Both the position numbers and the translations under genes were made by a program. A stretch of 64,000 nucleotides of DNA from Scyliorhinus canicula (lineage: Eukaryota), in contig NC_052160.1 in NCBI RefSeq assembly GCF_902713615.1, forward strand, positions 141,030,737 through 141,094,736, written 5' to 3'. This document shows positions 1 through 64,000 of the stretch, in pieces (position 1 is the first letter of the stretch; every line of letters begins with the position of its first letter). The notes below the pieces were generated by a model. It was not told the DNA's origin. It made no database searches and was given only the letters and a program-made list of their open reading frames with translations.

Positions 1-662
1 GGCCTCCGCGATTCTCCACCTCCGGTGAGCCGAATTCCCGATGGTGCGGTTCACTTGTGCTTTTAAAAATCTTGCAACTGGCGTTGTGGCTGCTGAGGGA
101 GAGAGAGGGGGTACGGAAAGTGGCTAACATCACCATAGTGTACTCACAGTTGTGCCGCTGGCTGGGGGGCTTCTGTAGCGGGTGTGGGGGGGGGCAGGAA
201 GTGGGCCGTGGGGTCGGAGTGGATGGGTACGGAACACCATTGCCGCTGCCGGATAGGCAGTCATGCAGCTGCGCACGCTGACTGCCCACTGTAAACTTAG
301 GGCCACGGGTCATATAGGTGTCCCCCTCCAGGCCACCCCCCCCAGGTGCCCTCTGGCCCCAGCCGACCCATCAGCTATTTGGACACACTCCAGCGCAAGC
401 AGTGCCATCTTGTTGGCTGGAGTGAGTGTGTGTGGGGAGTGTAATGTGTGTGTTGGCGGCTGCAGCTTGTCAGCCTCCCGAGTGTCAATCACGGACCCGG
501 CGAATCCCGCACCGTTTCTCATTTGTTCCACACGGCGCTGGTGCTCTAGCCTCTCCACAGTCGCTGAATCAGGCCAGGTTCGGCGCCAGTTTTGCTGTCG
601 TGGAACTCCACGAATCCTGCCCCGGCTTCAACACTTAGTCCCAGGAACGGACAATACAGCCC
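1..662. mobile_element. PIF/Harbinger-type MITE, left end outside window
   Basis: GC-rich. Ends in degenerate TIR GGACAATACAGCCC, matching the GGAGAATC..GCCC ends of other copies in the window. Confidence 0.6.
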
Positions 663-721
663 CATATGTCTCCTCCACCATCTGATATTTGCCTTTACTA
701 CCCAATATCCAGTTAAATTAT

Positions 722-843
722 GATGTGGAGGTGCCGGTATTGGACTTGGATGAGCACAGTAAGAAGTGTTACAACACCAGATTAAAGTCCAACAGGTTTG
801 TTTCAAACACTAGCTTTCGGAGCACTGCTCCTTCCTCAGGTGA
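722..843 (-). mobile_element. Penelope-like (PLE) pLTR fragment
   Basis: Highly similar to 43781-43902 and inverted relative to 1029-1109. Contains a minimal hammerhead motif. Confidence 0.7.
808..842 (-). ncRNA. Minimal type-I hammerhead ribozyme motif (PLE-associated)
   Basis: Minus strand CAC-CTGAGGA-A-GGAGC-AGT-GCTCC-GAAA-GC-TA-GTG: stem I CAC/GTG, CUGANGA core, 5-bp stem II, GAAA, palindromic AGCT stem-III region. Confidence 0.7.
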
Positions 844-846
844 GAA

Positions 847-882
847 CCCTAACCCTAACCCTAACCCTAACCCTAACCCTAA
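847..882 (-). repeat. Interstitial telomeric repeat (CCCTAA)6 = (TTAGGG)6
   Basis: Six perfect units read directly, followed by T8. Confidence 0.95.
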
Positions 883-1028
883 TTTTTTTTCTTTCTTTTA
901 CTTATCCACTTTGGCAAAAAGGATAAAAAAGCTGTATAAAAAAGAGAAATTGCAGTTTGGGCCTATACACACATAGGAATGGCAGGTGATCTTCTCAAAA
1001 TTGATAAGATCCTGAGAGGGTGATCAGG

Positions 1029-1109
1029 TGAGGAAGGAGCAGTGCTCCGAAAGCTCGTGTTTGAAACAAACCTGTTGGACTTTAATCTGGTGTTGTAAGA
1101 CTTCTTACA
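1029..1109 (+). mobile_element. Inverted, truncated second copy of the PLE fragment
   Basis: Reverse complement of about 758-838. Hammerhead core starts GTGAGGA (C lost). Confidence 0.7.
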
Positions 1110-1409
1110 GTTAAGTTATAGCATAAACCAGGAGTGGGAGCATAAGATGTTAGCACATAATGACACAATAGAAATTCCACTTGGGCCACACAGGCAGTAG
1201 CTAAAACGCTGCAGCGTCATTAGCACATTTGAAAAGATCGACCTGTCATTTAGAAAGCGCTTTTCACAACATCAGAACAGCAAATTGAATACCTTTGGGA
1301 GTGTATTCACTGTTGTGATGGAGAAAATATGTTAGTCGACTTGTGCATAGTACGATGCCACAAACAGAAATGTGATAATGATCAGATAGTCTGCCTCTGT
1401 TGAGTTGGC

Positions 1410-1630
1410 TGCAATCAGTATTTGCTGGGGTATGGGCAAGAAGGCCACTGCGCATCTTCAAAATAATGCCATGTGATCTTCTTATCCACCTGAGAGGGAG
1501 GTCTGGCCTCTCAGTTTGACATCTCAGCTGAGTGAGACCACTTCAGACTCCCTCGACGCTGTGCTGGAGTGCCAAGCTGGATGTTGTGCTCAAGTCTACG
1601 TGTGTCTTCAACCCACAACCCTTTGGGCTG
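1410..1630 (-). mobile_element. DeuSINE (SacSINE1-like) remnant
   Basis: Reverse complement of the Deu-domain-like CTCTCAGGTGGAT..AAGATC..ATGGCA motif. Confidence 0.55.
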
Positions 1631-2119
1631 CAGGTGCGAACTGTACCATTCTGTCGCTGGAACTGGCAACCTGAGTCAGTTTGGATTCTGATCCCCCGTC
1701 TAATCCAGCGACGCTGAGGCCCATGGTTGTGCCGTCATCACCACCACAGCTGAAGTCAGCTCAGCTCATACAGCGCAGCTAAAGGATCAAACCAGGGCCA
1801 TTCTTGTCCGTACCGTTCTAGGCCAAACATTGACTGATTGATTCTTTCGCCAAACTCCCCACTTAACCCATTTTTGAGGTGTCAAAAGAATTTCAATGAA
1901 CTAAGAGACAGAGGCCAGAACTTTCCTCCTCTGCACTCTCCAGCTTTTGAATTCCCTGTCAATTAAATTAATTGGGGGTGTGGGGGGTGGAGTAAAGGCT
2001 AGCGTGTAAACAGATCAAAGGTTTGGGCTTGTATCCACATCAGCAAACAGAATTCAAATCGAATTGATTCATCCCAGGTTCAGCAATGGTGTAGACCTAC
2101 AAATCCTAGGGGGGGCACG

Positions 2120-2385
2120 GGGGCACAGGGGCACAGTGGGTTAGCATGGCTGCCTCACGGTGCCAGGGACCCAGGTTCGATTCCAGCCTTGGGTGACTGT
2201 CTGTGTGGAGTTTGCACGCTCTCCCCGTGTCTGCGAATTGAATAAACACTTCAAGGCAGAAAATCTGAAGGGCACTGGAGGAAGAGGAGGCATGCAATAT
2301 TAATTGGATAGCTCTTCCAAACTCCCGGCACAGACATGGTGGGTGAAATGGCCTTTTGTGCTGTAACCTTTTCTGATTCTATGGT
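2120..2385 (+). mobile_element. Truncated V-type/HE1 SINE head followed by CR1 3' tail
   Basis: tRNA-like A/B boxes (GGTTCGATTCC), start of V core, tail ending TTCTATG. Confidence 0.65.
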
Positions 2386-2687
2386 TGTTTTGATTGTTAA
2401 TTGCTTTGCGCAGGTATATTAGCTAGCTGGTGCATTTGATGGTTGTCATTGGGGGAAAGTTGTTCGCAAGGACACACTGGGAACTCCCTACTTGTCTTTG
2501 AGTATTGCCGTGGGATGTGTTGCCTGAAAGCTGCTCTATCACGGTGTTGGGGTCTCGGCTTTCAAATGAAAAATTAACCTGGAGCCCCTCAGCCTGTTCC
2601 TCTGGAGGTAAAAGATTCCATGGCACTGTTTCAATGAGAGTAGTGGTCGTCATTCCCAGTGTTCTGGTCAATATTCACTCCTCAATC

Positions 2688-2905
2688 AGGGACGGCATGG
2701 TGGCGCAGTGGTTAGTACTGCTGCCTCACGGCACCAAGGACCCGGCCCCGGGTCACTGTCCGTGTGGAGTTGGCACATTCTCCCCGTGTCTGCGTGGGTC
2801 TCACCCTTACAACCCAAAAGGATGTACAAAGTCGGTGAACTGGCCAAGTTAAATTGACCCTAAATTGGAAAAAGAAGAATTGGGTACTCTAAATTTAAGA
2901 AAAAT
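2688..2905 (+). mobile_element. Short A-tailed V-type SINE inside a DeuSINE remnant (about 2570-2990)
   Basis: Same subtype as 40004-40233, 49324-49530, 59612-59839. Confidence 0.75.
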
Positions 2906-3545
2906 ATATTTCAAATATATATAGTCAAAATCAGATTGTTTGATCGTTATGGCAACGCTGTTTGAGGGAGTTTGTTCAGCATCCAGTGGCTGCCATGACA
3001 ACAGCGTCTATGGCCGAGATTCCCTGGAATCTCCAACATTGTTCCCCAACATTGGCCACCCTGCCGCTGTCGGTGGGACTTCCCATTGAATCCGGCCCAC
3101 TCCGCCCGGACACCCGGAGCGAGGTTGCACCATCGGCGGAATTGGAAACCCCCGACGCTTGAACAACCAAAATCCCCCCCCCCTGAACGTACTTAATTGG
3201 CTGTCGAGTGATTTGAGATTTCTGGTGGTTGTGAAAAGCACAATCCAAATGCAAAATTTTCTTTTCATTTGAATCACCGGAATAGGCAGATGGCATTTCT
3301 GGAGGATGCTGTGTTGTCAGGATTGCCCTGGAGTGTCCAGGAATTAAACATTCACCTCCTAATATTGCTGCGAGAAACTCGGGGGAAAATACGTCGGTGC
3401 AATAAACTTTTTGTTTATTGATTGTAAACATATTGGAAGTGTAAAGATAGGCTGTATGACTGAGTGGGGCATTTGGAGGTGGGGCCGGGGTGGGCACGTA
3501 GTGAAACCTCCAAGAATAAGTCTGACCAGAGTTAGCAACCCTAGT

Positions 3546-3883
3546 AGGGCAGCACGGTGGCACAGTGGTTAGCGCTGCTGCCTCACAGCTCCAGGGACCC
3601 GGGTTCAATTCTGGCCTCGGGTGACTGTGTGGAGTTTGCACGTTCTCCCCGTGTCTACGTGGGTTTCCTCCGGGTGCTCCGGTTTCCTCCCAGTCCAAAA
3701 ATGTGCAAGTTAGGTGGATTGGCTGCGCTAAATTGCCCCTTTGTGTCCAAAAGGTTAGGTGGGGTTACTGCATTACGGGGATAGGGTAGAGGTGGGGCTT
3801 AAGTACTTGCTCTTTCCAAAGGCAGTGCAGGCTCGAAGGGCCGGATGGCCTCCTTCTGCGCTGTAAATTCTATGATTTTATGA
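3546..3883 (+). mobile_element. HE1/V-type SINE, CR1-type tail
   Basis: GGGCAGCACGGTGGCACAGTGG head, B box, V core, tail GGCCTCCTTCTGC..TTCTATG. Confidence 0.85.
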
Positions 3884-5691
3884 AAATGCAGCACTCCCTT
3901 AATACTGCATGTGAAGCATCAGCCTGAATTCAGCACGGGGACCCTGGAGTAGGGCTTGAGCCTACAACCCTTCGACCCAGTCAGCCAACCTGGTGCCAAG
4001 ATTGGTGGGAAGGGACCGAAAGAATAATCCTTTGATTCAGCAGCATGACCTGAAACGAAGGAGTCTTTTCACGCTGTGGCTGGCAGAGCCGAGTGGCACG
4101 TAATGCTGAGACCTGAATCTGTGACTTCCTGTTTCTGAAGCACATCAGTTTCCTCCCCTCACTTTATCCTCTGACTTTTCACAGACTGAGCTCATTTCTG
4201 GTGCCATATGAAATAACGAATTGGTTTCAGTCGAAACAGACCCGAAAATTTCCAGTGCAGGCCTGCATAACCACATATCAACGGGCAACAAAATTAGACT
4301 CGCAAATCACAGTTCCAAAAGGACAGGATATGCCAAAGTAATGGCAATGGCAGGTTGCAGGCGACGCACAAGGCAGCAGCTTTGAGTCTGTGCAACATTT
4401 TCACCTCCTAACCGTGTAGGGAACAGGGAGGAAGAAATAAGTACATGACTGGTACGACCACAGTAACAAAGTGCCAGCAGGAAGCCAGCAAACCACACTG
4501 ATCCTCAAAACAATATAAAACAATAAATAAAGTCCCGAAATCAGTTCATAAACCTGTGGACTGGTTTGTGAGCCCGTTATTAACCTTTGCTCAGTCAACA
4601 ACAACAACAACAACAAGCTGCATTTATATTAGCGACTAAAGTAATTGCCTCAGTACGCTCCTTTGCGTTATCAACCAGAATTTCTGACACCAAGCTTGAC
4701 TAAAGAGATTTTAATGTAAGACACCGATATCGAAAATGATGGGCTTTTTTGGGTCCTGAAGGAGGAGAGAGAGGCAGAGAAATCTAGGAAGAGAACTTTG
4801 GGACCATGACGTGTTGCAAACATATGGCCACTACATTGTGCATTTTAGTGACAGAGTGCAAGGACTGAATGCAAGCTTTTATCTGGCCCAGCTCTCTGAA
4901 CGAAAGGAGTTCCAGTGTCAAAATAAACCACCTATCCATTTTTCCTACATTCTTCTTTTCTCTCTGCCTTATGTCTATTGGTGTTGTACTGTCTTCCAGA
5001 TGGCGTGCTCCCAGAGTTCACTGAAGGTACATTATCCTCTACCTGACTGCCTTTAGAGCCATTAATCAATGGTCAGCTCACAAGGCAAATAAATAAACGT
5101 TACGAAACTCTAGAAATTAGACAGAGACGGTGACCTTTTCAAAATATTGTATCACAATAATCTTCTGACAGAATGGGTGTCTTGTGGTCCGAGTTGAACT
5201 TGAAAGCACCAGGATGTAAATAAATATTCACCGAGGTGGCCAGACACATCAAAAGTTTTCATACACTGGATTTGCTGCTGCGTGTGATTGATGTGGTAGC
5301 ATAAATTAGTTCTGGTGTTGATGGGTTTCTGTGAAAGATTCAAAAGATGTTTGGGTTTTGAGAGAGAGAGAGAGAGAAATAAGCGGAGCAGAGTACGTCC
5401 ACTGTGAACTCAATAAAGGTATTTGCTTTAATGAGGTTGCTGCGCACTGGAGTTAGGGATGGATGTCGTGGAGGTGTGAGATGTCTGACAGCTAAATATG
5501 TCTGCGAAAGATCCTGCCTCAGTCACAGAGATGGCGAATAATCGTTGAAAATAAGTGCCGCTGATCAGAGACACGCGAACAGGCTAGGATATTAAAATAA
5601 ATAAGAGGTAATTTTCTGTATTCCGCAATGATCTGGCAGGGAATCTGTTCGATTTTCTGAGTTTAGCAAAGCACTGGTCGAGAGGCCAGGA

Positions 5692-5982
5692 AGGGCGGCA
5701 GGGTTGCACAGTGGTTAGCTCTGCTGCTTCACAGCGCCAGGGACCCGGGTTCGATTCCCGGTTTGGGCCACTGTCTGTGCGGAGTCTGCACGTTCTCCCC
5801 GTGTCTGGGTGGGTTTCCTCCGGGTGCTCCGGTTTCCTCCCACAAATCCCGAAAGACGTGCTTGTTAAGTGAATCGGACATTCTGATTTCTCCCTCAGTG
5901 TACCCGAACAGGCGGCGGAATGTGGCGACTCGGGGCTTTTTATAGTGTTAATGTAAGCCTACTTGTGACAATAACGATAATG
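5692..5982 (+). mobile_element. V-type SINE with alternative GTGACAATAA tail
   Basis: Same head and core, different 3' part. Second copy at 21052-21357. Confidence 0.8.
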
Positions 5983-6349
5983 AATTAACATTCGAATTTA
6001 ATCTCTGAGTGTAATAAAATTGATGTCAATTTTGTTATTTCATGCGCCAGAGGTGTTCAATTTTCAGTAGACTTTTCAAAAAGGCATATAAATAAAAGTT
6101 AAATTTCTTGGAAAATGTCAGACTATTTTGAAGCCTTTAAGTTTTATTTTATATCTCTAAACATTTAAACATTTGTGAACTATCAAATATTAATCGTCCT
6201 CTATTTTCTGCCACAGACATAACATTTTGTGTTTTACATTGTTCCTTTTATTTTTAAGTTGGAAGTTTTTGAGACAGCTACAGTGAAGCTACCTTTGCGT
6301 TAGCAATCACGGGCCCATTCAATCATCTCCGTGCTTTGATTTCAGGTTA

Positions 6350-6620
6350 GGATTACTTGGTTGAGTGGCAGCACTCCCGCTTTGGTAACAAAACCATTGT
6401 GGGTTTAAACCCCACTCCAGGGACTTAGAACACATATTCTAGGCTGATACTTCAGCTCCGCACTGAGGGAGTGCTGCACTTTTCAAAGGTGCCAACTTTC
6501 AGAGTCGACATTAAACCGAGACCCCGTTGCCCTCTCAGGTGGACATAAGAAATCAGATGAGTTCTCAGCCAACATGCATACCTTAACCAGTGAAAATAGA
6601 TGCTCTGTTTACCTATCTCA
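6350..6620 (+). mobile_element. DeuSINE (SacSINE1-like) remnant
   Basis: CTGAGGGAGTGCTGCAC...TTAAACCGAG...CCCTCTCAGGTGGA Deu-domain-like motif. Confidence 0.65.
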
Positions 6621-6949
6621 GCGTTCCCAAACGTTCCCAGCCACAGAACCATTTTGACTTTCCAAGACTACTGACAGAACTCCAAAGAAACCTTTTTATT
6701 ATATTGAAGAAGTAAACCACAAAGATGTGATTATTATTGTGCAACAGGTACAAACTTACAAAAACAAATTTCAAAGATGTTTCTATGTCTTATATGTATA
6801 TATTTATTAGAATTAAAAAGTTCTCTTATTCAACAAAAACTTTCAAGTCTTAACTTATTTTTGTTATTTTTAATAGGAGGGATGATTCTGATCCTTTGCT
6901 CACAAATTCATTTACTATCAAGATTGCTGCTGGAGAGCTGGATTCTCAT

Positions 6950-7630
6950 TACAGACACAAACGCACACACACACACTCAGCTCCCTCATGCATACACACA
7001 CTTACCTCTTGTGCACACACACTTGCCTCCCTAACACATGCACTCACCTCTCTCACACACACACCTCTCTCATGCACACACACACCTTTCTCACACACAT
7101 TTATGTCACACACACACACTCCCCTCTCACACATGCACACTCACCTCTCTCACACAAACTCACCTTCCATATACACACCTCTCACACACACGCTCAGCTC
7201 TCACACACACACACACTCACTTCTCACACACACACACTCACCTCACACATACATACTCACCTCTCTCTCACACACACTCACCTCTCTCTCTCACACACAC
7301 ACACTCGCCTCTCTCTCACACACACTCGCCTCTCTCTCTCACACACTCACCTCTCTCACACACACACATACTCGCCTCTCTCTCACACACACACACACTC
7401 ACTTCTCTCTCTCACAAGCACTCACCTCTCTCTCACACACACTCACCTCTTTCTCACACACACACTCCCCTCTCTCACACACACTCACCTCTCTCACACA
7501 TACTCACCTCTCTCTCTCACACGTACTCGCCTCTCCCTCACACACTTACCTCTGTCTCTCACACACACTGACCTCTCTCTCACGCACACTCACCTCTCGC
7601 TCACACACACTCACCTCTCGATCTCACACA
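6950..7630. repeat. Compound (CA)n/(CT)n minisatellite
   Basis: Recurrent unit of about 21-25 bp: ACTCACCTC(TC)nA(CA)n. Confidence 0.9.
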
Positions 7631-7635
7631 GAATC

Positions 7636-7850
7636 TGATGGAACCATCAATTCACCAGACACGTGTTTCCGATATGAATCTAGGCTTTAATCGACTTACT
7701 TCAGATCCAGCCTGTTACCCGTTGATGAACTCGTAGTGAACTCAGGCTGACTCTGGACAAGGGTATTTATACAGCGGCACTAGGGGGAGGAGTCATGGGC
7801 GGAGCTAAGGGTGGAGCCCAGTACAAGTTCCTGAGTACTCACAGAGCTGT
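7636..7850 (-). mobile_element. Truncated solo LTR
   Basis: Starts TGATGGAACCATCAATT like the LTRs at 12284/16917. Colinear with the solo LTR at 32198-32504. Confidence 0.7.
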
Positions 7851-8361
7851 TGGGAGTTTCACTGACTTGCAGGTATTTACAGCTCGTCCAAATCAGAGGA
7901 CTCCTTCTCAGTTCATTAGCAGCTGATAGGCTGACTAGTGCATCTATCAGTAGCCAACCAAGTGAAAAGTCTGCCTTCAATTCAAACATTTTAAATGGCC
8001 AGACTGACTGCAGAATCCTTGGGTGGGTCCCAGGGGACCCCAGGGTGCTGCGAAACTCAGTGTGGGAAACATTGATCTACCTCATTGCTGATTGGGGACC
8101 GAGCTATATGCAAATTAGCTGCTGTGTTTCCTACATTGTAACAATGATTATCCTTCAAAAGTACCTAATTGGCTGTAATGTGTTGATGTCCCGAGGAAGG
8201 CTCTGTATTGAATGGGAAGTTCATGTGTATTGAACCCTGATTAAACACAAGACGGTGACATAACTGTAGGTATGAGAGAGATGCCCAGATATGAAGAAAA
8301 GGGGTCTGAAGGAATGCGGATACATGATGGGTAACTGATTGGGACAATATTGCTGAGATGA

Positions 8362-8993
8362 AGGTCTGCTCTCCGACGGCAAAATCACGTTCAGCGATCG
8401 GCCTGAGAATCCACATTGGCGCCGAATTCGGGGGTGGCGTCGCGTTTGCGATGCTTCATCCTCTACAAAACGGCGTACTCCGCCGTATGGATGGCCTCAG
8501 AACATTACCTGAAGCCCTCCCCCCGATACTCCGCCCCAGACGGGCCGAGTTCCCGAAGGCGTGGGTCACTCATGCTATTTTCTTTCGGGAACTCAGCATG
8601 GCGGCTGCGGACTGAGTCCAGCGCCACCACAGTCGGGGGTGAACCGATCCGTGGGCAGGGGGGCTTTGGCAGGGGCTGTGGGCACTGGTGGGGGGTGATC
8701 TGGGGGTGGCAAGCCTGGTCAAAGGGGCAGTATTTGGCAGGCCGGATCCGCACGCGGGTGGTGCCATGTTGCACGGCGTGGCCGCTGCAGGCCGCTGTAA
8801 ACATGCGCGGCCATGGACCCAGCAATTCTCCGGCCGTGTCGGCAGCTGGCGCTGGGAGCTCTACGCTACGTGGCTGCTAGCCCCCAATAGACGGAGGAAC
8901 AGTGGCCATTTTGTGTTGTTTTTTCGGTCGTAAAACGCTACCCGTTCCCAGGCCAGCATCAGGACATAGTCTCCAAATCGGAGAATCCAGCCC
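8362..8993. mobile_element. Harbinger-type MITE
   Basis: Right TIR CGGAGAATCCAGCCC, degenerate left TIR, CpG-rich interior. Confidence 0.65.
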
Positions 8994-9439
8994 AATGTCT
9001 CTGAGACCCAAAATGTTGCAGGGGAGGAAATTGCCAGTGTAACATTTGCACTTCCCCATGCCATGCCTGTCTGAGCAAGATGGACAATTTACTCTATCTG
9101 ATTCCTCAGATCTCTGCCCGAAGGCAGTTCTGACCCACTGTGCCACTATCTCCACCATGGGTTGGGCAAGGGGGTTGGTCCAAAATTCATCCCAATGAGA
9201 ATAGGGGTCAATCCCCAAGCGGTTGGCACCAATCCAATCCACACTGGTCATCCAACCAACAAATATTTCCTGCCTTCCCTGCTATATTTCAGATTTTTAT
9301 TGTGCACGGCATTTTGTTTTTTCTATTACTGGCAGCCTAATGATAATTCTATCCCATGGGCTCATGTCCAGCCAACTGGTCAACACTGCGACAACTCACG
9401 CTAGTTTTATTTTATATATTCGTTCACGGCATTACTCTC

Positions 9440-9830
9440 AAAGCCAGCATTTATTGCCCATTCCTAATTGCCCATGAGAACGTGGTGGCGAGCTGTCTTC
9501 TTCGACTGCTTCAGTTTCTGTGATGTAGGTACACCTAAAGTGCTGTTAGGGAAGGATTTCAAGAATTTTGATCCAGTGACAATGAAGGAACGTTGATATA
9601 ATTGCGAGATTGGTACATGACTTGGAGGGGAACTTGCATGTAGCAGTGGTCCCTGCATCTCCTGCTCTTGTTCTTCTAGGCGGTGAGGATCAGGGGTTTG
9701 GAAAGTGATGTTAAAGGAGCCTTGGTGAGTTGCTACGCGGAACACAGTGCTCTCACTGATAGTAGAGGGAGTGAAAGTGCTGGATGAGGTGGCGATCAAG
9801 CAAGCTACTTTGTACAGATTCGCGTAGGAC
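9440..9830 (-). mobile_element. Old CR1/L2-group LINE 3' end
   Basis: Same sequence recurs at about 10790-10920, 28840-29080 and 31930-32050. Confidence 0.55.
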
Positions 9831-10359
9831 AACAAGCAGATGAGTCTTTCATCCATTTACTCTGATTGGGATTTGAATCTGGGTTCTGACGTTGAAACCT
9901 CACTCAATGCACCTGCCAATCCCCTTCAAATTTGCCTTTTAACCAAGTTTCCAGTCAACAATCTGTCGTAAAACAACAGGAAACTGCTGAATTGTTCCAG
10001 GAATGTTTCATCTAACATCAGGCCAGTGTGTCCACATTATGCTTCCTCCTTCAATAGATAAATCCCTGCCGTATCAGCTACACAATTCGTGAAATAGCGC
10101 CCATCTTCTGTTTTTGTCCTCAGTTACCACGTTTGGGAAGAAAGGATTTGTGGTCAGATAATACAACGTATGAAAATGCAGCTTAATCATAAATTCTGTC
10201 AGGCTTTATTTGAATTTAGACCTTTTGAAGTTTTACTGACTTAACATTGGCAGTGATTCAGAGCAGTGAGTTTACTGTCTGGCTGGAAGCAGGAAACTGT
10301 TCAGTAACAGTAAGAGTAATAAGATTTAAGTGTTTCGTAATCAAGATATTTAAAGACTA

Positions 10360-10770
10360 TGGGTGCGATTTACTGGCCTGGCCGCACCCGATGTGGTGTC
10401 GCGACGAGGCCGTTGTGAGATTCAACCGAAACACGTGAGACGTCGCAATCTGGATCCCGCCCCCTCTGGCCGAGATCCAGGTGTGCATATTTAAATGAAC
10501 CATCAGGTTTATTTAAATATGAGCTCGCCGGATTCCCCCCGGCGCCCAGGACCTAATGGCCGTTCCTGGGAGCCTTCGCCAGGACGCTGTTTAGTGCTGG
10601 TTTCGGCAAACGTGCACCAGCTGTAATGGCACCTGGGAGGTGGGGTCTCCCAGTCGATTAGAGACCCTCGGGTGGTTGGGCATTGGGCAGGGTGGTACCA
10701 CAGCACTCCCGCTGGTACCTGGGCACCTTGTCACTACAGCCTATCACCTTGACACTGCCACCCGGGGGTG
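10360..10770. mobile_element. Degenerate Harbinger-type MITE
   Basis: GGGTGCGATTTA start, similar to 21364 and 45035. GC-rich body. Confidence 0.45.
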
Positions 10771-10919
10771 ACGTACCTATTAGAGGTTGGTCGGCTAAGC
10801 CAGCATTGGTTACCCATCCCTAATTGAGAAGGTGGTGGTGAGCTGCCTTCTTGAACTGCTGCAGCTCATGGAGTGTAGGTACACCCAGGGAGTTCCAGGA
10901 ATTTAACCCAGCGATAGTG

Positions 10920-11875
10920 AGGGCAGTTACTAATGGGGTGCCGCAACGATCAGTGCTTGGGCCACAGGCGTTCACAATCTATATCGATGATTTGGATGCG
11001 GGGACCAAATGTAATATTTCCAAATTTACCAATGACACTAAATTAGGTGGGAATGTGTGTTGGGAGGGGGGTGCGGGGAGGCTTCGAGGGGATTCAGACC
11101 AGCTAGATAGACGGGCAAGAACTCTTTTTACATTTTTCCTATTAAAGGCAATTTAGTGTGGCCAATCCGCCTACTATGCACATCTTTGGGATGTGGGGGC
11201 AAGACCCACGCAGTCACTGGGAGAATGTGCAAACTCCACACGGACAGTGACCCAGAGCTGGGATCGAACCTGGGACCTCGGCGCCGTGAGCAGGCAGTGT
11301 GGGTGGAAGGACAGGAACATGGAGTGAAGATGTCTTGCTGCAATTGAATAGTCTTGGTGAGGCTGCACCTGGAATGTAATGTACAGTTTGGGCCTCCTTA
11401 TCTAAGGAAGGATGTGTTACTCTAGATGGAGTGGAAGAGAGGTTGGCCAGGCTAATCCCTGGGATGACAGAGTTATCTTATAAGGAGAGCTTGAAGGAAC
11501 TGGGCCTCTGTCCTCTAGAGTTTCAAAGATTGAGAGGTGGTCTTATTGAAACTTGCAGCATATGACAGGGTAGATGTGGATAGGGTGTTTTACCTGACTG
11601 GCGAGTCTAGAACTAGGAGACAGGGGTAGGCTGTTTGAGACTGAGATGAGAGGAGTTTTCGAGAGTGGTGAATCTTTTTACACCAGAGGGCTGTGGAAGC
11701 ACAATCGTTGAGCATGTTCAAGACAGATATCGATAAATATCTGGATACGAATAACATCAGGGGAAATGGGGATAGTAGGGTAAAATGGCAGGATGGGTAG
11801 ATGATCAGCAATGATCTGTTTGGGTGGCAGAGCAGACTCGATGGGCTGAATGGCCTCGCCTCCTCCTATTTCCTA
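10920..11875 (+). mobile_element. CR1 LINE 3' part, interrupted by minus-strand SINE (11122-11292)
   Basis: GVPQRSVLGPQAFTIYIDDLD...SKFTNDTKLGG RT motif and CR1 tail. Confidence 0.8.
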
Positions 11876-12121
11876 TGCTCCAATGTAGCTCCTGGCGTGA
11901 TTCACTTGAGTGTGCGCAGCTGCCGCAGATGGCATTTTGAAGTCGAAGGACACTCGGTACAGCCAAACAAATTGGCACAATCCCATTCATCGCTGTCTGG
12001 ATCTACCCTTTCAAATCCCTTTATCATTGCAAACACCTCGACCAGATCATCCCTCAACTTTAATAACTCAAGGGCCAAGTTTATGTTGTCATTCTGGTGC
12101 CTCTGCATTTCAAACTCTAAA

Positions 12122-12237
12122 GGCCGGGATTCCCTGATCCGAGTCCTCTGCGGATTAGCTGCAAGCCCAGAACGGTCAATTTCACAGCAGCAAGACCGGA
12201 GAATCCTGCCGCCGCCAACTTAAGTGGAATTCCGGCC
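12122..12237. mobile_element. 116-bp mini-MITE
   Basis: TIRs GGCCGGGATTCC / GGAATTCCGGCC. Confidence 0.55.
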
Positions 12238-12283
12238 AATATCTCACTTCTACAGACGTGTATCCAAAACCCATTGCACTGTG

Positions 12284-12569
12284 TGATGAACCATCAATTG
12301 AACGCGAGATGAGTTGCTGTACAAAAGTTAGGCTTTAATAAGCTAGATATTAGCCCTGCGGTCGACTACAGTAAATGGACGACCGCCGGGCGTTCTGGAT
12401 ATTTATACCTCGCTCTGGAGGCGGGATTAATTCAGCCTCTCGACCAATCGGGGAGCCGTCACATGACTGGTCTCAACCAATCGGTTGAGAGGCACATGAC
12501 CGACCAGGGCCAATGGTAAGCCGGTGTTCTGCACCAATGGCAGACAGCTATGCAAATCATACCACCACA
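12284..12569 (-). repeat. 3' LTR of Gypsy element
   Basis: Direct repeat of 16917-17202. Confidence 0.95.
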
Positions 12570-12908
12570 TTCACCCCTTGCGGAGAAAGAAGCCGAGGGG
12601 GGGGGTATCAACGAGAGCCGGGGGGGGGGGGGGGGGGGGGGGGAAGGAACTGGTGGTATGAGTAGTAGCCAGAGAAGGGAGAAAAATTAAGTTTGACTTC
12701 CCACTGGCCCAGACATTTAACAATAGTACATATTGTCCATACAAGGTCCATGGTGTTGTTGAAAATTAAATAAACTTGATCAGCCTTTTTGTTGCCCGTG
12801 ACGCGCTGGCAGACCACCGCAGTGGAGTTGGTGACGTAGGTTCAGCCGATGGTGGTGGTTTCGCTGATGTCCTGGAGTCCGGGAGCGATGGTCCTTGAAC
12901 AGTCTCCG

Positions 12909-15296
12909 TCACCCGGGCTGGTGGTGGAGACGCCATGGATGGGGAAGGGGTGGCCTTGGTGGGGCGCTGGGGGGAAAAAAACAGGGGGGGGTCTGTGGTG
13001 AAGGGGGGGAGGGCCGCACGCCGGCGGGTGCCAGGTCCCGGAGGGAGACCGTGTCCTGTCGACTGTCGGGGTACTCCACATACGCATACTGCGGGTTAGC
13101 GTGGAGTAACTGGACTTGTTCCACCAACGGGTCGGACTTGTGCACCTGCACATGCTTCCGGAGCAAGATGGGTCCGGGGGCGGCCAGCCACGTCGGGAGA
13201 GGGAATCCGGAGGACGATTTCCTGGGGAAAACAAGAAGACGTTCATGAGGTGTCTGATTTGTTGTAGTACAGAGGAGTGAGCGGATAGAATGTAGGGCAT
13301 TGGGGATCTCCTCTTACCATCGGGAAATAGGGAGATCTCTGGACCGGAGGGCCAGTAGTATGGTCTTCCAGATGGTACTATTCTCCCGCTCGACCTGTCC
13401 GTTACCCCGAGAGTTATAGCTGGTCGTCCTGCTAGAGGCAATTCCCCTGTTGAGCAGGAATTGACGCAGCTCGTCGCTCATAAATGAGGACCCCCGATCG
13501 CTATGTATGTATGCGGGGTAGCCGAACAGGGAGAAGATGGAGAGGAGGGTCTTAATGACGGTCGATGTGGTCATGTCGGGGCAGGGAATGGCGAAGGGGA
13601 AGCGGGAGTATTCGTCGATTACCGCCAGGAAGTAAATGTTGCGGTTGTTAGAGGGAAGGGGCCCCTTGAAGTCAATGCTGAGACGTTCGAAGGGGCGGGA
13701 TGCTTTGATCAGATGTGTGCGCTCGGGGCGGTAGAAATGCGGTTTGCACTCTGCGCAGATGTGGCAGTCATGGGTCACTGTCCTGACTTCCTCGATGGAG
13801 AAAGGCAGGTTGCGGGCCTTAATGAAATGGTAGAAACGGGTCACCCCTGGATGGCAGAGGTCCGCGTGGAGGGAGTGGAGGCAGTCTATCTGCGCGCTGG
13901 TGCAGGTACCGCGGGACAGGGCATCAGGAGGCTCATTGAGCTTCCCAGGATGATACAAGATCTCATAGTTGTACGTGGACAACCCGATCCGCCACCGTAA
14001 GATCTTGTCATTTTTGATCTTGCCCCTTTGTGCATTATCAAACATGAAGGCCACTGACCGTTGGTCTGTGAGGAGGGTAAACTTCCTGCTGGCCAAATAA
14101 TGCCTCCAATGTCGCACAGCTTCGACTATGGCCTGGGCTTCCTTTTCCACAGAGGGGTGGCGGAGTTCGGAAGCCTGGAGAGTTCTGGAGAGGAAGGCCA
14201 CGGGTCTGCCCGCTTGGTTCAGGGTGGCCGCCAGAGCTACTTCTGATGCGTCGCTCGCGACCTGGAAGGGGAGGGACTTGTCGATGGCGCGCATCGTGGC
14301 CTTTGCGATGTCCGCTTTGATGTGGCTAAAGGCCTGGCAGGCCTCTGTCGACGGCGGGAAGGTCGTGGTTTGAATGAGAGGACGGGCCATGTCGGCGTAA
14401 TTGGGAACCCATTGGGCGTAGTAAGCAAAGAAACCCAGGCAGCGTTTGAGGGATTTGAGGGTATTGGGGAGAGGGAGTTCCATCAGGGGGCGCATGCGTT
14501 CGGGGTCGGGACCTATCACTCCATTACGCATTACGTAGCCGAGGATGGCTAGACGGTCGGTGCTAAACACGCACTTATCCTTATTGTACGTGAGGTTAAG
14601 GAGTTTTGCGGTTTGGAGAAATTTCCGGAGGTTGGCGTCATGGTCCTGCTGGTCGTGGCCGCAGATGGTGACATTATAGAGGTATGGGAAGGTAGCCCAT
14701 AATCCGTACTTGTCGACCATTCGGTCCATCTCCCGTTGGAAGACCGAGACCCCATTTGTGACACCGAATGGAACCCTAAGGAAGTGGTAGAGGCGCCCAT
14801 CAGCCTCGAACGCGGTGAACAGTCGGTCACTCGCGCGGATGGGGAGCTGGTGATAAGTGGACTTAAGGTCCACAGTGGAGAAGACTTTGTATTTCGCGAT
14901 ATCGTTTACCATGGCGGAAATACGGGGGAGAGGATACGCGTCCAGTTGCGTAAACCGGTTGATGGTCTGGCTATAGTCGATGACCATCCGGTTTTTCTCC
15001 CCAGTCCAGACCACCAGCACTTGCACTCGCCAGGGGCTGTTGCTGCCCTCGATAACCCCTTCCTTCAGCAACCTCTGGACCTCGGACCTGATGAAGGTCC
15101 GGTCCTGGGCGCTGTACCGTCTGCTCCGTATCGCGACGGTTTTGCAATCGGGGGTGAGATTAGCAAACAAGGAGGGGGGGTCCACTTTGAGGGACGCGAG
15201 GCTGCAGACAGTGAGGGGGGTATAGGGCCGCCGAATTGGAAGGTCAAGCTCTGCAGGTTGCACTGGAAGTCCAGTCCTAGGAGTGCCGGTGCGCAA
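12909..15296 (-). pseudogene. pol: pol: RT, RNase H, integrase (disrupted)
   Basis: RVPFGVTNG, YLYN at the YxDD site, SDASEVALAA, HHCC, DFKGP/SDRG/NGQVER triad. In-frame TAA at 13314-13316, after which the same frame continues (EEIPNALHSIRSLLCT). Confidence 0.9.
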
Positions 15297-15600
15297 AGGT
15301 CAGGGAGGACAAGGAGTTTGTAATTTTTTAAAACCTTCCCTTGGACCGTGAGGTCCGCGATGCAGCAGCCGGTGATGCGGACGGAGTGCGAACCTGAGGC
15401 TAACCCGATTTTGTGTTTTACAGGATGGACAGGGAGCGCGCAGCGTCTTACCGTGGCAGGGTGAACGAAGCTTTCCGTGCTCCCGGAGTCCAGCAGGCAG
15501 CCCGTCTCGTGGCCGTTGAGGTGGATCAGTGTCGTTGTTTTGGCGAGCATGCGTGGCCGTGACTGGTCGAGTTGAATGGCCGCGAGCCGTGGAGAAGAAC
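15215..15600 (-). pseudogene. pol: Aspartic protease domain, frameshifted relative to gag and RT
   Basis: CLLDSGSTESFV and ALLGLDF motifs in ORF 15065..16009. One more C in the C6 run near 15215-15220 would join PR to RT. Confidence 0.88.
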
Positions 15601-15614
15601 CATCGTCGTAGTCG

Positions 15615-16892
15615 TCATCGGCCGAGTAGTTGCTGGCAGAACCTTGTGTGCCAGTCCAGGAAGGTGGTGCCCAGGATCCGCACGTGGAGTCGGGGCCCCA
15701 AGATGGCGGCGCCCAGGACCCGCACGTGGAGTCGGGGCCCCAAGATGGTGGCACCCAGGACCCGCACGTGGAGTCGGCGCCCCAAGATGGCGGCGCCCAG
15801 GACCCGCACGTGGCGTCCGGGGCCCAAGATGGCGGCGCCCGCGGGGCCCTCGTGGTTGCTGGGGGCGGGGTTAGCGGTGCCGGCGGGCCGATCGGAGCGG
15901 CTGAGAGCGGGGGCAGAGAGGCGCGCAGGCCGGGCGCAGGGGCCCGGGGGCGGTGAGGAGAGATTTGCGCGGTGCGTCGGAAGGGCCCGGAAGGGCCCGG
16001 AGGAGACATGCAGGCCGGGGGCAGGGGCTAGGGGGCGGGGGGAAGAGATTGGTACGGTGTACTGGAAGGGCCCGCAAGGGCCCGGAGGGGGGGGGGATCC
16101 CCGGTCGCTGCGCAGTACAGCAGCGACCGATTTGGCCTGGCAGATGGATGAAAAGTGGCCCTTCTTCCCGCAGCTCTTACAGAGGGCGGAGCGGGCCGGG
16201 CAGCGCGGGCGAGGGTGTTTAGCGAACCCACAGAAATAGCAGCGGGGCCCCGCGGGCTTGTTGGGGCGTCCCGCGGCGCAGGCCTGAGGGGGGTCGGGAG
16301 TGGCGGATGGCGGTAGGGAAGCGTGCCAGGAGGCCCAGGGCGCTGCAGCGCGGTTGGGGACATTGGCACGGGCGTTTAAATCGGCGACCTCCAGGGAGGT
16401 GGAGAGAGTCCGTGCCTCAGTTAGGCTGAGGTCGTCTTTCTCCAGCATCCGCTGGCGGATAGCGGCTGACTGCATCCCAGCCACGTAAGCATCTCTGATC
16501 AGAAGTTCCATGTGCTCCGTGGCTGAAACTTGGAGGCAGGAGCAAATCCTCCCCAGGACAGCGAGGGCCTGGTAAAAATCGTCTAATGACTCACCGGGGA
16601 GCTGTTGTCTGGTAGCCAGCAGATGTCGGGCGAATAATCTGTTTACCGGTTTAAGAAACTGTCCATTCAGCTTAAGCATGGCCGCGTCATAATCTTTTTC
16701 CTCCGCAATCATCGCGTAGGCCGCCATGCCCACGCTGGAGTGGAGGATGTGAAGCTTCTGTGCCATAGTGGGGGGGCTGTTTGCGGACGCCAGGTATCCA
16801 TCGAAACATGCCAGCCAATGTTTAAAGATTTCTGAAGCGTTCTGAGTTTGCGGGCTGATGCGGAGGCATTTGGGCTTGATCCGGAGCTCCAC
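15615..16892 (-). CDS. gag: Gag with two Cys/His knuckles
   Basis: 427-aa ORF with CYFCGFAKHPRPRC and CKSCGKKGHFSSIC. The expected start is GTG (16890-16892), probably a mutated ATG. Confidence 0.88.
   Translation of the reverse strand: MELRIKPKCLRISPQTQNASEIFKHWLACFDGYLASANSPPTMAQKLHILHSSVGMAAYAMIAEEKDYDAAMLKLNGQFLKPVNRLFARHLLATRQQLPGESLDDFYQALAVLGRICSCLQVSATEHMELLIRDAYVAGMQSAAIRQRMLEKDDLSLTEARTLSTSLEVADLNARANVPNRAAAPWASWHASLPPSATPDPPQACAAGRPNKPAGPRCYFCGFAKHPRPRCPARSALCKSCGKKGHFSSICQAKSVAAVLRSDRGSPPPPGPCGPFQYTVPISSPRPLAPAPGLHVSSGPFRALPTHRANLSSPPPGPCARPARLSAPALSRSDRPAGTANPAPSNHEGPAGAAILGPGRHVRVLGAAILGRRLHVRVLGATILGPRLHVRVLGAAILGPRLHVRILGTTFLDWHTRFCQQLLGR
15671..15838. repeat. 4 x 42-bp tandem repeat in the gag-PR linker
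   Basis: Unit CCAGGACCCGCACGTGGAGTCGGGGCCCCAAGATGGCGGCGC, starting at 15671, 15713, 15755, 15797. Confidence 0.95.
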
Positions 16893-16901
16893 CTTCAAAA
16901 T

Positions 16902-16980
16902 TCTAGCTTATTAAATTGATGAACCATCAATTGAACGTGAGACGAGTTTCTGTACAAAAGTTAGGCTTTAATAAGCTAGA
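16902..16980 (-). promoter_or_regulatory. 14-bp perfect inverted repeat joining the PBS position to the LTR R region
   Basis: TCTAGCTTATTAAA (16902-16915) is the reverse complement of TTTAATAAGCTAGA (16967-16980). Confidence 0.85.
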
Positions 16981-17202
16981 TATTAGCCCTGCGGTCGACT
17001 ACAGTAAATGGACGACCGCCGGGCATTCTGGGTATTTATATCTCGCTCTGGAGGCGGGGTTAATTCAGCCTCTCGACCAATCGGGGAGCCGTCACGTGAC
17101 TGGTCTCAACCAATCGTTCGAGAGGCACATGACCGACCAGGGCCAATGGTAAGCCGGTGTTCTGCACCAATGGCAGACAGCTATGCAAATCATACCACCA
17201 CA
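16917..17202 (-). promoter_or_regulatory. 5' LTR with TATA box, Inr, four CCAAT boxes, octamer and ATTAAA
   Basis: Minus strand TATAAAT from 17040, CCATTT Inr-like with A at 17009, ATTAAA at 16972-16967. CCAAT x4 and ATGCAAAT are read on the plus strand. Confidence 0.75.
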
Positions 17203-18384
17203 CTGGGTTTGTCCAAGTTTCTACACAACTCAAACGTCATTTCCTCACATTTGAACTCCAATGCCTTTTTGAATCAATCCCCAACTTGCTAGGACTGGTG
17301 AAATTATTTCGCTAAACTATCAGCCAAGACTGATCTTCACGGCCATGTCTGCTGATCTAGGGTCCAAACTCCGAGAGAGCCGTGACCGCTGTCTCACCCT
17401 TTTCATGGTATTTGAACAATTATTGGTGGTGTTTTTGCAGGCTCCTGCGCATCAAAGCTCTTGCTCTCCATGTGTCTGGAAAGAGTAAATGACGCAATAT
17501 TGGACATTCAAGGTCTACCGTTACCCCCCCTCCAGCTGATTACTGTCGTGGCTTCTATGATAGATCAGTGACCCGAGTGCAAAGTGTCACTTTGCTGAAG
17601 CAACACCCTTGTTTGCAGCGAACATTAACATTCAAGAAGTAAGAAAAGTTAAATCTGCACGGCAAGTGGCAAAAGCACGATTACAAAGCACTGGGTTGAC
17701 TGGAATGAAACCACAGCTGTATGTTGCATTGCCATTCAGTTGGTGCCAGTATGTGAAGAGAAACCGATTGTGATTACTGCCTAGATGACTGCTGTTTGCC
17801 GATGCGTTGTTTGATGGTGGAGTCGGTTACTCCAGGCTGCAGAGGAACCACATGTGGCCTTAAAGCCACATCTGCAGCTGAATCATTGTCACAGTTGAAC
17901 TAAGACTGCAGCCTGGCCGTGTACATCACACGATTCCAGCAAAATCCGACTTGAGTGACTGACTAACTGCCGGGCGACAGTTATTGTTGGAAACTTTCCA
18001 GTACAATAACTACCTGTGCAGCTGACGCGCAGGTGCACTTTTTCACTCTGTGCCTCTTCACATCTTTAACTGTTGAAAGCAAATAAGTTCCATTCTTTTT
18101 GCTCAGTCTTTGTTTTAACTCATAAAAGGGAAGCATTTGTATTTTCTTCCTCCGTCCTCTCCTGGAAAGCAGCAATCTGTGCTGGCCTAGGGTTACGCAG
18201 TCATCGACCACCATCTGATGTCTCAACCAGTGCCCTTTCGGGCAGTGAGGACTTCACTTTCCTCAGTAATACTATACCCGCAATTGGTCAGCAAGGGCCA
18301 GGAGAATGAATCATTGAGGCCTACTGCTCTGCCCCATCTTGTTTTGCCTCATCCTGCCCCTATTGGATCCATTGCTGGTGATGA

Positions 18385-18800
18385 CATAAGAATATAAGAG
18401 GAATCAGAGCAGGGGTTCGCCATTTGACCCCTCGAGCCTGCTCCACCATTCATCGATGATCTGATTGTACAGCATCCTCAACTCTACACTTTCTGCCTGC
18501 CACCCAATCCCGCAACCCTTCCCCATCCCCCTCACACCCCTCCCACCCCCCAACCCTCAACTGACCAGCTCCTCTATCCATAACCTTTGACTTTCGGTCT
18601 AACTCAGCTCTGAATTCTGTATATTCTCTCGCGGCCTCTACTGCTGGATGGGGCGGGGGAATTCTAAAAATTATGGACCCTCTGAGAGAGGAAATTCCTC
18701 CTCACCTCCATCTTAAATGGGAGAGACCTTATTTTTAAACTGTGCCCCCAAGTTCTAAGTTCGCCCATGGAGGGAAACATCCATTCAGCAGCGGCCCGAT
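18385..18800 (-). mobile_element. CR1 3' end
   Basis: ACATAAGAATATAAGA tail and GAAATTCCTCCTC motif shared with other CR1 copies. Confidence 0.7.
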
Positions 18801-19203
18801 CAAGGACTCAGAATCGGGCATGTTTCACTACGTTTAGTCTGGATTGGCATCACTTTGCCTTTCTGCTGACCCGAACAATTGCTGTTCCCTTGGATCATTG
18901 GGCGAAGGATACTGGAGGCCCAGGGTACCCGTGGAAAGGACACAAAGCTCTTTATGTGTAGAGAGATGGCTGTGCGGAAGTCTTTACATAGAGCCACAGA
19001 GTAAGTACAGCACATAAAGGTGCCATTCAGCCCATCAAATCCATGTTGACTCTCTCTAGACCAATTCCGTTAGAGTGGTTTTCGGAAGTTCAGGTGGTTC
19101 ATTGCTTTACTGTTAACCAGAACCTCGCAAGCTCGAATCACAAGTGATTCCTATCAGGCTTCATTGTATTTGTTTGATGGTTGTGCGGTGTAATTGCTTC
19201 AGC

Positions 19204-19221
19204 TTGCCACCAGATGGCGTG
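19204..19221 (+). promoter_or_regulatory. CTCF-like motif in non-repeat DNA
   Basis: TTGCCACCAGATGGCGTG matches the CTCF core CCACCAG(A/G)(T/G)GGCG. Confidence 0.55.
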
Positions 19222-20284
19222 CCTGTGTCCCATCTCCGTCAGGGGATGGGTGGGGGGTTTGGAATGAGGTCAATGGTTTGTGGTAGAGGATTGGAACAGA
19301 CTGATCATTTGACTTTTGCTCCTTAAATTGTAAAGCTATTGCTTGCTGCCCACACAGCAGAGCTGACAGGAGTAGTTAGGAAGCTGGCGATCCAGATTAT
19401 TTCCTGCAGTCATAAGAATGACTGACGTGAAGGGAAAAGATACAGGCAGAGACTTTAGTTAAAGTCTAACAAACAAAACAATACTGCAGTTTTATCACTC
19501 AAAATACCCTTGAGAGATGTGTTATACTAGTGTATCCAGTTTAAAATGTTTATGTAGTTTGTTTTGCTTTGGCCTGCAGTTACAATCTGACTCAAACTTC
19601 TTTAAACTTGCGTTTAATGCTTCCGAAACATCAAATCTCCTTGCTCTTAATGGCTATTTTACATACGCCCTTTGTGCAGTCTTAAACCCTGCACTCAAAA
19701 TCTGTCCAGACAGGGTATCATTTCATTTGCATCCCGTCTGTCAGTCACAGGATGCCAACGTAATTGGGGTTAAGGTCATGATCTCAGAAGAAGGTCATGT
19801 GTCACAGGGCATTCAGACAAGGTACCTGGGAAAGGGGAAAGTAGTCCCACACCCAGATGGGCAGCAGGTGGTTCTCTCCCTGCCTCGCTGCAACATTCTG
19901 GCCTCCCCCATGAACATCAATAGCCAGGCAATGGACAGATCGAAAGTGCCCAATTCCAGCAGCAATTACAGACTCAGGCCCCAGATTTAAAGCAACGCTG
20001 TTAGCTTTCAAGTTCAATAAGTCACAGATTCGGAAATTGACAATTAAAATTGATAACAACAGCAGATATTTAATTGTAGTAACTTTGGATCACCAGCTGG
20101 ATATGAAACAACTAACATTTATTGACAACTATCTCACAGAGTCATCCTGCTTCGTGGCTGCCAGCCTACACCCAGAATCAATCTGAGGCTTGCTCGGGGG
20201 GCACCCTCACTTTGGTCCCCTGTTGGTTTTTCAGGGTCATGTGACTCTATTGGCCGATCGCCTCTTAAAGGGGCCAAACATCAC

Positions 20285-20964
20285 GGCCAGGATTCTCCGA
20301 GCCTGCCACGGGTCGGAGAATCACCGGGGGCGCAGGAAATTCCCGCCACGCCGCCCCGATGCCGGGCCGCTGATTCTCCGGCGCCCAGAGAATCGGTGCC
20401 AATCGCGCCCGCACGGTCGCCGCGGCACTGGTTGGGGGCCGCTGAAATAGGCCCCCGCGGAGAATCGCGGGCCGAACTCCCGCCGAGTCCCAGTGTGGTT
20501 CAAACCTGGTGCCACCCGGCGGGAGCTCAGACCCACGGCCGCTATGGACGTCCTGGTGGGGGCCGGGGGGAACGGACTCCAGGGGGGGCCTCCACGGGGT
20601 CCAGGTCCGTGATCGGGGGCTTCTGATTGGCGGGTAGCCGTGATCTGGAGGGGGCCTATCTCCTTCCGCGTGGGCCCGCTGTAAGGTCCCCAACATATTG
20701 TTCTGCGCCGGAGCGGAGATGGCAACCATGCGCATGTGCCGGCGTGGAGATGGCAACCATGCGCATGTGCCGGCGTGGAGACGGGCGTCACACACATGCC
20801 AGGACCCGCGCCGGTCGTGCAGGGCCACCTTTCAGCGCCGGAGCAGTGCGCAGCACTCCGGCACTGTGCTAGCCCCCTAAACACCGGTGAATTGCTGGGC
20901 CAGGAGGCCTGTTGTCGCTGGCGTACACCACTCCGGTGGCCGGGATTTCGGAGAATCCTCCCCC
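20285..20964. mobile_element. Harbinger-type MITE with internal 31-bp tandem duplication
   Basis: TIRs GGCCAGGATTCTCCG / CGGAGAATCCTCCC. GGAGATGGCAACCATGCGCATGTGCCGGCGT repeated near 20715-20780. Confidence 0.75.
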
Positions 20965-21051
20965 TCTAAGTCCCTTTATACAATGATAACAATTAACTAG
21001 ACAGTCCCCAATAAATTTAACATTTAATGCACTCAACCAGACTGTCATAGA

Positions 21052-21357
21052 TTGGCAGCACAATAGCAACGTCGTTAGCACAGCTGCTTCACAGCGCCAG
21101 GGTCCCGGGTTTGATTCCCGGCTTGGGTCACTGTGCAGAGTCTGCACGTTCTCCCCGTGTCTGCGTGGGTTTCCTCCGGGTGCTCCGGTTTCCTCCCACA
21201 AGTCCCGAAAGACGTGCTTGTTAGGTACTTTGGACATTCTGAATTGTCCCTCTGTGTACCCGAACAGGCGCCAGAATGTGGCGACTGGGGGATTTTCACA
21301 GTAACAACACTGCAGTGTTAATGTAAGCCGACTTGTGACAATAACGATCTTTATTAT
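21052..21357 (+). mobile_element. V-type SINE with GTGACAATAA tail
   Basis: Homologous to 5692-5982. Confidence 0.8.
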
Positions 21358-21879
21358 AGATTTTGGGTCGCGATCTAAATGGGGACAGAATCCCACAACG
21401 AGCGCGTTTGGCTGGGTGTTTCCTGGTGCTCAGCGGGGAACAACCTGACGAGGTCGCAGGTAGTCCCGTTTTCTGCATTGAGGAGCCCCACTGGCCATTA
21501 AAAATGGTGCCCTGATCACTCGACCTCCCAACACAGCCGCCCAAACCCCCCCCCCCCCCCAAAGCTCCAACTGCCCTACAAGCAGGCTCTCAGGCAACCC
21601 AACATGGTCTGTCTGGTGGTTTCTGCTTTCTGCAGAGTGGCGTAACTCCACTGACCTGGTTGCTTCAGGTGGGGCACTTTCTATAGAAGTTGCTGCAACT
21701 GGTATCAGCTGTGGTATTGGCAACTCAGCCTCATGGAGACAGCAGGCTCTCCTGTCACAGGTTCACTTGGTACTTTTCACTCAGATTACCAACAACGTTT
21801 CCAGCAGGCAATATGGATCAGACTGTTGTACTGGCTGCTGGGACAACTCTCAGCCACATGAATGCTCCACATGGAGTCA

Positions 21880-23130
21880 TAGAGCCAGAGGTCTACAGCA
21901 CAGAAAAAACCTTCATCGCGTCTGCGCCAGTCACAAACAACCACCTAACTATTCTTTTTTTGACATTTTTTTAATTCTCCTTTTTGACATTTTCTCCCAA
22001 ATTTACACCCAACACTGAAGGATAATCAGTAACGAATGCAATGTCAATCCCCATATCAATAACAACGATCCCACCCACCTAACTATTCTAATCCCATTTT
22101 ACAGCACTTCACTCACATCTTCATATGCCCTGGCATTGCAATTGCCTCCACCACCCTTTCAGACAGCGAGTTCCAGACTCCCACCACCCTCTGGGTGAAA
22201 AGATTCTTCCTCACCTCCCCTCTAACCCTCCTGCCCCTTACCTTAAATCTGTGCCCCCTGGTCATTGATCCTCCACCAAGGGGAACACTTTCTTCCTGTC
22301 TCCTTTATCTATGCCCCACATAATTTTATACACCTCAATCACATCGCCCCTCAGTCTCCTCTGCTCCAAGGAAAACAACCCCAGTCTATCCAATCTCTCT
22401 TCATAACTAAAACTCTCCGGCCCAGACAACATCCTGGTAAATCTCCTCTGCACCCTTTCCAGTGCTATCACATCCCTCCTATAATGTGGATTCCAGAACT
22501 GCACACAATACTCTCGCTGTGGCCTAACCAATGTTTTATACAGTTCCAGCATAACCTCTCTGCTCTTAAACTCTATGTTTCGGCTAATGAAGGCAAGTAT
22601 ACCATACGGCTTCTTAACCACCGTACCCACCTGCCTCGGTACATTATGAGACCGGTGTACTTGCACACCAAGGTCCCTCTGATCCTCGGTGCTTCCCAGG
22701 GTCCCGCCGTTTATCATGTATTCCCCTTGCCTTGTGTGTCCTGCCCAAGTGCATCACCTCACACTTATCTGGATTGAATTCAATTTGCCATTGATCAGCC
22801 CATCTGACCAGCCCGTCGATATCCACCTGTAATCGACGGCTATCCTCCTCACTATTTACCACCTCACCAATTTCTGTATCATCTGCAAACTTGTTGCTCA
22901 GCCCTCCTACATTCATATCTAAATCAATTATATAAACTGATTCCTGCGGGACCCCACTGGACACAGGCTTCCTGTCAGAAGGACACCCCTCGACTTCCTC
23001 TGCTTCCTGCCACTCACCCAATTCTGGATCCGATTTGCTAAATTTCCTTGGATCCCATGGGCTCTGACCTTCGCTATCAGACCCCATGTGGGACCTTACC
23101 AAAAGCCCAAGTAGACTATGTCAAATGTAT
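21880..23130 (-). mobile_element. CR1 LINE 3' part
   Basis: SGVPQES..KFADDTEIG and LYKTLVRPQREYCVQFWNPH..LERVQRRFTRM. Confidence 0.88.
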
Positions 23131-23139
23131 ATTTCCTGA

Positions 23140-23600
23140 CAATTCTATCGTGTACATTCACTTCGTAAGGCAGCGGTCCTGACTTGGCTGCAAACAAATG
23201 TGGCTTCCCCTCTTCAGACACTGGCTCAATGGTCCATCCTATTCATACTCTGTTCTTCACTTAGGACAATAGCGGGTCTCTGCTCGTCCAATGCTTGATT
23301 ATCTGCGCCGAAACTAGCAATGTATCCGAGCCGTTTAGCGCCATCATGATTCCCTGCAGTACTGGGAACAGGAGGTGGGGGGGGGGGGGGGCTGCGGGTA
23401 CCCTCCCAGGCAATGGTAGATGACTCAGCCCGTCCGTATTTGCAATCTGCGTTCTAGGCCGGTGTTGGAATGTATACTTGTACGCTGATAGGATTGATGC
23501 CCATTCGAAGGATGGAAGTATTGAAATGAAGTCCGCCATGTCGCATGCCACAGTTGAGAAATTGCGTCAGTGTTTGGCATCCCATGGCAAAACTGAAGCC
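23140..23600 (-). mobile_element. Degenerate Mag-like Gypsy pol fragments
   Basis: WASILSAYKYTFQHRPRTQIANTDGLSHLPLP parallels RWALLLTAYRYVLEHRPGTRVANADALSRLP near 36900-37000. Confidence 0.7.
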
Positions 23601-24494
23601 ATGTTGTATTCGGAAAGACTAATTAGGTTGTGAGGATGGCATTTTGGGGAGCAAGAGTAGTTGTCCCTGTGAGAGGAAGGGAGTTGCTCTTGGCTGGTGT
23701 TTCTGAATTTGCCAGGGAGAGTAGAGGCCAGTCAGAGTCTCACCACCTAGGTATGGGAACAACTAATGTTTATTTACAACGTACAATCTTCCAAAGTCTG
23801 GCAGCTTTGTGGCTGCCAGTCAGCGGCCAGAATAGATCTGAGGCAAAAGCCTGCGCTTGCTCGGGTGAACTCTCACCCTGGCCCCCTGATTGGCTATCGC
23901 CAGATCACCCCTTAAAGGGGCCAGACCCCACAATGACAATGTTGCTGCATGATGCCATTGCTGGCCAGCCATAAGTAACAACTGGGTTATGCAAATAGTG
24001 GATGGGCACAATTGGATTCCAATCCAATTTCAGCACAAAAACATGTGTATGCAGCAATAAACTGCAAGAACAATCAGCTTGCTTATTCACCATAATGGCA
24101 TTTATGCAACATGCTTATTAGTTGAATTCCTGTGTGGGCAAAAAATAAAAGGATGTTTTCTTTTTCGTGAACCATCTCTTCCAAGGTGACAGATAACACA
24201 GAACGTTATCAAACAGATCAGAATAAACAAACAGCTCCTGAGCATCAGGATCAACTTGGCGAATGTATCTTGAATTCGAGTATTCGAGTGCCACTCCTCG
24301 AGCAATATCTCCCCTATTCATAGGGGCTGGCTTTGAAAACATCAAAGCTTCCTTCATTCCCAATTTCCCAAAAGTGCATTTCACACAAAAGAGACATGGA
24401 GGAGACAATGGGTGGAGCTGACATCAGATTGGACCTGCCAGCATACATCTGTCTGAACTAACTGTCCCCACATTACAGGCTCCATCAGCAGATA

Positions 24495-25050
24495 TCAGGG
24501 GAATAAAATGTCCAAAGTTGTGCAGGTTAGATAGATTGGCCATGGTGAATTGCTCTTAGTGTCCAAAAAGGTTAGGTGGGTTACTGGGTTATAGGGATGG
24601 GGTGGAGGCGTGGGCTTGAGTAAGGCGCTCTTTCCAAGGGCCGGTGCAGTCTCTATGGGCCGAATGGCCTCCTTCTGCACTGTAAATTGAATATGAATAA
24701 ATAATAAGGGCAGCACGGTAGCACAGTGGTTAGCACTGTTGCTTCACAGCGCCAGGGGCCTGGATTTGATTCCCGGCTTGGGTCACTGTCTGTGCGGAGT
24801 CTGCACGTTCTCCCCGTGTCTGCGTGGGTTCCCTCCGGGTGCTCCGGTTTCCTCCCACAGCCCAAAGATGTGCAGGTCAGGTGGATTGGCCATGATAAAT
24901 TGCCCCTTAGTTACCAAAGAAAGCTTAGTTGGGGTTACTGAGGTACGGGGATAGTGTGGAGGCATGGGCTTAAGTGGAGTGCTCGTTCCACGAGCTGGTG
25001 CAGACTCGATGGGCCGAATGGCCTCCTTCTGCACTGTAAATTCTATGATA
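24495..25050 (+). mobile_element. Two tandem HE1/V-type SINEs (first 5'-truncated, second 24707-25050)
   Basis: Repeated core and tail. Confidence 0.85.
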
Positions 25051-25499
25051 CCTCTATGAAAAAACAAAGGAATGGGCACCGAAATGTTAATATCTCAGTG
25101 ACAGTTGGTTAAAAATAAAATGAGTAAATTAATTAATTGTTGGAACTCACAAACCACATGGGTGTTACACAGCCCATGTAATGGTGGAAAAATAATTCCG
25201 CCCTTGATGTAAGGCAGACGCATTCGTCGTTGATGAGTCATGGAGCTAAAGTCTGTTACAGAAAGGGGTATTTACTATCCTCTATTTGTCACAGGCATTT
25301 CCCAGGCTGGTTGGACTGTTAATGTTCCATGATATGTCAAACATGTGATTGCAGAGGTTTGAAGTAAACAATTTAAAGTGATGTTGCTACTTTATCACCC
25401 CAGTTGGATGCAAGCTTACCACAAGCAATGGGAACATCATTCCGACCCTGCTGTACATTTCACCTCCCCAGTCGGCTAATTCCAATTGTCCTTGTTCTA

Positions 25500-26445
25500 A
25501 ACCATAAGACCATAAGACATGGGAGCAGAATTAGGCCACTCGGCCCATTGAGTCTGCTCCACCATTCAATCATGGCTGATATTTTTCTCATCCCCATTCT
25601 CCTGCCTTCTCCCCATAACCTCTGATACCCTTATTAATCAATAACCTATCTGTCTCGGTCTTAAAGACACTCAGTGATTTGGCCTCCACAGCCTTCTAAG
25701 AACATAAGAACATAAGAACTAGGAGCAGGAGTAGGCCATCTGGCCCCTCGAGCCTGCTCCGCCATTCAATTAGATCATGGCTGATCTTTTGTGGACTCAG
25801 CTCCACTTTCCGGCCCGAACACCATAACCCTTAATCCCTTTATTCTTCAAAAAACTATCTATCTTTACCTTAAAAACATGTAATGAAGGAGCCTCAACTG
25901 CTTCACTGGGCATATCAACTGCTTCACTGGGCATAGAGTTCTGCAGATTCACCACCCTCTGGCTGAAGAAATTCCTCCTCATCTCTGTTTTAAAGAGTTG
26001 CCCCTTTAGTCTGAGATGGTGTCCTCTGCTTCTAGTTTGTCCTTCAAGTGGAAACATCCTCTCCACGTCCATTCTATCCAGGCCTTGCAGTATTCTGTAG
26101 ATTTCAATAAGATCCCCCTCATCCTTCTAAACTCCAACGAGTACAGATCCAGAGTCCTCAACCGTTCCTCATACAACAAGTTCTTCATTCCAGGGATCAT
26201 TCTTGTGAATCTCCTCTGGACTCTTTCCAAGGCCAGCACATCCTTCCTTAGATACGGGGCCCAAAACTGCTCACAATACTCCACATGGGGTCTGTTCAGA
26301 TCCTTATACAGCCTCAGAAGTACATCCCTGGTCTTGTATTCTAGCCCTCTTGACATGAATGCTAACATTGCATTTGCCTTCCTAATTGCTGACTGAACCT
26401 GCGCGTTAACCTTAAGAGGATCGTGAACAAGGACTCCCAGTTCCC
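25500..26445 (-). mobile_element. CR1 3' part with a second CR1 3' end nested at about 25698-25930
   Basis: ORF 26006..26584 has the CR1 C-terminus. Two different tail microsatellites (CCATAAGA, ACATAAGA). Confidence 0.85.
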
Positions 26446-27259
26446 TTTGTGCATAAAAGTGATAAAAGCCACTCGGTTCCGTTAAATAGATGTGAAAAAA
26501 ACTACATACCAAAATTAATTTCTGCCAAATAAAGAGGCTTGTGCTTGTCAGCGCTGAGGCCTGGAATGCTGCTCTGTGCTTCACTCCTGGGTGCTGGACA
26601 ATGTTTCCTCACTGCTTTGAGGAAGACCAATAACAGGTTGTAACCTAGCAGGAAACCTTGGCAGCCCATTTCCTGTCTGCCAACTCTTTGCGATAAAACT
26701 TCACTCTCTTCTCTTGGTCCCTGTATTTCAATCTGCTTCAGAAACTTTCCCCTCAAAGCTGAAATAAACTTTGTCTCAATCATTCTTCATAGTAAAGTGT
26801 ATTTCCCGCACGGATCATCGGGGTGCGAATGCTTGTCTTCCTCTTGCCCCTTGCGGAGTACGAGCCCCCCTGCTAGGGGTGGGGTATCTCAATTCGCAAA
26901 TGTATAAAAAGTCGGTCAGTAAGGCGCCGACCAGAATGGGAACCCGGGAGAGATCTCCTGGGTACTGTACGTATCCTTTGTATAATTAGCATTCTATTTC
27001 TTATTTTACTGTTGTGTCCTTTGTAAAAAAAAAGCAGTACAGGCTCCAGATCTCTCTCTCTGAAGGAATTTCCCTTACGTTTGCTTTCTTTATGACACAT
27101 TTAAGTTGGTGACCCATTCCTCACCACTGACATGATGGAGCTCACCATGGGCCCACTTTAAGGGGGTTGCCCCCAATGTCCACCCTCCCTCCCCACAAGG
27201 CCAGACCAAACTGTTTACAGACATCAACCACTTCAAAGAGAATAAAAGGTTTAAAAAAA

Positions 27260-27440
27260 GTCCCAGATGACCACAGACTGCTTTCTCCTTTGAGGGGGAG
27301 AGCTGGCTGGTGGTGGCAAGAGGCGAGGTTGAGAAGACGGAGCCTTCCTGAGTAACTTCAGCCAGGGAATTGAACCCACACTGCTGGCCTTGCTCTGCTT
27401 CGCGAACCAGCTGTCTGGTGAAGTGAGCTAATCCAGCCCC
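27260..27440 (-). mobile_element. tRNA-derived SINE, second family (another copy 41610-41800, +)
   Basis: Mutual similarity, A/B box remnants. Confidence 0.6.
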
Positions 27441-27849
27441 CTACTACCAACCGGCCCCTCAAAGAGTGTAAAATGCATTCCTATCACTGCCCTTCTCGCT
27501 TGAGTGATTTTGAAGTGCGAAGCTGGAACTTAACAGTGCTTAACACTCTTTGGAGTGCTTGATGTGGTTACAGCACTTCAGAGTTACTCATCCATGAAGG
27601 GAGATAAATGAAGCAACACTCACACCCATGTTTGTGGAATCTGTCAATCATAGTTCACTAAGGGAAATAAATGAATGGTTTGCAGCTAAATGATCAAAGG
27701 GGTTTAAACACAGGTCAATACTTTTCTCTTTCCAGGAATGGACATATGGTGCTTCATCTGTCTGAGCCAGCAGAGTGATACAACAGCAAATATTTTCACT
27801 GCCCCTGTCTGGTCTGCTCTTTAACTTTCAGACAGGAGTCTCTTTTCCA

Positions 27850-28551
27850 GGAGGTGTGAGGGGGAGTGGGGTGGTCCTTTAGTTATGATGTCTCTGGGAA
27901 GGTTCCTTTAGTTAGGGGGTTTCTCTGGAGGTTCCTTTAGCTTGGAGGCCTCGGGGGGGGGGGGGGTGGCCTTTAGTTAGGGCATCTCTTGGGGGTCCCA
28001 TATTCAGGGGGTCTCAGGGGTGGCTCCCTATTCAGGGGGCTTTAGGGGGTGGGCACCAGGTGGGTCGGCGCACAGCTGTACTTGGGGGAAGGGGGTGACC
28101 CAGAATATCCGAGGTGGGGGGGGGCTCTGAATCACGATGCGAGAGGGGAGTGGGAGGCTGATCGGTGATGCGGGGGGCCGCTTTGCAATGCGATGGAGGG
28201 GTCTCACAATCGAGCGGGTGGCCCGACAGCAGGATTCCCCAGGGAATCACGCCGAATCCTTGCCATGCCTAAATTTGCATGCCTGAGGTTGGGAATCGCT
28301 TCCTAGAGGGAGCGCAAATCAGGCGCAATCCAGCTCGGGCTGGATTTGCCGGCTGTTCACGGCGGCGGGAAATTCCGTGCCCAACCCGACGCACGGGTTT
28401 CCCGACGATGAGAGGTGCTGTCACCGGGAAATCCCGTTGACAATGGTGGGGTCGGTAGATGCCACTAGCGGACCGTCTCCACTGTCGGAAAACACACGGT
28501 GGGCTGGTCGATAAACCCCGACCAAAGTCTCCCAAATCGAGAATCCTGCCA
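27850..28551. mobile_element. Degenerate Harbinger-type element with about 30-bp CCTTTAGTTAGGG-like repeats
   Basis: Right TIR GAGAATCCTGCC, GC-rich body. Confidence 0.5.
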
Positions 28552-29753
28552 GCGTCTTTTTCTTTTCAAAATGCGTCAAAGGTTTAATAAACTACAATCC
28601 CCTTTTCTACATCTCTTCTACATCGGAATATTCCCACTGCTTTCCTAATTTCAGGACCCAGGGTCGAGAAAGCTGAAACATTGAGTGCCCAGTGATGGAA
28701 ACCACAGATGGGCAAAAGGCTATAATTGGAGGATCACGGTGGCCTTGGTGGGTTGTGTGGCTATTGTAACCGTTTCTATCAGTTTACCTCTCAGTAGCTT
28801 CTTTTCAAGATCAGTTTCTGGAGTCTGTCCTGATAATTCATGTGGTGTGGGCATTGCTGGCTATGTCAGCATGTATTGCCCCTCGCTATTGGCCTTTGGA
28901 AGATGGTGAGCAGCCGCCTTCTTGAACCACTGCTGTCCATGAGGTGTAGGTACACCCACTGTGCTGTTAGAGAGGGACTTGGACCCAGCGACAGTGAACA
29001 AACAGTGATCTATTTCCAGTTGAGGATGGTGAGTGACTTTGACGGGAACTCCCAGGAAGTAATGTTTCCATGAATCTTCTTCACTTGCCCGGAAGTTGGG
29101 ATTTTCATTCTGGGGTGACAGGCTGCCTTGGGAGTTGGGTCTCCGTCCCCAAACCAGAGCAGAGGTCGCCAGGTGCAGGGGCGGGTTGGTCGGATGGCCT
29201 GGCTCTGTACACCGGAAAAAAAACAATATTTCAAAATAAACATTTCAAATCTCACCCCCCAGGCCCCCACACCCCTTACACTTCCCATACCACCTCACGA
29301 TCCTCTACTCACCACCATACCCTCCATGCCAACTGATGCCCTTGTACCCACCCCCATAGTCCTACACACTTTATTCCCACCTATGTCCTTGTATTCACAG
29401 AAAAAACATGTTTCTACTGCTCCCGCCATTTTTTTTAAATTTAAAGGACCGCTCTTTTAAATGCCTTGATAGCTCTCTTTACCAGTTACTTTTGACAGAT
29501 CCTCCTGGCAGTCGTGACAAGTCCTATTGGCAGTTCTGACTGGCCCACTTGAAAGTTTTGACAGTTGATTTTGACAGTTCTGTTGACAGTTTCAATGAGC
29601 TTGACAGTAATGAGTTTATGCACATTTTAGGCACATTTATCCCTGCCATTACCAATTCCAAAGGCACTCAATCTACCCGAAAGGGCACCTGACCCCCACA
29701 AAATGTACCCATGGAACAGATCCAAAGGGATACCTTACCTCGCCAAAGACATA

Positions 29754-30405
29754 GGCCGTGATTCTCTGCTATCCGGCGGGGTGGGCAGTACCGGTGCTGA
29801 AGAGTGGCATGAACTACTCCGGCATCGGGCCGTCCGGAAGGTGCAGAGTCCTCCGCACCTTCAGGGGCTAAGCCGACGCCAGAGGGGTTGGCACTGCGCC
29901 AGCCGGCGCGGAAGGGGTTTGGCGCCATGCCAACTGGCGTCGAAGAGCCTCTGCCGGCTGGCACGAGTTGGCGCATACGTGGGAGCGCCAGTGTGTTCTG
30001 TCGTGATCCCAGCGCATGCTGGCCATGGCGGACCGTTACAGCGGCCAGCGCCGAGGGAAAGAGTGCCCCCACATTCCGGTCGGTGGACCTCGATCGCGGG
30101 CCAGGCTACCGTGGGGGCCCCCCCGGGACCAGATCCCCCCTCCCCCCCTCCCGAGGACTCCGCAGTCCGCCCCCAGAGCCAGGTCCCGCCGGTAAGGACC
30201 TCGTTTGATTTATGCCGGCGGGACTGGCCGAAAACGGGCGGCCACTCGGCCCATCGCAGAGCGGAGAATCGACGGGGGGGGGGGGGGGGGGGCACTGCCA
30301 ATTGTCCCCGACCGGCGCGACGCGATTCCTGCCCCCGCTGGAGAATCCGACAGCCGGCGTCGGGGTGGGATTCACGCCGCCCCCCCCAGCGATTCTTCGG
30401 CCCTG
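29754..30405. mobile_element. Harbinger-type MITE
   Basis: GGCCGTGATTCTC start, internal GGAGAATC/GATTC palindromes as in 54710-55325. Confidence 0.7.
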
Positions 30406-31589
30406 CCAGGCAACACCTGAAGCATTGCCACTTGGGTAGATTCGCAGAGAGCTCCCACGCCTGTGGAAATCTAACCTGATCAGGAGTCAGGAAGAGAAAG
30501 GAAGACTTGAATTCCCAAGTGCTGCTTTATTAAATCACTAGTAAACACCTTAAGAGCCTCCACATGCAATGAATGCCTTTGAAGTACAGTGACCTTTGTT
30601 ATCTGGTCAAACCACCTGAAGAGAGATTATACAGTCGTGACATGTTTCAGATTTTTTTTTCGGAGGAATAAGAAAGCAGGTGGTGTGAAGTCAAGGCAAA
30701 GTGGGGCTATTTCCTCGAAATAGCCAACACTGGTTGCTAATTTTCCATAGATTAGCCATTTCAGTTTAAATCACTGCTTGTCCCTAGACAGAACACACTC
30801 TGATCAGGCTGTGTTGGCCAAAGTGAGGATGTAGATAGGGCTAGCAGCTACATGAAGGTGCAAACTAATTCAAAATAAATTAAGTGGGTTGATAATCCAC
30901 TGGGGACCGCAAAGGAAGAGGTATTATTAGTTAAGCTGCTGTGTGAGGGAAGTCTCAATTCCTCGAATGGAAACCAAACCCCAAAATATCTTTGACGACC
31001 TCTGCGTGGTGTCTTTTTTTAAACTGCCTGCGGAATTATCTGTGAGGTGAGGTGATGTTGCGCGAGTTTGTTCAGGGTTTGGAATAGATCAGAGGATTAT
31101 TGTGCTAAATGCTTCACGTTCGATTGGGCCAAAATAGAATTCTATCAGAAATAACTGTTACCCGCCCCTTCTTTCCTCATAATCCTCCTAGGAACAGGGG
31201 GAAGGTCAAAAAGCTTAGCAGTTTTTTTGCTAGATCAACCCTAACTAACTGAAGGCAACCGCTGGATGCTTGTGAGTGGCGGAGGTCCTGGCGTGTGGGA
31301 CAGACAGCTGCCCAATATTATAAAGCATTACATAGAATGTACAGCACAGGAACAAATCATTCAGCTCATTTGGCCCATGGTGCGGTTTAATCTCAAGACG
31401 AGCCTCCTCCCACTCCTCTTCATCTAACTCTTTCGCCAAATTAGTCTATTTATTCTTACCTTGTTTGTTTGCCCAGCTTCCCCTTAATCATTTGTGCTAT
31501 TCGCTTCAAGTGCTCATAGTGATAGAGAGTTCCCTTTTCTAGCCACTTTCTTTGCTAACCAGCTTCTCCAGAATACCTAATTGCATTTA

Positions 31590-31860
31590 TTATAGAATTT
31601 ATTGAATTTACAGTGCAGAAGGAGGCCATTCAGCCCCTTGAGTCTGGCCCTTGGAAAGAGCACCCCTATTTCAGGTCCAAGTCTCCAACCTATCCCCGTA
31701 ACAAGACCTAACCTTTTGGATACTAAGAGGCAATTGATCATGACCAACCCACCTAACCTGCACATCACTGGACTGCGGGAGGAAACCAGAGCACCCGGAG
31801 GAAACCCACGCAGACATGGCAAGGAAGTGCAAACTCCACACAGACAGTCGCCCGAGGCAG
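31590..31860 (-). mobile_element. HE1/V-type SINE, 5'-truncated
   Basis: Reverse complement of V core and tail. Confidence 0.8.
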
Positions 31861-32197
31861 TGTAAGAAGATTCAACTCCAGTTCTATCCTCCACTGCCCA
31901 GCGTCCTGGGTTAGAACATTTGCAAAGGTGACGATGAACCACTGCTGCCCTTGTGCTGAGCCCTGGCGAGGAAGGAGTTCCAGGATTTTGACACAGCGAC
32001 GTTGAAGAGACGGTGATATATTTCCAAGTTGTCAAGGTGGGAGACTTGGAGGAAAACTTTTAGAGAAGGCATTCTAAGATTATGCAAATTAATTTGAGAG
32101 AACGTTATGCCTAACCTAATCCGCACAATTTAAAATGTCTGCATCCATCCGCCACACACCTGCGCTAACAGTGTGAAGAAAATGGAGTCTAGCTTGG

Positions 32198-32504
32198 TGT
32201 TGGAACCAACAATTCTATGGACACGTGCTTGTAGGATTAGAATAGCGGTTTTAATATACTTACAACAGAGCCAGCCTGTTAGCCACTGAACCTTCGGTGA
32301 ACTGGCCGGCTGACCCTGTGGCACGGATCTTTATACAGCAGCTCCAGGGGGAGGAGTCCTGGGCGGAGCCAAGGGAGGAGCCCAGTACAAACTCTCGAGT
32401 ACTCCCAGAGCTACTCCCCCTGGTGGTCAGGTAGTGCAAATGCACTTACAATATTGATACATATATATATACAGATTATAACTGTGTGAATCTCATTCAC
32501 CACA
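32198..32504 (-). mobile_element. Complete solo LTR
   Basis: TG...CA termini, perfect 5-bp TSD CTTGG (32193-32197 and 32505-32509), ends similar to the 12284/16917 LTRs. Confidence 0.9.
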
Positions 32505-34092
32505 CTTGGGACATGCTGAAAGTGTGCATGTGCACCGCGGACACCATTTTGGGAAGCAAAATAGCATCCAGAGTGATAGAAGCAATGGAGCCAAATTTTG
32601 CAACCTTAATGCTTTGTGTATATTTTAAGCCAGTCATTGCTTTCAGAACTACAGAAAACATATTTTGCCACAATCTTTCGGGTCTGTTAGGTGTGGGTGC
32701 GAATCCTGCCATGCCCGCTAGATCTTGCCAGAGGCCCATCACCGGACTTGTGCCAGCGAGATCTCGGTTTGAGTTATTCCCCAATGGTGTAATCAGGTAC
32801 GCACCCAGAAAGGGCGTGAGCCTGATTTCCATAAATGTACGTACATTTCAATAGAGCTGGAAAGCTTTGCGCCGTACTGCCCCGCATCGTGGATCAGGTT
32901 ATGAAAAGCTGGCCGTGTTTCTGGAGAGAAACACGTAGGGTTTCAGTCAAATCCTCACACATGGAAATTTTTATCTTTAAAATCAATTTTGTTCTGGATG
33001 ATGAAAAGGGACCATGCTGTGAGGAGCCAGAGATTGTGAGAAAAGGCACTCATCAGAAATTGGCTTTTTAAATCCATGAGTTTAAATTGAGGAAATCCCT
33101 GAGGAGATTCTTGCCGTTGACCTGTAAAGTGAGTGTGGCAATAATCTGGGTCCCTTTTAGACCTCTATTGATCTACAACAGAAGTTTTTAAAAATGTTCC
33201 GAGATTCATCTGTTAGCATAGAAAATGCAGATATATTGGACAACATGATACTGAAATGTAACAGTGTCCCCCATAGAAAATCCAGATTCTATCGCAAGAC
33301 TGATTTGGTCATAAAAGGTTTCCAATGTATTTCTGTAGTTTTGGAAACCAAATGTCTTTTGTGACAGTGTGGCTGTAGTATTTGTCCTCTATTGGACTTC
33401 AGTGTGTCCATCCAGTATTTGACCCTTTGTGGTGCTAATAGATTGAGGGCTTGCTCAATAACCCTGACCTTTGCAACAACACTCTGCCTAACATCTGGAG
33501 CACTGACCACAACTGAAAGTGATCTCCGAAGGCGGTGTACAGTGTCTAAAATGAACTGACCCGGGGGAGCTGTCACAGCCCAGTTTAACAGGAGCAGGTG
33601 TGGCCTGGAAACATTTCTGGTTCATGCTTTTAATCCCAGTTACCTGGCCCGGCAGAATTCCTGCCCATAAATTCAGGGCAATTAGTCTCTCAGATGGACT
33701 AATAACATCTGCCCAGTGACACATAATAAACTAATGCTTAACTCCACCAGTGAAACTAACTTAAAGTTTTGTAAAGGTTATTATAATTGGCTGTTGATTG
33801 GTACACTTCTTTTTCTCATTTTCACACTGTGCTCATTCCAAATATTTTACAATTATACAATGATTAAAACTGTTATTGCTTTCAGTCAACTTCACGTCCA
33901 AAGATTTTATTTAAATCCAAAAATGCTATTTGTTTTTTAGATCTTTGCTCATTCTTTTAGTGAGTTGTGTGTTTGAACCACAATAATTCTGTCTTTTCAT
34001 CTCCTAGACTCTCTGTCACTTCACTCATCTCCACATTACATTGCATCTGCTATCTGTCTGTGGGTTCTGATAACCTGTCTGTGTTATTCCAA

Positions 34093-34410
34093 ACAGTGGG
34101 TTAGCACTGCTGCCTCACAGCGCCAAGGACCCGGGTTCAATCCCGGCCTTGGGTCACTGCCTCTGTGGAGTTTGCACTTTCTCCCTGTGTCTGTGTGGGT
34201 TTCCTCCGGGTGCTCCGGTTTCCTCCCACAGTCCAAAGATGTGCAGGTTAGGTGGATTGGCCATGCTAAATTGCCCCTTAGTGTCCAAAGGTTAGGTGGG
34301 GTTATGGAGAAAGGGCAGGGGGTGGACCTAGTTGGGGTGCTCTTTCGGAGGGTTGGTGCAGACCCAATGGGCCAAATGGCCTCCTTCTGTACTGTAGGGA
34401 TTCTATGATT
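34093..34410 (+). mobile_element. HE1/V-type SINE
   Basis: B box, V core, CR1-type tail. Confidence 0.85.
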
Positions 34411-34760
34411 GTTTCTGTAGTAATCCACGGGAGGCAGGAGTTCCGTCACCACACCAATATGTATTTACAATAACGATATTACAGGAGCAGCTACAAACAG
34501 TGCTGCTAGCAGTCCAGTCAACTTAAGACTGGCTCACAAAGCCTACACAGGGGATTATATGGGCCCCCTCAGTAAGCTATCATTGAGGGAGCTCATACTC
34601 CAATTGGCCAACCAATAAAGCCAATTGGAGTTCATTACACCCCTCCCCCCCAAGGTCCGAGGAATTCCTGCCAGCTGGCATTCCTCTGAGCTTCTTCCTG
34701 CTCCTCATGTCTGGGTCTGTCACCTCTGTGTCGTCCGCCGGGTCGTTCTCCGAAGTGGGC

Positions 34761-37560
34761 TTATAAGTACCTTATAGGTGCCCGTCTTTTCCTTGACGAC
34801 CTCCTTGGAAGTTGTTCTTCCTCCTCATCGGGGAGAGGTGTCGCGGCGGCCTCGTCGAGCGTGTCCATCTCCGACTCTGACGACTGGATGACGGGGTCTG
34901 GAGAAATTGCTCGGGGCTGGGGTGTGGGTATCCTTTCCGTCTGGGCTATCCCAGCTTGAGGCAGTCCTGCTTCGCCTGCCTCCAGGTGTGGTTCCGCTGC
35001 CCTTATTTGGTCTAGGTGTTTCTTCAGCACCTTACCTCCTATTGAAACCTCATAGGATATGGGCCCTGTTTGGGACTCTACCGTGCCCTTGACCCACGTT
35101 GGTCCATTCCCATAATTCTTGACCCAAACCGGTGCCCCCACCTGGAAATGTCTCTGCTGCCGACTATTATCATGCCCCCTGCTTTGGGCCTCCTGTTGTT
35201 TCTCCACTTTCCCCGTTAAATTTGGGAAAAGGAGACTCAGCCTCGTTCGCAGCCGCCTTCCCATTAAGAGTTCAGCTGGCGGTATGCCCGTTGTGGAATG
35301 CGGTGTGGTCCTGTAATCAAACAGCCAGCGGGAGAGCATTGTGTCCATTGACGCTGCCGGCTGCTTCTTGAGTCCCGCTTTAAGTGTCTGGACCGCTCTC
35401 TCTGCCAGGCCGTTGGTCGCTGGATGGTAAGGGGCCGTTTTGATGTGACGGACTCCGTTTTCCTTCAGGAATTTTCCAAATTCCCCACTTATGAATGCCG
35501 TTCCATTGTCCGACACCAATACCTCCGGCAGTCCATGTGTTGCAAATGAGGCCCTGAGCTTTTCAATTGTCGATGCTGTGCTTGCCGTGTTTACCCGGTG
35601 GATGTCCAACCACTTGGAGTGGGCGTCCACTATCACCAAAAACACTGAGCCCATGAAAGGGGCGGCGTGGTCAATATGCAGGCGGGTCCACGGTCTGCAT
35701 GGCCATTCCCACGGGTGCAATGGCGCCGCTGGTGGCACTCTGCCCCTATTGGCACTCCTGGCACCGACGTACCAAGGCTGCTATGTCTGTGTCCAAACCT
35801 GGCCACCAAACGTAGCTTCGAGCTAGCATCTTCATTTTAGACACCCCTGGGTGTCTGTGATATAGCTCGGTTAAGATTGCCTGACGGCCCTGAGCTGGGA
35901 CGATTACCCGGGCTCCCCATAATAGGATACCGTCTTCTACGGTTATTTGGTCCCTTCTGCTCCAGTATGGGTGCATCTGGGGCTCCACTGGTCTTTCCAG
36001 TTCCCCTGTTCGCAGTAAATGCTTCATCTTGGCTAAAACTGGGTCTTTTTGCGTCCACAACCAAATATGTTGGGCGCGATTCTCCGCACTCCCGACGGTG
36101 CGGAGAATAGCGTGGCTCGTAAAATTTTACGGCCACGCTGTTCCGACGCCCTCCCGCTATTCTCCCCCCCCCCCACGCCCGACTCCCGATACGAATCGCT
36201 TCCGCCGTTTTTTTACGGCCGGCAGCGATTCTCAGCTGTTCGATGGGCCGAGTTCCCAGCCCTTTACGGCTGTTTTTACGAACGGCAAACACACCTGGTC
36301 TGGCCGTTCGTAAAAACGGCCGTAAACTCTCAATCTTTAAAACCATGGCACCGATTGGCACGGCAGTACCACGGCCGTGCCAAGGGTGCCATGGGCCCGC
36401 GATCGGTGGGCACCGATCACGGGCAGCGGGCCCGATGCCCGCGCACTCTTTGTCCCTCCGCCGCCCCGCTGTATCACTTCGCGGGGCGGCTGAGGGGCAT
36501 CCCGGCCCGCGCATGCGCGGGTTTCACGCAAATGCGCGATGACGTCATCCGCGTATGCGCGGGTTGGAGTCTTCCAATCCGCGCATGCGCGGCTGACGTC
36601 ATATGACGCGTCAGCCAGCGCTAACTCTGGCAAGCGGGCTTAACGAAATTCGTTAAGCCCGCGATGCCGGAGTTTACGGCGTCGGCATGCTAGCCCCGAC
36701 CGGGGACCAGAATCGGTTCCCGGTCGGGAAGGGGGGGGCTGGCGTCAAACCCGCCCGGATTTGACGCCAGCCTTACGATTTCTCCCCATATGGGAGAATC
36801 GCGCCCGTTGTGCGTCTACTGGTAGGGTGTCCAAAAAATTTAGAGTCATTACTGTCTCCTCTACTTTTGGTATTTGCGGCGGAGTGTCTGGGAAGGGAAG
36901 TCTGCTCAAAGCATCTGCATTTGCTACTCGCGTTCCCGGTCTGTGCTCCAGAACGTATCTATACGCCGTCAGTAGCAACGCCCAGCGTTGGATTCTAGCT
37001 GATGCAATCGGGGGTATTGACTTGTCTTCTTTTAATAACTCTAATAACGGCTTATGGTCTGTCACTATGGTGAATTTCCACCCGTACAGATACTGGTGAA
37101 ATTTGTTTACTGCGAATATCACCGCCAGTCCTTCCTTCTCGATTTGGGCGTACTTCCTCTCAGCCATCGCCAAGGTCCTCGAAGCATAGGCTATTGGCTG
37201 TTCTTCCCCATTCCTTCCTCTATGGGCTAAGACGGCTCCTACCCCATACGGGGATGCATCACAATTGACCACCAACTCCTTCCTTGGGTCATAATGCTCT
37301 AGGTCATTTTTGGATGACGGCTGTTCCTTAATGTCCCTAAATGCTCAGTTTTGGCGGGTGGACCATTTCCATTCTTGCCCCTTTTTTAGTAGCTGGTGGA
37401 GGGGTTCTAGGATGGACGTCCTATTTTCAATAAATTTTCCATAATAGGTTACCAACCCTAGAAATGATCGTAACTCCTGGACCGTGGTGGGAGTTGAGGC
37501 TTCTTTTATTGCCCTTACTCGGTCTTCTAATGGGTGTAAGCCTGACTCGTCTACTTTATA
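34761..37560 (-). pseudogene. pol: pol remnant: RT thumb, RNase H, integrase
   Basis: LRSFLGLVTYY, CDASPYGVGAVL, IEKEGLA, TDHKPL, HHCC, IDHAAP/SDNG/NGLAERAV. Contains stops and a MITE insertion. Confidence 0.9.
36072..36806. mobile_element. Harbinger-type MITE inserted in pol
   Basis: Perfect 14-bp TIR GGGCGCGATTCTCC / GGAGAATCGCGCCC, 3-bp TSD GTT. Removing it restores PVDAQHIWLWTQKDP. Confidence 0.93.
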
Positions 37561-37577
37561 TCCCATCCTCGTCGCCA
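37560..37577 (-). promoter_or_regulatory. PBS complementary to the tRNA-Ser(GCU) 3' end
   Basis: Plus strand ATCCCATCCTCGTCGCCA equals the recalled 3' 18 nt, including CCA, of vertebrate tRNA-Ser(GCU). Confidence 0.85.
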
Positions 37578-38079
37578 CTGTAGTAATCCACGGGAGGCAG
37601 GAGTTCCGTCACCACACCAATATTTATTTACAATAACGATATTACAGGAGCAGCTACAAACAGTTCTGCTAGCAGTCCAGTCAACTTAAGACTGGCTCAC
37701 AAAGCCTACACAGGTGATTATATGGGCCCCCTCAATGAGCTATCATTGAGGGAGCTCATACTCCAATTGGCCAACCAATAAAGCCAATTGGAGTTCATTA
37801 GAGTTTCGCAAACCTCCTCATCATTTTACAGATCCCAACTTTTGTGTTATTTGATTTTGACAATATCCTCCAAGTATCCAAGTTCACAACACACTCACAA
37901 TCATGCACAGACCCAACACGAACACATAAAATATGGCGCTACAAACTCTTTTCCAAATTGAGTAATACTCATTAAGGCCAGGAATTTCCGCACCTTTTTT
38001 CATTAGGTGGGTGACTCAAACAAAAGTGATGTTGTGGGACCCGTCCCTTGAGGTTTCTCAGCCTAAGCTGAGATCGATT

Positions 38080-39640
38080 GGGGAATGTTACTCAAAGGGA
38101 TGACAGTGGATTAGCAATGGCAAACATTCATGGAGTGCATGGGTGAACTGCAACAATTGTTTATTCCTATCTGGCAAATAATAAAATGGGAAAGGTGGCC
38201 AATCCATGGTTTATAAGCAAAATTAGAGATAGTATTTGATCCAAGTATTTGGCCAAGAAAAATAACAGAGCTGAGGATTGGGAGCTGCTTGGAATTCAGC
38301 AAAGGAGGAACAAAGGGTTGATGAAGAAGGGGAAAATAGAGTATGAGAGTAAACCTGCGTGTAATAAAAACTAGCTGTAAAAGTTGTGATAGGTACATGA
38401 AGTGAAAAAGATTGATGAAGACAAATGTAGGTCCCTTACAGTCAGAAGCAGGGGAATTTATAATGGGGGACAAAGAAGTGGCCGAGCAACTAAATACATA
38501 CTTTGGCTCTGTCTTCACAAATGAGGAAACAAATACGATACCAGAAATGTTGGGTATTGTAGGTTTAGTGAGACAGAGGAACTGAAGATCAATATTAGTA
38601 GAGAAATGCTGTTGGGGAAATTGATGGGATTGAAGTCTGATAAGTTCCTAGGGCCTGATAATCTACATCCCGGAGTACTTAAGGAAGTGGCCCTAGAAAT
38701 AGTCAATGCATTGGTGGTCATTTTCTAAGAGTCTTAGATTCTGGGACAATTCCTACAGACTGGAGGCTAGTGAATGTAACTCCACTAGAAAAAGGGAGGT
38801 AGAGAGAAAACAGAAAATAATAGACCAGTAAGCCTGAAGTCGGTAGTGGGGAAAATTCTGGAATCCATTATCATAGATTTTGTAGCAGAGCACTTAGAAA
38901 GTAGTGACAGGATCGGACAGAGTCAGCATGGATTTATGATGGGGAAGACATGCTTGACAAACCTACTAGAATTCTTTGAATATGTAACTAGTAGAGATGA
39001 TGAGTGGATGTGGTTTAGTTGGACTTTCAGAAGGCTTTTGACAAAGTCCTGCGTGTAAAATTAAAGTGCATGGGATTAGGAGTATTGTACTGAGATGGAC
39101 AGAAAACTGGTTGGCAGACAGGAAGCAAAGAGTAGGAATTAACGGGTCTTTTTCCAAATGGCAGGCAGTGACTAGTGGGGTACCGCAGGGATCGGTGCTG
39201 GGACCCCAGCTATTCTCAATGTATATTCATTGATGAGGGAGCAAAATGTGATAGCTCCAAATTTGCAGATGACACAAAATTGGGTAGGAGGGTGAGCTGT
39301 GAGGTGAATGCAGAGATCGTTCAGTGTGATTTGGACAAGTTGAGTGAGTGGGCAAATGAATGGCAGATGCAATATTATTTGGATAAATGCGAGATTATCC
39401 ATTTTGGCAGCAAAAACGGGAAGACAGACTATTATATGAATGTGTAACGAGACCTGGGTGCCCTTGTACACAAGTTGCTGAAGGTAAGCATGCAGGTGCA
39501 GCAGGCGCTAAAGAAGGCACATGATATTTTGACCTTTATAGCGAGAGGATTTGAGTACAGGAGCAGGATACAGGGCCTTGGTGACACTACACCTGGAATA
39601 TTGTGTGTAGTTTTGGTCTCCTTATCTGAGGACTCTAGAG
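38080..39640 (+). mobile_element. Degenerate CR1 ORF2 segment
   Basis: QSQHGFM..CLTNLLEFFE, GVPQGSVLGP, KFADDTKLG. Confidence 0.88.
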
Positions 39641-40003
39641 GGAGAGCAGCGAAGGCCCGTTCAGCGGACATTAACTTGAGTCTGCTGAATCGCGCACTAG
39701 ATTACATTCTCTCAAGTCTGCAATTCCAACATTTTCTATTTTTATTCCACATTTGTACGTATTTTCTTTCTTTTTATTATTAGTATAGGACCTAATGTTT
39801 GAATCTCTATTGATGGTAATTAATCTCCTCCATACTTCCAGACTCTCGAATTCAATAAACAATATTACCAGCGCTCACTGTTTTAAGACAAAATATAAAA
39901 GAAATGAAGGAAAATGGGATACATTTTCCTCTGCTAGTATTAACAAAATATTTGTTATGTGCAGTTTGTCATAATTCTTCACATTACTCTTGTTAAGTAT
40001 GCT

Positions 40004-40233
40004 TTTTTTTTTTTTTATAAATTTAGATTACCCAATTATTTTTTCCAATTAAGGGGCAATTTAGCATGGCCAATCCACCTACTGTGCACATTTTTGGGTT
40101 GTGGGGGCGAAACCCACGCAGACACAGGGAGAATGTGCAAACTCCACACGGACAGTGACCCAGAGCCGGGATCGAACCTGGGACCTCAGCGCCGTGAGGC
40201 GGTTGTGCTAACCACTAGGCCACCGTGCTGCCC
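40004..40233 (-). mobile_element. A-tailed short V-type SINE with 14-bp TSD
   Basis: TTGTTAAGTATGCT at 39990-40003 and 40234-40247. Confidence 0.9.
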
Positions 40234-40462
40234 TTGTTAAGTATGCTGTTGAGATTTCTACCTCAAAACTTACTGTAATATATGGTGCCATGCTTTATAT
40301 CAGCTGCATATTACAGTAATATTGAGACAGCAGAAACAGACCCTGACAAGAATGACAAAACTTGCACTGCTGTGACACCCCTGGTTGCAGGGAGGCAACT
40401 CAGAGCAAATGACCACCAGAGGGATAACCGGACAAGAGGAAAGGATTGGAGATATTAGAATG

Positions 40463-40775
40463 AGGGGCATCACGGTAGCATTGTGGTTAGCACAATTGCT
40501 TCACAGCTCCAGGGTCCCAGGTTCGATTCCCGGCTTGGGTCACTGTCTGTGCGGAGTCTGTACTTTCTCCCCGTGTCTGCGTGGGTTTTCTCCTACAATC
40601 CAAAGATGTGCCGTGCTAAATTGCCCTTAAGTGTCCAAAAAAAGGTTAAGTGGGGGGTTACGGGGATAGGGTAGAGACGTGGGCTTGAATAGGGTGCTCT
40701 TTGTAAGGGCCAGTGCAGACTCAATGGGCCATTCTCCTTCTGCACTGTAAATTCTATGATTCTATGGTTCTATGA
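40463..40775 (+). mobile_element. HE1/V-type SINE
   Basis: Head, core and TTCTATG tail. Confidence 0.85.
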
Positions 40776-42059
40776 ACCGGGGGACAATTATGGAGAAAAG
40801 GTTAGAGTTTAGGAAAGAGGTGGCAAGGACGAGCAGCTGTTCAGAGAACTCCAGAAAGTGGGTGCCCAAGGGCTGAGCAAGACATCGGAGATGGAGGAGG
40901 GGAGGATACAAGGCAATCAGGTGGGGAGAATGAGGGAAGGAAGGAAAAGTCCAGCAGTGCTAAGCAGAGAATGCGTTCAAATGCATACGGTAAAAAGGAC
41001 ACTGACGTTGTTCAAAATTTCAATCGCACCAATTGATCATCCTTTGCCATTAAAGTGCAAGCGTGTCAGCAGGTTTCAAAGTGAATGAGGACACATGCTT
41101 CAAAGCTGTAGCCTCCACAATTTCCAGGAAGTTACTAATATTCAGCTGGCTACGAGGTGTGATGTTCCACATTGAAGCATTTTTACCGGAAATGCCCATC
41201 TTGAAGGCTCACAGTAGATTGAAAAAGCATGACTGTGTAGTCTTTGTCTTTGTGCTCAGGTTGCTGACCTATATTTCTCACCATTTGAACCATAGAACCA
41301 TAGAGCATACAGTGCAGAAGGATGCCATGCGGCCCATCGAGTCTGCACCGGCCCACTTAAGTCCCCACTTCCACCCTATCCCCGTAACCCAATAACCCCT
41401 CCTAACTATAATTTGGCTTGTAGTTCCAGATCAGGAGCAATTGGAAACTTTAGAAGCCTAGTTTGTGAGAACTCTTGGGTATATTCCACTTACCTGCAAC
41501 AGAAGGATTTGTTAATAGGGTTAAATGAAGTAGAGTTAAAAGAGGTTCATGTGGAGCAGTTGGGCTAAATAGTGTGTTACTGTGTTCTACATTCTATGGA
41601 ATTGTATGTTGGGGCGGATTTAGCTCATTGGGCTGGTTTGTGGTGCAGAACAAGGCCAGCGGGCCTTCAATTCACATACCAGCTCAGGTTATTCATGAAG
41701 GCCCCTCTTCTCAATCTTGCCCCTCGCCTGAGAAGTGGTGATCCTCAGGTCCCCCTCAAAGGGGAAAGCAGCCTTAAGTCACCTGAGACTACGCCGACTT
41801 TTTAATTCTATGTACCTCTATCCTCCTACCCCATGCAATAATTTATTGGAATGGCAAACCCAACTCCCATTTCACCGGGTCACAATTTGTTTCCTATATG
41901 TTGTGAACTATGAAGTGGATTATAATCCTGGACCCTTTTTGGGACTATTCCGGATCAGGTGTGTTCCTCGGATGATCACTCCCACTTAAGGTTGGGAAAG
42001 ACAAGACACTTAAATGAGCCCAAAGATATGGGCTAACTCTTCCTGAAGGAAAGGAACCA

Positions 42060-42685
42060 CCAATAAGTCCATAGACCATAAGACATAGGAGCAGAATTAG
42101 GCCATTCGGCCCATCGAGTCTGCTCCGCTATTCAGCCATGGCTGATATTTTCTCATCCTCATTCTCCTGTCTTCTCCCCAGGGCAGCACGGTAGCATTGT
42201 GGATAGCACAATCGCTTCACAGCTCCAGGGTCCCAGGTTCGATTCCGGCTTGGGTCACTGTCTGTGCGGAGTCAGCACATCCTCCCCGTGTGTGCGTGGG
42301 TTTCCTCCGGGTGCTCCGGTTTCCTCCCACAGTCCAAAGATGTGCAGGTTAGGTGGATTGGCCATGATAAAAAAAAATTCCCCTTAGTGTCCAAAATTGC
42401 CGTTAGTGTTAGGTGGGGTTGCTGAGTTATGGGGATAGGGTGGAGGTGTTAACCTTGGGTAGGGTGCTCTTTCCGGGAGCCGGTGCAGACTCGATGGGCC
42501 GAATGGCCTCCTTCTGCACTATAAATTCTATGTAAAGAACCCCTGATCCCCTTATTAATCAAGAACCTATCTATCTCTGTCTTAAGGACACTCAGTGATT
42601 TGGCCTCCACAGCCGTCTGCAGCAAAGAGTTCCACAGATTCACCACCCTCTGGCTGAAGAAATTCCTCCTAATCTCTGTTTTAAG
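42060..42685 (-). mobile_element. CR1 3' end interrupted by a plus-strand SINE (42181-42535)
   Basis: CR1 sequence resumes in register after the SINE (compare 25500-25700). Confidence 0.85.
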
Positions 42686-43004
42686 AATATTACTATAAAA
42701 ATATTATGATCCTCCAGACAACCTTTTTAGCTAGATTATAACAACCCAGATAGTATAAAGGTATGGGCATCTCTCCTCAACAATGTACCTCTTCATTAAA
42801 GAATGTACGGAGATGGTTTTTTGAGAATAGAGAAGACTATAAGAGACAATATATGTTCTAATTTACATAAAAGTTTATTAAGGAAGCAAACATGCAATTC
42901 ACTTTTGATGCTAAACACCACATTGATAGTGCTAGGAAGAGTAAATCTAATCTTGTTTTGAATTGAGCATCCAATTATTTTAATGTTACAGAGAGATATT
43001 AAAG

Positions 43005-43515
43005 ATAAAGGGGACATAAATTTAAGGTGAATGGTGGAAGATATAGGGGGGATGTCAGAGGTAGGTTCTTCCCAGAGAGCAATGGGGGCATGGAATGCAC
43101 TGCCTGTGGAAGTAGTTGAGTCGGAAACATTAGGGACCTTCAAGCGGCTATTGGATAGGTACATGGATTATGGTAGAATAATGGAGTGTAGATTAATTTG
43201 TTCTTAAGGGCAGCATGGTAGCATTGTGGTTAGCACAATTGCTTCACAGCTCCAGGGTCCCAGGTTCGATTCCGGTTTGGGTCACTGTCTGTGTGGAGTA
43301 TGCACATCCTCCCCGTGTGTGCATGGGTTTCCTCCGGGTGCTCCGGTTTCCTCCCACAGTCCAAAGATGTGCAGGTTGGGTGGATTGGCCATGATAAATT
43401 GCCCTTAGTGTCCAAAATTCTATGATAATCTATGATTAACCGAGGACAAAAGTTTGGCACAACATCGTGGGCCGAAGGGCCTGTTCTGTGCTGTATTTCT
43501 CTATCTATCTATCTA
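43005..43515 (+). mobile_element. CR1 3' end with a SINE (43208 to about 43425) embedded in its 3' UTR
   Basis: CR1 ORF end, SINE head and core, then CR1 tail GGGCCGAAGGGCCTG..(CTAT)n. Confidence 0.75.
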
Positions 43516-43780
43516 AATAAAGTAGTATTTACCTTAAAACCCTGAGTAGAATGTCTGGCAAGATATCCCTATGCCGATTAAGGGGAGAACTATCATCACT
43601 ACACTACAACAACTATGCATTTACCCTGAAAGACACTGGAATGAATCCAACAAATCTAAAAAATACTATAGTGTGATTCTAATATTTATACCATAAAAGA
43701 GCTGAAGCAGAAGCAAGCATGTTGAACACTGCTGTTGGACAACATCCTTTGATTTCATCAACAACCTTAATTTTAGTCAT

Positions 43781-43950
43781 GGTGTGGAGATGCCGGCATT
43801 GGACTGGGGTGAGCACAGTAAGAAGTCTTACAACACCATGTTAAAGTCCAACAGGTTTGTTTCAAACACGAGCTTTCGGAGCGCAGCTCCTTCCTCAGGT
43901 GAATGGAGAGGTATGTTCCAGAAACATTTATATAGACAAAGTCAGAGCAT
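43781..43950 (-). mobile_element. PLE fragment with minimal hammerhead (43867-43901)
   Basis: Minus strand CAC-CTGAGGA-A-GGAGC-TGC-GCTCC-GAAA-GC-TC-GTG. Confidence 0.7.
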
Positions 43951-45034
43951 CTCTGAGCTAGCCAGGTAGCATTTCAAGCCCCAGACCCTTGATTATACTG
44001 GAGCAATACAAGTTGAATTGGGCTGTTAGGGACCCAGGAGTGACAATCTCTGCATTAGTTGCCAGGCTGCGCCTATGGCCAAGCATTGTGAGTTCGGTAC
44101 AGCGCTCAGCAACATGCTGCGTGATAGTTTAGTATGCGGTATTAACAACATAAGTGTGAAAAAGAAGCTTCTGGCTGTAACGAAGATTACCCTCGACAGG
44201 GCAATTAAGATTGCTCAGGCAACAGAGTGCGCCAAGAGGGGTGGGTCAGAGCTTCAAGGCGTGTAAGAGGGCAAGGTGAACCAGCTGTGAGGTGGTATGG
44301 CAGCAAGGCGTGCAGCCAGGTCAACAGGCTCCCAGGAGGTTCAGCCACAATCCCAGGATTGGGAGTATAGTCAGTGGCCAGGAAAGAAGATGGGTTGTCA
44401 ATCCAGGAGTCAAGACAGCTGCCCCCAAGGAGCGTGCCGCTGCAAACAGTTTAGTTGTTTACGGTGCAATAGAAAGGGCCATATCCAGGCAGGTTGCCGC
44501 GTCCGACAGAACAGGGCAATTAAAAAAAAAACAAATCACGATTCCAAATGTAGATCCTGAAATGTACAGACTTGTTCTGAGGAAGTCCGTCGATGACCCA
44601 GGAGGGAGCTGGAGAATGGAGTGCCCCTGCTGTAGTGGTCGAAACTCAGAGACTACCTTCCAAGGTCAAAGTTGGAGGAAGCAGTTGGGTGACTAAGGTG
44701 GTCTCTGAGACCCCAAAATTCCCCCAACAGCTTGACATTGTGATGAACTGTTATGGACTCTCACCCCTTGTGTTTCTCAGCCCTTTTATTGTACATAGTA
44801 ATTGTACACAACCTGTTCTGCGAATATGTTATTGAGGGATTTAAGGGGGGGTGGGATCTGGTAGCGTGGCCTTTTTAAGGGGCGATCTCTCACAGTCCAC
44901 GTGACCGGTCTGGGGCCCATTGTGTGGGAGTGTGCAAACCCCGACCAATCGGGCAAAAGCACAGGGCCCAGGGAGTGGGCCCCCGGGCAGAGTGGACCCT
45001 GGAGCCAGAGAGTGAAGACCTGTTTAATGACTCT

Positions 45035-46210
45035 GGGCGCGATCTAGGTTTCTAAATGTAATTTGTGGCGGGTTTTGCTGGGAGTTTCACCCCAGCTCTG
45101 TGAGTGAGTTCCCCACCGCTTTCTCACCACACTTCGCCACTATTTTGGGCCCTGGGAGCTTCTCCCCGGTCTAACCCACACCTATAATTATTTTCATCAC
45201 TGGGGAGTGTAATGTTCTTGTCGGATGGCCTGATTTATATTACAAGAACATTTGTAGCTAAAGCTATAAATGATTTATCAACATTAACTGTGGACCACCT
45301 ATATTCAGAACAACAGATGAATAACAGTAAGATCATAGACAAGCAACTTCTCTCCTCCCTGCTCTCCAGTCAGTCTGAGGTCACCTCTCTCTAACATTCA
45401 CTTATATACCAGTGAGACTCCTAGTGGTCAGTCGGTGAACAACAACACAACCATGATATCACTACAGGGAGCTGAACACGTTGGCCAGTCCAGCTCCTCA
45501 GAGATCGGGACACCATTTTGAAAGGGTGCCCCCATCTCTAAGTGGTTTGGTGGATCTCCCGCCCCTCTTACTCATGGGCAACGTCATCCTCTTTACGCAT
45601 TACCCCACACTCCCGACCCAAGGGATGACACCCTGCTATGGAGTTGCTGAGGACCCCCCTTTTCTGACCTCTCCCCCCCCCCCACCCTTCCAGGACCCCT
45701 ACCCTTCACCGCCACCCCAACCTTCCAGAGGCCCTGCACTCCCCACCATTCATACCCCCCTCCATCCTCCTTTCATGAAAATGGCCCCACTCAGATCCTT
45801 GCTCTTGGCACCCAGGCACCCTGGCACCCAGCAGTGAACCAGGCAGCTTGGCATTGCCACCCAGGCACCGTGGAAGTGACAGGGTGGCAATGCCAAGCTG
45901 CCAGTCTGGCTGTGCCAAGGTGCCTGCATTCAAGACAGGACCAGTACTGAACGGCACCCAGCTGGGGTCTCCTGGGGAGACCGGTCGGAGCAGACAGCCC
46001 GATAGATCCTGGATCAGCACACCTAAGCGGGTTCGAAACCTACTTAGATGTGCAAAGCTTGATGCCGCCCATTGTGGGTGGGATCCTAATTGCGACGCCT
46101 TGTGAGATCCGGGTACATCTCGCGTGGTGTACTGGCTATTGGGAAGCCCACGAGAAGTCTCTACCAGCTGCATCATGGTCCTGCTCCAGCACAATGCTGC
46201 CGGGAGATCA
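45035..46210. mobile_element. Harbinger-type MITE nested in the LTR
   Basis: GGGCGCGATCTA start, degenerate GGGAGATCAC end. Confidence 0.55.
45208..45466. mobile_element. Solo LTR nested in the MITE
   Basis: TGTAATG...CACTACA termini, perfect TSD GGGAG (45203-45207 and 45467-45471). Confidence 0.88.
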
Positions 46211-47239
46211 CATCCTATGTGTCTATGTATAGTTTACCTTTGCTTGTTACCAATAAACCCTCGTTCCGTTACACTGGAGGTCTACCTGGTATTGCATCGA
46301 GCCACCACAGAAAGCTAAAAACTGTACTGATAGGGAAAATCACCCAGCCAAAAATACCCTCCCACTCACTAAAAGAATAAATATATATTCGTATGAATCA
46401 GACTGACTTTCTAAAATTACATCTGCGTAATTCTCGCTCGGATTGCAGCCCAGTGAGTTTACAAAATAGGATATTGCTATTTTCCTATGCCTGGGAGCCT
46501 CGTGGAGAAAATCCTGGCCCTCGAACAGGTTTGTCACCAACAGGTCCTCTGCGCCCTCTTCAGGACAGACCAAGGTGGTGCGATGGTGCTGAGGAAAAGG
46601 TTCTCTGGTGGGCTGTACCAGCTCTCAGCCCAATATGTCGCCTCTTCCACTCAGTACTTCCAAAAAAAAAATATTCTCCCTTTGTTTCTATTTGCAAGAC
46701 ACCGACACGAACAGACAGGTTGAGGAAAACGCAGCCTCTGTGACCACCCACAGTGCAATTTGCCAAGTATGCCACCAGAAATTCCTGTTTGCTGCTGCCA
46801 CACATAAACATTCTAACAGGAAAGAACTGGGAAATAATTTATTTGGAACTCTCCGAACGTTTGCCTCAGCATGAGTGAAAGATGGGGTGGGGGGGGGGAT
46901 GCTGTTTTGGCATACGTGAGTGAAAATGGGGTGAGAGATCTATCTGCTGCAATTCATGACTGAGAGCCCCAGTATGGAATTGAAATACAGTGAGGGCTGT
47001 AACGCAATACATGGCTGAAAATAGGGGGAGTGTTGTATGGCTGTGCTTGACTGGAAATGGAGAGGGTTGTCCTGCAATGCATAACTAAAGAGACAGAGAG
47101 GGTTGTATTGGAATGGCTGAATAGAGATTGCATCGCAGTACATGACTGGATATACAGAGAGAGATGTGTTGAAATTCAGGACTGGAAATTCAGGAAGAGC
47201 GGTATTGTAGAATGTGATTGACCCCCAGGGCAAATCTAG

Positions 47240-47715
47240 GAACAGAGGATTTAAGGGCAGAAGTACAACTTCAATCCTGCTGTAAGTCGATCAGATCATG
47301 GCTGATCTGTTTGTGGTCTCTATTCCACTTTCCTGTCTTCTCCCCCTATAAACCTTGACTCCCTTGTCTATGTAACTCAGCCTTGAATAAATCCAATTAC
47401 CCAGCTGCAGATACTTTCTGGGGAAAATAATTCTACATCCTAATGACTGACTCGCTGAGGGAGAAAACAAAAATCCTCCTTAAAAGGGAGGCCTTAAACG
47501 CTGTCCCTTAGTTCTAATCTCCCGCACAAGTGTATACACTCTATCAAATATCCTGAGGATCCTATACGTTGCAATAAGATCACCTCTCATTCTTCAAAAC
47601 TCCAATGGCTACAGGCCTAGCCTGCTCAATCTTTCTTCTTAGGATAAGAAATTCACCCCAGGCATGAGTCAAGTTAACCTTCTCTGAACTGCTTTGAATG
47701 CAATTATATCCTTTT
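47240..47715 (-). mobile_element. Degenerate CR1 3' end
   Basis: GATCATGGCTGATC and AGATCACCTCTCATTCTTC motifs shared with other CR1 copies. Confidence 0.7.
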
Positions 47716-48340
47716 TCTTTTTGGTAAACATGTTTATTTGCATTTTTTCATAATAATCGACGCAAAGCAGAACAAAAGAATTCAAAAATTCACAGGCAGA
47801 TAGAAAAGTTTTTTAAAAATGCATAATGGACTTGAATACCAAAACTACCCCAAACCCCCAGCAACTGACTGTGACTAACTCTTTAAAAAAGGAAATACAT
47901 GGCTGCCAACTTGGACAGAACATCTCCACTGACCCACTGATGGCGAATTTGACTTTATCCAAGCGTAGGAAGACATGAAGTCACCCAAACAAGCAGAGGC
48001 ACTGGGCAGAACGGGAGATCTCCAACCGAGCAATATTCGCCTGCGAGCTATCAGTGAGGCAAGGGCGACAACATTCACCTCTACCCCAAACTGAATCACC
48101 AGCAAATCTGACACCCCAAATATGGCCACCATCGGACACAGGTCTAAATCCACATGGAGTATCTCTGACATGGTAATAAAGAATGAAGCCCAGAAATCTA
48201 CAAGTTTGGGTCAGGACCAGAACATATGCATATGGCCAGTAGCCGGGCCAAGAGATCTCCTGCAAAAAAACCAACATTGGCGTTTAAGCACTTTACATGG
48301 GCAAATGCCCTCAACCTCTTCACTGGGCCATTCAAACCTC
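47715..48340 (-). mobile_element. L1/Tx1-group LINE 3' end
   Basis: VAIFGVSD..ASLIARRRILLGWRS ORF2 C-terminus and A-rich tail. Confidence 0.7.
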
Positions 48341-49005
48341 TAATGCTTCAGGTGACCAAACGGATTGGAGGTCTCCCACCACCCCCCACCCTTAATCTAG
48401 AGTCAGCCATTCCCACCAAGAGTGATCAACCAAGGGACGCTGAGAAGGTAAAGCAAACCGATTCACCCAAGATGGCCACCAAGCCAAGTCAGGAAACTGG
48501 ACAAAGAGAAACCAACAGACACCGTCAGCCAACTACCCCCACCCCCAACCCCCACCCCCAACTATTGCCACCCCCAACCCCCTCCCCCACCCCCAACTTC
48601 CCCCACCCCAACCCCCTAGCAAAATCCCCATCACCATTCAATGTGACCACACCCAAAAGCAAATAAAAGCGAGGCAAATAAGGACTTATTCTAAAACTAA
48701 AGCCTACATTTAACAAAACCAAACAAAACAAAACTATACGCTAAGTCTCTACAAAAGTACGATAATGAGCTGCAGTGAACCCTCCAATGTTACTAGCTAG
48801 CTTTCTCTCATGCTCTACTTTCTCCCTCTTCATTATATTTTTATTATTCTTTACTCGTTCTTAAAATCTGTTCAATCTTCTGACCTACCACTAATGTTTG
48901 CAGATTTGTGCAGTGCTTCTTTCAATTTGGTACTGTTATGATCCCAGTTGACGTTATAACTGGACGGGAAGATCCCAGAATGAAACTCTTGTCTCAAAAG
49001 ACCAT

Positions 49006-49176
49006 GGGCTGGATTCTCCGTCCCACCGCGCCACATTTCTGTTTCACCCCGCCGGGGGAATGCTCCGTTACGACGGCTGGTCATTGGAGTTTCCCATTGT
49101 GAGGCAGTCCCGAGCCGTCAGGAAACCCCCGGACTGCCAGCAAAACGGAACATCCCGCCAGCAGAGAATCCAGCCC
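49006..49176. mobile_element. 171-bp Harbinger-type MITE
   Basis: TIR GGGCTGGATTCTC / GAGAATCCAGCCC, 3-bp TSD CAT. Relatives at 56326-56520 and about 3010-3160. Confidence 0.88.
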
Positions 49177-49323
49177 CATAACTTTTACCTTTTGTTATAA
49201 GACCTGGAGGAACAGAATCACAGGACCGCTAATTAGTTTTAACAACAAGAAAACAATCATTAAATATGAAAAATCAGGATAGTTTTTCCAAATGACACCA
49301 ATCCACTTTTAACATCAAATCCA

Positions 49324-49530
49324 GAGGTGCAATGGTTAGCACCGCTACCTCACGATGCTGAGGATCCAGGTTCGACCGCGGCTCCGGGTCACTGTCCCTG
49401 TGGAATTTGCACATTCTCCCCATGTCTGCGTGGGTCTCACCCCCACAACCCAAATATGTGTAGGATTGGCCACGCTAAATTGCCCTTAATTGGAAAAAAA
49501 AGAATTGGGTACTCTGAATTTATAAAAAAA
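49324..49530 (+). mobile_element. A-tailed short V-type SINE
   Basis: Same subtype as 2688 and 59612. Confidence 0.75.
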
Positions 49531-49794
49531 TATATGACTAGTTGGATTATTATACAGTACTTATTTACTCCCCCCCTTAGCTTAACAAATACACACAGAT
49601 TTTATGATTAACATGGATTAAAAAGTACATCTTAAGATACAATGGTCTCATTAACACAAAGTCCCTTTTAAGCACACAGATTGCTGTGGTCAAATACACA
49701 CACTCCACTCTGAACGCAAGTTAGTCTATGTTTTTTTCCCTCAGAATTCCCCCAGATGATTTTCATGTGAGAGTTTCCAAACTCTCCAAACTTT

Positions 49795-50140
49795 GGGGCA
49801 GCAGGGTAGCATGGTGGTTAGCATAAATGCTTCACAGCTCCAGGGTCCCAGGTTCGATTCCCGGCTGGGTCACTGTCTGTGTGGAGTCTGCACGTCCTCC
49901 CCCTGTGTGCGTGGGTTTCCTCCGGGTGCTCCGGTTTCCTCCCACAGTCCAAAGATGTGCGGGTTAGGTGGATTGGCCATGCTAAATTGCCCGTAGTGTC
50001 CTACAAAAAGTAAGGTTAAGGGGGGGTTGTTGGGTTACGGGTATAGGGTGGATACGTGGGTTTGAGTAGGGTGATCATGGCTCGGCACAACATTGAGGGC
50101 GGAAGGGCCTTTTCTGTGCTGTACTGTTCTATGTTCTATG
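49795..50140 (+). mobile_element. V-type SINE with GGCACAACAT..TTCTATG CR1 tail variant
   Basis: Head and core shared with other copies, tail like 43455-43500. Confidence 0.85.
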
Positions 50141-50179
50141 TCCACTCCCAAAAACACACTTTAAAATTTTCTCTCATAT

Positions 50180-50354
50180 AATAATAATAATCGCTTATTG
50201 CCACAAGTAGGCTTCAATGAAGTTACTGTGAAAAGCCCCTAGATGCCGCATTCCAGAACCTGTTCGGGGAGGCTGGTACGGGAATTGAACCCACGTAGCT
50301 GGCATTGTTCTGTATTACAAGCCAGCTGCTTAGCCCACTGTGCTAAACCAGCCC
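50180..50354 (-). mobile_element. Short tRNA SINE lacking the V core (second copy about 53550-53710)
   Basis: Different tRNA head fused to the same tail as 5692 and 21052. Confidence 0.75.
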
Positions 50355-50384
50355 TGTATATGCTTTCCCTAGCAGTTTCCCTGC

Positions 50385-51375
50385 GTACTTAGCCCCCTAC
50401 TCTACTCCCTGTACACACACGACTGCATGGCAAAACTTGGTTCCAACTCCATCTACAGGTTTGCTGACGATACGACCATAGTGGGCCGGATCTCGAATAA
50501 CGACGAGTCCGAATACAGGAGGGAGATAGAGAACCTAGTGGAGTGGTGCAACGACAACAATCTCTCCCTTAATGCCAGCAAAACTAAAGAGCTGGTCATC
50601 GACTTCAGGAAGCAAAGTACTGTGCACACCCCTGTCAGCATCAACGGAGCCATGGTAGAGATGGCGAGCAGTTTCAAATTCCTAGGGGTGCACATCACCA
50701 AAAATCTATCCTGGTCCACTCATGTCGACGCTATCACCAAGAAAGCACAACAGCGCCTTTACTTCCTCAGGAAACTAAGGAAATTTGGCATGTCCACATT
50801 AACCCTTACCAACTTTTACAGATGCACTATAGAGAGCATCCTCTCGGGCTGCATCACAGCCTGGTATGGCAACTGCTCGGCCCAGGACCGCAAGGAACTT
50901 CAGAGAGTCGTGAACACCACCCAGTCCATCACACGAACCTGCCTCCCATCCATTGATTCCATCTACACCTCCCGCTGCCGGGGGAAAGCAGGCAGCATAA
51001 TCAAGGATCCCTCCCACCCGGCTTACTCACTTTTCCAACTTCTTCCATCGGGCAGGAGATTCAGAAGTCTGAGAACACGGACGAACAGACTCAAAAACAG
51101 CTTCTTCCCCACTCTCACCAGACTCCTAAATGACCCTCTTATGGACTGTCCTCACTAACACTACACCCATGTCTGCTTCATCCGATGCCAATGCTTATGT
51201 AGTATATTGTATATATTGTGTTGCCCTATTATGTATTCTCATGTATTTTCTTGAATTCTGATCAATTCCCTTTTCTTCCCATGTACTGAATGATCTGTTG
51301 AGCTGCTTGCAGAAAAATACTTTTCACTGTACCTCGGTACACGTGACAATAAACAAATCCAATCCAATCCAATCC
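50385..51375 (+). mobile_element. 5'-truncated Rex1/Babar LINE with open RT C-terminus (50427-51158)
   Basis: FADDTTIVGRISNNDESEYRREI..KTKELVIDFRK..KKAQQRLYFLRKL. Ends in AATAAA and a (CAATC)n tail. Confidence 0.9.
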
Positions 51376-52149
51376 AGTTTGCATTCCAAATTCCTGACAG
51401 TTTTTCCAAATTTTACACCGCTCCACTGTTAAAATCAAATCCAGTCCAGGATTTTACACCAATGCTTTAGGATTTGTTGGCTTGATCGCTATATAAACTG
51501 TTGCTTCAACTCTAGATTCCCAGACTGTACTAAATTTGCATCAAATGTTTAATTTACCTCTCATGTCTGCTGTCCCACTTTAAATCTAGTTACTGCAATT
51601 GTCTCTGCAAGACAGGACACTTTGTTTACCCTTCCTTGAAATCTTCTGAACAATACCTCAGTCTCTGTTCACTAAACCTCAGTCGTCTTAAACATTCTTC
51701 CTATCCCAATTCCCTGGTTATCTGGACAATAACTTGCCTCTTTGCAACTCCTGTCCTGTCCAGTCTTTCTTCTGGCAGAGTTGAGGGATTTTCACTCCCC
51801 TATGTCCCGTACCTAACTGCAATCTATCCAGCTAAATCTAAAACTGAAAAACTTTTTTTTTACCTTAAAAGGGCCTCCAGGTGCTAAGCAATGTCCAGAT
51901 ACCCCGCTGCCTATTTATTCTTTACATCACAACCCTTTCTAAGCACAATAGAAACATAGTTGGAATGAAACCAACCCCACACAGACAAACACCTTTTTCC
52001 AGCATGAATCTAACTGTAGATTTTACTCTTCCATGGACAGAAACATTACATGAAACACGCTATGCCTTATTTCTAATGTTTACCAATACAAATATAAATC
52101 CCTTAAAACTACCTTTGGTTTCCCAACAGTACAATCTTTAACCTCCATA

Positions 52150-53230
52150 TTTATCAATAGATTATGCATTCTTTTCAAAGAACCTTTCTTCCTCAGCAGG
52201 TAAATCTTGGCTGAGAATGATTAAATATCTCCTTAAAAGTTTGCCATTGCCTCTCTACTTTCCTACTTTTTAACCTATTTTCCCAGTTTCCATGCACCAA
52301 CTCTGCCTTTGTCCCTTATAAATAATTTTATTTAGGTTCAGAACACTAGTCTTAACTCAAACTTCTCCCCTCAAAGGGAGTGAGAAATTCTATCATGCTA
52401 TGGTTGCTGTCACCTCAAGGCTCTTTTAAGCTGAGGTTATTGATTAATTTTATCTCATTTCTCATTACCAGGTCAGGAACAGCCTGCTCGCTGGTTGGCA
52501 CCAGGTCTTTAAGAAATTATCCCCCATGTACTTTATGAACTCATTGTCAAGGTTACCTTTGCCAAACTGATTCACCCAATCAACTTGTAGATTAAAATCA
52601 CCCTTGATTATTGCAGTATCTTTCTCACATGCCCCATTAATTTCTTCCTGTATACTCTATCCTACAGTGGAACTACTGTTAGGGAGACCATAAACTACTC
52701 TCACAAGTGAATCCCACCTTCTCTATTTCTTATTTCTGCCAAAATTGATTCTACATCTTGCTCTTTTGAGCTAAGGTCATTTCTCAATACCGTGCTAATT
52801 ACATTCTTTTTTTAAAAACCTGGGTTGTGGGGGTGAAACCCACGCAGACACGGGGAGAATGTGCAAACTCCACACGGACAGCGACCCAGGGCCGGGATTC
52901 GAACCCGGGTCCTCAGCGCCGTAGGCAGCAATGCTAACCACTGTGCCACCGTGCTGCTCCTAATTATGTTCTTAATAAACAGAGCTACCTCACTACCTTT
53001 TCTTAACTGCCTGTCTTTTTGAAAAGTCAAATACCCTTCAATAATCAGCTCCCAGCCTTGGCCACCTTACAACCACCTTACAGGTCATACATTCTTATTT
53101 CTATCCTTACTCACTATTCATCCATTTTGTTATGAATGCTGCGCGAATTCTGATACAAAGCCTTTAACTCTGTCTTTTTACCATTTTCGCAATCTGCGCA
53201 GATGCACTCTTAAATTTGTTAGCTCTCTCC
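52150..53230 (-). mobile_element. Degenerate CR1-like endonuclease region with nested SINE (52806-52958)
   Basis: FQKDRQLRKGSEVALFIK motif and GDFN-like motif on the minus strand. Confidence 0.6.
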
Positions 53231-53231
53231 T

Positions 53232-53528
53232 GGCACGGTGGCACTACTGCCTCAGAAACCCAGGTTTGATTCCGGCCTTGGGTCACTGTCTGTGTGGAGT
53301 TTGCACGTTCTCCCCGTGTCTGCGTGGGTTTCCTCCGGGTGTCCCAGTTTCCTCCCACAATCCAAAGATGTGCAGGTTCGGTGGATTGGATACGGTAAAT
53401 TGTCCCTTGGTGGTGTTACAGGGATAGGTTGGGGGATTGGACCTAGGTTGGATGCTCTTTCAAGAGGGTCGGTGCAGACCCAATGGGCCAAATGGCCTCC
53501 TTCTGCACTGTATGGATTCTAGGATTCT
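53232..53528 (+). mobile_element. HE1/V-type SINE
   Basis: Core and tail. Confidence 0.8.
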
Positions 53529-54544
53529 TCCTGCCACATTCTGCTTATGAAAGTCGCTTATTTTCACAAGTCGGCTTCAAATGAAGTTACTATGAAAAGC
53601 CCCTAGTCGCCACATTCCGGTGCCTGTTCGGGGAGGCTGGTACGGGAATTGAACCGTGCTGCTGGCCTGCCTTAAAGGCCAGCTATTTAGCATTGTATTA
53701 AACCAGCCCCTAATATCATAGAGTCATAGAGGCTTACAGCATGAAAACAGGCCCTTCGGCCCAACGTCCATGCCGCCCAGTATTTACCGCTATGCTAGTC
53801 CCAGTTGCCCACATTTGGCCCATAATCCTCGAAACACAGTTTCCCTATATAACTTCTAAATACTTTTTAAAAGACAAAATTGTACCCACCTCGAGTACTG
53901 CTCGTTCCAGACACTCACCACCCTCTGTATGAAAACATTGCCCCTCTAGACTCTTTTATATCTCTCCCCTCTCACCTTAAACCTACGCCCTCTGGGTTTT
54001 GACTCCCCCACTTTACTCTACCCTACTCTATGACTTTGTTGTTTTCCTCTGATTACACACTTCTTCTCACATGATCCCTTTCTGCCACTTTAGTTTAAAG
54101 CCTCCCTATCGCCCTAGTTAACGTGACTCGCCAGAACTCTGGTCCCAGCCCAGTTCAGGTGAAGACCATCCCAACAGTACAGCTCCCAATTTCCCTAGTT
54201 TGGGTGCCAGTTCTTCTTGTATCGAAACTCATTTATTGCACACCAATCTTTGACCCATGCATTAATCTCTCTAATCCTTTTTGCCCTATGCTAATTTGCT
54301 TTTGGCTCAGATAATAATCTAGTGATTATTGCCTCTACCTTTTTAATTTAGTCAGTAGCTGCTCACACCTCCCATGCCCTTTCCTGTCCTATCTACAACA
54401 TCATTGGAACCCAGGAGGACCGCGGCAACTTGCCCCCTACTCAGTGTGCATTCCGGTCCCCTGAGCAGCCTCCACAACTATGTTTTAAGAACATTATTGA
54501 ATCACAGGAGAGAGGAGAATTGTTGCATCTGAAAAGATCAAACT

Positions 54545-55525
54545 AATTTGTCTATAAGATTATGAGTGGCATGGACAGAGTGGATAGTCAGATGCTCTTT
54601 CCTCGGGTGGGAGAGTCAGGTACTAGGGGACATAGGTTTAAAGTGCATGGGGACAAGTTTAGAACAGATGTGCGAGGCAGATTTTTTACACAGAGGGTGG
54701 GAAATATATGGGTGGGATTCTCTGATCCAGGAGCTAAGTGTTGACACTGTTGTAAATGCAGGAGCGTTTTACAACGGCGTCATCTGGCCCCGATGCACAG
54801 GAGGCCAGCACGGTACTGGAGAGCCACATGCTGCTCCAGCTGCCGATACGGGCATCAGAACGGGTGCCACGGGTCTGCGCATGCACGCTACGACCAGCGC
54901 GAGTTCGCGCATGCGCATGGGTTGCCGTCTCCACGCCCGCCCCGGCGGAGAGTTACAGGGGCCCGCCGCGGAGGAACATAGGCCCCCACCGGGATAAGCC
55001 CGATCGGTAGGCCCTGATCGCGGGCCAGGCCACCGTGGAGGCCCCCCCCAGAGTCGGATCCCCCCTCCCTCCCTCCCACCAGGCTGCCCCATGCAACATG
55101 AATGCCGAGGTCCCACCGAGTAGGACCATACGAGAGCGGCGCCAGGAGGACTCGGCCTAACTCGGAGGGCACTCAGCTCCTCGCGTGGGGAGAATCGCTG
55201 GGGGGTGGGGGGGGGGGGGGGGGTGGGGGGGTGCCGCCGGCGGGGGGGCCCCGTGAATCGCGCCCCCCCCCCCCCCCCCCCCCCAGCGATTCTCCGACCC
55301 GGCGTGGGGTCGGCGAATCGTGCCCACGGAACGCGCTGGCTGGGGAGGTGGTGGGAGCAGGTACGATATTTAAAGGGCTTCTAGACAAATATATGAATAG
55401 GGTGGGAATGGAAGGATACGGTCTCTGTAAGTGCAGACGGTTTGAGTTTAGGCAGTTACCATGGTCGAAGCCGACTTGGAGGGCCGAAGGGCCTGTTCCT
55501 GTGCTGTATTGTTCTTTGTTCTTTG
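54545..55525 (+). mobile_element. CR1 3' end interrupted by a Harbinger-type MITE (about 54710-55325)
   Basis: TRGHRFKV..RFFTQRV resumes after the MITE. TIRs GGGTGGGATTCTC / GCGAATCGTGCCC. Confidence 0.85.
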
Positions 55526-56325
55526 TTAATTGTATCACAGTCCATGCCATAAAGGAAAGAGAGCAATATATTGCAATAGCTGACTGAACCCTGGGGTAAT
55601 GTGGTGTTGCAACTTAAGACAACTGGAGATTTCTGTGTCTCGGCACATGACTAACAAAAGTGCAGGAAGTTATACATCAGTGCAAGCTTGTAAATGCAAG
55701 GATCACAAAATAATAGATTTGGATAGTTCTCACAAAGGTAATCAGCTGCCTGATGTAACCTTAAAGTATACTTTTCCAACTCTGCTGTGGAGGCCATGTT
55801 ATTTTTAATGTTAAAATGCTGAATTTGTAGCCCAGACCCTGGTAACTGTTGCAACGAGAGTAGAGTTTTAGGGAGGTCAGCAAGTGTGCAGGAAGTTACA
55901 GTTGCAGTCAATGCACAATCAGCAAATTAAGAACTGAGTTCGGAAAGAGATTACATGACTAGAAAAAAACCTCAAAATTAAGCCAACAATGTCAGCACAG
56001 AATAGCAGCACGGCACTTGTGTCTGTGTGCGGACATAGAAAGGAAGTGCAATAGATACTGAAAATACTAATAAGTCGTTCTTGAAAAAACTTAGTGTATT
56101 GGATTGTTTAAAAATGATAGGAATGTGTTACACAGTGCTGAGGTAAATCTGTGTCACAGCGCAGCAAAATCACAGAATGACACATAATATGTTGCAACAT
56201 AGAAGGAGATCATTCAGCCCAAGGAGCCTCTGCATTTAATACACTCTTAATGCATTTTATGGACGACCACTCTTTTAACATGAAGAAAATAAAGAACGTT
56301 CATTGTCACGTCTGACAAAACGTAT

Positions 56326-56520
56326 GGGGCGGGAGTCTTCGTTCCGCCAGCCCCGTTTTCCAGCGCAGCGCTCCCCCACCGGCAGTGGGATTCTCCGTCC
56401 CGCCCCGCCAGCCGGCCAGTGGCGTTTCCCACTGTGGCCACCCGCACCTCCGCCGGGAAACCCCCGGGCCTGGTTGCGATGGCGGCGAAGCGGAGGATCC
56501 CGCCGAGGGAGAATCCCGCT
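56326..56520. mobile_element. Short Harbinger-type MITE
   Basis: Colinear with 49006-49176, degenerate TIRs. Confidence 0.7.
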
Positions 56521-58039
56521 GCTGAGGTTTGCTACAAAACAAAATAATGGTTCAGTTTTTTAAAATACCGACACAGAAAATATCAGCTGCCCAATTGTAG
56601 AGCGCCTTGGAAGAAATGGCCAATGAGACCCTTGTGTACCTGTGACTCTCTGCCTGCATTGGCTAATCAAGTTCGCTGCTCCTCCTCTTGTTGCTACAGT
56701 ACATGCGACTAGAGTCACTAGGCCACGCTCTCAGGCAGAAAACTCCACTATACGATTCACTTCTGGAGCTGCTACGTCAACTGCTTTGAATCTTCCTCTT
56801 GGTTAACACCACAAGGAGTTCAGTGTTGACTCTTCAGTTTCTTTCACTTCTCATTAGCCTTTGACCAAGTTCTTAACAAGTTAGGTTAGCCCTTGCTTTC
56901 AAATGACCTTTCGTAATCCAGCTGTCTGAGGGTCAGAGAGGCAAATGCAGCCAACTGGTTGTCCGCTGGCATTTCCTGGCCATCCTGATCCTTGCCTATT
57001 TTTTCCCCACTAAAATTAACAAATGGGATAAAATATGAGGCAACGTCCGTCAGCCTGCTTTCTCAAGAAACACACCCGTTCCAACCTCAATGCCCTTCCC
57101 TGTAACCTAATCCACAGCCCACAGTGAACAAGTGCTTTGCTGGGACCTTGGAAATTGGGATCAGTATTTATTACCACGGCATTTTTACAAATTCCAACCA
57201 CACGCTTCGATAAACTTCAGAAAACAAGCTTATTTTACGGAGAAGTAACACAAACGCATCAAAAATAAGCAGTATTTTTTTTAATCCCTCGAAATAAATG
57301 AACTCCTCCAACTTAAAAGTCCTCCCCATCTCATTTCACGTTGATTTGCAAAACGTGCTGCATTGTTGGTCATGCAGAGGTTAGTGCCAGATGCAATGAG
57401 GTGTTAAATTTATAATCGTTATATATTTATGTTTGCTGGCATGGTAGCTGATCCTAAAGCTGGCCTATAATATGAGATATTGTGTGCAAATTGCAAGAGG
57501 TCAGAGATTGCATCTCTGCTTTCATAGAACCTGCCCAAATAAATTACTAGGAACACAGGAAACCTACTAAAATATGTCAACAGCGAAGCGATGAGTCTTT
57601 CTGCAGAAAAATGTGGTTTGTAATGCTTCATCAGTGCAACATATATTTGCTTATTGCATATCTGACTTCAAGCCAACCATGGGCACAGGACTGACACCCT
57701 TAACAATACAGAAACTGAGAGACACACCCATACTGTACCAGCTGTGAAGCTTTGGACCTGGCTCGAAGTTTCTGGAATCTCAAATCAACCAAATTCCGAC
57801 ACATTCGCATTTGATAACTTTTAAGATAACTCATTTACTGCAGATTTTGGAGATGTGCTTCTCATATGGCAATACACAGGGTCTAATGAACGCACTTCCA
57901 TCGATCAAATGCGATACTTTGGGGAAATTAACCAAATGTCCAAGTTTATTTATTCGTCTATGAAATGTTGCTGATTTGGGATTATATAAGCCTGACTTCC
58001 TATTTACCTGCGTATACCTTTGGTTGTCAATAGAGTCGT

Positions 58040-58366
58040 AGATTCATAGAACATACTGTGCAGAAGGAGACCATTTGGCCCACCGAGTCTGCACTGGCTC
58101 TTAAGCCCACACCTCCACCCTTTCCCCGTAACCCTGTAACCCCACCCAACATTTTTGGACACTATGGTCAATTTAGTATGGCCAATCCACCTAACCTGCA
58201 CACCGTTGGACTGGTGGGAGGAAACCGGAGCACCCGGAGGAAACCCACGCAGTCACGGGCCGAGCGTGCAGACTCCGCACGGGCAGTGACCCAAGCCGAG
58301 AATCGAACCTGGGACCTCGGAGCTGTGAAGCAACCGTGCTAACCACTGTGCTACCGGTGCTTGCCC
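58040..58366 (-). mobile_element. HE1/V-type SINE
   Basis: Reverse complement of head, core and tail. Confidence 0.85.
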
Positions 58367-58971
58367 ATATTCATAGATCTTGTTGTTATGATGTCTTTAC
58401 ACCAGGAAAAGCAGATTGTTCCACGCCTCCAAAGCCCATGGAACTCAATTAACAAACTAGAAATAGGAAATGGTAAGGCTCGATAGTGGCAACTTACTTG
58501 GGCTTCAATCTCTGCTAAGATCAACGTGGTCCATTGCTCACATTTTGGATATCACTTCACAAAATAATGTCAAGTTCTCTTTTTTTTTGCAAAATAAATG
58601 AATTTACAGTTTCAATAAATAATATTTGAAAGCTGTATTTATTGCACTCTGAAAGAGGTACTATCCCTCCAATGCCACTACATCTTTTCTTAGGTAAAAG
58701 AAATTCTACCTTGGTGATCCTTAATGCAAGGGCAGCAGAGACAAATCCCACGCCATAGTTTGGCATATTCACTCCCACTCTATTCTCTTAAATGATCCCT
58801 GCTTTAATATGGCGACCATAACTTTGTGGAGTCACTGGCCTCTTCATTAAGAGTGCCTGATGTAGAATTTTCAATAAAAGTAAACACTTAGTTTGAACTA
58901 ATGTAAATGTTGCCATCCAGTCAGAATATCCAGAGTAAACACGCAGGTGAAATATGCAAAAAAAATTACAA

Positions 58972-59330
58972 AGGGCGGGACGATGGGATAGTGGTTAGCA
59001 CTGCTGCCTCACAGTGCCAGAGTTCAATTCCGGGCTTGGGTCACTGTCTGTGTGGAGTTTGCCTGTTCTCTCTGTGTCTGCGTGGGTTCCTCCGGGTACT
59101 CCGGTTTCCTCCCACAGTCCAAAGATGTGCAGTTAGGTGGATTGGCCATCCTCAATTGTCCTTTAGTGTCCAGGGATGTGCAGGTTAGGTGGGGCTACAG
59201 GGATAGGGTGGGGAGTGGGCCCAGATGGGGGATAGGCTGGGGAGTGGGCATCGATGGGGTGCCCATTCAGAGGGTCGGTGCAGACCTGATGGGCCGAATG
59301 GCCTCCTTCTGCACTGCAGGATTTCTATGA
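58972..59330 (+). mobile_element. HE1/V-type SINE
   Basis: Head, core and tail. Confidence 0.85.
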
Positions 59331-59611
59331 AATTCAAAATTGGTATCGATTAATAAATCAAAGGTGAATCCAGACTTCATCTTGTTTCAAAATTATCGAC
59401 ATAAACACATTTCTATTATATACATATTTTTCTTTCCATTTTTTAAAGGAGAAAACTTTACTGGGACTGATCAAATGATATGTAAGGTGTAGTTGACTTG
59501 GTAGCTCAATACTTAGCAGGCACTTGGGCCAACTATTCCTAGTTGCCCTTTGACACTTTGCTCAATTTTATTCTACCATTCACACATTCTAATCTCTTTA
59601 TGTGCCAAATT

Positions 59612-59839
59612 TTTTTTTTAAATTTAGAGTACCCAATAATTTTTTCCAATTAAGGGGCAATTTAGCTTGGCCAATCCACCTCTAACCTGCACATCTTTTG
59701 GGTTGTGGGGGTGAAACCCACGCTGACACGGGGAGAATGTGCAAACTCCACACGGACAGTGACCCAGGGCCGGGATTCGAACCCGGGTCCTCAGCGCCGT
59801 AGGCAGCAATGCCAACCACTGTGCCACCGTGCTGCCCCG
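59612..59839 (-). mobile_element. A-tailed short V-type SINE with 15-bp TSD
   Basis: TTTATGTGCCAAATT at 59597-59611 and 59840-59854. Confidence 0.9.
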
Positions 59840-59859
59840 TTTATGTGCCAAATTGAGCA

Positions 59860-60065
59860 CCCTTCTTTGCCTTAATCACCCCATTTAGATTCCTTTTGTC
59901 TTCTGTCCTTGACATCTTTATCAATCTCCACCTAACACTGGCCCCGATCCAGCCCCACTGCTCCACACATCCCCCCCCCTCCCCTTCCCCCTACTGCAGT
60001 ATAAACCTGACCCTTTTTCCACTTCTCCCCAACTTTGATAAAGAGTCATCCAGACTCCATGTTCA
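59860..60065 (+). mobile_element. Degenerate PLE-like fragment with decayed hammerhead
   Basis: TTGATAAAGAGTCATCCAGACTC resembles a CTGANGA core followed by a GAGTC/GACTC stem. GAAA is missing. Confidence 0.4.
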
Positions 60066-60949
60066 AGGTAGGTTTGGCTATTTGAAATGCATTGGGTGAG
60101 ACTAACATGCTGGCATCAGCTTTGGCCTATTCATCATATGGAGAAGATTTGCTGGATGACTCTTTATAGATGCTCTAACCTGAGAGACAGCCCTGCAACC
60201 TCGAACGTTCTGTTTTCTAGGGTGGTCTTCTGAGAAGGTGGCCACTTGACAGAATCCTTAAAAAGTTATGTGGGAGGGAGGCAATAGATCATCAGTGTCG
60301 CATTGCTTACATACTATTCAAACCTTCCCTCACCCACGCACAGGATAAGTGGAAAATTTGCATCAAGTGCACACATTTGGAATCTCCAATTTTCTCTGCC
60401 CTCATTGTGCTGCTGTTCTAAATGTTCTGGAGGCTGGTGCACATAAAGCATGAAACAAAGCTTAAGTTTTCTAACAACTATTCAGAAAGTGGCTTCTATT
60501 TAAGAACATCCATATTTAATGTATGTTTGGAATAAAGGTTGCAAATTCAGAAACATATATGGTGTATATTGTGCCATGGCCATTTATTGCTAGTTTGCAC
60601 CTTACATCGGAGTTTTATTTCAACGCAAGATGTTCATACACATTTCATATTACCAATTAACAGCACATGAAGGAACACGCTGCAATGGGAAATTGTTAAA
60701 CTTTATGTTCCGGTTATTATTTAGGGATTATTGGATTGAGTCTTTAATTTTATAGCTGCAAGGCTTGTAAGGAAACATTATCTTTGAATGAAAAGGAACA
60801 GAATTTTTTCATGTTGGGATCTAGGCGAAATGCCAAGGTGTATAGTGCAAGATGCCACCAAGGTTGAAAAGAGTAGGAGGGCAGATCAAAAGAGTTGAGT
60901 TTGAAAAACTTGTAGGTTATAGAGAGAAGGATGGAAAACCTGAGGGGGT

Positions 60950-62300
60950 AACATTTGCTGCTCTTCCTGATCATCAACTTCCCTCCTACATTGACAGCCG
61001 CCCCTTCAACCTCTCACACTTGAGGCCTCATCACTTTACCATCTCTGAGGTTTCCATCACTGACAGGTTCACATCTGCTGAATCCCAACCCCCTCAACAT
61101 ACTTTCTCAAATTCCATTACTCACGCTCTCCAACCTGTAAAATGTTGCTTTTCATCAATACACTGTTCTACTCTCAACATCACCTGCTCTGGCTCACCAT
61201 TCACTCTGGCCTATCTAATATCTCCCTTGGCAATTTGGTGCCATCATGCCCACCAAGTGCCTTATTGTCTCCCAACTCCATCATTCCCCCCATAAAAGTT
61301 CTTACTTCCAGCTACTCAAGCCTGTGTGTTGTAGTCTCAAGTGCACCTGTAACATGACGGGCCTGGTTGAACACCGTCAGATCTAATGAAACAATCTTGT
61401 GTAATGCTACACCTTATTTCCTCAAGATCAGATCATCCTACCACTCCGGGACTTATTCTCAAGATTAAGAGAAAGTCCAGACTTCTTCTCCCAATGAAAA
61501 GCTTTCACTTCCGATGGATTTGCCTCATCGCTTCCACTCTCTCTTGCAGCATTGTGTGAGGATGTCATCAATTATTTTCCTCCTCAAGCTTGAGACGATT
61601 TTGTCAGTTGTCTCACATCTCTCCCTCTCCACCTCCGATTGCTCTGAGCTTTCCCAACCCTTACCGAGTTAACTTCTACAAAATCCATCTGCTGCTCCCC
61701 CGATCTCATCCAAATTCAACTCTGGGCTAAACAGTTTCCTTGCTTCCTATTCACAGGCAAGGCTACAAGTCATCACTCCTCCAACAAGTTCACCTTCACC
61801 TTTTATGTTTTTGACCTACTGCTCCAACTGTCTTTTTCTCAAAGGTTTTTCAATGCATTATTATTCATCTCATCCAGGATGAATTCCTGCAGCTGGCCGA
61901 GACTCTCCTTGTCAAAGTCACCAGTAATATCCTCTTGGACGGTGACATGCCATCCCTCTTTGTTCCCCTTACCCAACCCCCGTCATGCAACCTTTGTTGA
62001 CAGCGACCTCTCATCCTTGGCCCATCTCTGTGGATCTCCTCTTGTTTGGTTTCATTTCCCATTGGTCGCAATGTAACTCTCAATGGCTTCCATTCCCACT
62101 CTAACATGGTGATCACCAAAGTGTTCCTCCTTTCACTTGTTTACATGTTGCTCTTTGACAATATTATCCTTACAAAGAGGCTCAGATTTGTACCATGGTG
62201 GAGAACCTCTCTGCCATGGCAAAAATCAGCAGTGGCTGGAAATCGTAAGCCCTGCACCCGAACAAGGCATGTTCCATTTTCCTGGGATGGGAATGGGATC
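60950..62300 (+). mobile_element. Very old L2 LINE
   Basis: CT-rich sense strand. ETLLVKVTSNILLD near 61900 resembles the L2 ETALxKVTNDIL motif. Confidence 0.55.
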
Positions 62301-62489
62301 AGGCCAGGATTCACACATACACAGTTCACGGAGGCAACTGGTCATTTAAATCATTAGCTGCCGCCACTGAAGTGGGATTTTGTCAGGCCAGGAGTGTGGA
62401 ATCTGAAGTGAGTATATTAGACCAGGTAACAGGAGATCTGATATTGGTGAATTCATTTGGAGAGGTAAGGCACTCAATGCATTCTATGC

Positions 62490-64000
62490 TTGGTTCGAGC
62501 TGGAAACCATCACATCGCTGTCAACTGTCCCAGAAGCCTCGGACAACCCCGTACCTACCGTCACAGTCTCCGAAGTTAGATCGGCCTTCCTGAAAGTGAA
62601 CCCTCGGAAAGCAACAGGTCCTGACGGAGTCCCTGGTCGTGCACTCAAATCCTGCGCAGACCAACTGGCGGGTGTGTTCACGGACATTCTCAACCTCTGC
62701 CTACTCCGTTCCAAAGTTCCCAACTGCTTCAAGAAGACCACCATCATACCGGTGCTAAAGAAGAACCAGGCAATGTGCCTCAACAAATACCGTCCGGTGG
62801 CCTCAGAAATGAAATGCTTCGAGAGGTTGGTCATGAAACATATCAACTCCATACTACCAGAATGCCTTGATCCACTGCAATTCATATAGCGCCACTACAG
62901 GTCCACAGCAGGTGCCATCTCCCTGGCCCGACACTCATCCCTGGAGCATCTCGACAACAAGGACTCCTATGTCAGACCCCTATTTATTGATTACAGCTCT
63001 GCCATCAACACCATAACCCCAGGCAAGCTCATATCAAAATTCCAAAACCTAGGACTTGGCTCCTCCCTGGGTAACTGGATCCTCAACTTCCTGACCCAGA
63101 GACCACAATCTGTAAGGATAAACAACAACACCTCCTCCACGATAGTTCTCAATACACAGCCCTGCAAGGCTGTGTACTATACTATACTCCCCTACTATAC
63201 TCCCTGTACACACACGACTGTGTGGCAAAATTTGGCTCCAAGTTCAACTTCAAGTCTGCTGATGACACGACCATGGTGGGTCAGATCGCGAACAACGATG
63301 GGTCAAAGTACAGGAGGGAAATAGAGAACCTAGTGGTGTGGTGTAACAATAACAATCGCTCCCTCAATGTCAGCAAAGCTAAAGAGCTGGTCATTGGCTT
63401 CAGGTAGCAAAGTATCGTACACACCCCTATCTGCATTAAAGGGGCTGAGGTGGAGATGGTTGACAGCTTCAAATTTCTAGGTGGGCACATCACCAACAAT
63501 TTGGACTGGTCCACCGACATCGACGCTACAACCAAGAAAGCACAACAGCACCTCAGGGAACTGAAGAAATTCAGCATGTCCACATTGATTCTTACCTATT
63601 TTTACAGATGCACCATAGTAAGCATCCTATCTGGCTGCATCACAGCTTGGTACGGCAACTGCTCGCCCCAAGACCGTAAAACTACAGTCGTGAACACAGC
63701 CCAGTCCATCATGCGGACTAGCCTCCCATCCACTGTCTACACCTCCCGCTGTCTTGGGAACGCTGAGCAGCATAATCAAAGACCCCTCTCAACTGGGTTA
63801 CTCTCTCTTCTAACTTCTTCGGTCAGGTAGGAGATACAAAAGTCTGAGAATACGCACTAACACGTTCAAAAACAACTTCTTCCCCACTGTTACCAGATTC
63901 CTGAAAATCCCTCTTACGGACTGAACTGATCTCTACACACATCTTCTCTACTGAGTAGTACTGCACTCCATATGCTCACCCGGTGCCTGTGCTAATGTAT
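62490..64000 (+). mobile_element. Degenerate Rex1/Babar LINE
   Basis: NPRKATGPDGVPGRALKSCADQLAGVFTDILN. Homologous to 50385-51200, with stops and frameshifts. Confidence 0.9.

Follow-up and report, generated by a model that had tools for sequence, protein, structure and literature searches.

The window, by which we mean the whole stretch of 64,000 nucleotides analysed here, carries a Ty3/gypsy copy in which an 18-nt tRNA copy runs into the middle of pol across 6 nt common to both, and the element was very probably born deleted by mispriming of plus-strand strong-stop DNA. On a wider scale, it appears reasonably probable that gypsy families with a short primer-binding site (PBS) hold a genome-wide, datable record of germ-line reverse transcription. 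About one in eleven integrants would stem from the 'dead-end' tRNA-extended plus strand, their errors would map m1A58 and m3C at e2 with isodecoder resolution, and LTR-tRNA-inverted-LTR inserts would mark second-round plus-strand ends lying 1 or 3 nt into the PBS.

The window element and the normal primer site of its family

The element lies on the minus strand of the window and is organized as target-site duplication (TSD), LTR, a single G, 18-mer, pol, RNase H, integrase, polypurine tract (PPT), LTR and TSD. The order of RT, RNase H and integrase, together with the LTRs, the PBS and the PPT, corresponds to Ty3/gypsy. The 5' LTR (37579-37802, 224 bp) begins with TC rather than TG and shows 2.7% divergence from the 3' LTR (34416-34639, TG...CA; copy L165), which adjoins the polypurine tract (34640-34651). 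Both ends are flanked by exactly matching copies of the TSD GAAAC (left, 37803-37807; right, 34411-34415). The single G (37578) separates the 5' LTR from the 18-mer (37560-37577), which is composed of TGG and the reverse-complemented final 15 nt of the genome's own tRNA-Ser(GCT) genes (CCA end). From 37559 onwards the minus strand continues in the pol frame (GYKVD...). The retained 3' part of the RT coding region ends with a stop codon (37348-37559); a domain search with the 71-aa piece right after the junction gave no Pfam match, and this piece is presumably late RT, judging by its position and by RT motifs. Further inside pol, a later GC-rich, MITE-like insert of 735 bp (36072-36806) has GGG...CCC inverted ends and a 3-bp AAC duplication and is lacking, as judged by length, in the usual 2.2-kb sister copies; by its appearance it is presumably of the PIF/Harbinger type. 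The RNase H domain (36823-37344; PF17917, E 2e-36) precedes this insert, and an integrase with zinc finger and core, broken by a stop and a frame change (34764-36069; PF17921, PF00665), follows it. These features bear out the first-pass annotation, which had described a perfect 18-nt tRNA-Ser copy at a deletion junction and an LTR-G-18-mer arrangement running straight into pol, with both LTRs and the TSD kept.

Next to these main features, the letters copied from the tRNA provide an ATG that is in frame with the pol sequence still present (MGYKVD..., 37558-37566, minus strand), a frame that stops after ~70 codons. At a distance from the element, ARAGORN identified a tRNA-Leu(AAG)-like sequence at 53630-53710 of the window (minus strand).

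In the assembly searched, a 4.2-Gb animal genome, an anchor made of the LTR end and 11 letters of the PBS is present at 903 places. Among the first 30 of these, TAAACTA and the leader follow in 28; the other two are a point variant and a copy with the same 18-mer but another junction. The family's native PBS for tRNA-Ser(GCT), one G past the LTR, is thus 11 nt long, as the first-pass annotation had anticipated in supposing a match of fewer than 18 nt, and corresponds to 37567-37577 in the window. The following seven letters (37560-37566), which equal tRNA nt 12-18 counted from the PBS start and end one base short of A58, are missing in ordinary copies; nt 19 of the window copy no longer matches the tRNA. 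The motif TGGGAT, which the same annotation had placed in the Leu-Gly-Tyr codons of pol at the breakpoint, is indeed found there in 27/30 pol copies anchored downstream of the breakpoint. Given the 11-nt PBS of ordinary copies and the presence of TGGGAT in pol, the seven letters are tRNA-derived, and six of them (TGGGAT, 37560-37565) are common to the tRNA copy and pol. They form the junction of a deletion of ~1,970 nt relative to the ordinary internal region of 4.16 kb. Across 28 ordinary copies, TGGGAT is regular at just two places of the internal region, at ~nt 1985 and ~nt 3855. A second LTR family also has an 11-nt PBS (28/30 copies), and 2/30 of its copies are tRNA-extended.

Recurrence, landing sites and origin of the tRNA-extended copies

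An A at nt 12 was found in 90/903 anchored copies, of which seven are point variants and 83 carry tRNA letters (9%, counting exact-anchor copies only and leaving solo LTRs out). The first-pass annotation had read the window element as the fossil of a misdirected plus-strand transfer. The transfer is supported, but the element is no single fossil and instead belongs to a recurrent class of copies with the same or similar junctions. Within this class, 53 copies match the tRNA up to nt 18, 10 up to nt 19, two up to nt 20-23 and 18 up to nt 27-65, so that 63/83 end at nt 18-19; the script called no tRNA length below 18, and in a few copies (L168, L174, L182) the true match may be shorter. Where letters overlap at the junction, the true stop may lie anywhere within the shared letters, and the stop at nt 18 is read from the whole set and not from the window alone.

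The class is not a product of chance, as the 18-mer has 243 genome matches versus one for the reversed control and the exact window junction has 48 versus none. On inspection of 30 of the 243 matches, 15 were located after the window family's LTR, eight after the LTR of the second family and seven after other putative LTR ends. A second LTR is present within 5.6 kb in 74/83 tRNA-extended copies, and the 5-bp TSD is exact in 59/74 and near-exact in 68/74 of these, compared with 37/45 and 41/45 in ordinary copies. The flanks are all different, and the median LTR divergence is 0.027 in tRNA-extended and ordinary copies alike.

The two regular TGGGAT places receive 31 (window's site, ~nt 1985) and 10 (~nt 3855) of the 83 junctions; the rest are distributed over more than 20 places, with one unplaced. 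The 18-20-nt class lands at 14 distinct sites; of the final 8 primer letters, these sites match 4.9 versus 2.1 for random sites (0/100,000 draws), and 4.6 when the two main sites are left out. Several single junctions have an exact overlap of just 0-1 nt. We also considered the ranking of predicted duplex energies as the cause of the main landing site and rejected it: the window's site, at -9.4 kcal/mol, is not the top one, and unused sites reach -11.

A different origin would be an ordinary microhomology deletion, by minus-strand template switch or post-insertion repair, in a parent whose PBS was 18 nt long beforehand. Two copies with such a PBS that are near full-length or locally joined do exist (L098, L124), and large deletions are frequent in ordinary copies (10/39). 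However, all left ends of the latter lie 124-704 nt past the PBS start and none at the PBS, possible parents amount to 2/903 against ~80 deleted 18-nt copies, and the deleted copies are spread over several haplotypes. As there is, moreover, no such parent for the copies with up to 65 tRNA letters or for the inverted-LTR products described below, we regard this origin as highly improbable. As a separate observation, the deletions in ordinary copies (L202-L235) are biased in the position of their left ends, and several of them have overlapping ends of 4-17 nt.

Sequence comparison supports, but does not prove, that the junction at the window's site arose many times separately; at least three origins of the same-junction copies are well supported, and many origins are likely. 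For this comparison all copies were projected onto one natural copy, and 4/31 junction copies and 2/46 ordinary copies were left out of the tree for short overlap. In the resulting tree of 27 junction and 44 ordinary copies, the junction label needs 22 changes, compared with 21.8 for shuffled labels. Over the 2.4 kb common to junction and ordinary copies no letters diagnostic of the junction group were found, and rare shared letters show no excess (0.185 per pair in the junction group versus 0.209 and 0.206). Three haplotypes, defined 26 and 39 nt from the junction, account for 17, 10 and 4 copies of the junction group and for 24, 6 and 1 ordinary copies.

These data bear on the idea of a single deleted founder that possessed a perfect 18-nt PBS and gave rise, by amplification, to a non-autonomous (TRIM-like) subfamily, in which case the junction would tell little about rates. 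One junction is, after all, common to 31/83 copies, with 48 exact matches in the genome, and in the second family six read-through copies have one junction, five of them with the same base at nt 36. Furthermore, the AU test on a single clade of junction copies gave p 0.069 with an almost star-like tree (61/68 inner branches open), so that some re-amplification is possible. Yet a common founder is quite unlikely to explain the group, which has no shared derived letters, contains all three near-junction haplotypes and includes both linked sublineages. The more than 20 other junction sites also stand against it, and the founder itself would need the same origin.

We return to mispriming, with separate origins, as the preferred reading. 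In the proposed mechanism, plus-strand synthesis would copy the LTR and then the primer tRNA as far as m1A58, as is known for retroviral RT. The PBS pairs with only 11 of the 18 nt, and the remaining 7 nt would be unpaired and not extendable at the PBS; the extended strand would normally be a dead end or be outcompeted. Its tail may pair with those minus-strand sites that are most complementary to its 3' end, which would mostly be the two TGGGAT sites on which the junctions are seen to land. RT would then extend the mispaired tail and integrase would insert the product, in line with the exact duplications. An RT that passes A58 would continue into the tRNA and likely mis-copy methylated bases.

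Regarding the route of mispairing, we lean slightly, by reasoning, towards pairing at the PBS first (-17 kcal/mol), with the intervening 2 kb looped out of a complete minus strand; an incomplete minus strand, as proposed in the first-pass annotation, would be a serious contender. The preference follows from the left DNA end, which must be double-stranded for integrase. On an incomplete minus strand, the strand's end would have to sit at the junction so as to copy the LTR, whereas PBS pairing plus a loop would give two proper ends without that need. In addition, joins made in place just behind the PBS are found in L098 and L124 and, in the second family, in L286, L290 and L302, with the PBS overwritten in place by tRNA sequence in 2/903 copies. 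Such joins indicate that the extended strand is able to act at a complete minus strand, which would likewise fit the loop-out route.

Read-through copies, probable tRNA modification signals and inverted products

The tRNA reading extends past A58, over 27-65 nt, in 18/83 copies, and 17 more copies from several families bring the read-through set to 35; the added 17 were found by a pattern that fixes flanking letters, which biases their low background. At nt 19, opposite A58, 6/18 unbiased copies differ from the gene (C in four, A in one, G in one; p 1e-5 versus 3% per site). At nt 36, which faces the middle C of the variable loop, the main gene type has G at 13/13 loci and its copies in 0/21 cases (A 11, T 7, C 3). 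As a control, the gene type with the other base at this position is matched by 10/12 copies (commonest gene form); this variant tRNA-Ser(GCT) type, with T in the cDNA sense, accounts for 5/22 gene-like loci. When collapsed by junction and base, the nt-36 changes fall into nine classes, or eight without the A's that are possibly element-derived. Both A58 and the variable-loop C thus display mixed wrong bases that are not gene-encoded, next to neighbours copied faithfully in the upstream-anchored set.

From these patterns, it is likely that the longer tRNA copies record methylated tRNA bases (m1A58, m3C at e2) as copying errors; both positions are established m1A and m3C sites in other vertebrates. 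The available text of previous studies places m3C at the variable-loop site (47d, e2) and at C32 of tRNA-Ser(GCT) in human cells (PMC7969016) and in all Ser clusters of zebrafish (bioRxiv 2024.01.30.575011), and describes RT misincorporation caused by m3C and m1A (PMC8062790). The differences could also derive from lost or unassembled tRNA gene variants or from later mutation. Such an explanation draws on the real gene type with T at nt 36, which accounts for 10 copies, on two A's that may be element-derived, on the CpG context of nt 20 and on same-junction copies that are perhaps not independent. We nevertheless consider it unlikely: none of the 21 copies of the main type retains the G present at all 13 loci, all three other bases occur in eight to nine junction-base classes, neighbouring positions keep the gene's bases in those copies that were anchored upstream only, and the human and zebrafish data place m3C in tRNA-Ser at exactly this position.

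Additional signals in the read-through set are less clear. Ends at nt 52-54, adjoining C32, are seen in 14/35 copies, mostly from few shared junctions. C-to-T changes at nt 20 occur in 12/35 copies versus 3/35 for G-to-A at nt 21 and are linked to the nt-19 errors (Fisher p 0.033), which is a hint of a modification signal, though within a CpG. Two candidate signals were abandoned. Reading all nt-36 G-to-T changes as RT errors was dropped for CGCA-type copies, for which a gene with that base was found, and an error at C32, suggested by an A at nt 54 in L128, is possibly gene-encoded (L270, L271). Independently of this, L193, L265, L270, L271 and L276 are tRNA-Ser(GCT) gene variants with an altered variable arm, one type of which is the primer in ~1/3 of read-through copies. 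In L317 and L287, which belong to other LTR types, read-through ends at ~tRNA nt 35, just short of the variable-loop C, and may represent m3C stops. Similarly, L116, L259 and a junction group at ~nt 3228 end at tRNA nt 41-42, a position confounded by microhomology and adjoining U44, which we take to be a 2'-O-methylated position in tRNA-Ser.

A further product type consists of an LTR, a tRNA copy and an inverted LTR, ~470-490 bp in total and flanked by exact 5-bp TSDs; four such copies were found (L116, L185, L357, L373). Past the tRNA copy, their sequence continues as the reverse complement of an LTR end that carries three PBS letters (L116, L185) or one (L357, L373). In a scan for such products, the 30 loci read from 41 matches were mostly LTR ends with flank behind them or point variants, and one was a new inverted copy. 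These products could arise if the tRNA-extended plus strand jumps to the 3' end of a second plus strand, synthesized when most of the primer was already gone, and the resulting duplex with two left ends would be accepted by integrase. Repeated plus-strand priming, described for Ty1/Ty3 in the accessible part of a review (PMC5371799), fits this jump. With four copies at hand, a fold-back could also have generated the inverted products.

Significance and comparison with known systems

If this reading holds, assemblies alone would reveal how tRNAs were modified in the germ line of past lineages and how RT behaved there. The copies provide in vivo germ-line figures, namely the stop point, the misdirection rate and the guiding sequence, for an RT step known mostly from HIV and yeast. 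Read-through copies may offer a view of tRNA methylation in species without tRNA sequencing. For the annotation of repeats, the same position can give rise to internal deletions again and again, so that copies with a common junction need not form an amplified non-autonomous family, and entries of repeat libraries may carry a perfect 18-nt PBS as a scar.

Pulsinelli and Temin (1991, 1994) reportedly observed deletions in spleen necrosis virus vectors that start at the PBS end and arise via misaligned plus-strand transfer; unlike the present case, these were vector experiments. For germ-line LTR retrotransposons, we found no report of tRNA-marked deletions in a searched collection poor in older and subscription papers, and the accessible text of PMC3187697 contains nothing on them. 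The Mag lineage of Ty3/gypsy, as far as described in the available part of PMC3286476, is alike in its tRNA-Ser PBS, short LTRs, 5-bp TSD and length of 4-5 kb, which makes it a candidate clade for the window family.

Ty1 and Ty3 are closer in mechanism. According to the available sections of the review PMC5371799, they share the short PBS, a first plus strand that copies tRNA beyond it, and a PBS that is normally not overwritten (here 2/903). Their extended strands are, however, described there as dead-end products with a stop at nt 12, whereas here they are integrated and stop at nt 18. For MLV and HIV RT, a plus-strand stop one base before A58, caused by m1A58, is documented in vitro in the accessible text of PMC8599865. 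The same text states that read-through products are unable to complete synthesis and integrate; in contrast, 18/83 copies read through here, most of them with TSDs.

The closest parallel is HIV-1, for which delayed second-strand transfer has been modelled for 44 proviruses with tRNA-Lys3 inserts (Hardy et al. 2025, PMC12657518). In the available part of that study, the proviruses resemble our copies in having an intact LTR, the PBS and tRNA letters followed by a downstream jump, with inserts of 7-54 nt and 5/44 changed at position 58. They differ in coming from a somatic retrovirus with an 18-nt PBS, in which only read-through past A58 is visible. The shark family, by comparison, has an 11-nt PBS, so that the normal A58 stop is visible and forms the main class. 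It further adds germ-line copies with TSDs, the 9% rate, hot spots, a second error site and inverted products. The class to which the window element belongs bears the marks of aberrant second-strand transfer, that is, tRNA letters past the PBS, intact LTRs and TSDs, and a fitting downstream landing. The mechanism is already known in kind from HIV-1; what is new is that the A58 stop can be seen, together with the rate, the landing hot spots and the record of modifications.
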